Source: Stegostoma tigrinum (Eukaryota). Taken from it: 64,000 nucleotides of DNA. Each line of letters begins with the position of its first letter. Position 1 is the first letter of the stretch. Position numbers and translations under genes: made by a program. The stretch is from NCBI RefSeq assembly GCF_030684315.1, contig NC_081368.1, positions 57,241,734-57,305,733 of the forward strand, in the 5' to 3' direction. Positions 1 to 64,000 of this stretch are shown here, in pieces. Under the pieces are notes generated by a model. That model had not been told where the DNA came from, ran no database searches, and saw only the letters and a program-made list of their open reading frames with translations.

Positions 1-244
1 GATTGAACAACTCAAAACTGAACAGTTATGCAGCGCTGTGAGAATGATTGGTTGTATTTTACCATGATTTGATCATAACAGCAAAATCAAGCAGCCAACT
101 CAGATTCAATGTGGTGTGTGGGACAGCCAGGTAAGCAGAGAATTAAAAATGAGGTGTTAACTTGATGAAGCTACAATGCATGACCGCATGCCTCCAAAAC
201 AATAGAAAATGGTATGCGATAGATAGAACTAAGCGATCCTACTA

Positions 245-900
245 GTATGCAGGCACAACAGCCAATGAGGAAGGCAAAAAGAGTTTTGGCATTTATTGCT
301 GAAGGATTAGAGTATAAGAGTAAGGAAGTGTTGCTGCAATTGTACAAGGCATTAGTGAGACCACACATGATGAACTGCATCCAATTTTGTCTCCCTTAGT
401 TCAGGAAAGATGTTGTTGTTATAGGTTCACTAGATTGATTCCAGAGATGAAGGGCTTGTCTTATGAAAAGAGATTGAGTTTATGCTTATACTCTCTGGAA
501 GAATGAAAGGAGATCTAATGGAGATTGAGAAGATGCTAAATGAGATTGACAAAGTAGAAGTGGAAAGGATGTTTCCTCATTTGGGACAATATAGAACAAA
601 AGTCATAGTTTTAGGATGAGGAAGTAAATTGAAAAAAAGAGATGAGGACAAATTCCTTCTTACAAAAGTATATGAATCTAATGCGTTCACTACCTCAGAG
701 TGTGGTAGATACTGGGACATTGAGTAACTTTAATAAAGAGATAGATAGAATTTTAATTAGTAATGAGTTGAAGGGTTGTGGAAAATGGGCAGGAAAGTGG
801 AGTTGAGGCTGAGATGAGAATAACCATGATTGTATCAAATGGTGGAGCAGGTTTGAGGGCCTGAATTGCGTATTCCTGCTCCCAGTTCTTATGTTCTTAT
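245..900 (+). mobile_element. CR1-clade (HER1-like) LINE, 5'-truncated 3' portion, decayed
   Basis: Translates as QQPMRKAKRVLAFIAEGLEYKSKEVLLQLYKALVRPH (CR1 ORF2 C-terminus). Ends in a CR1-type 3' UTR with tail 'ttcttatgttcttat'. Confidence 0.9.
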
Positions 901-1023
901 ATCCTACGGCTAATGAATCCAATTAGAGTCCTAGAAATCTGCTATGATTATACCCAAGCTCAATAATGGGGAAGTTCATGAAAAATACCATACCATTGAG
1001 TTGGCTGTGACAAAACTCCAAAC

Positions 1024-1332
1024 TGGAGTCCAGAACAAGGGGTCACTGTTCAAGGATACAGAGTAGGCCAATGAGCTGAAGCGAAACGTTTTCTCCAAGA
1101 GAGTGGTGAGCCTGTGGAATTCTCTGCTGCAGAAAGCAGTTGAGTCTAAAACATTGATTGTTTGCAAGAAATGATTGGATATATTTCTTAGGGCTAAAAG
1201 GATCAAAGGATATGGGGAGAAAGCAGGATCAGGTACTGATTTAGATAATTAACCATTGTCATGTTGAATGGCAGAGCAAGTTCAAAGGGCTGAATGGCCT
1301 ACTCCTGCTCCTTTTATCAATGCTCCTATGTT
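1024..1332 (+). mobile_element. CR1 LINE 3' end fragment
   Basis: 'agagagtggtgagcctgtggaattctctg' (RVVSLWNSL) and 3' UTR 'aagggctgaatggcctactcctgctcc...ctatgtt'. Confidence 0.85.
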
Positions 1333-1472
1333 GCATTCCTCTGCATCCTTCGCATCCTCTCTGAAACTTTTAATAAAGTTGACCAAGAAATTTCCATGAT
1401 TTTACAGATAAGTAGACTATGCTTTTTGGCTCCCCTCTTATCACAACACATCAAAAATACACTGGGTTTCTA

Positions 1473-1581
1473 GGGATCCTGTGGCATGGTGGTAGTGTCC
1501 CTGCTTCTGAGCAAGGAGGCTTGAGTTTAAGTCCCACCAACTCTAGAGATGTCTAAGAACATCTCTGAACAGGTTGATTAG
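1473..1581 (+). mobile_element. Short tRNA-derived SINE
   Basis: A-box-like 'gtggcatggtggtag' and B-box-like 'gagtttaagtccc'. A related copy lies in reverse at ~28186-28285. Confidence 0.6.
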
Positions 1582-1649
1582 AAGAAAATATCTGCCCTAG
1601 TTTTGTTCATTCTTCTTTACCTCTTACAAGCACTGACCACCTCCTTTAA

Positions 1650-2830
1650 TCATTTTTTTTGATGATGTAACTGGGAGGGTTGATGAGGGTAATGCGTTTG
1701 ATGTGGTCCACATGGACTTCAGGTAGGACTTTCAAGAAGGCCCCTCATGGCAGCCTTGTGAAGAAAATAGGTGCCAATGAGATCTAAGGCAAAGTGACAC
1801 CTTGGGTCCAAAACTGGCTGAAAGATAGGGAGCATGGGTGATATTAGAAGGATATTTCTGTGACTGCAGGTTGTTGAGTGGGGTTCTTGATGCCAGTGGC
1901 CTTGCTGCTTGTAGCGTTTGTTAATGATTTATACTTAAATGTAGGAGACTTGATGAAGAAGTTCACAGGTGACCTGGAAATTGTTCAGCTAGTAAATTTG
2001 GAGGAGGGAAGCTGTAAACTACAGGAGGATATCAACAAATTGCTCAGGTAGATAGACGAGAAGCAAATGGAATTCAATTCAGAGAGGCATGAGGTAATGC
2101 GCTGAAGGAAGACAAACAAGGCAAGTGAATACAGTATGCATGTTTGGATCCTGGAAAGTACTGAAGATCAGAGGGACCTCAGTATACCTATCCACAGATG
2201 CTGGAAGGTAGTAGGGTTCAGAAGGCATGTATTTGGCTTTATTAGCCAAGGACTAGAATGCAAGAGCAAGGACCTTATCCTGCAACTGCATGAAATGCAA
2301 GTTAGGCCCACAACTGGAGCTTTGCATACAGTTCCAGTCTTCAGGATGTAATTATACTAGAAGAGGTGTAGAAGAGAATTACCAGGAATAGCCTGGGAAG
2401 GAGATTCTGAGCTATGAGGAAAGATTAAAATGTTTGGTGTTAATTTCCGTCAAGATGCAGGTTCCTCATACAGATGTATGGTATTATAAATGCCATAGAT
2501 TGGGTGAATAGGGAGGCACTTTTTCCATTCGTAGAAGGATCAATAATTAGGAAATATGGATTTAAAATAAGAGGTAGAAGGTTTAGAGAAGAGTTGAGGA
2601 TTTTTTTTTCAATTCAAAGGGAGGTAGGTGTCTGGGACCTACTGCCTGAAAGGTAGTTTAGTTAGAACTCGTAATATCTAAGTTGTGTTTGGACATTAAC
2701 ACGTATTCCATAGCCTGCATAGCTGTGGGCCAAAAGCTGGAAACTGGAATTGATGTTGTCAGACCTTTATTACCTAGTACAAATACGGTGGGCTAATGGG
2801 CTCCTTTTGTCCCATAAACATCTATAAGTT
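1650..2830 (+). mobile_element. CR1 LINE RT domain and 3' end, heavily decayed
   Basis: FFDDVTGRVDEGNAFDVVHMDF...PHGSLVKK (RT motif) and later FGFISQGLECKSKDLILQL and LFPFVEGSI; many stops and frameshifts. Confidence 0.9.
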
Positions 2831-2899
2831 TCCTATTCCTCCTGTACATGCTACCCTTCAACAATATCATCTGAAAACAAAGCTTCAGTTTCCACAGTA

Positions 2900-3069
2900 A
2901 AACAGAAAGTACAGGAGAAACTCAAAAGTTTCTATTGACATCTGTGGAGGTAGAAATGTCTGATATGACTCTTCTACAGAACTGGCGACAGATGCTGCCA
3001 GGCCTGCTGAGCTTTTCCAGCGCTTTCAGCCCTTAGTTCAGATCTGCAGTATCTGCAGTATTTTGCTTC
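2900..3069. mobile_element. Fold-back Penelope-derived short element (older subfamily)
   Basis: Left arm 'aaacagaaagtacaggagaaactc...gacatctgt' is inverted relative to right arm 'acagatgctgccaggcctgctgagcttttccagcgctttc'. The right arm carries an extra tail 'gatctgcagtatctgcagtattttgcttc'. Confidence 0.7.
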
Positions 3070-3309
3070 TTTAGCGGCTTCTACATGTTCATTTCTAGTG
3101 CACAGCTTGACCTCACCATCACATCTCTCCACTGTTGCACTGTTTTTAAATTGTTGCATAGCTTGTCTGAAAGCAAGTGAGAAATTTTATACTGTTGAAT
3201 TTGACTATAATGTGTGGCTCAGCGTCAAATGTTGCATGGCAATCCTTGTAAAGGGCTTTGGGAGAATTTTCTTATCAATATGGAATATGAATTGAAGCAG
3301 TTGCAACAG

Positions 3310-3580
3310 TGTATCCAGCAAAGCTGTTCCTGTGGCGCTGTAATAGTGGCATCTACATGACAAGGTGAAAAATTGCTCAGATATGACCTGTCCCCTGCCA
3401 ATTACCGAACCGCCAGTTTACTCTCCATCATCGGCAAAGCGATGAGAAGAGCTGTTAATAGGGCTGTCAAGTGGAATTCTTTACAAAGAAGCTATGTAGG
3501 TTTCACCAAGATGATACAAACTGGATTACAGCCTTGGCCTAACATGTGCAAATGATCTGAATTCCAATGATGAGGTTAAA
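3310..3580 (+). mobile_element. CR1/L2-group LINE RT fragment (same family as 11050-14160)
   Basis: PANYRTASLLSIIGKAMRRAVNRAVK matches the 'NYRPISLLS..SK.ME' RT N-terminal motif. Confidence 0.75.
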
Positions 3581-4169
3581 GTGACAAATAAAAAGAGAAA
3601 CTGTTGGAGAAATACAACATCTACAAAGAGAAAGCAGCATCGACATTTTGAGTTCAGTGACCTTTCTCAGCATGTGCATGGAGCAATTCACCAGTATTAT
3701 CAGAGCCATGTTGGCTTCACCGTATGTGCACCTGACAGTTTCCATGGAGATGCTGATAACCACCAATGTAGAGCCAGATTCAGCACACGCAGTCTCTGCT
3801 GGATACGCACATGGACCTGCACTCCATCTCTATTGACTGTCGTGGATAACATCAATGGTAAGGTGAGCGGGAACAAGCAACTTTGACTTCACTCCCTTTG
3901 CATGTGATGCAGAAGACCAAGTCAATGACACTGGGATTACATCTGGCCAGGACCCTCTAAATTAGCTTGGATCCTCTTCATTCAAATGCTCCAGTGGAAA
4001 AACTAGTAAAATCCTCAAGAGCAAAGGGTGATCCCTGAGCATGTTATCACAACCTTGGCTGTGGAAGTAAGGGCAAGTAAAGACATGAGGGTGAGAAAGA
4101 AAAAATAACTTGCTGAGTGCACGGAGGTAGCACTGGTAACATAGCAGTAAAAATTACATGGCAATTTAA

Positions 4170-4198
4170 AATATATATATTTTATATATATATATATA
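4170..4198. repeat. (AT)n microsatellite, interrupted
   Basis: 'atatatatattttatatatatatatata'. Confidence 0.9.
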
Positions 4199-4477
4199 GA
4201 CACACTCACACTCTTAAAATGCTTCTTTCATTTTCAACACTGGTTAGGTCACAGCCATTTGCAAGATAACCAGCGCCATCAGACATCCTGATGATGGAAG
4301 AAGTTATAATGGCCAAATATTGCTCATCTTTGACAAGTAACTGATTCCTTGACTACAGGTAACATTGCACCATGGACGCTGATGACTGCAACCCAGGCCT
4401 TGTACTTAAATATGGACGACACTGAAATTAAAATTAATGTGTGCTCTGGTCTGACATACACATTTCATTTTACACTT

Positions 4478-4498
4478 ACACACACACACACACACACA
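4478..4498. repeat. (CA)n microsatellite
   Basis: About 10 CA units. Confidence 0.95.
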
Positions 4499-7400
4499 GT
4501 GCAAGAGTGTGAGGCAGTGATAATTTCAAACATCTCTGGATGCAGAGCTTCTTTTATGCATTAGTGTTTCCAGGGAGTGCACATGCAATTGGAGACCAGG
4601 AGATGTACAATGGGAAGTTCACTCTTCTTCATTGTGTGGCTTCTCTCTGCAGATCTTCATGCTCTTACAGGTTTGAAGATTTGTTGCAGAATGCACAAGG
4701 ATTTCACGGCAATATAATGGAAGGGGGTGGCTCAGGTTTCCACTCAACCTTGTATCTTTCATGAGAGACATCACTGCACAACTGCCAGCTATCAGTTGTT
4801 GACTGAAGCCTTATAAACTGCCTAACCAAAGCACCATGCGATGTTCGTGCTCTGGCTGCTTTTACATTGATAGTCAGAATTGTGAAAATGTACTTGAAAG
4901 TCAAAGAATTCAACGATACCATGCATATCATCCTATGGATCAGTAAACATTTATTCAGCAGCAGAAAAATTGAAGGATTGTAGAGATAAGAAGGTTGACA
5001 TACCAGAAGCTGCTTGCTGTAAAGCCAACTAAAGTTACACAGCGAAAGTAAGTCCATACAGTTCTCATTCATCCTAGCAAGGAGTTTGAATTAGTTTCCC
5101 CGTGGCTTCTCGTGCTCAATGATGCATTAATTTAATATTCTCTTTCGAATGTCCCTCCTAGTCTATGCCTTGGTCAGTTGTGTTACTTTCTGTTGGTTCC
5201 ATGTCATGCAGTCCCTGATCTGCCCAAAGTGTGGATTTGGCCATTGTTGCACTCTGTTGATGAATAATTGTTTACTGATCAATATTACTGAGTGTGTGGC
5301 ATCATCAGCTGATCTCACCTTAAGGTGTCTGCACTCTCTTCTTACCATTCAACAGAAAGCAGGAGTCAGTGAGAAAAGACAGTAATATCCGATGACGTGA
5401 GGTTAAATGAGTTCCTCGGTTTCAGTCGGCAAATGATATCCCTTGATGTGCAGTACAGTCCCTCAAAATAGGCCACAGGCTGGGAGAAAAGCTGTAGCAC
5501 TTCCTTTGTACTTTCCTATCATTGCATTATTGTCAACATTTCAGAGTTTGTGTAAATGACTGAAATGCTGTTAAATGCTTGAGCGTCTCGTAGAACAGCA
5601 TTTAACCTGAAAAAAGGCAACACCTTGTACAGCTCCTCTCAACAGGTCACTGGAATTCCCATTGTACACCCAGCATTGAAAGTTAGTGCACTTACTTTAA
5701 AAAGCTGCGAGAGAGTATGAACTTCTGCCTCCAAAGGTGTGTTGAATCATCCCTGTTTCCATGCTCCCATTCAGAAAAAAGATGGGGGATATATGCACAG
5801 CAGACCCTAGCATAATACCTGCACATTTCTGTTGGCCTCAGTATCATTTACACTGTAGTGCAATATTTTGGCTACAGTGAACAAAATGACCTGTGAAGGA
5901 TCTTGATAACTTCTGAGGCTATCTGCAATCAGATTTAAGAATTCAACTGCTTGTCTGAGGTGAACAATTTTGATTACAACTTCTTTAGTCCTTGGAATAC
6001 CTGAAGAAGCTATTTTTATCTTAAATGAGTGTGACCTCACTACATTTCACAGCTACATGAAAAAAAATTGGAGCAGACAATTTAAGATGAACAATACAGA
6101 GTCATCCATGCCACTTTTGTGTCCTCAGCATGTTGTTTTCTTCCTTTTTCCATCTACTATCTGGAGGTGACATGTGCAGCTGGGGTGGAGGGAACTGCTC
6201 TGTAATTAGCTCCATTGGACCTCTCAAGTCAAACCCAAGGTGCTTTTGTCTGGAGTGCCCAAACATGCTGTGTGTATCCCGGCTTGATGCAAACTCACCC
6301 TTTTCAATTTGCCTGCTTCAGGATCACAGACAGTTGAACATGGAGCAGATGGGCGCTTGTGGAATGTGCTATCAGGAATCTCTGGGGTTCCTGTGTCGGG
6401 GTGGCACTTACTCTTGTGGAGCACAGAGGATCATTCCATAACTGTTGACACAGCTAAGCATTCCTTTTAGTGCCAGTGACCAAGCTGACCTCTACCATTA
6501 TCTATCTCTGGGCTGGCTCTGCATGGTTTTGTGGCACTGCTTTGTGAACCACCTCATCTAGCAGACCATCTGACACCTGTCAACAAAGCGTCAGTTAATT
6601 GGCCTTTTTGGACCATGTGCTTGTGATCTCCGATCTTTATATCCACATCCTTTCAGCTCTTTGCTGAATACAAAGGGGTGGCTTGGCACACTAATCATTC
6701 AGTTTCTCAGCCACTCATTAGAAGCAACAGCTTATAGCAAATGGTAGTACAGAATTGCTAGCTATCTTTTGGGCATTGATGACTTCACAGTCTAGAGAAT
6801 TTCTGTCTCTGTATTATTCACATTCAAACCGTCCCCTAGCCCAGGAGCTGGAGAATTGTTGACATGATGATAACTCCTGGTTTCCACAATTATCCATAGT
6901 CAAAATAAAGTTTATTTTGCCTGGGAAATGTCTGCTCTAAACACATGCCCACAGTGCCTTTTGTTCTCGGGCAACTTCTACCGCTTCAACAAAGCAACAG
7001 TGTAAACATAATTCACAATGAGTTCCAGTTACTTGTTATCATTAAGTTTAACAACTCCTCACATATCCTTCATTTTTAGCAGAATCCCTTTCCTATTTTG
7101 GTTGGCAATCCGAAATAATGTAAAATAAAAAAGATGTGTATTTTCTACAACACAGCATTAGATTGTTCACAAAAGTCAAAATGCAAAACCCCTTCATCAA
7201 CATACTCTTCTTCTGTGACTATGATACCTGGAATCTACCACAAGCACATTAGGCAGATGGAACAAATTCACACACACACTTTTTGCTCTGTCCTTGGCAT
7301 TGACTAACTATAATGGATTATAAAGTGCCCTGCTCTAACGTCTTTAGTAATAACTTGTAATACTTTTCCTATGATATAATTTTTTGTGGTATATGTACTG

Positions 7401-8178
7401 TCTAGCTACTGAAATGACATTTACACAATGTAAGCACACCGAGTATTATACATGCTGAATGTGAGAATCTTGGCATTTAGAGACTTAATCAGAAATATAC
7501 AGTGAAGGCAGCTTGTGATAGCACCTGTTATACAATATTGACTTGAAATCAGTGCTTCATTGTTCACCTCAACATTCATCTAACCTGCTCTCTTAATGTC
7601 ACACAGAAGAAAATGTGTTAAGCTACAGAAAAGCCTCCTTGAGACACTCTTTAAAGTAACCATCACAAACTTACAAACTAGTTGCCAGTTAATCTCTACT
7701 AGCCCTGAGCTTGTGGAAGTGTTTGGTGAGTTGAAGAGTTGTTTAGAGACGCTAAATTAATTTGGTGCTGCATATGATGGAAGGCTTGATTATGATTTCA
7801 ACGGATCTGGTCAGATGACCTGCACCCAGAGTGTAATGGTTAAACTTCCCTATGGGAGAGTAAAAATAACAAAGAAGAGGAAAATGTTCATGAAGAGGGA
7901 TAGAGGAAGGAGAGAAGGACTTTCAGCTGCTGGCTTTTACCACCAAGAGTTTTAGAATAGCTCTTATACCTCCAGCTATGGCCGTGAAATGTCTGTGGCC
8001 TTAAAAATATATGGAAACATTCTAGACTTGAGTAAATGCCATACATAATATTTACCAATTCATTATTTGCTGGTCCATCAAAGAAATCCTAGGCACTCTA
8101 TACCAGCACAGGAGAAATTGTTGTCATCTTTTTGAACAGAAGGGAACAGGCAGAGCGCATGTGACTTTACCAGGATGA

Positions 8179-8453
8179 CAATACCTCTATTTCCTTAGAA
8201 GGTTAAAGAAATTCAGCATGTCCAAAATGACTCTGATCAATTTTCATAGAGGCACCACAGGAAGCATCCTATCCAGAAGCATCACAGCTTGGAATGTTAA
8301 CTGCTCTGCCCAAAACTGTAATTAGTTGCGAACACAATTCAGTCAATCATGCATTGATTCCATTGACTCCATCTATACTTCCACAGCCTTGGGAAAGCAG
8401 CTAACATAATCAAAGATATCTCCCACCCTGGTTGTACTCTCTTCCCAGTTCTT
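8179..8453 (+). mobile_element. Rex1/Babar LINE ORF C-terminal fragment
   Basis: QYLYFLRRLKKFSMSKMTLINFHRGTTGSILSRSITAWNVNCSAQ...SIDSIYTS...GKAANIIKDISHPG, the characteristic Rex/Babar C-terminal region. Confidence 0.85.
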
Positions 8454-8732
8454 GCTTTCTCTATTCAGCCATCAAGTCTGCTCTGCCATTCAGTGAGATT
8501 ACGACTGATCCAATAACGAAGCTCCACTCTCCGCCTTTTCTCATACCCTTTGATTCTCTTACTGATTGAAAAGCTATCTACTTCAGCCATGAAAGGGACC
8601 GCCCTCAACAGACTTCCGCAGCAAAGAATCTCACACCATCTGAGGGAAGAAATTCCTCCTGATCTTTGTCATAAATGCTCCCACAAGGGGAAAATACCTT
8701 TCTGCATCTAGCCTGTCAAGTCTCCTAAGAAT

Positions 8733-9460
8733 AGATTGAGATTTAGATTTGATTGTCATGTGTATTAAAATACAGAAGTACAGGAGTACATCAAAATTGC
8801 AATATGTCATCACTCATGGTGCCATTATAGGTACCAAAGTACCTAGGTAAACAAAATGCTTAGTTACAAAGTAATGAGAGAAATGAGAGTTAAAAAGTTA
8901 AGCATTACTTCATAGAATAGAAGAAAAATAAAGAAATAGAAAAGAGTTTCATTAAAGTCATTTATTGTTTAAACTAGGAGAAAAAAGGAAGTAGTTAAAA
9001 GTTCCACAGTCTTCGATGAGCCCTCCACTTATTTTACTCGCTGGGAGACCTCAGTTGTCTGTTCCTGATGCTCCCCACTGATACTGTCGCTGCTGCTAAA
9101 TTTGCTGCCTCTCTGATCTCCCCGGTGCCTTGGGAACATACCTAGGTGGGATCCACTCACATGCTGAACCAAGACACTGCCATGAGTCGCTGAGTGACCG
9201 GCCAACGTACTAGCAAGACACCAGGCGTTGAGATGCCAAGAGACCAGCTGGGATCCGCTACAAGCCTCTGGGAGACCAGGCTGGGACCCCCCACAACCCA
9301 CTGAGAGACCAGGCGGGGACCCCCCACAAGCACTGAAAGACCAAGTTGGGACCCACCTATAGACCAAAGGGGGAGAAAAAGAGAGAAAAAAAGAAAGAAA
9401 CAGAAGGAGTAGAAGAGCTCTGGTTGGCATATCCTACGCCATCACCATCTTGACCAGGAA
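8733..9460 (-). mobile_element. Non-autonomous retroelement with Rex/Babar-like 3' tail and internal minisatellite
   Basis: The minus strand begins 'ttcctggtcaagatggtgatggcg' and ends 'gtactcctgtac...acacatgacaatcaaatctaaatctcaatct'. It is flanked by aagaat/aagaaa and interrupts a CR1. Confidence 0.6.
9240..9366. repeat. ~32-bp GC-rich minisatellite, about 4 degenerate units
   Basis: Units of the form 'gagaccaggctgggacccccacaa(g/c)cact(g)'. Confidence 0.8.
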
Positions 9461-12080
9461 GAAATTGTATGTTTCAATAAGGGTGCTACTCATTCGTCTA
9501 TTTTCCAACAAGTGCAGGCCCAACATTTCAACCTCTCCTCATAAGCCAGTGCATCCATACCTGGTATCAGCCAGTAAACCTTGTCTTAAAAATTCACTAT
9601 ATAAGTGCAAATTCTTTTTTGAATGCAGGCAGCAGTCATGACATTTGTATTCCGTGGAGTTTGCTGCTTCTTGAGTCTTTCAATTACTGTATCAAAACAG
9701 AAGGTGGCTGTTGGGTTGAAACCTGCCAGTGATTTAACTCCTCATAACAACTGGATTCAGCCAGCTCCTATTCAATGAAAGCAAGGGCTCTATGAGAAAC
9801 AGTCTAATGAGAAAAACACAGTGTGTTGCTGAATCAACACATCTGCTGCATCAACATTCTCACAGAGGCAGCAGTCCCATTTTATAGGAGTCTGACCTAT
9901 CATTCCAAAACCTGGTCATCGTGGGGATAACTCTTTTGCGACAAGGTATATAGTGAGCAGGCCAGGGAAGGTAAGGGAAAGAAGAGAAAGGAGTAGGCAG
10001 CGAGCAAGTCCCTATTCCTATTGGCTGTCCAAGATCTACTCATCAAATAATTGATCTATTGGATATTATTATTCTATTGATTCTCAACTGTACAACATTC
10101 CAAAAACTTACCATCCATCTGCTATGGATAATACAAACTCATTATCTTCAGTTTCCTTCCTGTTAATACTACTTCCAGAGTGGCCCCAAACCCCAAAGGA
10201 TAAATACTCATCATTCCAAAAAATGTAATATATCCCTTTTAATTGATCTACATAATTAAAAGGTCTTTACTTTGAAAACAAAACCATTATAAATTTGCCA
10301 AATATTTTAAAGTAATTACCATTTTTTAAAAAAAACTACTTCTGCATTCATGAATCATCCATTGAGTGCTTTTTGAGCTTCTCTCAACTGGACCATATTG
10401 GAATGTCTCTGAAGTGAGGTGTTTATCCCTATTTTACATTGAGCTGAAAGTGTATTTCAAAACATTCCCACATTTACCATTCATCAAAGGCACTACTCTC
10501 ATGTAAGCTTCGTCTCCCAGTTGAGGTGCACAGCCACTCAACAACTTGTTTGTCTGCTGTCTGTAGCTTTACAAACAGTTACGGTTTAATCATGCATTGT
10601 GATTCCAATGCCTGATTACTGGTGTTATCCAATTTTCCTCCCACTGTGTTACAAAATAAATTATTATTACAGCAGTGACAGGGTTGAATAGCACATAGGT
10701 TTGTCACAATTATCCAGTGAATACTGAAATTAAGTAAAAGAAAGGCTTTTAACCAAGTTCATAATAATACTTGCAGCAATTAAAATATACAACAAACTGA
10801 AAAATGGTGAGAGTATAAAACTCCTGACCACTTTTATTAAGAAAGTATACATTTATCAAAAACATGGAAAAAGAAATAGAAGGATGTATCAGAGGGTTGA
10901 GATGAAGATAGGAGGAGGTTAATGGGAATCATAAATAACATTGCAATATATGACCTGTTTCCATGCTGTGAAATTGTAATGGATGCTTGCGGGTTTCTAG
11001 TGTATTTCCCCATAGTGAATGAGAGTAATAAATTTATGTAATGAGAGGATTTTATTTAATTGTTCATGTGATATGTATCACTGGTTAGGTTATCACTTAA
11101 TGCCCTTCTCCAATTGCCCTAGGCAAGGTGGAGGTAGATTTCTTTCTTAAATTATTGCAGTCCTTGGGGTGTAGTGACACACAGATTGCTGTTAGGTGGT
11201 GGGTTGTATGATTTTGCCTGAGCAGCAGTAAAGAAGTGGCAATATGCTCTCAAGGTACAATGGTAGGTAGCATGAAGGTGGTGCTCCCATGCATCCATTT
11301 CTCTTGGCCTTCTTGCTGGCAGAGGTTATGAGTTTGGGTGGTGCTATCTGAGGAACCTTGGTGAGTTGTTGCAGTTCACTGTGTGTCATGGTAAAGGGAA
11401 TGAATGACAAGCTGATGGTTGGGACATTAATCAAGCTAGCCGATTCATCCTGGGCGTGTCAACCTTCTAAATGCTGTTGGAGCCTCATTCATTCAAGTAA
11501 GCGGGGAATATTCCATCAAACTCTTGATTTGTGCCTTGTAGAAAATGGAAAGGCATTGGGGAAACAGAAGGAGAATTGTTCGCTGTAGAGTTCCTGGTCT
11601 CTTACCTGACTTTGTAGCTAGGGTACTTATATGGCTAATACAGTTCACATGCAGGTCAATCGTAATTCTCAGGATGTTGATAATAGGGGATTCAGTGACG
11701 GAATGCCATCATAAAAGTGTAATAAGTAGATGACCATTTGTTGGCAATGGTCATTGCATGGCACTTGTGAAGTACAAATATTACTTACCATATAACAGCT
11801 AAGTCTAGATGTTATTTGGTTCTTGCCTCATATGGACATCAAATCATAGAATCTCTACAGTGCAGACATGGATTGCTTTATGTCTGAGTTTTGCAAATGG
11901 AGTTAAACATTGTTCAACCACTCGCAAACATCTCCATTTCTGACCTTATGATGGAGGAAAGGTCGTTCATGAAGCAGCTGAAGATGTTTACATCCAAGAT
12001 ATGACACTGAGAAATTCTTGAATTGACGTCCTGTGGCTGTGATAATTGAGATAAAATAACCAGATCTATCTTGCTTTGTG

Positions 12081-12246
12081 AGATAACAAGGTGTAGAACT
12101 GGATGAACACAGCAGGCCAAGCAGCATCAGAGGAGCAGGAAGGCTGATGTTTCGGGTCAAGACTGATGCTGCTTGACCTGCTGTGTTCATCCAGCTCTAA
12201 ACCTGGTTATCACAGACTCTCCAGCATTGGCAGTTCCTATTATCTC
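12081..12246. mobile_element. Fold-back Penelope pLTR-derived mini-element with 14-bp TSD
   Basis: Inverted arms 'ctggatgaacacagcaggccaagcagcatc' and 'gatgctgcttgacctgctgtgttcatccag'. TSD tatcttgctttgtg (12067-12080) / tagcttgctttgtg (12247-12260). Confidence 0.9.
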
Positions 12247-12561
12247 TAGCTTGCTTTGTGTTAGGTATGACTAAGCAGCAGAGCTTTTTGCTTCCATATT
12301 TCCATTCATTCCTGTTTTTCTAGAGTTCGTTGATGCTATATTCACTTAATGCTGCCTTGATGTTAATGGTCACCTGACCTCACCTCCAGCATTCAGTTTG
12401 TTTAGCCAGGTTTGGACCATGTCCATAGTGAGGCCAGGAGTCCCTCAACTCTGCTAGAATCCAAACTGGGTGTCAATGAGCACATTGTAAGTACCGCTTG
12501 ATAGAACATTGGTGATGACCCCATCTATAATTTTGCTAATGGTGGAGAGGAGATTGATAAG

Positions 12562-12875
12562 GCTTACATTAGATTCCCTACAGTGTGGAAGCAGGCCCTT
12601 CAGCTCAACAAGTCCACACCACCCCTTGAAGCATCCCTCCCAGACCCACTCCCCTACAACCTACACACCCCTGCACACTATGGGCAATTTAGCATGGCCG
12701 ATCCACCTAGCGTGCACATCTTTGGACTGTGGGAGGAAACCAGAGCATGCGAAGGAAACCCACGCAGACACGGGGAGAATGTGCAAACTCCACAGAGACA
12801 GTCGTCTGAGGCTGGAATTGAACCTGGGTCCCTGGCACTGTGAGGCTGCAGTGCTAATCGCTGAGCCACCATGCC
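12562..12875 (-). mobile_element. HE1-type tRNA-derived SINE (V-domain core, CR1/HER1-type tail), full length
   Basis: Minus strand has A box 'ggcatggtggctcagcgattagc', B box 'ggttcaattcc' and core 'tgtggagtttgcacattctccccgtgtctgcgtgggtttcc'. TSD gattgataag (12552-12561) / gactgataag (12876-12885). Confidence 0.92.
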
Positions 12876-14283
12876 GACTGATAAGCAAATGGCTGGCTTG
12901 GGTTTGTCCTGCTTTTATTGCGTACAGGACATATTTGGACAATTTCACACATTGTTCAGTAGATGCTGTACTCTAACAGCTTAGCGAGTGGCTAGAACTT
13001 CTTCTAGCACACAAGTTTTAATCATTATTGCTGAAATATTGTCCAGACACATTGCCTTTCAGTGTCCAGTTCTACCCATTTGCCCATTTCTTAGCATCAC
13101 ATGAAGTGAATTGAATTAGTTAAAGGCTGGTATGTGATGTTGGAGGACCATTAGAGGGAATCGAAATAAATAATCCACTCATTCTGGCTGAAGGTAAATG
13201 TAAACCCTTTAACCTTGTCCTTTGCACTAATATGTAAGGCTTCTCCATTTTTGAAGATTAGGGTGTTTGTGGACCCTCCTTCACCTGTCCGTTATTTAAT
13301 TGTCTACCAATGTTTATAACTAAATGTGGTAGAATAGTAGACCTTAGATCCGAACAGTTGGTTGTGAGATCATTTAGCCCCATGAATTGCATGCTGCTTC
13401 TATTGTTCAGCATCTAAGTAATCCTGAGTTGTAGCTCTGTCAGATTTCTAAGATCATGGAGATCTTTTTTACCTATGCCTAGTTGCTCCCAGCATGACCT
13501 TCTGCATTCTTCATTGAACCAGGGTTGACCTTCTGGCTTGATGGGAATAATTGAGTGAGAAATATGCCAGGTCTTGAGACTACACATTGTGGCTGAATAC
13601 AATTGTTTCCCGGTGTCCCACAGTACTTTGTTAATGCACAAGTCACTAGATCCAACTAAGTTTGGTCCCATTTAACACACGGGTAGTGTCACACAATATA
13701 ACATAGTTTATGCTCAATGTGAGGGTGGGACTTCATCTCCACAAGCACTGTGGGGTGGTCACTTCTGCTCGTATAATTATGGTCAGATGTATTGTTGAAG
13801 TTGAGATCAAGTAGATTTCTCCATGTTGCTTGTTCCCACATGGTCTGTTGCAGAGCCTGTCTTGCAGCTATTTCTTGGGAGTTGATAAGCTTAGTTGACA
13901 GTGATGTTAGTGTGCCACTCTTGGTGATGGATGATGATGCTCCACAGCTAGAGCATTTGCTCCCTTGTCAGTCTCAATGCATTCTACAAGTAGCGTGCAC
14001 TATAAAGGAAGACTGATTATCAGCTGAGTGTGAGGGGAGCAGTACATAATAATCAGTAGTTTTCATTGACAATGTCTGATCTGATATCATGAGACTTCAT
14101 GGGGTCTGGAGTCACTTTTGGAAGACTCTCAAAGCAACTCCTCCCTGACCATAACATAGCTAAAGGAATCATTGTAGTATGCAACAATAGACCGTTAGTA
14201 AATGTCATGGAGGAATTAAATAATGTATTGAGAAAGACCTGCAAAAATGAATGAAGGAAACAGATAAGAACAAATTGTGATCA

Positions 14284-14411
14284 GAGATAATGGGAACTGC
14301 AGATGCTGGAGAATCTGAGATAACAAAGTGTGGAGCTGGATGAACACAACAGGCCAAGCAGCATCTTAGGAGCACAAAAGCTGACGTTTCGGGCCTAGAC
14401 CCATCATCAGA
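14284..14411 (-). mobile_element. Solo Penelope pLTR fragment with tail and hammerhead-like core
   Basis: Near-identical to 30597-30724. Flanked by the duplicated 'cagataagaacaaat' (14261-14275 / 14408-14422). Confidence 0.9.
14383..14410 (-). ncRNA. Minimal hammerhead ribozyme-like motif (PLE type)
   Basis: Reverse complement is CTGATGA-T-GGGTCTAGGCCC-GAAAC-GTC. Confidence 0.6.
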
Positions 14412-14955
14412 TAAGAACAAATCGATATCACTGTATATGGGCGAGGAGGTAAATAGCAAAAATACAGGCTTAAAAAGGAATCATAATGGTTACCGAGTCA
14501 AATGGCTTCAGCAAAACATGGCTTCTAACAGTTTTTCTAGTTTAGTTATGAGGAAATTGGAACCAATCAGGATTTCTAAGTAACAGAAAATATTTGTATG
14601 ACAAATCCATACTAGACACAAAGCTTTTATACCAAAGCTCTGTGCACAACCTTTACGGTTTTATATTAAAAATGTTTGAGATGGTAATTGATTTGTGCAG
14701 CTAACGTTTGATTCAAGTATAATTTATCACTACATGTTTTGCAACATGTAAGACGACCACAGATAGATATGACCTTTACTTACAGGGATGGCTTTTTGAA
14801 AACACATCATTTCAAGCTGTTTCCCCATTTGACAACTCAAGTCTCCTTAAACAAACTAAAATAGAGACAGTCAATTGTGTTACATTTTTGGTGATTGATA
14901 CATAGTTAAAAAGTTTAGACACTAATTGGTTGTTCCTTATTTTTTTCTCTTTCAG

Positions 14956-14984
14956 CAGCTAATCAATTCCTCTGCAGGAAGCAG
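14956..14984 (+). other. Candidate host-gene microexon (29 nt; 26 nt via the NAGNAG acceptor)
   Basis: Branch point-like 'actaat' at 14921-14926, AG-free pyrimidine tract 'ttccttatttttttctctttcag', tandem acceptor CAGCAG and donor CAG|GTGAGC, in apparently unique sequence. Confidence 0.5.
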
Positions 14985-15104
14985 GTGAGCCATTAAATGT
15001 GAATAGCTGACTACGATAAAGCCTATTTAATTTCCTTTATTACAGTGGCAAAAATCATTCAGTAACAGCTTGTTTTTATATTATTAGATTAACTTAGTTA
15101 AACA

Positions 15105-15480
15105 TGTCAAAATGCTTTGAGGGAGCATTACTAGGTACAATTTGACATTGAGTGCTTAAGGAAATGTTGGAATAACTGACCTAAAACTTGGTCAGAAACA
15201 TATGTTTAAAGAATGTCTCAAAGACTGTTGAATTTAGGGGAGGGTTTACAGAGTATGCTTTATAGCTTGGGACCTCGGCAGCTGAAGACACTGGAGCTAG
15301 AACTGAAAAATTGCAGATTTCTAAGAGGTTACGGGGATAGTGCAGGACAGAATATTGGAGGACTTGAATCAAAAGCACATCATATTGCTAGAATTGGAGC
15401 CAATGTCTGTTAGCGAGTAAAGATATGCTAGGTGATTGGAATCAAGTGTAACTCAGAACACAATTTGACAATCTGAAATA
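15105..15480 (-). mobile_element. L2-like LINE 3' region, old
   Basis: 'caaaatgcttt...aatttgacattgag...aaaacttggtcaga...ggcagctgaagac' resembles 24745-25120 and the shark L2-type 3' end as recalled. Confidence 0.55.
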
Positions 15481-15794
15481 CAGATTGGTAGAACAAGCTT
15501 AGGTCTTTTCTTTGTACCTTCTTCAATCTAAGACTTGTATTGGATTTGTTTTTTTCCTTTCAGCCAACAGATATTCATTATCCTGTCATCCACGCCTCTT
15601 GTGGTCGCATCATTCGTTTCTTTACTTTCACTATTCCCACTCCCATTGGCTCTGCTCACTAACCGTTTCATTTCTAACCATCTTCCATCTCCTGATTCAT
15701 TACAGGCCTTCCATTTCGATCTTTTTCCATTCTGTTCCACATGTTCTACTTATCTGTTCTGAAACTAATAGTTGGAAATGAACCAGGGTTTTGA

Positions 15795-16300
15795 ATATAC
15801 AAACAAGGAACAACAATTGGCCACTCAGCCCTTTGACTCAGCTCCACCATTCAATAAGACCATGGCTGATTTGATTTTAACCTCAACTCTACATTCCTGT
15901 GTATCCTCAATAGTCTTCCATTCCCTTGGTAGTCAAGAATCTATCTGCTTCTGCTTTAAAACTATTTAAAGATTTTGCATTCACTGCCTTTTGAAGAAAG
16001 AAACTCCAAAGACACACAGCCGTCTGAGAGGGAAAAAAAAATGCTTCTTCATCTCTGTTTTAAATAGTGACCCCTTGTTTTAAATTATGATCCCTAGTTA
16101 TGGATTCTCACACCAGAGGAAACACACTTTCAGCACCCGCCAGGTTAAACCCCAGTTAAGTCATCTCTGACTCTCCCAAATGCTAAAGGACACGGACCTA
16201 GCCTGCCTAGTCTTTCCTGAAAAGGTGATCCACTTATTCCAGGTATTAGATGAGTAAACTTTCTCTAAACTGCTTCCAATACATTAACATCCTCCTGTAA
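15795..16300 (-). mobile_element. CR1 LINE 3' end
   Basis: Reverse CR1 3' UTR 'ggccactcagccctttgactcagctccaccattcaataagaccatggctgat' followed by ORF2 C-terminal remnants. Confidence 0.85.
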
Positions 16301-16301
16301 G

Positions 16302-16507
16302 GAGTCAAAGCAGTCAACGCAAAAACGTTGTATAATTTGAAGAAAGAGTTGAATTCAGTATTTGGGGCAAAAGGGATCAAACAATGTGGGGGAGAAGGAA
16401 TTGGCTACTGAGCTCAATGATCAGCCATTATCATAATGAATGGTGGATCAGGCCCAAATGGCCGAATGGCCTATTCCTGCTCCTATTTTCAATGTTGCTA
16501 TGTTTCA
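16302..16507 (+). mobile_element. CR1 LINE 3' UTR fragment
   Basis: 'ggccgaatggcctattcctgctcctattttcaatgttgctatgtttc'; similar to 1140-1332. Confidence 0.85.
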
Positions 16508-16582
16508 TCTTTCAGTGGTTAGCCATTTCTGTTTCTCCAATTGCAAAACATCCTGTTTCTGACGGTAAGTTACCTTGGGATC

Positions 16583-16678
16583 TCAGGGAGGGCCACCGGA
16601 CCGGAAACATTAACTCTGTTTTCTCCTTCAAAGATGTTGCCAGACCTGCTGAGCTTTTCCAGCAACTTTATTTTTGTT
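16583..16678 (+). mobile_element. Penelope pLTR-derived fragment (older subfamily)
   Basis: 'gaaacattaactctgttttctccttcaaagatgttgccagacctgctgagcttttccagcaac'; closely matches the reverse complement of 45726-45815. Confidence 0.75.
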
Positions 16679-16889
16679 CCAGAAGCGAGGTAATCCAGCT
16701 CAACAGACTCCAGAGTTTAAAAAGCAGGTGGGAAAACACAACAGCGCTTCATCGGAGCTTGCACTGCTGATGTTACCCAGCAGGATAATGAAACATATGC
16801 AGAACAACACGAACCAGCTCAGTGAACCAACCAGCTTCAATCAAAGCTCTAATTAGGGAAAGGCAAATGTAGCCAAAATAAGATATTAC

Positions 16890-18692
16890 TTAAAGGGAAA
16901 TCAGTAGGGCATAAAGGGGATATGAGATAGCTTTGGCAAATATGATTAAGAGAACCCAAAGGGATACCACAAATACATTAAGGGCAAAAGAGTAACTAGG
17001 GAGGGAATAGTGCCCCTTAAAGATCAACCGGGCCATCTACGTGTGGAACCTCAAGAGATGGGTCTAATACAAAAAGAAAATATGCATCGATATTTACTAT
17101 GGAGAAGGACAAGGAAGGTAGGCCAATTGTGGAAATAAATAGTGATGTCTTAAAGTGCCCTTACCTCAGAAGAGGAGGTGCTGAAGGTCTTAAAATGCAT
17201 AAAGGTAGATGAATCCCCAGGGCTTGATTAAGTGTATACCAGAACTTTGTGGAATGCTAGGGTAGAGATTACCAGGGTCCTTGTTGAGATATTTGTTAAA
17301 TCGACAGCCACAGGTGAGGTGCCAGAAGATTGGAAGTTGCCTAATGTGGTGCCGCTTTTTAAGAAAGACTGTAAGGAAAAGCCAGGGAACTTGAAACCGG
17401 TGAGCCTGATGTGAGTGGTCGGTAAATTGCTGGAGGGGATTCTGAGCGACAGAATTTACATGCATGCAGAAAGGCAAGAGGTGATTAGGGTTAGTCAACA
17501 TGGTTTTTTGTGCCTTATCAACTTGATTGAATTTTTGGAAGATGTGACAAAGAAGATTGATGAAAGCAGGGTGGTAGATATTTTCTAAATGGACTTCAGC
17601 GAGGCGTTTGATGAGTTTCTTCATGGTAGACTTTTAAGTAAGGTTAGATCACTTGGAATTCAGGGGAAGTTAGCCAATTGGATTCAAAATTAGCTTGAAC
17701 ATAGAAGACAGGGGGGCACTCCAAGAATTAGTGCTGGGCCCACTGCTTTTTATCATCGATATAAATGATTTGGATGTGAATACAGGAGGCATGGTTAGCA
17801 AGTTTGCAGATGACACCAAAATTGGTGCTGTAGTGGACAGTAAAGTAAGTTATCTCAGATTACAATGGGACCTTGATCAGATGGGTCAATGAGGCTAACG
17901 GGTGGTGGATGGTGTTTAATTTAGATAAATGTGCATTGCTTCATTTTGGTAAGGCAAACAGAGGCAGGTTTTACACAGTAAATGGTTGGGCTCTGGGGAG
18001 TGTTGTCAAGCAGAAAGCTCTCAGGGTCTTGGTGCAAAGCTGCTTGAAAGTAGAGTGGCAGGTAGACAGGGTGATGCAGAAGGCATTTGGTATGCTTGCC
18101 TTCATTGGTCAGCATATTAAGTAGAGGAGTTGGGATGTCATGATGCAGTTGTACAGGGAATTGGTTAGGCCACTTTTGGAATACTGAACTCAATTCTGAT
18201 TTCCCTACCACAGGAAAGATGTTGTTAAACTTGAAAGAGTTCAGAAAATATTTAAAAGGATGTTTCCAGAATTAGAGATTTGAGTTGTAGAGACAGGCTG
18301 AATCAGCTGGGGTGTTTTGCTTGGGCTATCGGAGGCTGAGGGGTAACCTAATAGAGATTTATAAAATCATGAGGGCATGGATAGAGTGAATAGCCAAAGT
18401 CTTTGTTCCCGAGGGTAGGGGAGTCCAAAGCTAGAGAGTATACTTTAAGGTGAGAGGGAAAGGATTTAAAAGGGGCCCGAGAGGCTGCTTTTTCACACAG
18501 AGGATGGTGAATGCATAAAATGAGCTCCCAGAGGAAGTGGTGGAGGTAGGCGCAGTTACGACATTTAAATGGCACCCGGATGGCTACACGTATAGGAATG
18601 TTTTCGAGAGTAAAGGGCCAAATGCTTGCAAATGGTGTCATGGACAAGTTGGATCAAAGGGTCTGTTTCTGTGTTGTATATCTCTATGACTC
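16890..18692 (+). mobile_element. CR1 (HER1-like) LINE ORF2 RT region to 3' end, with internal deletions
   Basis: TGEVPEDWKLPNVVPLFKK, VLGPLLFIIDINDLD, SKFADDTKIG (catalytic FADD) and KAFGMLAFI; tail 'ctctatgactct'. Confidence 0.95.
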
Positions 18693-18879
18693 TTTAGCTC
18701 AAGTAAACTGTTTGCAGCTACTTGAGGATAAAACTGTGTCAGAGAATCCATATGGAAATAGCAAGAGTACATGGCAAACATGTTCTTGTAAAGAGAAGGG
18801 ACTTGACGGTCAGAATTAAGAAAAAAAAGATGTGGCAAATACCAAAAGCTCAATATGGTAGAATTTGTGCAGGATCATA

Positions 18880-20125
18880 AAAAAAATGTAGGGGAATCTT
18901 GAAAGTACAATTAGGAAAGCTAAAAGGAAACATTGAGTAGGAAAAAAGAAAGCCTGAGTTTTCTAAAAAAAATGTATTTGAAGAGCAAAAGAATAATTTG
19001 GGAAAGACCCATGAAGGAGCATAGGCATGGGCACAGCCCTCAACAAGTATGAAATGTCTGTCTTCACAATGGAAGGAGTGGACCCAGGTTATCAGGGTAG
19101 AGATTTGCTCATTATTAGAAAAAATTAACTAAAATTAGGAGGCTGTACTAGTGGGGTTAGAAGTCTTAAAAAGTGGATAAATTTGTAAATCCAGATAAGA
19201 TCTAACCCAGGCTGTTGGAGGTGGAAAGTGAAAAGGTGCCAAGAGGCATAGCTGTAATTTTCAAGTTCTCTCTGGCCACAGGTGAGGTGCCTGGATGATT
19301 GGAGATGACAAGAGGCTGTTATCTTTGTCCCATGATTAAAAATGTGAGGATAGACCAGGGAATTACAGTCACTCAGTCTAACCTTGGTGGTGGAGAATTT
19401 ATTAGAAAGAATTCTGAAGAACACATGCACCTGCATTTGGACAGATGTATTAAGTGGGAGTGATCAGCATGGATTTGCTAAGGGAAGGTTGTGTTTGATA
19501 AATTTCATCAAGTCATTTGAGGATGCAACCAGCTGGGTTGGTAAAGGGAATGGATTTCATGCGGTCTACACGGGCTTTAGCAGGGCTTTCTATGAAGTCC
19601 CACATGGCAGATTAATTAAGAAAGTCACACTGGAAGTATTCTATGATCCATGATCTAAAACAACAGCTCATGGGATCCAAGGCAAAGTGGTATGTCGGAT
19701 CCAAATTTTGCTGAGAGGTAGGAAGCAGAAAGGGATAATAGAGGGGTATATCTGTGACCTGAACTCTGCTCCAATGTGGTTCTGCATGGCACGGCACCAG
19801 AGCCCTTACTGTTTGTGGTGTGCATTCATGATTTGGACCTAAGTGTAGGAGATGTCATTACAAAGTTTGTACATCTATCAAAAGTCACAGGGTAATAAAC
19901 AGGAGGATAAATGTAGATTGCAGGACGATATCCACAGACTGGTAAGATGAGGAGAATAGTGGCAAATAGCATTCAACAGAGGAAAAGTATGAAGTAATGA
20001 ACTTGAAAGGGCTAACAAGGCGAGGGTTTACATGACGAGTGATAAGACCCGGAAAGTACGAGAAATCAGAGGGGCCTGCATATTTGCAGACCTTTGAAAG
20101 TAGCGGGGCAGGAAGATAATTATGA
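18880..20125 (+). mobile_element. Older CR1 LINE RT fragment
   Basis: DQHGFAKGRLCLINFIKSFED...VYTGFSRAFYEVPHGRLI. Confidence 0.88.
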
Positions 20126-21889
20126 CACCAAGAAGTTAAATCTATTACATACATCAGTTGGATCCTATCTTGTCAGATACACAAAGCTATGCAGATGCAA
20201 ACTTAAAAGTCTCAGCACACACTGGCAATTTCAGTTTCAATTTTCATACCTGATACGCACACGGAGAATTATATAAAACAGAACAAAGCCACTTGACCCA
20301 TCATTCCAATGTTGCTGCTTTCAAAAATGTAAGTGATTGATTTAATTTCTTTGTGTTCTTTTCCTATAGCTCTCATATTGACCTTTATTTAAAGTTACAC
20401 AAAACTTATTTATTTCAATCATGGAAGATGTCATCAGTGTGAAGCATTGGACTTGCTTCTGTTATCAAAAGTGGTTATTCCTTTGAAATGTAGATATGAA
20501 AGCTAATCAAACAAAAGGTCATTGTAATGCAATTAATTCATTCTCTGTCACTAATTGAAAATATCACAGAAAGAAACCTTAACAAAGCAATTATATCGAC
20601 ATTCAAAATCTTGAAAGACCTGCCAGAGACAACTGTAAAATATCAGGAGTTTAAATTAAATGTTTGTTCCAATTATTCGAACAGAAAAGGAATGTGTTTT
20701 GAATTATTCAAGTAATGGATCAACAGTTGATCAGGTCTTTACTTTCTTGGACTTTTCTTCCATAAGCCCTTGCTTTCTGCTTCTTCATCAGTTCTAAAAA
20801 TGTTTCCTAAGTGTCAATGGACATATCCTTGCATGACAAAGATTCATCATGTGCCGTGAGCCTTCCTTTACCTGTCATAATTTCTTGGCAGATAATGAAC
20901 ATTGGGGAACAACTGAATATCCCTTCATTCATTCCATTATATATGTTTGCACAGGAATAAAACCAACTACAACACAAAAACAGCAAGAAATAAATTTAGT
21001 GCAGAAATTTGCCAAAAGTTGCCTAAGTGCCAATTTCAGAGATTTCTATGCATGTAATTTCAGATTACTCTCTGTTGCTCACCTAATTAAGTATACATTA
21101 CTCTTCCATTGCAACATCCTGGCCTTACATTGAACTCACCAAACTCCCATCAAAGTCTGTTGTCCGCTGCTGTCAATATTACATGCAACATCTTCCTTCA
21201 ATGGCTTATTCTATGGCCAAAAACCACTAAACTCTCCTTCTCACTGTGCTGATGTATAAATTTGGAGCTGGTCCCTGAGTGCTAAATGATCTCATAGTAG
21301 TATTTCAATGTAAGATGTTAGTGAACTCCACACTGTGATAAGGAAGTGTTGAAACATTAAGACTGTGCATCAAATGTGCTCTGATGGTGTAGTGAAGCGG
21401 GTGCTTTTCGAATAGGAATCTCCATGGTCAGAGGGTGCACACAGTACATGTTGATGGAGCAGACCTTGAGATATTGGGGAATGATGGTCAAGGTGGATAC
21501 ACAGAGAAGACACCAGCAAACTTTTGGTATCCACTCAGATTTTTAATGGCAGGAATCATTGTGATTTCGTCTCTCGTTGACATGTAAGTGAGATAAGATT
21601 AGGTAATAATGAGATATAAATACATGCAAAAGGGCCTCTCAACTATCACGAATCTGATTCTTATCTTCCATTAAACTTTGGGTGAAAAATTGGACTTTGT
21701 TTTTTGGGCTTCAATAACCTCATTTTCCTGATCTCAACATGTTTAACCAACTAACTCACCACCGTGCACATCATTCAGGGGCTGGGAAGATACCATGCAT
21801 TTTTCTTCACCTGTGAAGGACAGAAGGGAAGAGGAAACAATGTCTTGTGCAATGAATCACAAAGGTCCTTCTCAACATTGCTCCTTTCG

Positions 21890-21993
21890 TGAGGCGTGAT
21901 GACCCTCAGGTTATACTACCACCAGTTCATTTCTCTCGAATGAGACAGCACCCCTATGGTCTTTTGGGGCTGTAGAAACTTCACCTTTACCTT
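21890..21993 (+). mobile_element. SINE/LINE 3'-end fragment
   Basis: 'cctcaggttatactaccaccag...gagacagcacccctatggtc...cacctttacctt' resembles a common shark repeat terminus (recognition from memory only). Confidence 0.4.
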
Positions 21994-22374
21994 ACAAATT
22001 CAGGGGGGATGAAGGGTCCAAGGAAATTTATCAATTGTAAGAAATTAAACAATTATCTTTGTTGATAAAGTTGGTTTATTGAATGTATTGGTAAAATTAA
22101 TTATCAACCAATTGTGAGGTAAAGCATCATCAGAATGCACTTAGCATAATTAACTACAGACTGGGTCTTAAAACAAAATGTCCCTACTTTTGGATGTATT
22201 CACTGACACATGCATCTCAAAGTAAATGAAAGCAGAACTATCCTGAGTTAATCAGCTGCAGTACATTGAACTCCACATTTAAAATTTTGAGGAAAGATAT
22301 TAAGGGTCTGAAGTTAAAAAAAAACTAAACTTTTATAATGATTGATTAATAATATTTTATGGCCATATAGAGAC

Positions 22375-22576
22375 TGTAATGAGGCCAGCCGGGTGGTTCT
22401 CATAGAATATGAGTTCCCTGACTGGGGCTGTTAATTTGTTCCAATCAGGGAACCCTGGCTGACACAAAAGGGACTCCAGTGCCTGACTCTGTAGCAGGCT
22501 GTACTATTAAAGACTGTGCAGCCTGTAAACAAAAGGTGATTGGAAACGGGATACCAACCTTTGCAAAATTCTTTCA
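22375..22576 (+). mobile_element. Solo LTR (Gypsy-type), shortened
   Basis: TG...CA termini (tgtaat...tttca), internal inverted 'ccctgactgg/ccaatcaggg' with CCAAT, and a degenerate polyA-like 'aacaaa'. TSD not preserved. Confidence 0.6.
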
Positions 22577-23637
22577 GGTAAGAATTAATCCTGGATTAGA
22601 TTATTGTAATGGTTGCAATATTATAGAGAATGGAATAATCAAGATAGTCGATTCACCCTGAAATAAATATTGAATAAAAACTTCATCTAGAAAGATACAC
22701 AGTAGTAAATCTACCACTAAATAAATGTTCAGTCATAACTCTAGTTAAAAATAAGTGTGAAGCATCCAAATTAAAAATGCATTCAGAATTTGCAAACCGT
22801 TATTACGCTAAGATTAAACTCATAATCAAAGTTTAAATTGTTGTTTACTTTATCTTCTCTAGCAATTTAATTATTTTGGTTTGCCAGTTGATCCATGGAT
22901 TATTATTTTCACTTACAAAAGCTTGTAAAATTTAGGATGTATATTTAAAATATTCCATGCCCTATAATATTGGAAAATTACTTAAATATTGTGTAAAAAA
23001 TTAAGTAAAATGTAAGTATGATTTAGTTGTACACCAGCTTAAATATTCATTTCAAGTGCCTCAAAGAACACATTTCTGAAAAAGTCAGTGTTCAGAACAA
23101 TTAAAAAACAGCCTGCTACCCAGATTTAATAATCATCATTTCTTCCACACAACATCAAATGATTTGTTTTTGAGCACACTGGATGATTTTACCAAGTGCT
23201 AAACCATATCCACCACTTATACCACAATCATTTCACATAGAAACTCAAATTAACTTCAGCAAACCAGTGGAAAAGCAAAATGCCTCTTCTTATATTGATC
23301 CAGGCAGTTTAAAGATACAGTTTATTGAGGACTTCAGTGGAAAAGAGTAAAAGGAAGAGGAACTTAATCAAATACTTCTGCTTCAAGAAAATCTCACTAA
23401 ATTGATCCTGCAAAGCCAAAGAACTCAGAAAATGTTACTTTCTTGTGTTATTTTGGCTTCCGTTAACAAATTATATCCTCATCGTCAAACACACAGCCTG
23501 TTTCAGTTTACTTTGACTTTTGGTCAAAATCCTCCATGTACCTAATCAATCGTTCATACCTTCAGACTACATTTTCATTGTAAGACAGACAATAAACAAT
23601 AAGAGAATAAGTGGCAATAACACATCCTATATAAACC

Positions 23638-23937
23638 AAAAGCAAGATAGATACATGCTGGAGATCTATGAGAAAAGCAGAAAGTGCTGGATAAGCTCAG
23701 CAGTATAAGAGGAGAGAGGAACAGAGTTAACTTTTCAAGTCAAATATGAATTCTTCAGAATTGAAGAGAGAGGTGGAAAAATTATGAGTTTAATACTGTG
23801 GCAAAAGGTGGGGAAGAGCATGTCAAACTGAAAGGAAGCTCAGGCAAAGGGGAGAGTATAGGACTATCATTTTTACACCTTCACTCATTCTGAAGGAATG
23901 TCATAGCAGAAAAAACCTGAACTCTTTTTCTCTCTTT
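23638..23937. mobile_element. Old Penelope pLTR-derived element, inverted pair
   Basis: 'cagaaagtgctggataagctcagcag...gagttaacttttcaagtcaaatatgaattcttcagaa' with a degenerate inverted partner 'ttctgaaggaatgtcatagcagaaaaaacctgaactc'. Confidence 0.6.
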
Positions 23938-24744
23938 GGAAATATGCAATTCAATGCTCAAAGGATTTGATAAACTTAGCAATCTGTGTAAAGAAAATGC
24001 AGTATGCCATTCCTGTAGTAGACAACAATTGACATTCTGAAACAGCTCATTTTCTCACACTGTATAGATGCTACCTAGCCTGACTACATATATAAGTCAA
24101 AATCTTCCAGAAAAACATCCTGAAATGAACAAGACAGATTGATGACTGATGTCAAATAACGGACCAGGGACAAAGAAGAATTAAATAACTATCTGCTAAA
24201 TTTAAAGACACTGTCAATCAAGTGAGATTTGAACAATTTCCACAAGTTGCCTGTCTGCACTTAAAATGAACAGGCACATTGTACGCATGAAGCGTCATAC
24301 TCAATATTGAAATTTTCATATGCTTTCTCTAGTTGCATTATCAATCTTTGAAGAAGAATGCTTTGCTGCTGTGGAAATTGCTTTCCAGTGAAAATTAGTC
24401 TTCAAGCACTGTCAGAATAAAATTGCTTCACATATAGAAATATCCCAAACACAATTTGGCATCTCAGCACTTAATATTGGGTACATCATTGAAACTATTT
24501 GCCAATTACTGTTGTCTACAAACTTTTTAACTTAAAAGCAGCATCAACATCTACATTAGTACTGGGATATTAATCTGTCCCCTTAGCTGGAACTCATCAA
24601 AAAAAATTAGAAACAATGAAACAAGATTAGTTGTTATTTTATCAGCTGTTGAGAAATAATAAGAGCAGTTCAGTTTCTAGCACTGTTTGTCAGTCTAGGA
24701 GCCTCCAGGTCAAGGTAGAGTTTCAATAGTAATATTTTGTTTCA

Positions 24745-25120
24745 TATACTGCCTTTAATTCGAAAAGATGTCCTAAGCTGCTTAACAGGTGCAGTGTCAT
24801 GCCAAATTTGAAATTAATGATTTAAGTTTTAAGAAGTCTCCTAAAGGAGTAAAGGGAGGTACAGAGGTGCTCTGAGGATATTCTGGAGCTTTCAACCAAG
24901 GCAACTAATAACAATGCCATCAATGTTGGAGCGATTAAACTTGGGGAGGCAAGGATTGACGAAGTGCAGTTATCTCAAGAGATGGGGAGGTAATAGACAC
25001 AGGAAGTACTGATTCCAAGGAAGAACTTGAAAAAAAAAGCATGAGAATCTTAAAACGAAAGGATTGCTCGCCTAGAGCCGATGGAAATTATCAAATACAA
25101 GGGAGATTGTTGGATGAGTG
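24745..25120 (-). mobile_element. L2-like LINE 3' region, old
   Basis: Related to 15105-15480 ('tttaagaagtctcctaaaggag...aggcaactaataacaatgccatcaatg'). Confidence 0.5.
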
Positions 25121-28100
25121 GGATTACATGTTAATTAATCCATGCATTGTCTCATTTCTAATGACATTGATTTCACAAAAGGAAAAACATAAAGCGCAGG
25201 TTATTTCAAGTGATGTTATTAAGGTGGGTATAGGCAGTCTTCTCAACAACCTATAAATGGGTTGCACCTTTAATGTTTTTTGGCTAGGTGCCTTTGTTGT
25301 GAGAGTTTCATGAAGAGATTCTTTCTGCCGCCCTAGCATGTTTTCTCAGTTCATCTTACCAAATTCACATTGTTAGCTGCCTTCCCCACTCTTTTGGTAC
25401 CCCTTTGTCTAATTCTATCCCCATTCTTCTACTCACCATATCCAAAACTCTGCTGCCTACAAAGCTCCAAATCGAGCAACATCCTTAGTGCTGGAACCAT
25501 CCTTCAAACGCCATGCACCCAGACAAACACCATTAGTATGGAACTGCCTTGCACAATCCCTGACATTTGAACTGGCCAGGATAGGGAAAGAAAAATTAGC
25601 ATCCCACTTTACAGCCAGGACCCTGGAGTCCCTGGTAAAAGGGAAAGTGGTGACTTGCAGTGTCTGCTATTAATAAGGTAATTAGCAAGCTATAATCATT
25701 ACTAATAAGTACCTTGTTACAGCCCAGCAAGAATCTCACACAATGCAGTTAAAAGATGTGACAAGTTCTACTGAATATTGAAAGAGACCTCACTGGACTT
25801 TCATGTGATTTTGGCTTATTTTCTGCTATTGTCCCCATCATTCAGGGCTCTATAAGGTTCCATCTATAATGTCAGAATTTCATCAAGAATGAGACCAAGG
25901 CTGAAAATATTCCAGTAAACCCTCAGACAGTTGATAAAAACGGAAATACAGAGAGGGAACTGTTGTCAGTGAAGATGACTCAAAGACAATGTTCAGGCTT
26001 GAGTTTAAGGGCATGTCAGCTCATCTGGTCTTGGATATTGGTCGGTTCAGAAGTATGTAACATTCAGACAAAGTGTAGGGTCTGGGAGAAGTGGTGATGA
26101 CATAAAACTTCATGTCATTAGTATGCATTGAACCTGACCATACATTTTTACATGTGAAATGGAAATCGGAGGAGGATGGTGTATATGTTGCTTAATCTTA
26201 GGATAAGTTCAAGAGTCAAGAATATATCCTTTTTGGGTAACCAGATGTAATGAAGCAGGGTCAGCAAGAATATTTGCTACAAATGATCCTCTTGAGTATG
26301 AGTGACAGTACAGGAAAACCAGTTAGAGTGTTTCAAGCAAAGAATTCTGGGTAAACAGGCATACGTTTGGAGTTAGCAATGTGTTCAAAGATTTGAAGAT
26401 GAAGGGGAAGAGAAAGGTTGTTGGATTTCTGGAAATCATAAGTTAGTTTCAATATAGATTTCGAATAAGCTTGATAAATACAAGTTCATTTTCTTTGTAT
26501 CACATCATGTGTGTTCTTAAAAATCCCAAAATATATTTGACATCTCTGAAAGAACAATTCACTTTTCTGTCGGGTGATTTTAAAACTATCCAAAACTTAG
26601 CTGTTTAAAATGATGGTCTTTCACCAAAAGGCTGATACCTTGAGTACACAAGACATGCTTTGAATATCTACCAATGAAAATTGGATTTAGAAGGTAGTTG
26701 CACTTTTACAAGTGAAGTTGCACCTATGAATATTGCATGTGCAAAGTACAATTTTGGAAATTACTGTGCTTCCTATATAATGTAAGATCTTACTTTTTCT
26801 GGTTAGATGATCAATTATTGTGTTCATTGGATTTCTCATTCTATCCATATTTGAAGAGTTGGTTGGAAAACTAGAATGCATCTTAAGAGGCAAGAGTAGA
26901 ATAAGCCACAAGTTAAAACTGTCCTTTTAATTATTAACTGTGCCTTGAAGTGCTCCTGAAATGAAAAAAAGAAAATCAGCCTTTGAATAATTAGTTTTAT
27001 AAGGTTACAGCTGGCTGCAATTACCATAAGTTGTGAGGCCAGTTCGATAATGCTGAAAATTGACCCAGCTTGTAGCTGTATTAAACACCAACACAATGCA
27101 TTTTTAAAAAATTATCCAACATGGCAAAATCCTGGAAGGTATGCTAAACCAAAACCATAAAATCATGGGCTACTTATAAACGCGAGGTTGTAGTGATTTT
27201 TCACCCAATTTGCACCTCAACTGTCAAGGTTGGATAAAGTATTTGGAGTAAATTTGTCAGACTTTGGTTTCTCATTATGTTTCAGAATTTGTTTAAATAG
27301 AAAAGGTGAACTTGATATAGCTAAGTCTTGTTTTTCATGATAGTGTTACAATCTTTGAATATGAACTATGCCAGGAAGGAGCAGATTGGTTTTGAATGAC
27401 AGTATGATGACATGAGAGAGGAAAATAGTTTCAATTTTGGAGTCAGTAAACAGTAAAATTCAGTCAACATTGCTTTGAATCTTTCAATTGTGCACAAAAG
27501 TAAAGACTTACCTAAAGCTGACTATGGACTTTCCAAAACAAAAATTGATGCTGGTACATTTCCTGTAGAGTAATTGAGACAAATGTGTACGCAGCAGCAT
27601 TAAAATAATTCATCAAGATTAAGACAACAAAGTAAATATCAATATGTTAACATTCTTTCAATTCTGTTTTTGGTCCTGGTTGAACATTACAATTGATCTA
27701 CCCTTGGATCTTGGATTGTTGTTTCCACAAAATAAATGAGGAAATGGGACTTTTTTGCTCAGAGATCCATACATTAGAAGAAAACAAACTCACAAGAAAG
27801 ATATCTACAGACACAATTTTTATTTAGGTTGTCTTACATTTTCCTTGTAAGTTTGAAAGTACCTTGATTCCTCGCCATCAGATGGATTTTTCCTCATTTT
27901 AAATTGAGAGTCATGTGAACCACTCAAATACTAAAACATGACTGAGCTAGGAAAGATTGTGTCAGCTGCCATCCCTGCGTTATCAATGGAGGTCACTTGC
28001 ATTATTGTCTTTTCCACTATGAAGATCATTCCTCTCTGTAAAAACAGGATATCCATGGTAACTTCTATCCCAAAAAACTACTATCCCATTTCAAACAGAC

Positions 28101-28185
28101 TTGAAATAAATTTAAATATCCTGACACCTAATAACCCAACAGTTGGAAATTGAAAGCATATAAGATCACATTTTTAGATTTTTTA

Positions 28186-28285
28186 AAAATCAGACTGTTC
28201 AATGACATTATTTCACACCTCTGGAGCAGGTAGGGTATGAACCTGAGTGCCTTGTCCCAGATATGGGGGCACTACCATTGTGTAA
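28186..28285 (-). mobile_element. Short tRNA-derived SINE, same family as 1473-1581
   Basis: Reverse complement 'acaatggtagtgccccc...caggttcataccctacctgctccagaggtgtg' aligns by eye with 1483-1580. Confidence 0.55.
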
Positions 28286-30695
28286 CGCCACCATCTACTG
28301 TTTTGAGGTTGGGAACAGCGACGATCACAGGTTGATATGCACTTGAAGAAAGATTGAATTTGGCATTTGAAAGCCTGTTTCACCTTCAATTTTCCCAGCC
28401 AATACTATTTTCATGGAGTTGGGTGGGTTCCTGAATACTTTGAAAACAATGGCAAGTAAGTAATTTTTACGCATTGGGGAAAACTTGTTGTAGGGTTACC
28501 AACCTTAATGTGGCTACGTTTAAAAGGCCTTCCTCAATTCAATTTCCATAAAGTAATTATATTCAATGAGTTATATCCATCTTCAATGCAGTGATTAATT
28601 GTGGAACTCTGTGTTTAAACGACAAGGAGTTATTAAATTGACTAGCACTGCAGAACAGGTCAGATGAATTTGAATACTTTATCCATGAGATAGAGTGCTG
28701 TTCTGCCTTCTATAATGTGGAATCACATTTGAAAATGGGTGGACACCAGTGTTGCTGATTGATATTGATTATTGATATTATTATTATTGTTATTGATTTA
28801 ATATTTTGACATCGGTTGACTCTTTGAGGGACTCTTTCAATATGCACCAGATACACGGCCATTGTGTTGTATAATAACATTTGTAAGTTATTAAAGTGCT
28901 CAGGTTTTATTTTTAATAAGCTGATCAAATGGTGTTTTAAAATGGAAACACATACTATCACATAAATTGTTCAAGTATAAGCTGGAGAAGCCCCATTGAT
29001 GAAAAGTTAATTTCACTCAGCATTTCCTTATCTTGTCTAATTGAAGATACTTTAAAAACCTCTTTTCAAAAAAAAAAGTTTGAGTTGCTAGAAGCACATA
29101 AGACTGCTTGATAATCAAACAAATCAAGCAGTCCCCTTCATGCAGTGTAAAAACTACCCCCCCCCCGTTCAAAATTTTAAGATATTTGTCAGACAGGGAA
29201 CGGCACCAAACATTCATAATGAGGCTATCATACATCTGTTTCAACAAAAGCAGCCTGAACACAAAGTGAGATATTTGTTTCACAAAGTTGTTTCATTCTG
29301 AATGCCTGTCTGAGCTCCAAGAGACGTAGTTGGGCCTGTGATTTCTTCAACTGGACTTGCACAAAGTATGTATGATTAGCAATTTTATATGAATGTAAAA
29401 GTTCTTTTTTTTCCAGAGATTTTTGAAAGGCAGTGCCGGAATTCTCATGAAGATAGAGAATGTCTCCACCTGAGCTAAAATTATGCCAGATCCTTGATTC
29501 CTGAAGTTCCAACCCTAAACACAACACCTACTGTTTTTGATGGGCAGTTCAGAGTTCAAATGAAATATTTATGAAGTTTAATCATTGCAGCCTATTTATG
29601 CACGCAAGATGACACAAAAAGACAATACTATATTATCTGAAATGATCAGAAACGGATCTGTTCTTCACAGAACTGAAAACTAAAAATGATTTACCTCTTA
29701 GACTTCAATTTCCCTTATATGAATAATGTATTATAAAGTTTTTCTTTATACAGTGTGAACAGCTGTTCACTTACTGGCATTCAGAAACAAACCGTTGCCA
29801 TTTTCAAACATTTTTTAAAAACCTGACACCTTCTGAGCCAGCGCTCTCGATAAACTGGCAAAAATTGTATCCCTCAAATATTGCAGAGTTTAGTGCATTA
29901 TTGTGTCCAATTATTATAGGTTTTTAATGTAATTTACCTCAATGTAAATATACTTGTTGTTCAATTGAATGGCCAAATGAAACATCAAAGTTGATTCAAT
30001 TTTGAGCCAATTTCTCCTCAAATACCATCATAATCTACCATGGTAGTCAGTTGAGAGTGTGAGTGAGATGGCTTTTTTGCCAATATGTTTTATTTAAAGC
30101 AAAGTCACATTTTATTTAAATTATTTATGCTCGAAATAAAGTATAACAGTGATGTTTCTACCAGTGGAATTATGTTTCTATTAGCTAGTGTGTGATTTTA
30201 CATTGATTATTATCTGGAATATTTGATCAACGAGTACACTCCTGGCCCCAGAGGTGTTGGTTTATATATTTTTTTTAATTTTATTACTTTTTTTATTTTT
30301 ATTTGCTTAACTTTTAAAAATACAATTTATTCATGGTCCCAAAGGAGATAGGCTTAGGGATTCTGAAAATGGAATGGGGATCATTGCAAAATTAGTGGTA
30401 TTCAACGTAACAGGTAACACAAATCCACTTTATTTCAGTGATTGTTGTGAACATAAACTGCACTGTTGACTGATTTCATACATCAGTAGGCGTCCAATAC
30501 TTTAAATTAATAAGCACTATTTAAAAATAGCCTGCGCTGCTTCAAGCTATCCTACATCTCATAAAGATGAGGTACATCACAGCTTGAGCAGGTACAGAGA
30601 TAATGGGAACTGCAGATGCTGGAGAATCCAAGATAACAAAGTGTGGAGCTGGATGAACACAGCAGGCCCAGCAGCATCTCAGGAGCACAAAAGCT

Positions 30696-30723
30696 GACGT
30701 TTCGGGCCTAGACCCTTCCTCAG
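30696..30723 (-). ncRNA. Minimal hammerhead ribozyme-like motif
   Basis: Reverse complement is CTGAGGA-A-GGGTCTAGGCCC-GAAAC-GTC; the change falls at the variable N7 position. Confidence 0.65.
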
Positions 30724-31242
30724 AAAAGGGGGATGGGGAGAGTATTCTGAAATAAATAGGGAGAGAGGGGGAGGCAGACTGAAGATAGACAGGGGAGAAG
30801 ATAGGTGGAGAGGAGAGTATGGGTGGGGAGGTAGGGAGGGGATAGGGCAGTCCGGGGAGGATGGACAGGTCAAGGTGGCGGGATGAGGTTAGTAGGTAGG
30901 AATTGGATGTGCGGCTTGAGGTGGGAGGAGGGGATAGGTGAGAGGAAGAACAGGTTAGGCAGGCGGGGATGAGCTAGTCAGGTGCAGCCCAATGGTATCA
31001 ATGTGGATTTCACCAGCTTCAAAATCTCCCCTCCCCCCACTGCATCCCAAAACGCACCTCCATTTCCTACCTACTAACCTCATCCCGCCCCCGTGACCTG
31101 TCCGTCCTCCCCGGACTGATCTATCCCCTCCCTACCTCCCCACCCATACTCTCCTCTGCACCTATCTTCTCCTCTCTCTATCTTCAGTCCACCTCCCCCT
31201 CTCTCCCTATTTATTTCAGAGTCCTCTCCCCATCCCCCTTTT

Positions 31243-31270
31243 CTGATGAAGGGTCTAGGCCTGAAACGTC
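31243..31270 (+). ncRNA. Minimal hammerhead ribozyme-like motif
   Basis: CTGATGA-A-GGGTCTAGGCCT-GAAAC-GTC. Confidence 0.65.
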
Positions 31271-32764
31271 ACCTTTTGTGCTCCTAAGATGCTGCTTGGC
31301 CTGCTGTGTGCATCCAGCCCCACACTTTATTATCTTGAGCAGGTATAGTCAGTTTTACAGGAAATAAATATGTTCTTGGAAACACTATAGATGCAAAATG
31401 ACAGAGAGTGGAGATTCAAATATTTTCAGATTCTGCATTGAAGAGTTTAGTGGAGGTGAAAAATAAGGCAAATATCCTTTAACCAGAGAAGACTAGGATT
31501 CGCTTCTTGAAAGGAACTAAGCAGATAACCACAAATGTCATATTCCAAGCCCCAAAACTTGGGTAAATTTCAAAGATAGAGCGTGTGATCAAAGTCAATA
31601 AACGCATCTGCAAATACAGTATCCTCCCAATATACCATAATTCCATCATTTCACAGCAGCAATCTGAATCAATCAGGGTTTATCTGTATGGAGTAAAGGG
31701 TTAGTTATGCTTTTAAACTAAGAATAGTTATTGAGCATGTGTGCAAAGGACATGTAATTATGTTTAATAAGGCTTCTTATGTTCACTTATACAAGTATAG
31801 GTCTAATTCTGCTACAATGCCTAATATTGCATGCTTCACAACTGTCAGTGCTGCAGTTCTCACACCTCTATCTCACAACTTGCATACACTGCTCACAAGC
31901 CATCCTAGAAGCATGGCACCAAGCCCATTGGCATATATACCTCTCTTCTGAAGGACAAGCTGCAGCCCAGCTCGAGGCACCAGGGCTTCACTAGAGTGGA
32001 CAAGTATGGGACATCCATTCTGAGGGTGGGTCCAGCAACAGGTCTGAAACCATCGAAGGTGATTGCATCCTCATATCTTTGTAGAACCCAGTTCCTCCCC
32101 ATCCCTCAGGTTTACATGCTGGGGATCTTTGGAAGTGAAGGCTACATTCCCCAAAGGTTGAGTTATGAAGAGAAGAAAAACAGTTTCCTCAGCCCAAACT
32201 AAACTCCTGAAAGAATTCTTCTCTGCTCCCGAGCCTGCTGAAATATGAGATTTTCTTTAAACCAATGTCTCCTGTCTGACTCAGCAGTGACCAGCATTCC
32301 TGATGAGGCTGCAGAGATAGCAGCCACCTGACTGGCCCAGAAGAATCAGGAGATGCCACCTCTAATTTGGCAGCAGATTCACTATCAACCAATGAGGAGT
32401 GTCCCATGGTGCATTTTTATAGAAATTGGAGTCCTGCCTTTTGCAGTAAAATTCAGGCCATTGTTACTCACAAAGTTTCAACTAAAAGTAGTTGCTCCCT
32501 AGGCAGATATGGTCTCACATTGAAAGCAAGCTCTTGTACTCTTTTTCTGTGAGTTTTGCTAATTTTCCAAATCTGACTATATTCCAAGGGGAATGTCTAC
32601 TCCTCCACCCATGTGTGGTTTGTGGAGAAGCCTTGATGTCAGAGCAAGTCTCCTTTCACACCTTCCACACCTCCCTTTGCAGACCTTTGGAATATCAAAC
32701 AACTACACACTTGTAGAACTGATGCAAAAGATAGAACAAATAAGCTAGCAATTAACCTTGGACT

Positions 32765-33135
32765 CAGGGTTTCTCAGAGTGGGGGTCATGACGTCAAGTG
32801 GGGTCACAAGTCAAATTTTGGGGTCAGAGGTCTGAAGCAGTAATGGTTGACATGTAACACCGAGCAAATGAAAGAAGCTTTGAACATTACCATTTTTCAA
32901 ACTGCGTGTTGTTTACGTGATAGTCTTAGGGTGTGGCTCCTTCAATAGGCTTTGCACACTTTTTAAAAGGAATTGAATCTCCATTTATCCCTCACTTTAT
33001 GCCACACTCATTCTTACATGGAAGCCAACCCCAGCTGACCTACAAAACCTCCCAGAAGCCTCTTCATACTTCTCAATGAGGGGCCCAAATAATTTTGCGA
33101 TGGGAATCCAATGGGTAAAAGTTTGGAAATGCCTG
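32765..33135. mobile_element. Non-autonomous hAT (Charlie-like) DNA transposon/MITE, old
   Basis: Imperfect TIRs cagggtttctcagagt and agtttggaaatgcctg (reverse complement caggcatttccaaact), with subterminal 'ggggtca' repeats. No 8-bp TSD recognisable. Confidence 0.6.
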
Positions 33136-33399
33136 GTGTTGGCAATTTAGAATTCCTTTAAATAGTGTTCATGTGGATTTCTTCCCATGGCAGAACCAAT
33201 GTTCAACTATCCAATATTGGGACCAGGCTCATTGAAGTACTGAGCAACAAAACAACATTGCCACTGTCACCTCAGTGTTGTGTGCTAAAAGACTGAACTT
33301 GCATTATGTGCATATTTCTCAAAGCCATTTACAATGTATATGTTAATGCCTTCATCAATGTGCCATATACACAGTTTTCCTCACCTATTTGCTGGCAAG

Positions 33400-33475
33400 A
33401 TAACAACGTGTGAAGCTGGATGAACACAGCAGGCCAAGCAGCATCTCAGGAGCACAAAAGCTGACGTTTCGGGCC
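33400..33475 (-). mobile_element. 76-bp Penelope pLTR insert with 12-bp TSD
   Basis: Nearly identical to 34972-35034 and truncated inside hammerhead stem II. TSD tttgctggcaag (33388-33399) / tttgctgacaag (33476-33487). Confidence 0.9.
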
Positions 33476-35020
33476 TTTGCTGACAAGGTTGTTTTGAAGC
33501 TCTGGGGACACAAAGTGGACAGAAATATTATTTCTCACCCTATTCCTTTGAAATACCTATTTGCAATCCTTCCTCTGAAATTCAAATTTTTTTGTGCTCC
33601 CTTTCTCCAATTTTCAATGAAAATGAACCTGAAACAAGAAACCCTTCCCCCTGAACTAAGGTGAGTGCACAGCCATTGCACACTCCACCTGCCTTGGATT
33701 CAACATGGCAGGAGCCGACCTCCCTGCATGCGCAGCTAGGCCGAAATATTCAATTGCTGGACAATTAACTGGTCATCGCTCACATATAACACAGGTCACT
33801 TGTACTGACAGGCCATCAGGACTCAAGTGAGATACCTCAATTTTCATGTAATGATGTTATATTTTGTGATGAATGTGCTGACAGATACTGACACGACTGT
33901 TAATGTCAATTTGAAAGTGCTTTTCAGAATGTTCACAGTGGATTTTTACATCAAATTGCAACTCTTAGTCATCAGAAATAGAACAATCATCGGCAATGTC
34001 AAGTGATTAGACAGGCCTGTAATCACTATCATTACACATCCTTCCATCATACATTCATGTAACCATTTTAACGCAATAAAGCAGATATAGCAGTTGCATA
34101 GGGCTGAGTGCAGTCTAGCTGCATTCTCCAGGATGTGTTAATCAGCCCCCTCAGGCTAAATGCCCTGTATGATTTGTGTGCAAGTAAGGTGTTAAATTTT
34201 ATTTCTACAGAAGGGTATTCAAAATGATTTGGTGAGAAAATCGATGGAATAACAAGAGTGATCTAGGTTTGGTTCACACTAGAAAGGGCTTCAGGAATGG
34301 AAAGAAAGATGAGATCAGAATTTATTTTCTAAAAATGATGTTTTCTGTTTCAGAATCATAAAGCTTCATAAATCATATTAAAAACTCTTGCAGTTTACTC
34401 TCACATTTGAAAAACAATGAATTAGTTAATTGGTTTTATTACAAAAACTTTAGCCTTTAAGGAACTATGAGGAGGGGAGGGGAGGAATGAGAACAAAATG
34501 TATCAGTAACTTCATCAAATGCAAAAATGCAATAGAGCAAATCTTTGCTCATCTCCTTGAATTTCAATATTAAAACAGTTTAACAAAGCCCATATAAATG
34601 CCTGTTTTAGCCTTGAATTCTTTTCAGGAGTGAAGTCATGCATACATTTTGTAATCAAATAAAAAGTAAATCTAATTTTCTTTGCTTACCTCAAAAATCA
34701 CACACATGGTTGTATTATCACAAGGTTTTTCATGCTCCATCAATGTAACTTCAATGAACGGCACTCAGAAATTCTGGCTGAATTTTACAAACCCCTGAAC
34801 AATGTGGTCAATGATGAGCCTGTAAGAAAATATAGTCATAGAGCCATAAAGCCGTACAGCATGGAAACAGACCCTTTGGTCCAATTCGTTCATACCGACC
34901 AGAAATCCTCAATTAATTTAGTTCCATTTTCTGGTATTTGGCCCATATCCATCTAAGCCAATAAAATGTGAGGCTGGATGAACACAGCAGGCCAAGCAGC
35001 ATCTCAGGAGCACAAAAGCT

Positions 35021-35048
35021 GACGTTTCGGGCCTAGACCCTTCATCAG
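35021..35048 (-). ncRNA. Minimal hammerhead ribozyme-like motif, sense to the PLE ORF
   Basis: Reverse complement is CTGATGA-A-GGGT(CTAG)GCCC-GAAAC-GTC. Confidence 0.7.
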
Positions 35049-35272
35049 AGAGGGGGATGGGGGGAGGGAACTGGAATAAATAGGGAGAGAGGGGGAGGCG
35101 GACCGAAGATGGAGAGTAAAGAAGATAGGTGGAGAGGGTGTAGGTGGGGAGGTAGGGAGGGGATAGGTCAGTCCAGGGAAGACGGACAGGTCAAGGAGGT
35201 GGGATGAGGTTAGTAGGTAGCTGGGGGTGCGGCTTGGGGTGGGAGGAAGGGATGGGTGAGAGGAAGAACCGG

Positions 35273-36742
35273 TTAGGGAGGCAGAGACAGGTTGGACTGG
35301 TTTTGGGATGCAGTGGGTGGGGGGGAAGAGCTGGGCTGGTTGTGTGGTGCAGTGGGGGGAGGGGATGAACTGGGCTGGTTTAGGGATGCAGTGGGGGAAG
35401 GGGAGATTTTGAAACTGGTGAAGTCCACATTGATACCATATGGCTGCAGGGTTCCCAGGCGGAATATGAGTTGCTGTTCCTGCAACCTTCGGGTGGCATC
35501 ATTGTGGCAGTGCAGGAGGCCCATGATGGACATGTCATCAAGAGAATGGGAGGGGGAGTGGAAATGGTTTGCGACTGGGAGGTGCAGTTGTTTGTTGCGA
35601 ACTGAGCGGAGGTGTTCTGCAAAGCGGTCCCCAAGCCTCCGCTTGGTTTCCCCAATGTAGAGGAAGCCGCACCGGGTACAGTGGATGCAGTATACCACAT
35701 TGGCAGATGTGCAGGTGAACCTCTGCTTAATGTGGAATGTCATCTTGGGGCCTGGGATGGGGGTGAGGGAGGAGGTGTGGGGACAAGTGTAGCATTTCCT
35801 GCGGTTGCAGGGGAAGGTGCCGGGTGTGGTGGGGTTGGAGGGCAGTGTGGAGCCAACAAGGGAGTCACGGAGAGAGTGGTCTCTCCGGAAAGCAGACAGG
35901 GGAGGGGATGGAAAAATGTCTTGGGTGGTGGGGTCGGATTGTAAATGGCGGAAGTGTCGGAGGATAATGCGTTGTATCCGGAGGTTGGTAGGGTGGTGTG
36001 TGAGAACGAGGGGGATCCTCTTGGGGCGGTTGTGGCGTGGGCGGGGTGTGAGGGATGTGTCGCGGGAAATGCGGGAGACGCGGTCAAGGGCGTTCTCAAT
36101 CACCGTGGGGGGAATGTTGCGGTCCTTAAAGAACTTGGACATCTGGGATGTGCGGGAGTGGAATGTCTTATCGTGGGAGCAGATGCGGCGGAGGCGGAGG
36201 AATTGGGAATAGGGGATGGAAATTTTGCAGGAGGGTGGGTGGGAGGAGGTGTATTCTAGGTAGCTGTGGGAGTCGGTGGGCTTGAAATGGACATCAGTTA
36301 CAAGCTGGTTGCCTGAGATGGAGACTGAGAGGTCCAGGAAGGTGAGGGATGTGCTGGAGATGGCCCAGGTGAACTGAAGGTTGGGGTGGAAGGTGTTGGT
36401 GAAGTGGATGAACTGTTCGAGCTCCTCTGGGGAGCAAGAGGCGGCGCCGATACAGTCATCAATGTACCGGAGGAAGAGGTGGGGTTTGGGGCCTGTGTAG
36501 GTGCGGAAGATGGACTGTTCCACGTAACCTACAAAGAGGCAGGCATAGCTGGGGCCCATGCGGGTGCCCATGGCCACCCCCTTAGTCTGTAGGAAGTGGG
36601 AGGAGTCAAAAGAGAAGTTGTTGAGTGTGAGGACGAGTTCAGCTAGGCGGATGAGAGTGTCGGTGGAGGGGGCCTGGTCGGGCCTGCGGGACAGGAAGAA
36701 GCGGAGGGCCTTGAGGCCATCTCCATGCAGAACTATATTCAT
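35273..36742 (-). CDS. Penelope-like RT (C-terminal core and thumb), Cys linker and GIY-YIG endonuclease; N-terminally truncated
   Basis: QTKGVAMGTRMGPSYACLF (RT motif B'), FLRYIDD (catalytic), TFLDLSV, Cys-rich CNRRKCYTC...FTC linker and NVVYCIHC..C..LYIGETKRRLGDRFAEH (GIY-YIG). 489 codons without a stop; the first ~5 codons come from junction filler. Confidence 0.93.
   Translation of the reverse strand: MNIVLHGDGLKALRFFLSRRPDQAPSTDTLIRLAELVLTLNNFSFDSSHFLQTKGVAMGTRMGPSYACLFVGYVEQSIFRTYTGPKPHLFLRYIDDCIGAASCSPEELEQFIHFTNTFHPNLQFTWAISSTSLTFLDLSVSISGNQLVTDVHFKPTDSHSYLEYTSSHPPSCKISIPYSQFLRLRRICSHDKTFHSRTSQMSKFFKDRNIPPTVIENALDRVSRISRDTSLTPRPRHNRPKRIPLVLTHHPTNLRIQRIILRHFRHLQSDPTTQDIFPSPPLSAFRRDHSLRDSLVGSTLPSNPTTPGTFPCNRRKCYTCPHTSSLTPIPGPKMTFHIKQRFTCTSANVVYCIHCTRCGFLYIGETKRRLGDRFAEHLRSVRNKQLHLPVANHFHSPSHSLDDMSIMGLLHCHNDATRRLQEQQLIFRLGTLQPYGINVDFTSFKISPSPTASLNQPSSSPPPTAPHNQPSSSPPPTASQNQSNLSLPP
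35290..35405 (-). repeat. 39-bp tandem repeat (about 3 copies) at the PLE ORF end
   Basis: Encodes repeated NQPSSSPPPTA(PH/SQ); also present at 55524-55600. Confidence 0.85.
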
Positions 36743-37749
36743 CTATATTCACCAATCCATCTAAGCCCTTCCTTTTCACATAGCCATCCAGATACCTTTT
36801 AAATGTTGCAGTTGTACCAGTCCCCACCACTTTCTGTGGCAGCTCATTCCATACGCGCACTACCCTCTGCATGAAAAAGTTGCCCTTTAGGTCCTCTTAA
36901 GAGTTTCTTAATGTTTTAAAAATAAAGCCCAACCAAGATTTGAAGAGCAAGTATGAGAATTTTACCAATGAGTGTTAAGGGGCCAATTCCCTTATTAGAA
37001 TCTCATTAGTATCTAATGTCACCACAGTCAGATGCAGTTTCCAATTCTGCCGCACTGAGAAGAACCACTAAGCCGCGAGATTTACCAAAATGAAAGTCAA
37101 AGCAGGTACCCAGTGTCTCCAGCTTGCTGCTTGTTGCTCCAGCCATCCATCTTGGATGTCAGTCCCAAACACCTCTGGGCATGCTCAAAGGGTAGATTCT
37201 GCCTCAATACCCCATCACAGAGGTTAGCATTGGACATGAACCAGCCAAACCAAATCATCATGGCATATTTCCAACATACTTGGAATATAGTTCACAATTT
37301 AGGGGGAGCAATTTGGAGCAACCAACACTTTACGTTGTCTTCCTGCTGCCAGGATGCCTTGCACATGCCGATCTTAGGCATTAGAGCAAGGTTCTTCACT
37401 TACTGTATTAGTGCTCGCTTTACACCAACTTGAATGGCCACAGCATTTGATGCCATCTTGTCTTGCATTTTGTGCTTTTAAACTTGCTATAGGACTTACA
37501 GACTCTCAATCCTTCTGCCAAGTTTGACCCTATGTTGCTTTCCATCATTACATGAATTACAAAAATGTGATAGAAATGGCTGCCGCCACACATAAAGTGG
37601 CTCGCATTAGCGTTCTATTTTCTGTTTAAGCACGTGGATTCTACTTGCAGCATTGTGAGATCCTTCAAAGGGCAACTGCATCAATTATGTATTGACAAGA
37701 TGCTACAAGTGCAGGGAGCTGATTTCCTCTTATGTTGAGCCAAAAGTGT

Positions 37750-38510
37750 CCACAAACCCTTCCTATTCATATACCCATCCAGGTGCCTTTTAAATGTTGA
37801 AATTATACCCACCTCCACCATTTCTTCTGGCAGCTTATTCCATACATACATTGCCGTTTGGGCGAAATGGTTGTCCCTTGGGTCTTTTAAAAATTTTTCC
37901 CCTCTCACCTTAAAACTATGCCCTCTACTTTTGGATTCTCCCATGCCAGGAAAAGACCTTGGCCATTCACCCTATCCTTGTTCCTCTTGATTTTATAAAC
38001 CTCTATAATGTTACTACTCAGTCTCCGATGCTGCAGGGGAGAAAAAAGCCTCAGTCTATTCAACATCTCTATTTAGGTCAAACCCGCCATTCCTGGCAAC
38101 ATTCCTTTGTAAATATTTTCTGCACCTTCTAGAGTTTAACAACGTCCACTCCCAAGGCCCTACTATGTACTATTTCAAGTCCTTCCCTGCTTTGCTTTCC
38201 CAAACTGCAACACCTTACATTGATCCAAATTAAACTCCATCTGCCAAGCCTCGGCCCATCTGACAAAGGTCCCATTGTACTCTGAGGTACCCTTCTTCAC
38301 TGTCCATGGCACCAGCTATTTTTGTCATCTGTAAGCTTACTAACAATACCTCATATATTCACATTCAAATCATTTATGTAACTGACAAAAAGGAGCTGAC
38401 CCAGCATTGATCCTTGTGTCACACCGCCAGCCACAGGCGTCCAATCCAAAAACTAGCCCTCCACCACCACTCTTACGTTCAAGTCAATTTTATATGCTAT
38501 GTGGTTCCAT
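37750..38510 (-). mobile_element. CR1 LINE RT/C-terminal fragment with internal deletion
   Basis: GESKSRGHSFKVRGEKF...VWNKLPEEMVEVG; reverse 'aagcttacagatgacaaaaatagctgg' is a degenerate KFADDTKI. Confidence 0.88.
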
Positions 38511-38536
38511 GTGTATGTATGTTGTGAAGGAAGAGG

Positions 38537-38775
38537 TTACAGTACAGTGCACATAGTGTACTGCATGATCCTAGCATGCTGTACTCAGCATATCCGCAAC
38601 AGTTAAAGAGGGATGGTAATGGATGCTGAGATGTGGACAGAGATTCAGCAGCCTCTGAGGACAAACATGAGGACATTGTACGGGAGAAATGTCCCCTTCA
38701 GCATGACAGAGCACAGCAGAGCAGTGTTTGGTGCAACAAGTCAAACAGGACTTAATTGACTCCCAACTCCTGTAG
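38537..38775 (+). mobile_element. PIF/Harbinger transposase C-terminal remnant
   Basis: LQYSAHSV, then a frameshift, then CMILACCTQH, resembling Harbinger 'LQY.P..V..II.ACC.LHN', followed by an acidic tail. Confidence 0.5.
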
Positions 38776-39889
38776 ATGTGAGCTGTATTCAATGATCATT
38801 CCTTGACTGTAAATCTGCTGTTGTTCAGAAGGAAATCAGCCAGAACTGATATAAGCAACCTTTTTTTTGACAAAATCCAGCCATCTGTTTCTTTGGGATT
38901 TAGTTACATTATCTTCCAAAATTGCATCAATCAATTCAGCCAGGTGAACTCCCACAGAAATTAATGACAAATAAATGTGTGCCATCAAAATTCACTACTG
39001 CAGTCTAATATATTGGACTGAGATATAATAGCCACAAAGTAGCACTTGAACTGAATAAACCAGTGAACAATCCTTCCCTTGACATCAACACATTTAACTT
39101 CCAAAATCTGATTCCATTTATTGCCAGAAAGATTATATTTCTTTTTCCTCACAAGGAGCTGAGATGGAAAGAACTCTATTTATTCCTATCTTTAGTTGCT
39201 CTGAGAAGATGTTGAACCAACTCCTTACCTTGTTTCAATCATTAATCTGAAGTATTATGAGAACATCTTGATCAATTCTGGTTTACAAGATTCAGCAATA
39301 AATTTGGAATGGTATCAATGTTGAAAACTATTGTTTCTCATGTACTGCTATTTCTTACCACCACATGGAATGAACCAAACCCCTGGAAGTTGGAAACTCA
39401 TGAGGGGGCTTAGTAAGATCGTCAATTTGGTACTTAGGAACATTTTCTAAACAATTGTCTTGCCCTCAGACTGGATTCTGCAATTTATGAGCATGTTCAT
39501 GGAGCCTCCTTTCTCCATTAATTGTCTAATTCTACACCTCCAATCTGCACTAGATTAGAGTAGGGCTGTAGATGTTTGCAATGATAGAATGGTTATGAGA
39601 TATTGCTGTGTTGATTTTGGTTTTGCAAAGCGGATAGATGTATATGTTTGTCTCACTGCAAAATTATTTGATTGAAGAGCTCCTTTTCAAATGGATTAAT
39701 AATCATAGACTAAATATCTAAATAATAAGTTTGTATAGTGCTGCATGTAAAATGTCTCAATGCTTTTTAAACACAGGTACATCCAACTAACATCATCGAA
39801 GAGGTGAATGAGTCTATTGAACTGGGCAAAAGTACTAAGAGTTCAGAGACATGAAGAGAGCTGGAGTAAGCACAATCTCAAAAGACCAT

Positions 39890-40095
39890 TACAGAGGGCA
39901 ATTCTAGTTATGTTGTAGCAGGTTGGGAGTAACATACAGACCAGACCAAGTAAGGGCCACTGTTTCCTTCCCTGAAAGGGCACTGGTTAACTAAATGTGT
40001 TTTTGCAATGGTTTTCTGGTCATTATTAGACTTCCAATTCCAGATTTTATTGAATTCAAATTCCGCTATCTGCCATAATGAGATGTGAACCCACT
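39890..40095 (-). mobile_element. Shark tRNA-derived SINE, partial
   Basis: Reverse complement 'gggttcacatctcattatggcagatagcggaatttgaattcaataaaatctggaatt...cagggaaggaaac...ttacttggtctggtct'; related to 58071-58450. Confidence 0.75.
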
Positions 40096-40441
40096 TCAAA
40101 CTAATGGTGGAGCAATTAAAATCAGGCCTGAGTCTGCAAGTAAGATTCAAATCGATTAATTTGGGGCATTTGGATTTAGGAATATGTTTCAGTTTTTACA
40201 TTATCAAGTTAATATATCATTATAAAGTCTGATAAGGAATGGGGTTAGATGAAGTGAGGATGGTGGTGGTGTGGGTGTGAGCTGTATAAGGAATTTGGGT
40301 GTGCATTAGTGAATAAATAAGTGTTAATTGTTTACGTGTTTGCATTTAAATGTGCTTTAAAGCCTTTCCGATAGAGATTGACATTTTTCACTGAAGTCAT
40401 TGGAAGATTTGGTCAATGTATTTGGAAATTCTGAGGAATGG

Positions 40442-40577
40442 AAGCAAAATAATGCACAGGCTGGAAATCTGAAACAAACACAGATGTTGGAGAAACGCAG
40501 CAGGTCTGACAGCATCTGTGCAGAGAGAGAAAAACACCATTAATGTTTCAAGCCCAGTATGTCTCTTCTTCAGAACT
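40442..40577 (-). mobile_element. Solo Penelope pLTR fragment with tail (older subfamily), ending at the hammerhead 5' edge
   Basis: Reverse complement begins 'agttctgaagaagagacatactgggcttgaaacatta' and continues 'cagatgctgtcagacctgctgcgtttctccaacatc'. Confidence 0.75.
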
Positions 40578-42599
40578 GTTGAGGACGCCCAAAATCAGCC
40601 TGCATCTACTCCCAGTATGGGTGTGTTGATGTGGTTGACAGTTCTGTCTCCCAACTAATTAAGATCTGGTTCCTGGGAAAATCCAGCTTCCAGGCAGATT
40701 GTTAATGGAGATGGAAATGCAACATGAGGTCAGTCCTGCTTCCCACTTGCTGTCTCTTGTAGGAACATCCAGCCCATTGAGTTCCACTTGGCTTTCAAGC
40801 TGCTTTATGGAAAATGGAAATCCAGGATAACGATTGTTAGATGGGGCTGAAAAGGTTTCTTTGAGGCAATTGATGTTTTGCTATTGACAATGAAACCTGG
40901 TCATTATTCCAGAGCACTTTCAACCTGTTTCAAAGTAGTCAGTGAAATCTGAAAATGCAAACCACAAGACTAGATACATGCTGCTAGAAAGCTAAATTCA
41001 TTACATTTAATCTTGCAAACCACTTCACTGCAACATAGATTGAAGCTTGTACCTTATTACAGGAAGCCTCTTGGAATGTTTGATTAATATTATCATGCTT
41101 TAATCTTAGCTAGGCTTATGAGATAACGGTTGAGTCTAATCATGTCTACAGCATGGTACAAAAATCATTTGCTGTGTCACTGCTGCAGGTTTATATAGAA
41201 ATAATCCATTTTTTGATTGTGAAGAAAATTGAGTTCACTAAATATTTTGAATTGGTTCACAAAAATGTCTAGCAAAATTTGGTTATTACAGATAGTCAAA
41301 TTTCTGCACTGCAGCTTTTTATATAAAATGTCTCAAGACAGTGTTCGATAGAAAGTGAGCCGATTTGCTGCTTTTGAAACTTTGATCAAGTTAAGCCCAT
41401 ATGATAGGAAAGTAAGTTTGTCTTTATTTACTGATTGGACATAAATGAATGGAAATAAAATTTGGACAGTATTGATTGAGATTAACTGTGCACACATTGA
41501 GGACAAAATAATTCATTAATAAGCAATTTTTGGATGAAAATTCATGCAGCAAACAAGAAAGGTCGCAATAATGATTTCAGAAAAAAAACTTCATGAATTC
41601 TGTCAGAAATTGCTTCTGAAGGTGGAACCAGTTCATCATTGGCTAAATTTGCAGATATCAAAATTGCACAGGAACTTAACTCAAATTCCTTGTTATAGAC
41701 ATCAGGATGTAATTATCACCTTTAAAACTTATGGCTTTTAAATTAGATACAAATTTGTCAGTGATTGTATTATTATATTTGTTCAAATCATTTCACGTTT
41801 TAATAATTTTACTGTAGATCTATTTGCTGACATGTAAATGTTACAGGCCTGCTGACTGTACATGTGCACAATTTAAACCTAATTTCTGAAATTAAAACAT
41901 ACTATTTTTAAGACTTTATATGACCACTGTAAAATACTACGCTGGTTTAGTAAAATGATCATTTATTTTCAGTGTCAGCAAACACATCCTCCTTTTTCAT
42001 CAAGTTTATGAATTAAATTCACAAACTTCAATCCTTCATCCATTTTAGTCTCATTTAGATATGATTCCCTCGCTGATGTTGCTTTCATTGAGATTCTTTA
42101 TTCTCAACTCAAACTGTGTCAATTGAAAATGCTTCTCTTCCTTGAATTCTTTCTAAAATTTCTTTCCCTTCACCTCTCTTTCGTTTTCTTGCCTCCATCT
42201 CTCATTCCTTGAATTTTCTCTTCTCTTTTCTCTTTTCTGCTGTTTGGATTCCAGTCCTAATCTTAGCTGTTCTAGTTTTAATTTACCTGCTTCAACATTT
42301 TCTATTTTTATGTCCACGTATTTCACCTCCCTTTTTTGCATTTCCTACATTTCAGTTGGAAAACTCTACAAGTGCCCAGCAATGCCTTTTAATTCTTACA
42401 AGGATAATATATTTGTTTTTAAAGTTACCTCATTCTTTATCATGAAAGCATTGACATTAAAGTACTGAGATGTCTACGTTCAAAGTCACAGAGCCAAGAG
42501 ATCATTTTTGCTGTTTATCTTTAAAATTATTTTATGGAAGAATAATTTATCTACCCACTCCAATTCTTTTGTTCATCTTCTAGATTGCACCAGTTGTCA

Positions 42600-42753
42600 G
42601 GTACTTAGGGACTTTTAAGAGAACCTTGGATCGGTACATGGAGGATAGTAAAATGTAGGGAATGCATGGTAGTTTGATCTTAGTAGGATAATAGATCAGC
42701 ACAACACTGAGGGCTGAAGGGCAGAACTGTTTTGTTCTATGTTCTATATTCTA
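42600..42753 (+). mobile_element. CR1 LINE 3' UTR fragment
   Basis: 'cagcacaacactgagggctgaagggc...gttctatgttctatattcta'. Confidence 0.85.
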
Positions 42754-42964
42754 GAGCTTGAACTTTGTGAGGAGGACTGAATTGACTACCTTTGTTTTTT
42801 AGTGTCCTTAACTGTTCAAGCTTATGAGTCAATTTTTGCCACAATCAGAAAATCTGTCTTTAATGACACAACCCTTAGTTGATCAGTATTTGTATCATTG
42901 CTGCCATAAGGTTTTGCACTTAGGATTCTGTTCTGCACTGCAAAAATATAGCCCCTTAGACTAT

Positions 42965-43174
42965 AAGATAGTAAGAACTGTAGATGCTGGAGTCAGAGAT
43001 AACACAGTGTGGAGCTGGAAGAGCGCAGCAGGCCAGGCAACATCAGGGGAGCAGGAAAGTTGATGTTTTCATTTGGGACCCTTGTTCAGAAATGTCCTGA
43101 CCCAAAACGTCAATTTTTCTGTGCTTCTGATGCTGCCTGGCCTGCTGTGTTCCTCCAGGTCAACATTGTGTTGT
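42965..43174. mobile_element. Fold-back Penelope pLTR-derived mini-element with 12-bp TSD
   Basis: Arms 'cagcaggccaggcaacatcag' and 'ctgatgctgcctggcctgctg'. TSD cccttagactat (42953-42964) / cccttagattat (43175-43186). Confidence 0.88.
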
Positions 43175-44630
43175 CCCTTAGATTATTCTATATCTGCTCT
43201 TAGCTGCATCCAGGTCTTTGCTGTACCCAAGAGTGAGTCTTTTCTGTGGCAATTGAAAATGCTTCTCTTCCTTGAATTTTCTTGAAAATTTCTTCCCCTT
43301 CGCTTCTCTTTCTTTTTCCTGCCTCCATCTCTCATTCCTTGAATTTTCTTTTCACTTTTCTCTTTTCTTTTGTTGGGATTCCAGTCCTTTTAAAAGATAA
43401 TTCATTCACATTTCACTCAGTCTTCTTCTCATCCTTAAACTAAGCATTAGCCACAAGATCTCTCCTGGAAATTCCTCGGTTCTTAAATCTCCAAAAAACC
43501 CATCTGCTCTAGCATCTCTTCATTTGGAAGTTGACTGTTACAAACAACTTGCTCTTTTTCTGTAGTTTATCTGCTTCATATACTCAGAAGTATTCTTCTC
43601 TATTGCCCTTCAGAGTCTCTGAATCCATTCGAGATGAGCCCAGATTTGCGCCACAACAGACTTTGAACTGTCAAAGCTGTTGAGATAATTGTCAATGCCG
43701 TTAAAGAATCAGTAAAACTGTTACATAATTAGTAAAGCACTATCAAACAACTTGGAAGACAAAAAATTTGTTTTCGTAGGAAGTTAGTTGGAGGAATTTG
43801 AACATTGATTTATTTTTGAATCAACTAGTGTGTTGTTTAAAATAGCAATATCATGTAAGCTTGCCCTGATGAGATTTACCAATGATCAGCACTAAATGAG
43901 TTGGCATGGATGGATAAGGAAATAGTGGTGAAAAACAAATACATCACAGTAGTGATATGAAGACGGGTTTGATACGAGCTGACTTAAAGTTTTCGGAGCT
44001 GTAAAGGCCAAGGCAATAGGTACACAGCTATAGGTTGTGATAAAAAAAAGAGAGAAAATGAGCAGTATGTTAAGGGGCATGTGGTGTCACAGGTGATTTG
44101 AGGGGCATCAGCATGGCAGCAACGAGGAGAGCAGCATGGAAAACATTATGACATGGGTTAGAATGAATGAGGGTATGTAGTGTGTAGAAGATGTAAGGAC
44201 TGAGGGCTGGAACAATGTTTATGGATTTTTAAAAAATTAAACTGCAGTATATATATTCATTGTGAGTTTAACGAATAATTGCAGTTAATTTAAAAGTATG
44301 AGTGATGTGAGGTCTCCATCTATTGTGTAAACAAATGTCTCAAGCGCAAGAGTATTAAAAACTGCAACAACATGCAGTTACAATTTCATTTATATTATAA
44401 ATTTCTATTGACATGAAGTAGTGAATTGCTTCATAATATTAATGCAGATATGAAGTTCAGATAAATTGCTTTAAATCCTACAATGGTTCCATTCTTTATA
44501 TGACAAAGGCAGAGGAGGAGGAATGATCAAAAGGAACCATTTCTGTGTGAAAGGAGTGAAACCTAGAATATAATAGAAACCTGGATGACTACTAAATATT
44601 GAATGAGCTAGCTGCTTTATAACAGCATAC

Positions 44631-45179
44631 GTGAAGTTGTAGGTAGGTAGGATAGTGAAGAAGGTGTTTGGTATGCTTGCCTTTATTGGTCAGTCGCTTG
44701 CGTATAGGAGCTGTGAGGCCATGTTGCAGCATACAGCTGTAGGGGTTAGACCACTATTCAAATACTTCATACAGTTCTGGTCTCCCTGCTTTAGGAAAGA
44801 TGTTGTGAAACTTGCAAGGGATCAGAAAAGATTTGCAAGGATGTTGTCACGGTTTGGAGGGTTTGAGATATAAGGAGAGGCTGAATATTTTTCCTGGAGC
44901 ATCAGAGGCTGAGGGTGACCTTATAGGGGTTTATAAAGTCTTGAAAGGCATCGATAGGTAAATAGACAAGGTATTTTCCCTGGGTGGGGTGGTCCAAAAC
45001 TAGAGGACATAGGATTAAGGTGAGGGCAAGAAAGATTTAAAAGGGACCTAAGACTTCACAGAAACATGGGCCAAATGTTAACAAATGGGACAAAGTGTAA
45101 TTTAAGATATCTGGTTGGTATGGACGAGATGGACTGAAGGGCCTGGTTCTGTGCTGTATACCTCTATGACACTATGACA
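44631..45179 (+). mobile_element. CR1 LINE 3' portion
   Basis: KKVFGMLAFIGQ...QFWSPCFRKDVVKL; tail 'ctctatgacactatgac'. Confidence 0.92.
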
Positions 45180-45725
45180 TATGTATCTGCAATATAGCAT
45201 TGCACAAGCAAATGAGAAAAGAACTAATTTCATTAAAACTTTAAGACGGAACTATGAATGTTATTGAGTGGTGCTCACTGTACCTTTCGCGTATTTAATT
45301 TTCATCAGTTTCCCACACTATTCTTTTTAATTAAATTTCCTCTCTGTCTCTTGGATTTTGGGTTCAATTTAACATCAATTAGAATTATAGACTGAGTTTG
45401 AGAGAGAGATGTTCTAAAAGCTTTTAGCGGTTCTGATTAGTTACAAGGTGTGTTTTAGGTACAAACATGTTTTTACAGGTTTTACGTTTTACATTTACAT
45501 AAGCTACTTAACAGGTATGAGCCATTTATGAACATGTTTAAAGTATGTTGTGTCACCTCCCAATAATTATCACCCCAAATGTTCCAACTGTTACGTGCAA
45601 AAAGACCAGATAACAACTTCACGACTACAAGACTCAGTGGAGAACATAATCTTGAAGTTTTAAACACAAAAACACATGTTAAATGCACTGAATACAAGAC
45701 TCCAACAATTTAAAATATAGCTGCA

Positions 45726-45815
45726 ACAAAAACAAAGTTGCTGGAAAAGCTCAGCAGGTCTGGCAACATCTGTGAAGGAGAAAACAAAGTTGATGTTTTG
45801 GGTCTGGAGATCCTT
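45726..45815 (-). mobile_element. Penelope pLTR-derived fragment (older subfamily)
   Basis: 'gttgctggaaaagctcagcaggtctggcaacatctgtgaaggagaaaac', the reverse match of 16610-16678. Confidence 0.75.
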
Positions 45816-47204
45816 CTGTTGTTGTTGTAAAATGAGGCTGCCTTTGAGTAAAGGCATGTCACTTCAAAAATAATCACATTAGCTACATTTACATCAGCCT
45901 GCACCATAAAGCAGGAGTAAAAAACATAAACCATTGCCATACTCCTGACCTGGACATGTGGCTATTTTCCTCGCAAACACGTCGAAGATAATTTAATTCA
46001 TCACTTGCCTAACTTTGTAAAACTTAAGTAATCATTAAAAATACCTCAATCCAACATGTGTTTCCCAAATACTACTTTGTACCAAATGCCGCATTGTGCA
46101 CTCATTCACTGACATCAGATCCAATTCTAGTTAGATCTCAAACTAAATACTTTCTTTATTTTCAAACCACAGTCTTTCCTAGTTCTGTAATGTCCTCTAG
46201 CCTAGCAACCTTCTGTGATCTCTGCTCTCCTCCAATTCTGACCTCTTACGCGCCTCAGATTTTATCTGCTCCAATTTTGATGCCTTCAGCATCCTCTCAC
46301 CTGGCCTTTCATATTTTCTCTCTAAAACCTTCTGCCATCTTTCTTCTGTTTAGAGACCTCATAAGGACACCTTGTAAGTATTGTAATCTGATTTAAAACT
46401 TATTGCTATCATCTCTTAACTGTTGGAGCAAGATTCTTGTGTGAATAGAATGTCAAAAAGATGAATTCTAATTTTATCTTAGAATTTAAGCAGTCTTTTA
46501 AAGCCACATTCATCGTCCTAATGGCTTTGATAAAGGAGGGTGGGCAGAATTTAAAGCAAAATTAAAAAGGCATATGCACCACTATAAAATGTTGGGCAGT
46601 AAATTGGATCACAGCAAGATTAATTTCTAGGCAAAATGGACATAAAATGGATACGTAAGTCAAATTTAGAAGGCTATTGTGCATCAATTTGATACATATC
46701 TCTGTACAGTTATCCAAGGCATTCTTTTGAAACAAATGTTACCTCCATTACATATGAAAATTGAAGGTCTAACAACTGCTGCAGGCCTTTACTAATTTAA
46801 TTTGTGACTGTACATCGTATGCCACACAATCCAAACAATTCATATTGTTAGGCACTTGAAACGAAATCAGTGATCATCGAAAGGGGCCTCATGAAGCTAT
46901 CATCAGAGTGGTAAGTGTGAATTTTTTCATAAGCCTTATTAAAGGAATATCTCTTTCAAATTCTAACTTAAATTTACAGGCAACCTTGGTCTCATCCTAG
47001 CCTTCTCCACTATACGCCTGGTCAGTATCTTTTCTGGTGTCCACTGTGCTTTCTTGGACCAAAAGATTATCTTCGCTTTGTGGCAGATGCTTTGCAGATA
47101 TGTAAATATACTTAGAATAATCTGGTGCATGCATTTTTTTTCAAGAGTGAGTCCCATACTGTTGCAGATAGTATCTTTTTAGAAGGTTATGTTAAATCAA
47201 AGTC

Positions 47205-47452
47205 TTCATCAGCACTATTTCAAGAGTGTATGGTTTTCACCTCAGTGTTCTAGACAATATTAATTGCAGAAGCAACATCACTGAAATAGATAACCAGATT
47301 ATTATTGTTAGTGGGATGTTGCTCTGTGAAATGTGGTTGCTTTGCCTCCCACACCACAAAGTGATTAAATCCAAAAGTATGTCTTTAAAAGGATAGTATT
47401 TTGACTCATTTCTAAGGTTGTGAAGTGTATTGTATAACTATAAACTTTCACT
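47205..47452 (+). mobile_element. Deu-domain SINE (SacSINE1/AmnSINE1-like), degenerate
   Basis: 'gcactatttcaagag...gtgttctagacaatatt...caacatcactgaaatagat...gtgggatgttgctctgtg...ggttgtgaagtgtattgtataa' follows the Deu-SINE core and L2-type tail as recalled. Confidence 0.6.
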
Positions 47453-50410
47453 TTAAAGCATATAACTGGAAATATACAAGACATTTCACTGTCGCTGTCA
47501 AACTCCAAAATGTTTCATCTTACTTTGCTGAATACATCGTTCACTGAATTACCAAATATTGTGACATTGCTTCATTGAGCAGATTCACTTAATCCAATTT
47601 TTCAAACTCACATTATTTCAGGAATCAATCTATACATTACTGTTGACTGATGCCTCAGTGAAAAAAAAATCAATGTTTGATTATTTTCTAAGTTAATTTT
47701 TGTATCTGTTAAAGATCTTTTGATGGCCAATTGCAATCTTAGCCAGACTGCCAACTTACATTTCATGCATTGGATTATGTGTCAGACTGATGTGGTATTC
47801 AATATTTTCAAATTTTCTCTTTATTTACAAACACAAATCACTAAAAATTCCATGCTTCATGTACTTCCTTGAAGTTAGCATTATGATTTTTTTTTTCTCA
47901 AAGAAGTGTTACTTGTTTTCGATTAGTGAGGCGACCTGCAATATGTTTACACACTTTGGGAAAATAATTATCCGACCATGGGCTGACAAAAACAGTAATT
48001 GATGACTTATACTTAAAGGAAGAAACAGAAAGCATTATGCACTGTTTTACTTTCTTAATGGCGTGGAACATTGTGCTGTCTGCTAAATGGCAGAGGAATT
48101 TGTAAAAATGTCACAGAAGTAGTTGGTCATGAGACAAAAGAAAGAGGCAGATCACAAATGTATTTATTGAATGGCTGTAATGTTCTAATGCAGGAGTACT
48201 CTAAAGTCTTTGCAAATGACATAGTTGTGATAATCATATTCTTGTGCATTTTGCCTAGCATGTTACAGATATCTATTTTAAAATGTTGCATGTCCATGGT
48301 TAAATATTCTGAAACAGCTTTATCGCATGGTCCTCTTGTTTGCTCGGCCAGAGATAGAATTCTGAATTATTCCACCTCTTATTTTTGCTTTTCAAGGATA
48401 TGCAGTCATTTCAATTTGAATGAAATTTAATATCTTTGACTATAGCAACTGTGTTGAAATTTAATAGATTACACGACGAGATGAAAAACATGGATCGTCA
48501 AGAATTATTTCACATTTTGTACTTAGATATTTAATATACTTTTGATACTTAATTAAATTCAATTCATGCTATAAATTAAGGTTGCCTGTCTAACACTATT
48601 ACCCACACTTTTTAAGCTATTAAAAGACACAGATACAAGACAAAGAGAAAAAGAGACAAAAAATGCTTGGTAACAATAGTTGATTGTTTTTCCTATGATT
48701 GTTTAATTTATAGAATTAAAATATGTACTCAAACCCACGCATTTCCTTGCTGGGAAACTATGTGTTGTTGCAGTCTGCATGACATTAATCTCAAAAAAGT
48801 GGAAAAGTACAAAAGATGTGACTCCAAATTCTACCCTAAGTGAGAGTACGTCTCCTGTACTGATGTTGCTGCATCAAATTTCCAATCGAATAATCTTGAC
48901 AAAACCACTTCCAAAATATATTCTCCCATGATGTTGCCTGCTGTGATTCAATCCTCATCATTTTCCTTATCCTTTTCTCCAACATGATTTCTCCTGTATG
49001 ACATTCTATCATTTTTTGATGCTGGCTGAAACTGACTGATCCAACTACTCTTTTCAATCAGCCGAGATGGAATTGCACTGCAGGAGATCATCAAGTCAGC
49101 AAGTGGTTCAACACAGAAGCACTAGGGCTCGATCAGCACACGTGGGGGTCTGACCAGCAGGTCTCTTCTCTCTCTCTACTTCTATCACAAAATACATGGG
49201 TGTCAGCTCAGTGCTGACATGACTGACATGTTGAAGGACAGATTGCAATAGAAGTCCATGTGTGCTGGTACCTCATTAAGGTGAAAGAATTATTCCCAGC
49301 AATGTTCCATTTAACTTTGCCATCAATAGTGAAGGATGACAACATTAAAATAGACAAATCTATTGATGCTTAACAACATTGCATTATTTGTAGACAAGAT
49401 TTCCACAACTGACTAAGCAATGGTGTTGGTGCTGAGAAATTCATTAATTTCCCTAACAAGGGAATCATCCTACGACTACTTCAAAAATGAATTACAGTTT
49501 GAAAAGCTAAAATGTACTGAGGATTTCGGCAGGAATCCCAAATACAATGGGAGGAAGGTCTCCTGCTAAGGTACAGTGGCACATTGTTTTCCATTGAGCT
49601 CCAATCCCTAAATTTTCTTCATATCCACACCACTTTTGTTTTATGGTTTCAATGTGCAGACAGAAACATGCTTTTGTAAATCTTTTGCTTATATTTGTTG
49701 TTCCATATCAGGGGACTGCATTACAGTAAATACTGGAGGCAAACTAGATAGGAGATCTCACAGAAATGGTGATATAAATGTTTTTTAATGGTGTTGTGGA
49801 ATATATGTGCAGATCCAGCGTTCAGAGATACTTCAGTTCCGTATCTTTATTGAACAGAAAACAGCAGGAAAATAGAAATGTTACATCATCTTCCATGCTC
49901 AATACCTATGCAGTTCACATTATTAAATATTGTACTTGGAAATATATGATTGATCATTTTATTCAGATGCTTCCTCTTAACTCCAACAATATCCTTTTTC
50001 AATATGATGTAATGAGTTGTAATTTTTTATTGATTTGAGAACAAACAAATGAAAAGAAAGGCAGTTGTCGCAAGTATTTGTAACACATTATAAAATATAA
50101 CACGAATGTGTCATTCCCACTTGCTAATCTTATTTTCCACAATACCTGACTTTTACTTTCGCAGTTTCTTCTAAATTAGAAATTTGATTCCTTACCTTAT
50201 TTAAAATATGCACAAGAAACAGATTGCCATGACAAAAATGTAATGCTTTTGTTTTAAGTTTGACTTATGGCCATTGCTTGAAATCCACCAACAAAACAAA
50301 GAGTGTTTTTTAAAAATGGAATGGTGTTTTCTGTTCCAAGTGAGATTCATGATTCAAACTGCCACTGACAATCTTACACTCTTTGTTTTAATAATAATGC
50401 AACTGGCTTC

Positions 50411-50776
50411 TGTTATGGATCGGATGAAGCCCTGTCAAAATAGATTAAGGAGACAGCCCTCACCCCAGCCTTTTCTTTAATTTTTAAAGGCAAATATCAG
50501 GCAATGGGTTTCAATGCAATTCAATTGGCAAACTACCAGGCTTGAAGAAAAACACATTTCATTCCTACACTACGATTAAAATATAAACAAAACATTTAAG
50601 AAATGGAGTAACAACTCTCTTGGAAAACTTAACAGATTTGTAAGTTATTTAGCTGCTAAACAGTTCCAATATGGTAACATCTCATACACACATCTTTGGC
50701 AAAGGTAAAATCAATAAAATACATTGTGTTACCTGCAATTCTCTAATCAGGGAGGAAGGAATATCAAGAGAAAACC

Positions 50777-50816
<40 letters not shown>

Positions 50817-51054
50817 ATTTTGCTATATAACAGCTTCCTAGCTCCAACAGCTACTGAAAGTTAAACTGAAATCCTGCTCTGTGGGAGCTTGACCCTACTC
50901 CTTCACACTGCTTCTATTGTTCTAACTTAAAAAAAATTCAAAGCCTCACAAGCTGTTTACTTTATTAGCTTCGAACAGACTACTCGGCCTTTATCTCAAC
51001 CTCTGTTTATAAAAAGGACAAAAATGCACCCCTTAATGCCAGAGCATCATCACA
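50411..51054. mobile_element. Solo LTR, probably minus orientation
   Basis: Short inverted termini tgttatg...catcaca, ~644 bp, with an internal (GA)n. Confidence 0.7.
50777..50815. repeat. (GA)n microsatellite inside the LTR
   Basis: About 19 GA units with one interruption. Confidence 0.95.
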
Positions 51055-51214
51055 GATTTTTCGGCAGCTATCTCATGGAATTGTGTATCAGGGAAGGTGG
51101 AAGGGCGTATTGCTGCCAGGACTATGCAATGCTCACATACCTGGTGCCACATTTAAAACTCCACTCTACAGCACTTCAGGTGCTCTAGGCCAGGAATTGC
51201 CTTTAATTTTGTGT

Positions 51215-51435
51215 TGCCCTAACAGTAGGTTTACTGATATTGGTGAGGGGCTGGTGCTGGAGTGGTGGAAAGGAGAATACAACTTTTCCCTGTTTGCCAA
51301 CAAAAAAGGCCACATCACCAGCATATGCCATCCTGAACTGAGATGGCCAATGCAGCCAGTGAAATGTCCCAGGTATAATGCCATTTCCAGCAGTACACGG
51401 AGACGTTCACTGATTTTCTGCACTTTATATGGTAC
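51215..51435 (+). mobile_element. Harbinger Myb/SANT-like ORF remnant
   Basis: Across frameshifts: RFTD...VERRIQLFP...KRP...*TEMANAASEMS...QQYTETFTDFL, then GT. Resembles 'RF.D...V..R..LFP...W..VA..VS...QCRK.FNDL'. Confidence 0.45.
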
Positions 51436-51840
51436 GAGCCATCAACTTCTTTCTGCTCCCTCACATTCACAGGGGTCAACCACTCACTCTAACTCTGATA
51501 TTGCACACATCTCTTAGCAAGGCTCATGGTGTTGCATGTATTATGTCACGCTATTGCGTATATCATGTCTGCACAACTGCTGCTGTGCACATAATCCTCC
51601 CAATCTACAAACTCTTTCTGTTCACTGCACTTCCTACTCCTCACTGGAGACACCTCACTGTTGCTCTTTGAACTGCTTCACCATTAACTGCTTTTCTGTC
51701 TGCATTCATCATACTCAATCCCTCCCTTTTCCTCATTGCTGGACTCAATGAATTTAAGCCAAAAATTGTGTGCAAGTGCCCTCGTTTCTGTCAAGAGGAA
51801 AGATGTTGCCTGGAATTGGAAAACGGTACGGGATTGTGGA

Positions 51841-54090
51841 TGTGACACTGGGAGAGAGGGTAATTGTCACAAACGGCTGTGGTCGATGGCTAAACAGGGG
51901 ATTAATCACGTAAAATATTCTAGAAGTCATCGTGGAGAGCAGTAATAAGGGAACTCAAGCTACATGTGATGCCAGGGAAGAGCACAATGTGACCACAGTC
52001 ATTGAGATTGCGGCCACTGCAGCGACTAGGGACTCAGATGGTGAAGAGTTATTATACTCGGTAATCCCACCAGTGGGAAAAGAAAATATTGGGTCAAATT
52101 GGAGCAATGAGACCATTTGACGAAGATACCGAATGTTGGATGCTGCGCGCCGAACATTTTGATGCATTTTTAAGGGTGAATGAAATGGCTGAAGTCATAA
52201 CAGCTCTAGCTTTCTTGAGTATCATTGGGAGCCAGACCTTCATGATTCTAAGGAATCCACTGCAATCAAAGAAACCCATGGAGAAGGCAAACCAAGAAAT
52301 TTCTGAAGTGTTGGGAATTATTTTACACCAAAGTCACTGGAAATAATTGAATGTTTCCATTTTTATAAAGAGGCACAGAACAAAGGAGAACCTGTCACCA
52401 AATTTGTGGCTGCCTTAAAGAGGCTAGATGAACAGTATAAATTCAGAGGGTTCCTCCAAGATGCTTTGCAGGACCATTTGTCTTGTGGACTCCAACACAA
52501 AGCCATTTAACACAAGATACTAACATGGAGACATCTGGATTTTAAGCCAGCTTTCAAAATTGGTACCTTGATGGAGTTAACCACCAGCAAAGCAACACGG
52601 TTGAGTCATGGCGCCCTGGTACATAAAGTAACAGTAACTTAGCAAAGTGTGGTACCAACCTTAAAATGCCTCTGAAGTGGCAACAAGGAATCAATATGTT
52701 GGATTTGAGAAGACCAGTGCTGCAGGTGTAAGCGAGTGGGTCATATTGCCTGAAACTGAAAGGGACAACTCAAGCAAGAGAAGGTGTGAAAATTGAGACA
52801 ATAAGGCATAAGGTACATGCTGCCAGCCAGGGGGTAGACTGGGAGTCAGCTGGGCCTGCAGGAGAAGCATAAGGCCTAGAGACAACAGAGTTTTGGTTTA
52901 ACATCCTATCAGTACAGGGTGAAACTGATTGTTTCTGGGTTCTTCACAAATTAGAGGGGAAAGCAGTAAAGACAGAAAAGTGATAGAGATAGGGAAAATT
53001 GAAAGGCACCGCTACTGAAGCCTGTCGAGTGTACACTATGGATCTTCAGGGAGAAGTGGTGTCACTGATGGACTATGGGTAAAAGTATAATTAACGGATC
53101 AATGAGTCGAGTTGCCTCTGTACGTCGTGAAAGATGGGGATCCTGCACTTTTCGTACTCTTCTGGTCAGTGAAATTAAGGATAAATTGGGGCGTATTTAA
53201 TAGGCTGGCAGTCTCAAAAATGAGTAGCATGAGATATTTTAAGGATGTCTTCATGGAAACCCTGCTGACAATGAAAAGAGTAGATATTAAAATTTGGTCG
53301 AAATGGGAAGTTTATCCAAGAAATCTGAAGGCATGCCCAGTACCACAGGCCATCCAACTTAATGTGGAGGCTGAACTGGAATGGCTGGTGAATCTGGAAG
53401 CATTAGAACCAGTAACCACCAGTCAATGGGCCACTCCAAATGTCCTAGTCTTAGAAACAGTTGGCACAGTGAGGATTTGTGGTGACTTTAAGGTCACAGT
53501 GAATCCAACCTGAGTGTAGATCAATACCCACTTCCACTCATTGAGGATCTGTTCAGTGGGATGGTTGATGGAAAGAAAATTCTCAAAAATGGATCTGTTG
53601 CAGGCCCACTTACAGATGAGTGTCAAAAATGAGGATCAGCCACCGCTGACAATAGTGACACACAAAAGACTGTTCCACTACAAGTGACAACCTTTTGGCA
53701 TCAGGTCAGTTCTGGCTGTATTGCAGAGGGTCATGGATTAAATTTTCAATGGATTGCGAGGAGTTATGTGGATAATATTATGGTTGCTGGATCCTTCAAA
53801 GAGGATCATTCAAAAAATATAGAAGAGACCCAAGAAAAGTTGCAAGACCACAGCCTGCAAATAATAAAAGAGAGACGCATGACTTTTTTAAGGACTCTAT
53901 CAAGTATCGGACTGATGTTATCAGTGGCAAGGGACTACACAAGGCACCCAAGAGGGCTACTAGACCAGAGAATGTGTGCTGATCGAGATCATTTTTTGGG
54001 ATCTGTAAATTACTCTGGAAAGTTCGTATTTAATTTGGCAACTGCGTTTGAACCCCTGCATTGGTTGTTGGGAAAAGGTCATGAAATAGA
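51841..54090 (+). mobile_element. Gypsy (Mag-like) LTR retrotransposon remnant: probable 5' LTR, PBS, gag, RT; 3' truncated
   Basis: PBS-like tggtgaagag (52039-52048). Gag: IGAMRPFDEDTECW...FLSIIGSQTF and ECFHFYKEAQNKGEPVTKFVAALKRL. Zinc-knuckle remnant CCRCKRVGHIA. RT: SQWATPNVLV...VRICGDFKVTVNP, FSKMDLLQAHLQM, YVDN and FLGSVNYSGKF. Confidence 0.92.
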
Positions 54091-54593
54091 CCCAGGAATG
54101 CTCCACACTGAGAATTGTTGATGTATCATTTGCTCAGGGCAGTTAATAGGATTAGAAGCAGCATATTAGTAAGGAAAGATTTGCACTTAATACAGTCATT
54201 AATAAGCAATAATTTACATGCAAAGCAACATGCTGGTGCCTAGCGAGAATGCCATCTCAGCATCCCAAACTTACTTATAAACACAAGTTGGTCACAATAT
54301 CGAGAAAAGCCTCAGTAGACTTCTCATATCAGTCAACTAGGTTTCTAACCACATCAGATGTCGTTCAGGGCCTTCTAAAATTCTGCAATATGTGCACATT
54401 TTTCAAGCAATCATTGCACCCAGACTGCCACATTTGTACCTAAAAGCACCCAATGAGTGATCTATATCATGCAGCAGAAACCCATGGGATAATTTTCAAA
54501 AGCATAGGAAAAAGCAAAGGGATAGATTTTGCTTGTTGTTAACCTGGATTCTACTCATAACTAATCAGATCAGTGGTAAGGATGTGGCTCTTG

Positions 54594-55520
54594 AAATCAT
54601 AGAATCATACAGTGCAGAAGAGGCCCTTCAACCCATCAAGCCTGTACCTCCAAAACAATACTAAATCTACACTGTTCCCACTTTTTCCCACTTTTTCTCT
54701 CTGGAGAGAAGGAGGAAGAGAGGTGACCTGATCGAGGTGTACAAGGTAATGAAAGGCATGGATAGAGTCAATAGCCAGAGGCTTTTCCCCAGGGCAGGAT
54801 TGACTGCCACGAGGGGCCATAATTTTAAGGTATTAGGAGGAAGGTATAGAGGAGATGTCAGAGGGAGGCTCTTCAGCTCTTCACCCAGAGAGTTGTGAGT
54901 GCATGGAATAGTTTACCAGTGGTAGTCGTGGAAGCGGAGTCATTAGTGACATTTAAGCAACTGCTGGACATGCACATGGACAGCAGTGAATTGAGGTGAA
55001 TGTAGGTTAGGTTATTTTAATTTTGGATTAGGATTATTCCACAGCACAACATCGTGGACCGAAGGGCCTGTACTGTGCTGTACTTTTCTATGTTCCATGT
55101 TTTAAGCACTTGGCCCATAGTCCTGAATGTAATTTCACTTCAAGCGGTCATCCAAGTACTACTTATGAAAGAAAAATGTTTAAAAATTGTCCAACTTATG
55201 AAAGACAAAAGTTTAAAAATTGAGATGTTAACACTTCACCTAGCCTCCCGGGCAATGTATTGCAAACTTTCATTACCCACTTGGTGAAAAAAATCTTTCT
55301 TCAGCTCCTCGCTAAACCTGCTGTCCTTTCACCTTCAGTTATTAAACAAGGGAAATGACATCTTTTCGTCCATCCTGCCTATGCCCCTCGTAACCTAATA
55401 CACCTCCATCAGGCCCTGTCTCAACATTTTCTGCTCCAAAGTAAACAACACAAACTTATCCAGCCTCTCTTCATAGCCAAACTGTTCCACACTGAGGCAA
55501 TATCCTGATGGATATTCTCT
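54594..55520 (-). mobile_element. CR1 LINE 3' end, interrupted by an opposite-strand CR1
   Basis: Tail 'atcatagaatcatacagtgcagaagaggccc'; resumes at ~55105 ('gcacttggcccatag'); YEERLDKFVLFTLEQKMLRQGLMEVY. Confidence 0.85.
54692..55101 (+). mobile_element. Younger CR1 3' end nested in an older CR1
   Basis: FSLERRRKRGDLIEVYKVMKGMDRV; tail 'gaagggcctgtactgtgctgtacttttctatgttccatgtt'. Confidence 0.92.
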
Positions 55521-55523
55521 CCA

Positions 55524-55929
55524 TCCCCTCCCCCCACTGCACCACACAACCAGCCCAGCTCTTCCCCTCCACCCACTGCATCCCCAAACCAGTCCAACCT
55601 GTCTCTGCCTCCCTAACCTGTTCTTCCTCTCACCCATCCCTTCCTCCCACCCCAAGCTGCACCCCCATCTACCTACTAACCTCATCCCACCTCCTTGACC
55701 TGTCCGTCTTCCCTGGACTGACCTATCCCCTCCCTACCTCCCCACCTATACTCTCTCCACCTATCTTCTTTTATCTCCATCTTCGGTCTGCCTCCCCCTC
55801 TCTCCCTATTTATTCCAGAACCCTCACCCCATCCCCCTCTCTGATGAAGGGTCTAGGCCCGAAACGTCAGGTTTTGTGCTCCTGAGATGCTGCTTGGCCT
55901 GCTGTGTTCAACCAGCCTCACATTTTATT
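55524..55929 (+). mobile_element. Young Penelope 3' end/pLTR copy, same subfamily as 34960-36754
   Basis: Near-identical to the reverse complement of 34960-35364 with the same terminus 'cagcctcacattttatt'. No TSD seen. Confidence 0.93.
55841..55868 (+). ncRNA. Minimal hammerhead ribozyme-like motif
   Basis: CTGATGA-A-GGGTCTAGGCCC-GAAAC-GTC. Confidence 0.7.
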
Positions 55930-56157
55930 ACGTGACAACTTCCTTAACTTACGATAGTAATTGTCGCGTTGACAGTTTTTCTTGCTTATAATTAGGGTAT
56001 TATGTAATAAGCACTGGTGTGTAAATATACTGCCTCACTGAAACATTCCAGACAATTGCACAGTTATCAATTCTATGAGAAGTAGCTCCATGAAAGGAAA
56101 AGGTAATATATTTTAATGACTACCCGATCGAACTTCAGTTGGCCATAATTTTAAATA

Positions 56158-57090
56158 ATCTATTCATGGGATGTGGGCACTCTGTCCAGGTCAGCATTTA
56201 CTGCCCATCTCTAATTGCCCTGGGGAAGGTGGTCATGAGTTGGCTTCTTAAGCTGCTGCAGTCCTTGGGGTGTAGGGATGCCCACATTGTTCTTAGAAAA
56301 GGAGCACTAATTTTTTGACCCAGTGACAGTGAAGGAATAGCAACAGAACTTGCAGTTAAGGTTAATTCTTTAAAATTGCTTTGGGGTTTGAAGATTTCTC
56401 TTCAATTTCAGAGAACTTGGAGCATTTGTTTTCCTTTTACAGAATGTGGTATTACTGATCAGTCCAATATTTGTTGTACACTCTGAGTCACCTTGAAAAG
56501 ATGGTGGTGAACCATTGTAGATTGCCATGTGCAAGTGCAGTCACAGTGCTGTTAGGAAAGGATTTCTAGGGTTTTGACCTAACAACAGCAAAAGAACAGA
56601 AATTACTTTCTGTTGTTCCCTTTCGTTTGCCAACCTGGACCTTCTACGTGGTTCGATAGTCCTGTTGTCTTGTCTTGGCAAGCTCTTTGTAGTGCATTTA
56701 ATGATGTAGTACGCTGCTGCCCCTGTATCATTGCTGAAGTAGGGAATGTTTAAGCTGGTGGATGGAGCTGCGATCAAACACATTCTTTTATATTGTGTGA
56801 TGGCAACCTCTGGACTGTTGTTGGTGTCGGGAAAGTGGAAAATCATCCGATGGCCTTTCGGAAGTTAAGAGCTCAGTTCCTCCTCACAGAATTCCCAGCG
56901 TCTGGCCTTCTCTTGCAAATGCACAACCAAAAACAAAAATTGCTGGAGAAACACGGCAGGTCTGGAAAATTCTCAAGGGAGAAGCCAGAGTTATTATTTT
57001 GAGCTCAATGACCCTTCTTCTTGGCTACCTCATTTTTGATTTGGAAAATCCAGTTAAGTTCTGCTTAATGGTAACTCCAGGATATTATTC
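56158..57090 (-). mobile_element. Two tandem 3' ends of the CR1/L2-group LINE family seen at 11050 (56158-56343 and ~56440-57090)
   Basis: 'tattcatgggatgtgggc...cagcatttactgcccatctctaattgccct...gcagtccttggggtgtag' is shared with 11060-11175. Confidence 0.75.
56925..57020 (-). mobile_element. Penelope pLTR-derived fragment (old)
   Basis: 'aaattgctggagaaacacggcaggtctgg...gagctcaatgacccttcttc'. Confidence 0.6.
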
Positions 57091-57251
57091 CTCTCAGCCT
57101 TAAAAACTCAAGAAATATAACAATTGTATGGAAAGTTGACATTAAAAGTGCTGCTGGAATGAAACAGAGCCTCACAACTTATTCATGTCAGTCCCATCTC
57201 AATTGCTATGCTAGATTGTGCATCTTATTCATTCATTTGATATACGATTGC

Positions 57252-58050
57252 ATAGGACACCACAGAACAGGCCATTCAGACCAACCAATCCATACTGATG
57301 TTTATTCTCCTCTCACATATCTTGATTTCTTTCCTTATCTGAATCTATCAGCATAATCCTCTATTACCTTTTCCATCATATCTTTGTTGAGCTTTCTCTT
57401 AAACTCAACTATACAGCTCACTTTAGCTGCTCTCTGTGATGATGAATCCTGCATTCTCCTAAAGCTATGGATAAAGGCATTTCTTCTGAATTCCCAATTC
57501 AATTTCTTGCTGACTAATCTTATATCAATAGCTTATGGTTATGCTTTTCTGCAGAAGAGGAAACATTTTCTCTATTTATGTAGTCTGTTAACATTTTTCA
57601 GAGTTTTAAAGACTTGTATTATGTCACATCTCAGCCCTTTTTCTTCCAGAGAAAACAGACTCAGGCTTTAAATACTTTCCTAATTAGTACACTCTGGCAT
57701 TTCTGGTGTCATTCTTAAAAATCCACTCTGCGCCCAGTTTGGCTTTCCTGTAATCTTTTTTACACTACGGTGATTGGGGCTGCACACAATATTCCGAATA
57801 CACTCTAACCAAAGTTAAATGCAGACTTAATGTAACTTGCTGATTTTGGAATTCTGTTCCTCTGGAAATAAAGCCTAGTGCTAAGTTTGCATTTTTTGAT
57901 GGTGTATTGACTGTTTGGTGTATCAAACTCTGAGATTTTTGTTCCTCTTCATCACCTAGACTTGTATCTTCGAAGGAATGTGGCCTACCTATTCTTTTTA
58001 TCAAAATGAGCTCTTCATTATTTATTTATATTAAACTTAATTTGCAACTA
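57252..58050 (-). mobile_element. Old CR1 LINE 3' portion
   Basis: ANLALGFISRGTEFQNQQVTLSLHLTLVRVYSEYCVQ. Confidence 0.85.
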
Positions 58051-58070
58051 ACCAACCATTTTCCTTCTTT

Positions 58071-58450
58071 ATTATTTTATCAGATGCGGGCATCACTGGC
58101 AGGGCCATTATTTGTTTATGTGCCTGATTGCCCTTGAACTGTCAGGCTTGCTATGCCATTTCAGAGGGCAATGATGTTGCAATTACATTAGTTTACATCC
58201 TGAGTCGCGTGTAGAAGGCCGGGCCAGATAAGAATGACACATTTCCTTCCCTGAAAAGTACTAGTTGACCAGATGAGTTTTTTTTTAACAATGTGGTGGT
58301 TGTCAAGGTCACCAGAAACTATTTTTCAATTGCCAAATTTTTTCTTCAATTTAGTTAAATATAAATTTGACTACCTGCCATGATGAATTGTAAGCCCAAG
58401 CCCCAGAATATCAGAGTAACTGGATTATTAATTCAGTGATATTACCACAC
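58071..58450 (-). mobile_element. Shark tRNA-derived SINE, near full length, old
   Basis: Same core as 39890-40095 ('tttccttccctgaaa'). Its 3' tail resembles the LINE 3' UTR at 56158. Confidence 0.7.
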
Positions 58451-59734
58451 AATTTTAAATTGCATATATTCTGAATACTCTCCTTTCCAAAACAGATACA
58501 TATTGTTATTTTTAACAACTGCCTGCAAACACACAACATAAAATAAAACTTCACTCCAGAAATTAGTTGCAATGAGTTGCACAAGTTATCAGTCACCAGT
58601 TTTCTTAAAGAACAGAATGTTCTATTGGAAATTATGCATTTTGATATGAAAGTTGTCAAGTTAGATTCATAGCTGTACCACATCCACATCTGTACACATA
58701 ATTACAGTCAGATTTGTGTCATAAACTCCATTCTGACAGATAGGGCACTTATAAACATCTTTATTAAGACTCAGTGGCAGTGAATTGATGGTATTGAGTA
58801 AGACCTTTGTTCAATATTAATTTTAAAATGTATATTTATGCATTGAAAGTCTTGACCTGATGAAAAATTGCCCTTTGTAGCTGACTATCTGAAGTGACAA
58901 CTATTTCCAGAATTTAAATTCCACCTATGTCAAATGTACATCTGTTTGAAACTATATTATCTCCTGCTGCATGCATCAAATTTTGAACAAGAATCATACA
59001 GTGGTACATTTGAAATAATAGTCGCAGAATTGTTAGTGATATGGTATTTCAGCAAGATAAGTAGAAACTACTGAAATCTCTTGCTTGCCACAAAGCTCTT
59101 TACTTAATAAAAATGAAAAAAACGTATTTTAAATCTTTCACTTTCATTATAAATTTCAAATGAATTATGTTACCATTTGTGAACCTGAATGGCAGTTTAT
59201 TGCACAATTGTAATACTGCTGATAAAACATGCAAACGTGCTCATTTGAAGTCCTAAAAGTCTTGCACATTAATTCTCTGACCACATTTAGAAGTTTCCTT
59301 TCAATGGCAATGTTTGAAGGCACTCTAATAGTTGAGATGTTAAGGGGAAGGGGACTAAGACTAAAGGAGATTAGCAAACAAGTCAATATTTAAAAAGTAA
59401 CATTTGGGATTGAATCTGAAACCATCTGGAGTAACGATAAACAGGCTGGAGATAACTCTAAAAGAAGACGGGCCTTCGGCTCTAAAAGTATTGACCATCC
59501 TTATCCCCCATGCTGATTTTGTCACTAATTTCTCCAAGCCCAAGCTAACACATATGTACTTCCAGTCTTGGGCGGCTTAGCCTCTAATGATGACACTAAG
59601 CTACTATCAACATAAACTGAAATCTCTTTCTGCCAGAGTATATTTCAGGCCTTTGCTAGCTTCAATTTATTCCCCAAGTTCAACATTCAAGTGATCTGAG
59701 ATATTAACTGGTGATGGTAAATGGTAAGCAACAG

Positions 59735-60050
59735 GCCTCCTTGCTTATATTTAACTGTTACCATGAGAGTTCATCGGTCCAGAATCAAATTTAGAGAACT
59801 CCCAGAGCTGTTCACACTTGTGTGTCTTGTTGTGCCATGACCTTTGATGGACTGCGCTGTTAGTGAAAGGGTTCAATGTTGGATGGTGATGGTGATGGAA
59901 TGGTGATCAAAGAGTTTGGGACATTGTTTGTAAGGCATGGTTTGGTGAACATGACTACATGAGTTATCTGTGGGTCTGCTTTCCCAATTTCGACACTGGT
60001 ATATGGCTGCTAATAAAGGAAACTTGACAGGATTGATTGGGCAAGTATGC
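59735..60050 (-). mobile_element. LINE endonuclease N-terminal fragment (family of 11050-14160)
   Basis: 'catgagagttcatcggtccagaatcaa' matches 14088-14113; the reverse strand gives a degenerate CLTNNVPN and SKLGKQTHR. Confidence 0.6.
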
Positions 60051-62312
60051 TTTTACTCAGCCTGATGTGAAGTGATCTGTCTCACATTTTTTTTTATTGA
60101 ACTTTTCCAGTAGCTCTTTGAAATTACTGAATGCATTATGCAGGCCATTGCAGAAGACAGGCAGGAGTAAACTATTGCTGTGGTCAGGAGTCACATACAT
60201 CAGGTAAGAGCAACACATTTCTTCTTCTAAAGGACACTTGTGAATCAAATAGATTTTTGTGGCAATCCAATTGTTACAAGTGGCTGAATTCAAACAGAAA
60301 TTGGTTAAGTATCAATTTTAAGAAGGGTTTCTATCCACAAGGCCAAGGGAATCCTGGGTTCCTGGTGGTGGTGACATGTTTACAAAGCAATTGTACACAA
60401 ACTCAAGTGCTCGTAGTCTGGAGCTATCATGAACAAATAGCTCATCATTTTCTCCAGGCACGTCAGACAGGGAGAAGTGTTGCCCAGATTCGTAGACAGA
60501 GACCTGGAAGTCCAGTGTAGAGGAGGACTATCCATTTCCCTTTGTACTTTGTGAAAACATGTGTTACCCCTAAGCTTCAAAGAATCCTTCAGCCTAAAAA
60601 AATTCTAACAGATCTTGAAGCACAACAGTTTATTTTTCTATATCATAAAACCTCCTAGGTGAACAAAAACCCATTGATGCTGCTAAAGTTGTTCTTGCAA
60701 ACTGTTTAAAATAGATCACCATGGCTGTAGAAACAGTTACAAATTAAGCATCAACCTGGGGCACACGCAAAATCCATATGTTATTAACCCAAAATTAAAT
60801 TGAATGATGTCGAAAAAAAATTACGTATAGCATACTGTTCATATCCACACAGGTATTAGATACCAAAGTCAATGGACAGGTCCCTGCAGTGTGCTCTGAG
60901 ATGTTAGTGACTGGTCTCCAAGATGTAAGTCCAGACGAGCAACTCACGGGCATGGGTCATCAGGTAACATCTCTGACTTTCATGTGAGGGATCAAGTTCC
61001 TCCAGTTTCTATTCACCAGTTGGGAGAATGGGAGACTGTACATAAATGGGATGAGCTGAGGCAATTGCAAGATATCTATGTATGCTAATGAATGTAAATA
61101 GGTCTTTCACTGCTAAGTAACAAACTTCTGTCTTTTATTTGGTTGGAAAATGGGACCTTTTGCCTTCAAAGTTAACAAGTTCCTCACTAGTTATCTCAGG
61201 TGAATTTCCCAAATTTCTTGCCAATACTCAGTGCCTGAGAAAATTCCACCCCATGGTCATCCATGCTAGCATTTTGCTCGACACTTTTTTAAATTCATTG
61301 AATTTAAATTCACTCAGCTGCCAGGATGGAGGTGAACTCATAATCCTTAAGCAATGACCAAGGCCTTTGGACCACCCACCGTGTTAACAAGTACATATTC
61401 TTCTTCAAGCTACAGAGAATAGAAATACATTGGTTGCATTTATTGTGAGCTGTCATTGGTGATGTAGATATATCTGGAATAGCTGCTGCCTGAATCAAAG
61501 ATGGTAATGCCCATATAATCACAATGCAGGGTGAAACCAAACAACTGAGCATTGGCTCACTGAAATCAATGGGCACTCCAACTCCTGCTGCAGCAATCGT
61601 TAAAAATATTTTCATTTGGAATATAGAACTTTGAAAGAAGTTCTTGGAAAGTTGACTTTTGCAGAAAAATATCTCCCTGAATTTATATTTCCACTGATAC
61701 TGGCTGGAAAAGGGCTGGCTTCACTTCATGGATGTCCAACTGTGTGATCAACCTTCTATCAGATTAATGGGCTTCTGCTGGCCGTGTGTTTCAAAAGGGA
61801 AAATTTTTGATTAAGCTGTGAAGTCATGATACACTTTAACAGATCTCCAGAAAAACCTTGGATGTACAAAATGAGCTGTCTGTGTGAATAGTCGCAGGAG
61901 CCTCTCGTGAAATAAGAGGAAGTCTTGTCAGATCAAATTTAGCCGGCTGTCCACCGTGGTATCCACACATACACAAATGCATTCTGGTGAAGGCTGGGTT
62001 GTGGCAGAATGACATCATTGGCTACCTTTCGTACATTCACGTGATCCAGCGGCTATTTTACTAGTGATTTTTGTGCCAAGGCTAATTGTTTTGAAATACA
62101 TCTGAAGTGAAGAATGTGTTGGAAAAGGGTTGGATGAACTAAAAGTCAGATGTGAAAACATGAACTAAATGTGTATGTCATTAGAAGTTAGTTCACAGGT
62201 ACACAAGCTAATACAAAAATAAAATGTTCTGCTGAAATTTAAAAAAAATGTTTGGTTCTAAAACCCCAGCAATATTAGTGCAAAACTCAGGTTCTACACA
62301 GACCTCATTTAG

Positions 62313-63106
62313 AGACAACAAGAACTGCAGGTGTTGGAGTCAGAGATAACACAGTGTGGATCTGGAGGAACACAGCATGCCAGGCAGCATCAGTGGAGCA
62401 AGAAAGCTGACTTTTCAGGTCGGGGCCTTTCTTCAGAACTGGTGAGGGGGAAGGACGCTCTGACATAAATACAGCGAGGAGGTGTGGGGCTGGAGGAACC
62501 TAGGTGGGATGGTGACAGGTGGATGCAGGTAGGGGATAGTGGGGTTTGGTCAGTGGGAAGAATGAGGCAGGTAGGTTGCAGAGAAGATGCACAGGTTTGT
62601 CAGGCCAAAGAGATGAGAGGGAGGATAGGAGGCACTGGGGAACGGTAGGTGGGATGGTGTTTGGGCCGATGGCGTCAGCGGGAGAAGCTGAGGCAAGAGC
62701 ACGATTAATCACACCAGGCAAACTGAGAGGGAAATCCTGGATAGAGTTGGGTTCTGGGGCAATGCAGGAGGCCTGTGTTTGGTGATCAACAGCGACAGCA
62801 GGAGAGGCCAAGGCAGCCATATGGTTAATGGTGTCGGGAAAATTGGTCAACAATTACCTTTCCCAAGCCCCACCTATCCTCCATTTCATCCCATTGACCA
62901 GACACAGCCTAGCCATTCTCCCTCCAACCTATCCACTCCAACCTTCCCACTGACCTATCCCCACTACTCACCTTGCTGCATCCACCTGTCACCATCCCAC
63001 CTACCTTTATCTAGCCCCTCTTCGACTCACTCTATTTATTTCCTAGCTCCCTTCCCTCTCTGCAGTTCTGAAGAACAGTTCTGGCTCAAAATGTTGACTT
63101 TCCCAA
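62313..63106. mobile_element. Older Penelope inverted-pLTR element with 11-bp TSD
   Basis: G-rich left arm with tail (62313-~62570) and C-rich inverted right arm (~62860-63104). Perfect TSD acctcatttag (62302-62312 / 63107-63117). Confidence 0.88.
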
Positions 63107-64000
63107 ACCTCATTTAGGTCTTGGTTCTCAGCTTTGGGCATTTTATATTGACAATGCATTGTTACATATTTTAACAAACCCTCCTGAGAACACTTTGATT
63201 TTCCCGCTATATTCTCCTGATATTGTCCACCACTAGCCCTTTCAAATATATCTTGCTGAGGCCTCTGGCCTTTCTCTCTTTTCTCTGCTTAAGCTGAGGT
63301 CAGGCACCACAAGTCAATCTGCCTGACAGCCTTTCAATCTGGTTTATTACAGCTGGGAAAGAAAGATGGAAAGTGTGAATCAAATCCCACCATTACATTC
63401 TAATTCCATATCTTTCTTTAGCATCCTTTACTCCTCCAATAAATCTCAACTTTAAATATTCCACAATATGGGCATTGCCTGAGATTCTGTTATTTTCTGT
63501 TGATAGTGAATGACTAATCCAATTTCACTTGCATTTTCTGTTGAATTTTGTATCCATTGCATTTGCAGATCTCTTACTCTTTTCCTTTAGCGGATTTTTC
63601 TTACTTCTTGTTCCATATTGATCACTCCCATATCTTGTCATATTATTATTTGCACATTCTTTTGCCCTTTTAATACCTCCATATTTTCTCCTCAATACCA
63701 CTTAACTTTTTTCTGTGAAACATTTTGCATGTTTTTTTTCACCATTAGCTTCCAAATAGTGATTGGTTGTTCTCCTAATCCGCTTTCCCCCTTTATCTCC
63801 AGACTTTTCAGACTTTAGTTTGTACAGTTCAACAACTATATGCTGAAATATAACAACATGTCATTTCTGTTTACAATTTCTGACCAACTATGTGATTAAA
63901 ACTTGCTTTTTTTGATCACTAGACTTTACTAAAACACTAATTAATAACATATATTCCAATATTTTTAGTCATAACAACATTTTGAATTAGAAATGTCTTG

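Follow-up and report, generated by a model that had tools for sequence, protein, structure and literature searches.

Is the short hammerhead-like motif that follows the open frame of a Penelope-like element (PLE) in the shark Stegostoma tigrinum a ribozyme, and, if it is, does cleavage leave a trace in the copies that the element has inserted? We address this in a window of 64,000 nucleotides (the whole stretch of DNA analysed, from contig NC_081368.1), in which an initial annotation had described a minimal hammerhead-like ribozyme repeated across PLE-derived inserts. We consider it probable that the motif is a minimal type I hammerhead in the pLTR of a shark PLE, that it would cut slowly as a stem III dimer, and that its inserted copies would be inert and derived from mostly uncut RNA. 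Published sources are cited for those of their passages, figures and tables that bear on the motif; PMC6155905 and PMC6765202 were also drawn on in this way.

The 35-kb motif and its host element

The motif CUGAUGA-A-GGGU(CUAG)GCCC-GAAAC-GUC-AG occupies 35048 to 35019 of the minus strand; it is in the sense of the ORF and follows the ORF stop (stop codon 35273) after 225 nt. Its place on the ORF-sense strand and 3′ of the PLE ORF agrees with what had been annotated. The motif, the element that carries it and the target site divide as follows.

35019..35050, minus strand: minimal type I hammerhead motif (sequence reading, descriptor, and consensus of PMC4209133 Fig. S3)
35049-35050 with 35019-35020, minus strand: stem I, 2 bp
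35042-35048, minus strand: core CUGAUGA, C3 at 35048
35041, minus strand: extra unpaired A between positions 9 and 10.1
35029-35040, minus strand: stem II, 4 bp with loop CUAG (G10.1-C11.1 is G35040-C35029)
35025-35028, minus strand: GAAA, G12 at 35028
35022-35025, minus strand: palindrome ACGU (positions 15.2-16.2)
35021, minus strand: C17, with the predicted cut between 35021 and 35020
35051..35272, minus strand: pyrimidine-rich (80%) 3′ UTR, 5′ of the hammerhead, with an AG 22 nt upstream of C3
34960..35018, minus strand: element end past the cut site, a "short" 3′ end 61 nt after C17, without tail
35273..36742, minus strand: open frame of a 5′-truncated Neptune-like PLE, 489 codons (homology begins at about 36730-36736)
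34947-34959 (left) and 36755-36767 (right): 13-bp TSD of the insertion (null: score of at least 11 in 0/300 random window pairs)

Cervera & de la Peña 2014 (PMC4209133) give the minimal hammerheads of metazoan PLE pLTRs the consensus CUGANGAH-G...C-GAAAN-palindrome-NUH, in which the extra base and the palindromic positions 15.2-16.2 are general features and helix I counts at least 3 bp, D. virilis, Culex and Oikopleura being listed with 2 bp. The 35-kb motif matches this consensus base for base; the fit, together with its place after the RT/GIY-YIG ORF, bears out its annotation as a PLE pLTR minimal type I hammerhead. Stem III is, as proposed, reduced to the palindrome ACGU (35025-35022 in the young arms). 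Judged by its sequence, the motif is an ordinary member of a known ribozyme class: the extra A and the short stem I, which had been flagged as peculiar, both appear in the text or Fig. S3 of PMC4209133. A minimal-hammerhead descriptor matches five sites in the window (35048, 55841, 30723, 31243 and 14410), compared with a mean of 0.05 and a maximum of 1 in 100 window shuffles. An Rfam search of the window yielded no hammerhead family at E<=1 and eight matches, all below the gathering score; the miRNA matches at 12.1, 30.9-31.1 and 43.0 kb are inverted arms of the element.

The 35-kb ORF contains the RT motif YIDD (residue 93), a CX4CxxC linker (residue 312) and a GIY-YIG endonuclease with CxxC-YIGE (residue 355); two His downstream of YIGE, read off the translation, complete an RT followed by a C-terminal GIY-YIG with a CCHH motif. 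Pfam matches to this ORF are weak and below cut-offs for both GIY-YIG (E 0.0014) and RVT_1 (E 0.002). Because the DKG motif and the first RT aspartate of longer homologues are absent from the ORF, the element is 5′-truncated and non-autonomous. Its closest homologues are predicted proteins of Stegostoma (94% identity) and Rhincodon (88%), followed by those of other elasmobranchs and marine invertebrates (about 45-55%). The CX4CxxC linker is found in 104 of the 110 homologues having a YIG motif, and Craig 2021 (PMC8557442) reports a CX2-5CxxC linker in Neptune/Nematis and not in Penelope/Poseidon; the element is likely a PLE of the Neptune group, a clade assigned from motifs rather than from a tree.

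At the ORF C-terminus, three 39-nt tandem units (35293-35404) encode a Pro/Ser-rich extension, and the number of units varies among copies. About 20 nt of non-element filler (36735-36754) separates the truncated 5′ end from the TSD. The host site is in turn repetitive sequence that resembles 37754-37897 and that we presume to be a LINE 3′ fragment. We considered an ORF beginning in the hammerhead, like that of the Anolis element PAc, and rejected it: translation from the core AUG meets a stop after 13 codons, and the older arms have no such AUG. Across the 112 window frames of at least 78 aa, no host gene domain was detected. Two frames at 53106-54121 have no Pfam match at E 0.01; we take them to resemble decayed LTR-retrotransposon pol fragments.

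Arms, ends and conservation of the copies

An iterated nhmmer search with the element end returned 24 matches at E<=1, of which 17 have E<1e-3, and the same search on the reversed window returned none. We resolve 19 arms in 15 insertions (17 arms confident), counting two weak arms, 63068 (joined via its inverted repeat) and 3667. By these match numbers the motif is indeed repeated, but in more inserts than the roughly ten first counted; the eight further coordinates given for it are right (C17 at 14383, 30696, 62409, 40542 and 23729; C3 at 31243, 55841 and 63068). Relatives were searched for in viral, metagenome and prokaryote genome collections, and none were found there. Beside the 35-kb copy, the insertions are:

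2988..3060, plus strand: old arm beginning downstream of the hammerhead
3584..3667, minus strand: weak old arm, E 0.04-0.11
12081..12244, both strands: inverted two-arm insertion, about 15-bp TSD; the minus arm begins in stem II and has the short end, the plus arm begins ~20 nt past the cut site and has the tail
14276..14410, minus strand: short insertion from the hammerhead core, with tail, 15-bp TSD and intact motif
16580..16686, plus strand: old arm beginning at the core, decayed
23654..23760, minus strand: old arm, stem II and palindrome broken
30595..31333, both strands: one inverted pair of arms under a 12-bp TSD; on the minus arm the hammerhead 30696-30723 and the tail, on the plus arm the hammerhead 31243-31270 and the short end
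33400..33476, minus strand: young arm, 5′ end in loop II / stem II, 12-bp TSD
40454..40577, minus strand: old arm, longer loop II, broken palindrome
42965..43174: inverted two-arm insertion, 12-bp TSD, decayed; both arms begin within or just before the hammerhead
45726..45816, minus strand: old arm beginning inside the core, decayed
55522..55935, plus strand: young arm, 96% identity to the 35-kb copy across 408 nt, intact motif 55841-55868
56927..57020, minus strand: old arm beginning inside the core, decayed
62313..63106: inverted two-arm insertion of an older subfamily, 4-bp stem I, 11-14-bp TSD, cores broken; motifs at 62409-62436 on the minus arm, which has the tail, and at 63068-63095 on the plus arm, which stops about 10 nt past C17

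An intact minimal hammerhead is kept in 5/19 arms, all five with the core CUGANGA and GAAA...UH. The copies that had been called near-intact are intact by the descriptor, but at 31243 the first pair is G.U and stem I is down to 1 bp, and at 14410 the 5′ strand of stem I is flanking target DNA. None of the intact arms in the window has a same-strand partner in its own insertion, the second arm of an inverted pair being antisense; the window arms are solo or inverted only, and no same-strand head-to-tail tandem with full hammerheads is found among them.

TSDs scoring at least 9 flank 7/15 insertions, a score reached by 4/300 random pairs; at the 16.5k, 40k, 45.8k, 55k, 57k, 23.7k, 2988 and 3667 arms, no TSD exceeded the null. 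The four inverted two-arm units each lie under one TSD, and in all four the tail is on one arm only. Ten arms have both a C17 and a TSD-defined 3′ end: five end 61-65 nt after C17, four at 96-107 nt, and the 63068 arm at a third position, about 10-11 nt after C17; none of the ten ends at C17 itself. At 4/5 TSD-defined short 3′ ends (31334, 33399, 34959 and 43175), the adjoining target has CTT within 0-2 nt, in keeping with the way the element itself continues. Priming aided by microhomology, or a preference of the endonuclease, is suggested by this pattern.

The 5′ ends, by comparison, gather at the motif: 10/19 lie between -8 and +15 of C3 (core and stem II), 7/19 reach at least 60 nt upstream, 2/19 begin ~20 nt past the cut site, and none of the 19 window arms begins exactly at it. 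Uniform truncation produces such a cluster in 0.08% of simulation runs (scan-corrected p about 0.001), a value that goes with a zone picked after the positions were seen and with old-arm ends read by eye. Since 5′ ends cluster at the core and stem II and none lies at the cut site, the templates appear to have been mostly uncut. In the mechanism we propose, the RT would start 60-105 nt downstream and would frequently stop at the structured motif, or meet a transcript 5′ end just before it, and the copies in the window would be inert passengers templated by mostly uncut RNA.

We also examined four runs of assembly contigs, of which X3 is from the same species and X9 from another organism; runs X14-X19 are small shares, of which X14, presumably of RNA origin, was used. 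One run aligned 156,786 contigs over 221 bases, a figure that is not a copy number. The summed depth of X3 falls from about 44M over the motif to about 35M at 35088-35095, and from this modest drop most young copies do not end there. Two further signals were set aside as evidence of ends: at the X3 loose-end peak at 35049 (438 contigs), a subfamily indel lies and older subfamilies diverge as well, and the steep depth slope of run X5 across the motif could stem from a library made with restriction cuts, as the tail has a PstI site.

The sequence just upstream of the motif also differs with age. C3 is preceded by an AG at a distance of 2 nt in two old arms and of 21-23 nt in six arms. In the former (62437-62440 and 63064-63067), a pyrimidine tract and CAG end 2 nt before C3 and resemble a 3′ splice site; this CAG is lost in the young arms, where the AG 21-23 nt upstream is kept. 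CAGTT in the old arms also resembles an initiator. An intron ending just before the motif is not supported by X3, in which 0/15 skip joints listed (of 30) have GT-AG ends on the element strand.

Stem II pairing is kept across the nine older arms, with 32/41 cells paired compared with 22 at the best slid register, in a small sample of single decayed copies whose register was set by the analyst; arms 23757, 43089 and 33476 were left out because they have no register or lack a strand. The older arms have A-U at pair 2 (two arms), A-U at pair 1 (one arm) and U-A at pair 4 (four arms), and double changes at pairs 1 and 2 occur in three arms, a covariation across families. Older subfamilies had been said to keep the core, which holds only in part: each of the four older copies that were named has a broken ACGU palindrome, and 63068 also has G12>A. 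In young families of two organisms, the catalytic positions and ACGU are kept, and changes at 4% or above are limited to CpG-type positions, N7 and the loop. G12 and the palindrome CpGs are changed at 11-15% in X3, versus 7-11% for CpGs outside the motif; with the motif CpGs decaying like those outside, inserted copies appear to decay neutrally.

Possible cleavage in vivo, folding and the dimer question

We would expect the predicted cut after GUC to be slow and to be made by a stem III dimer, probably helped by the element's protein. Among known examples, minimal motifs of S. mansoni cleave only as dimers or trimers, and poorly (PMC4209133), and the Anolis motif cleaved only with protein (Frangieh 2024, PMC11167929); 1/9 Xenopus hammerhead dimers cleaved.

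The alternative that survives best would add to this explanation rather than replace it. According to it, the ribozyme cuts in vivo during retrotransposition, and a minority of insertions derive from the cut 3′ product: on reaching the 5′-OH at nucleotide 1.1, the RT would run off and switch to the short start of a second template, so that head-to-tail joints arise whose first base is that of the cut site. We hold this to be possible but on balance improbable. Among the 12 of 80 head-to-tail joints listed for X3, three connect 35020, the base directly following C17, with the short 3′ end of the family, in three junction spellings, with microhomology of at most 1 nt and with a summed depth of 696 of 1782 among the rows listed; the best-supported joint listed begins exactly at 35020. 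Among the 15 skips listed (from a total of 30), two have their break at 35020 too and a third has it at 35019. If the site is taken as specified beforehand, the rough chance is 0.05 for the joints and 0.02 for the skips. However, joints at 35136/35137 are nearly as deep (490), 35000 occurs twice among the skips listed, the three spellings may be one old event amplified, and the joint was seen in one run only. The cut site also has CTT at +3, which makes it similar to the targets of two window insertions, 35k and 43k, so a nested insertion into an older copy could give the same joint. The 35020 joint could be a footprint of cleavage in vivo or of nested insertion. Against the former stand the window arms, not one of which begins at the cut site, and the RNA-seq data of Frangieh 2024 (PMC11167929), for which the passages on Anolis report no reads beginning or ending at the cut site. 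We also observe X3 back-joints from 35052 to 35011 and 35018 (depth 317 and 51), which would duplicate the hammerhead in 35-43-nt tandems and are possibly tiny retrozyme-like dimers elsewhere in the genome.

A second alternative, which we find doubtful, is that the young-family motif no longer cleaves and is kept as a structural or promoter-proximal hairpin that binds a protein or ends cDNA synthesis. Stem I has 4 bp in the old copies 62436 and 63068, as had been described, versus 2 bp in the young arms, and across the runs the young-family pairs are U-A and C-G, or U-A and U.G. A G at position 2.3, which would form the third pair, stays below 4% in all 4 runs, and position 2.2 is U in 99% of X14; from these two figures the short stem I appears to be family-wide. 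The young families may be without any working stem I, which fits a non-catalytic or a vestigial role equally. Folding points the same way. The favoured fold of the young monomer pairs CUGAUG with CGUCAG (6 bp) around stem II (-11.4 kcal/mol, 72% of the ensemble), a hairpin that hides the catalytic core, with a folding z-score of -0.86 relative to shuffles; nearest-neighbour energies of this kind omit core tertiary contacts and proteins. On this model, the 2-bp stem I and the competing 6-bp hairpin would lock the core unless it is refolded, in agreement with the doubt already raised over the young family's activity. The gathering of 5′ ends at the core rather than at the cut site is as a non-cleaving hairpin would leave it, and in D. 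virilis a start site and an intron end lie just upstream of the hammerhead (PMC2377424). Mutating the Anolis ribozyme, moreover, left insertion in vitro unaffected (PMC11167929). The retention of all catalytic positions and ACGU in young families of two organisms nevertheless argues against a motif without cleavage. X9 also holds 36-nt matches with unrelated flanks, a related motif whose G2.3 brings stem I back to 3 bp (21 contigs in the top row), and the D. virilis motif, with its 2-bp helix I, still cleaved weakly once helix III was extended (PMC4209133).

The proposal of the initial annotation that two copies form an active double hammerhead by pairing in stem II as well as in stem III is very unlikely. 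In the young family, stem II makes up a fully self-complementary segment (homoduplex -22.6 kcal/mol), and this palindrome is indeed used in the dimer that is predicted best (-38.0 kcal/mol, compared with -5.5 kcal/mol for the active double hammerhead), but that dimer pairs the catalytic core away and is an inactive form; dimer energies of the 62k copy were discarded, as non-standard pairs had been forced. The self-complementary loop II is moreover confined to young arms (5/5, versus 0/9 older arms), and loop II variants that break it amount to about 4% each in X3. The topology is also non-nested. With stems II and III stacked coaxially, the 12-bp and 4-bp helices linking the two cores would leave each core in opposite directions, which would make the swap sterically implausible. 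Chance resemblance in a shark repeat without ribozyme ancestry would accord with the lack of an Rfam hammerhead match and the unremarkable z-score, but is extremely improbable given the exact fit to the published consensus at the expected PLE place, a near-identical motif in coral Neptune and the stem II pairing kept in the older arms.

Significance and comparison with known systems

For the class as a whole, the import of the locus is small, as minimal hammerheads in PLE pLTRs were described in 2014. Their role is still debated, with a motif that is dispensable in vitro and RNA-seq without cut ends (PMC11167929), and Craig 2021 (PMC8557442) calls the function of PLE hammerheads unclear. Sharks offer an abundant young family in which 5′ ends, tandem joints and the loss of stem I from old to young can be mapped by computation. 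We entertain, tentatively, the idea that shark genomes are a fossil record of PLE hammerhead cleavage that, despite a stem I of two weak pairs and a locked default fold, is switched on by the element's protein, affects a fraction of templates and yields units starting from nucleotide 1.1 and joined to the next unit at its internal RT start site. If many independent nucleotide-1.1 joints bear this out, they would amount to evidence from the genome for cutting in vivo by a metazoan PLE hammerhead, for which our literature search found no paper, and the large shark families would let the frequency of cutting during retrotransposition be measured from DNA alone.

In the other organism, one 412-nt contig of X9 (depth 39) has 0 differences to window positions 34973-35136. 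X9 holds 0.6 of the element's words yet only 41 matching contigs, and the exact match could reflect trace contamination from which the young family was assembled, or else horizontal transfer.

The initial annotation had suggested that the shark architecture may be uncharacterised. In favour of this, no chondrichthyan is among the species of Table S1 and Fig. S3 of PMC4209133, and in the passages returned by a literature search for the shark motif, sharks are mentioned only for the motif's name. Against it, nearly the same motif is listed for Acropora Neptune, and a 2026 preprint (bioRxiv 10.64898/2026.07.22.740005) applied canonical and minimal type I models to one chondrichthyan genome.

The closest listed relative is the Neptune of Acropora digitifera (PMC4209133), which has GAAACGUCAGC in common with the shark motif; the main difference is helix I, with 3 bp in Acropora (stem I GCU/AGC) versus 2 bp in the young shark family. 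Metazoan PLE minimal hammerheads in general are like that of the shark in having CUGANGA with one extra base, G10.1-C11.1, GAAAC-GUC without loop III, the palindromic 15.2-16.2 and a pLTR site 3′ of the ORF, as well as many dispersed truncated copies, several families per genome and opposite-strand pairs 100-700 bp apart. The hammerhead of D. virilis Penelope shares the 2-bp helix I and the extra base before helix II (PMC4209133), and its motif likewise lies close behind a 3′ acceptor, real or splice-site-like (PMC2377424). Unlike in the shark, its helix I consists of two G-C pairs, a 2-nt palindromic insert sits in helix III, helix II has 6 bp with a bulge, and the element belongs to the Penelope/Poseidon clade, without the Zn linker. 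The animal non-LTR retrozymes of the 2026 preprint carry type I hammerheads from PLE pLTRs and are reported in one chondrichthyan genome; they are head-to-tail tandems of at least two full-hammerhead units, whereas the shark window has solo and inverted arms only.

Poseidon PAc of Anolis carolinensis (PMC11167929) resembles the shark element in its two classes of 3′ ends, 30-40 nt apart and downstream of the hammerhead, and in insertions from uncut RNA; two internal RT start sites of the Anolis element make the optional tail. PAc differs in its clade and in an ORF that begins inside the hammerhead. Finally, the published insertion structure of EN+ PLEs, with 5′ truncation, an adjacent inverted copy and an optional 30-40 bp tail at one end, is the structure that we observe in the shark.
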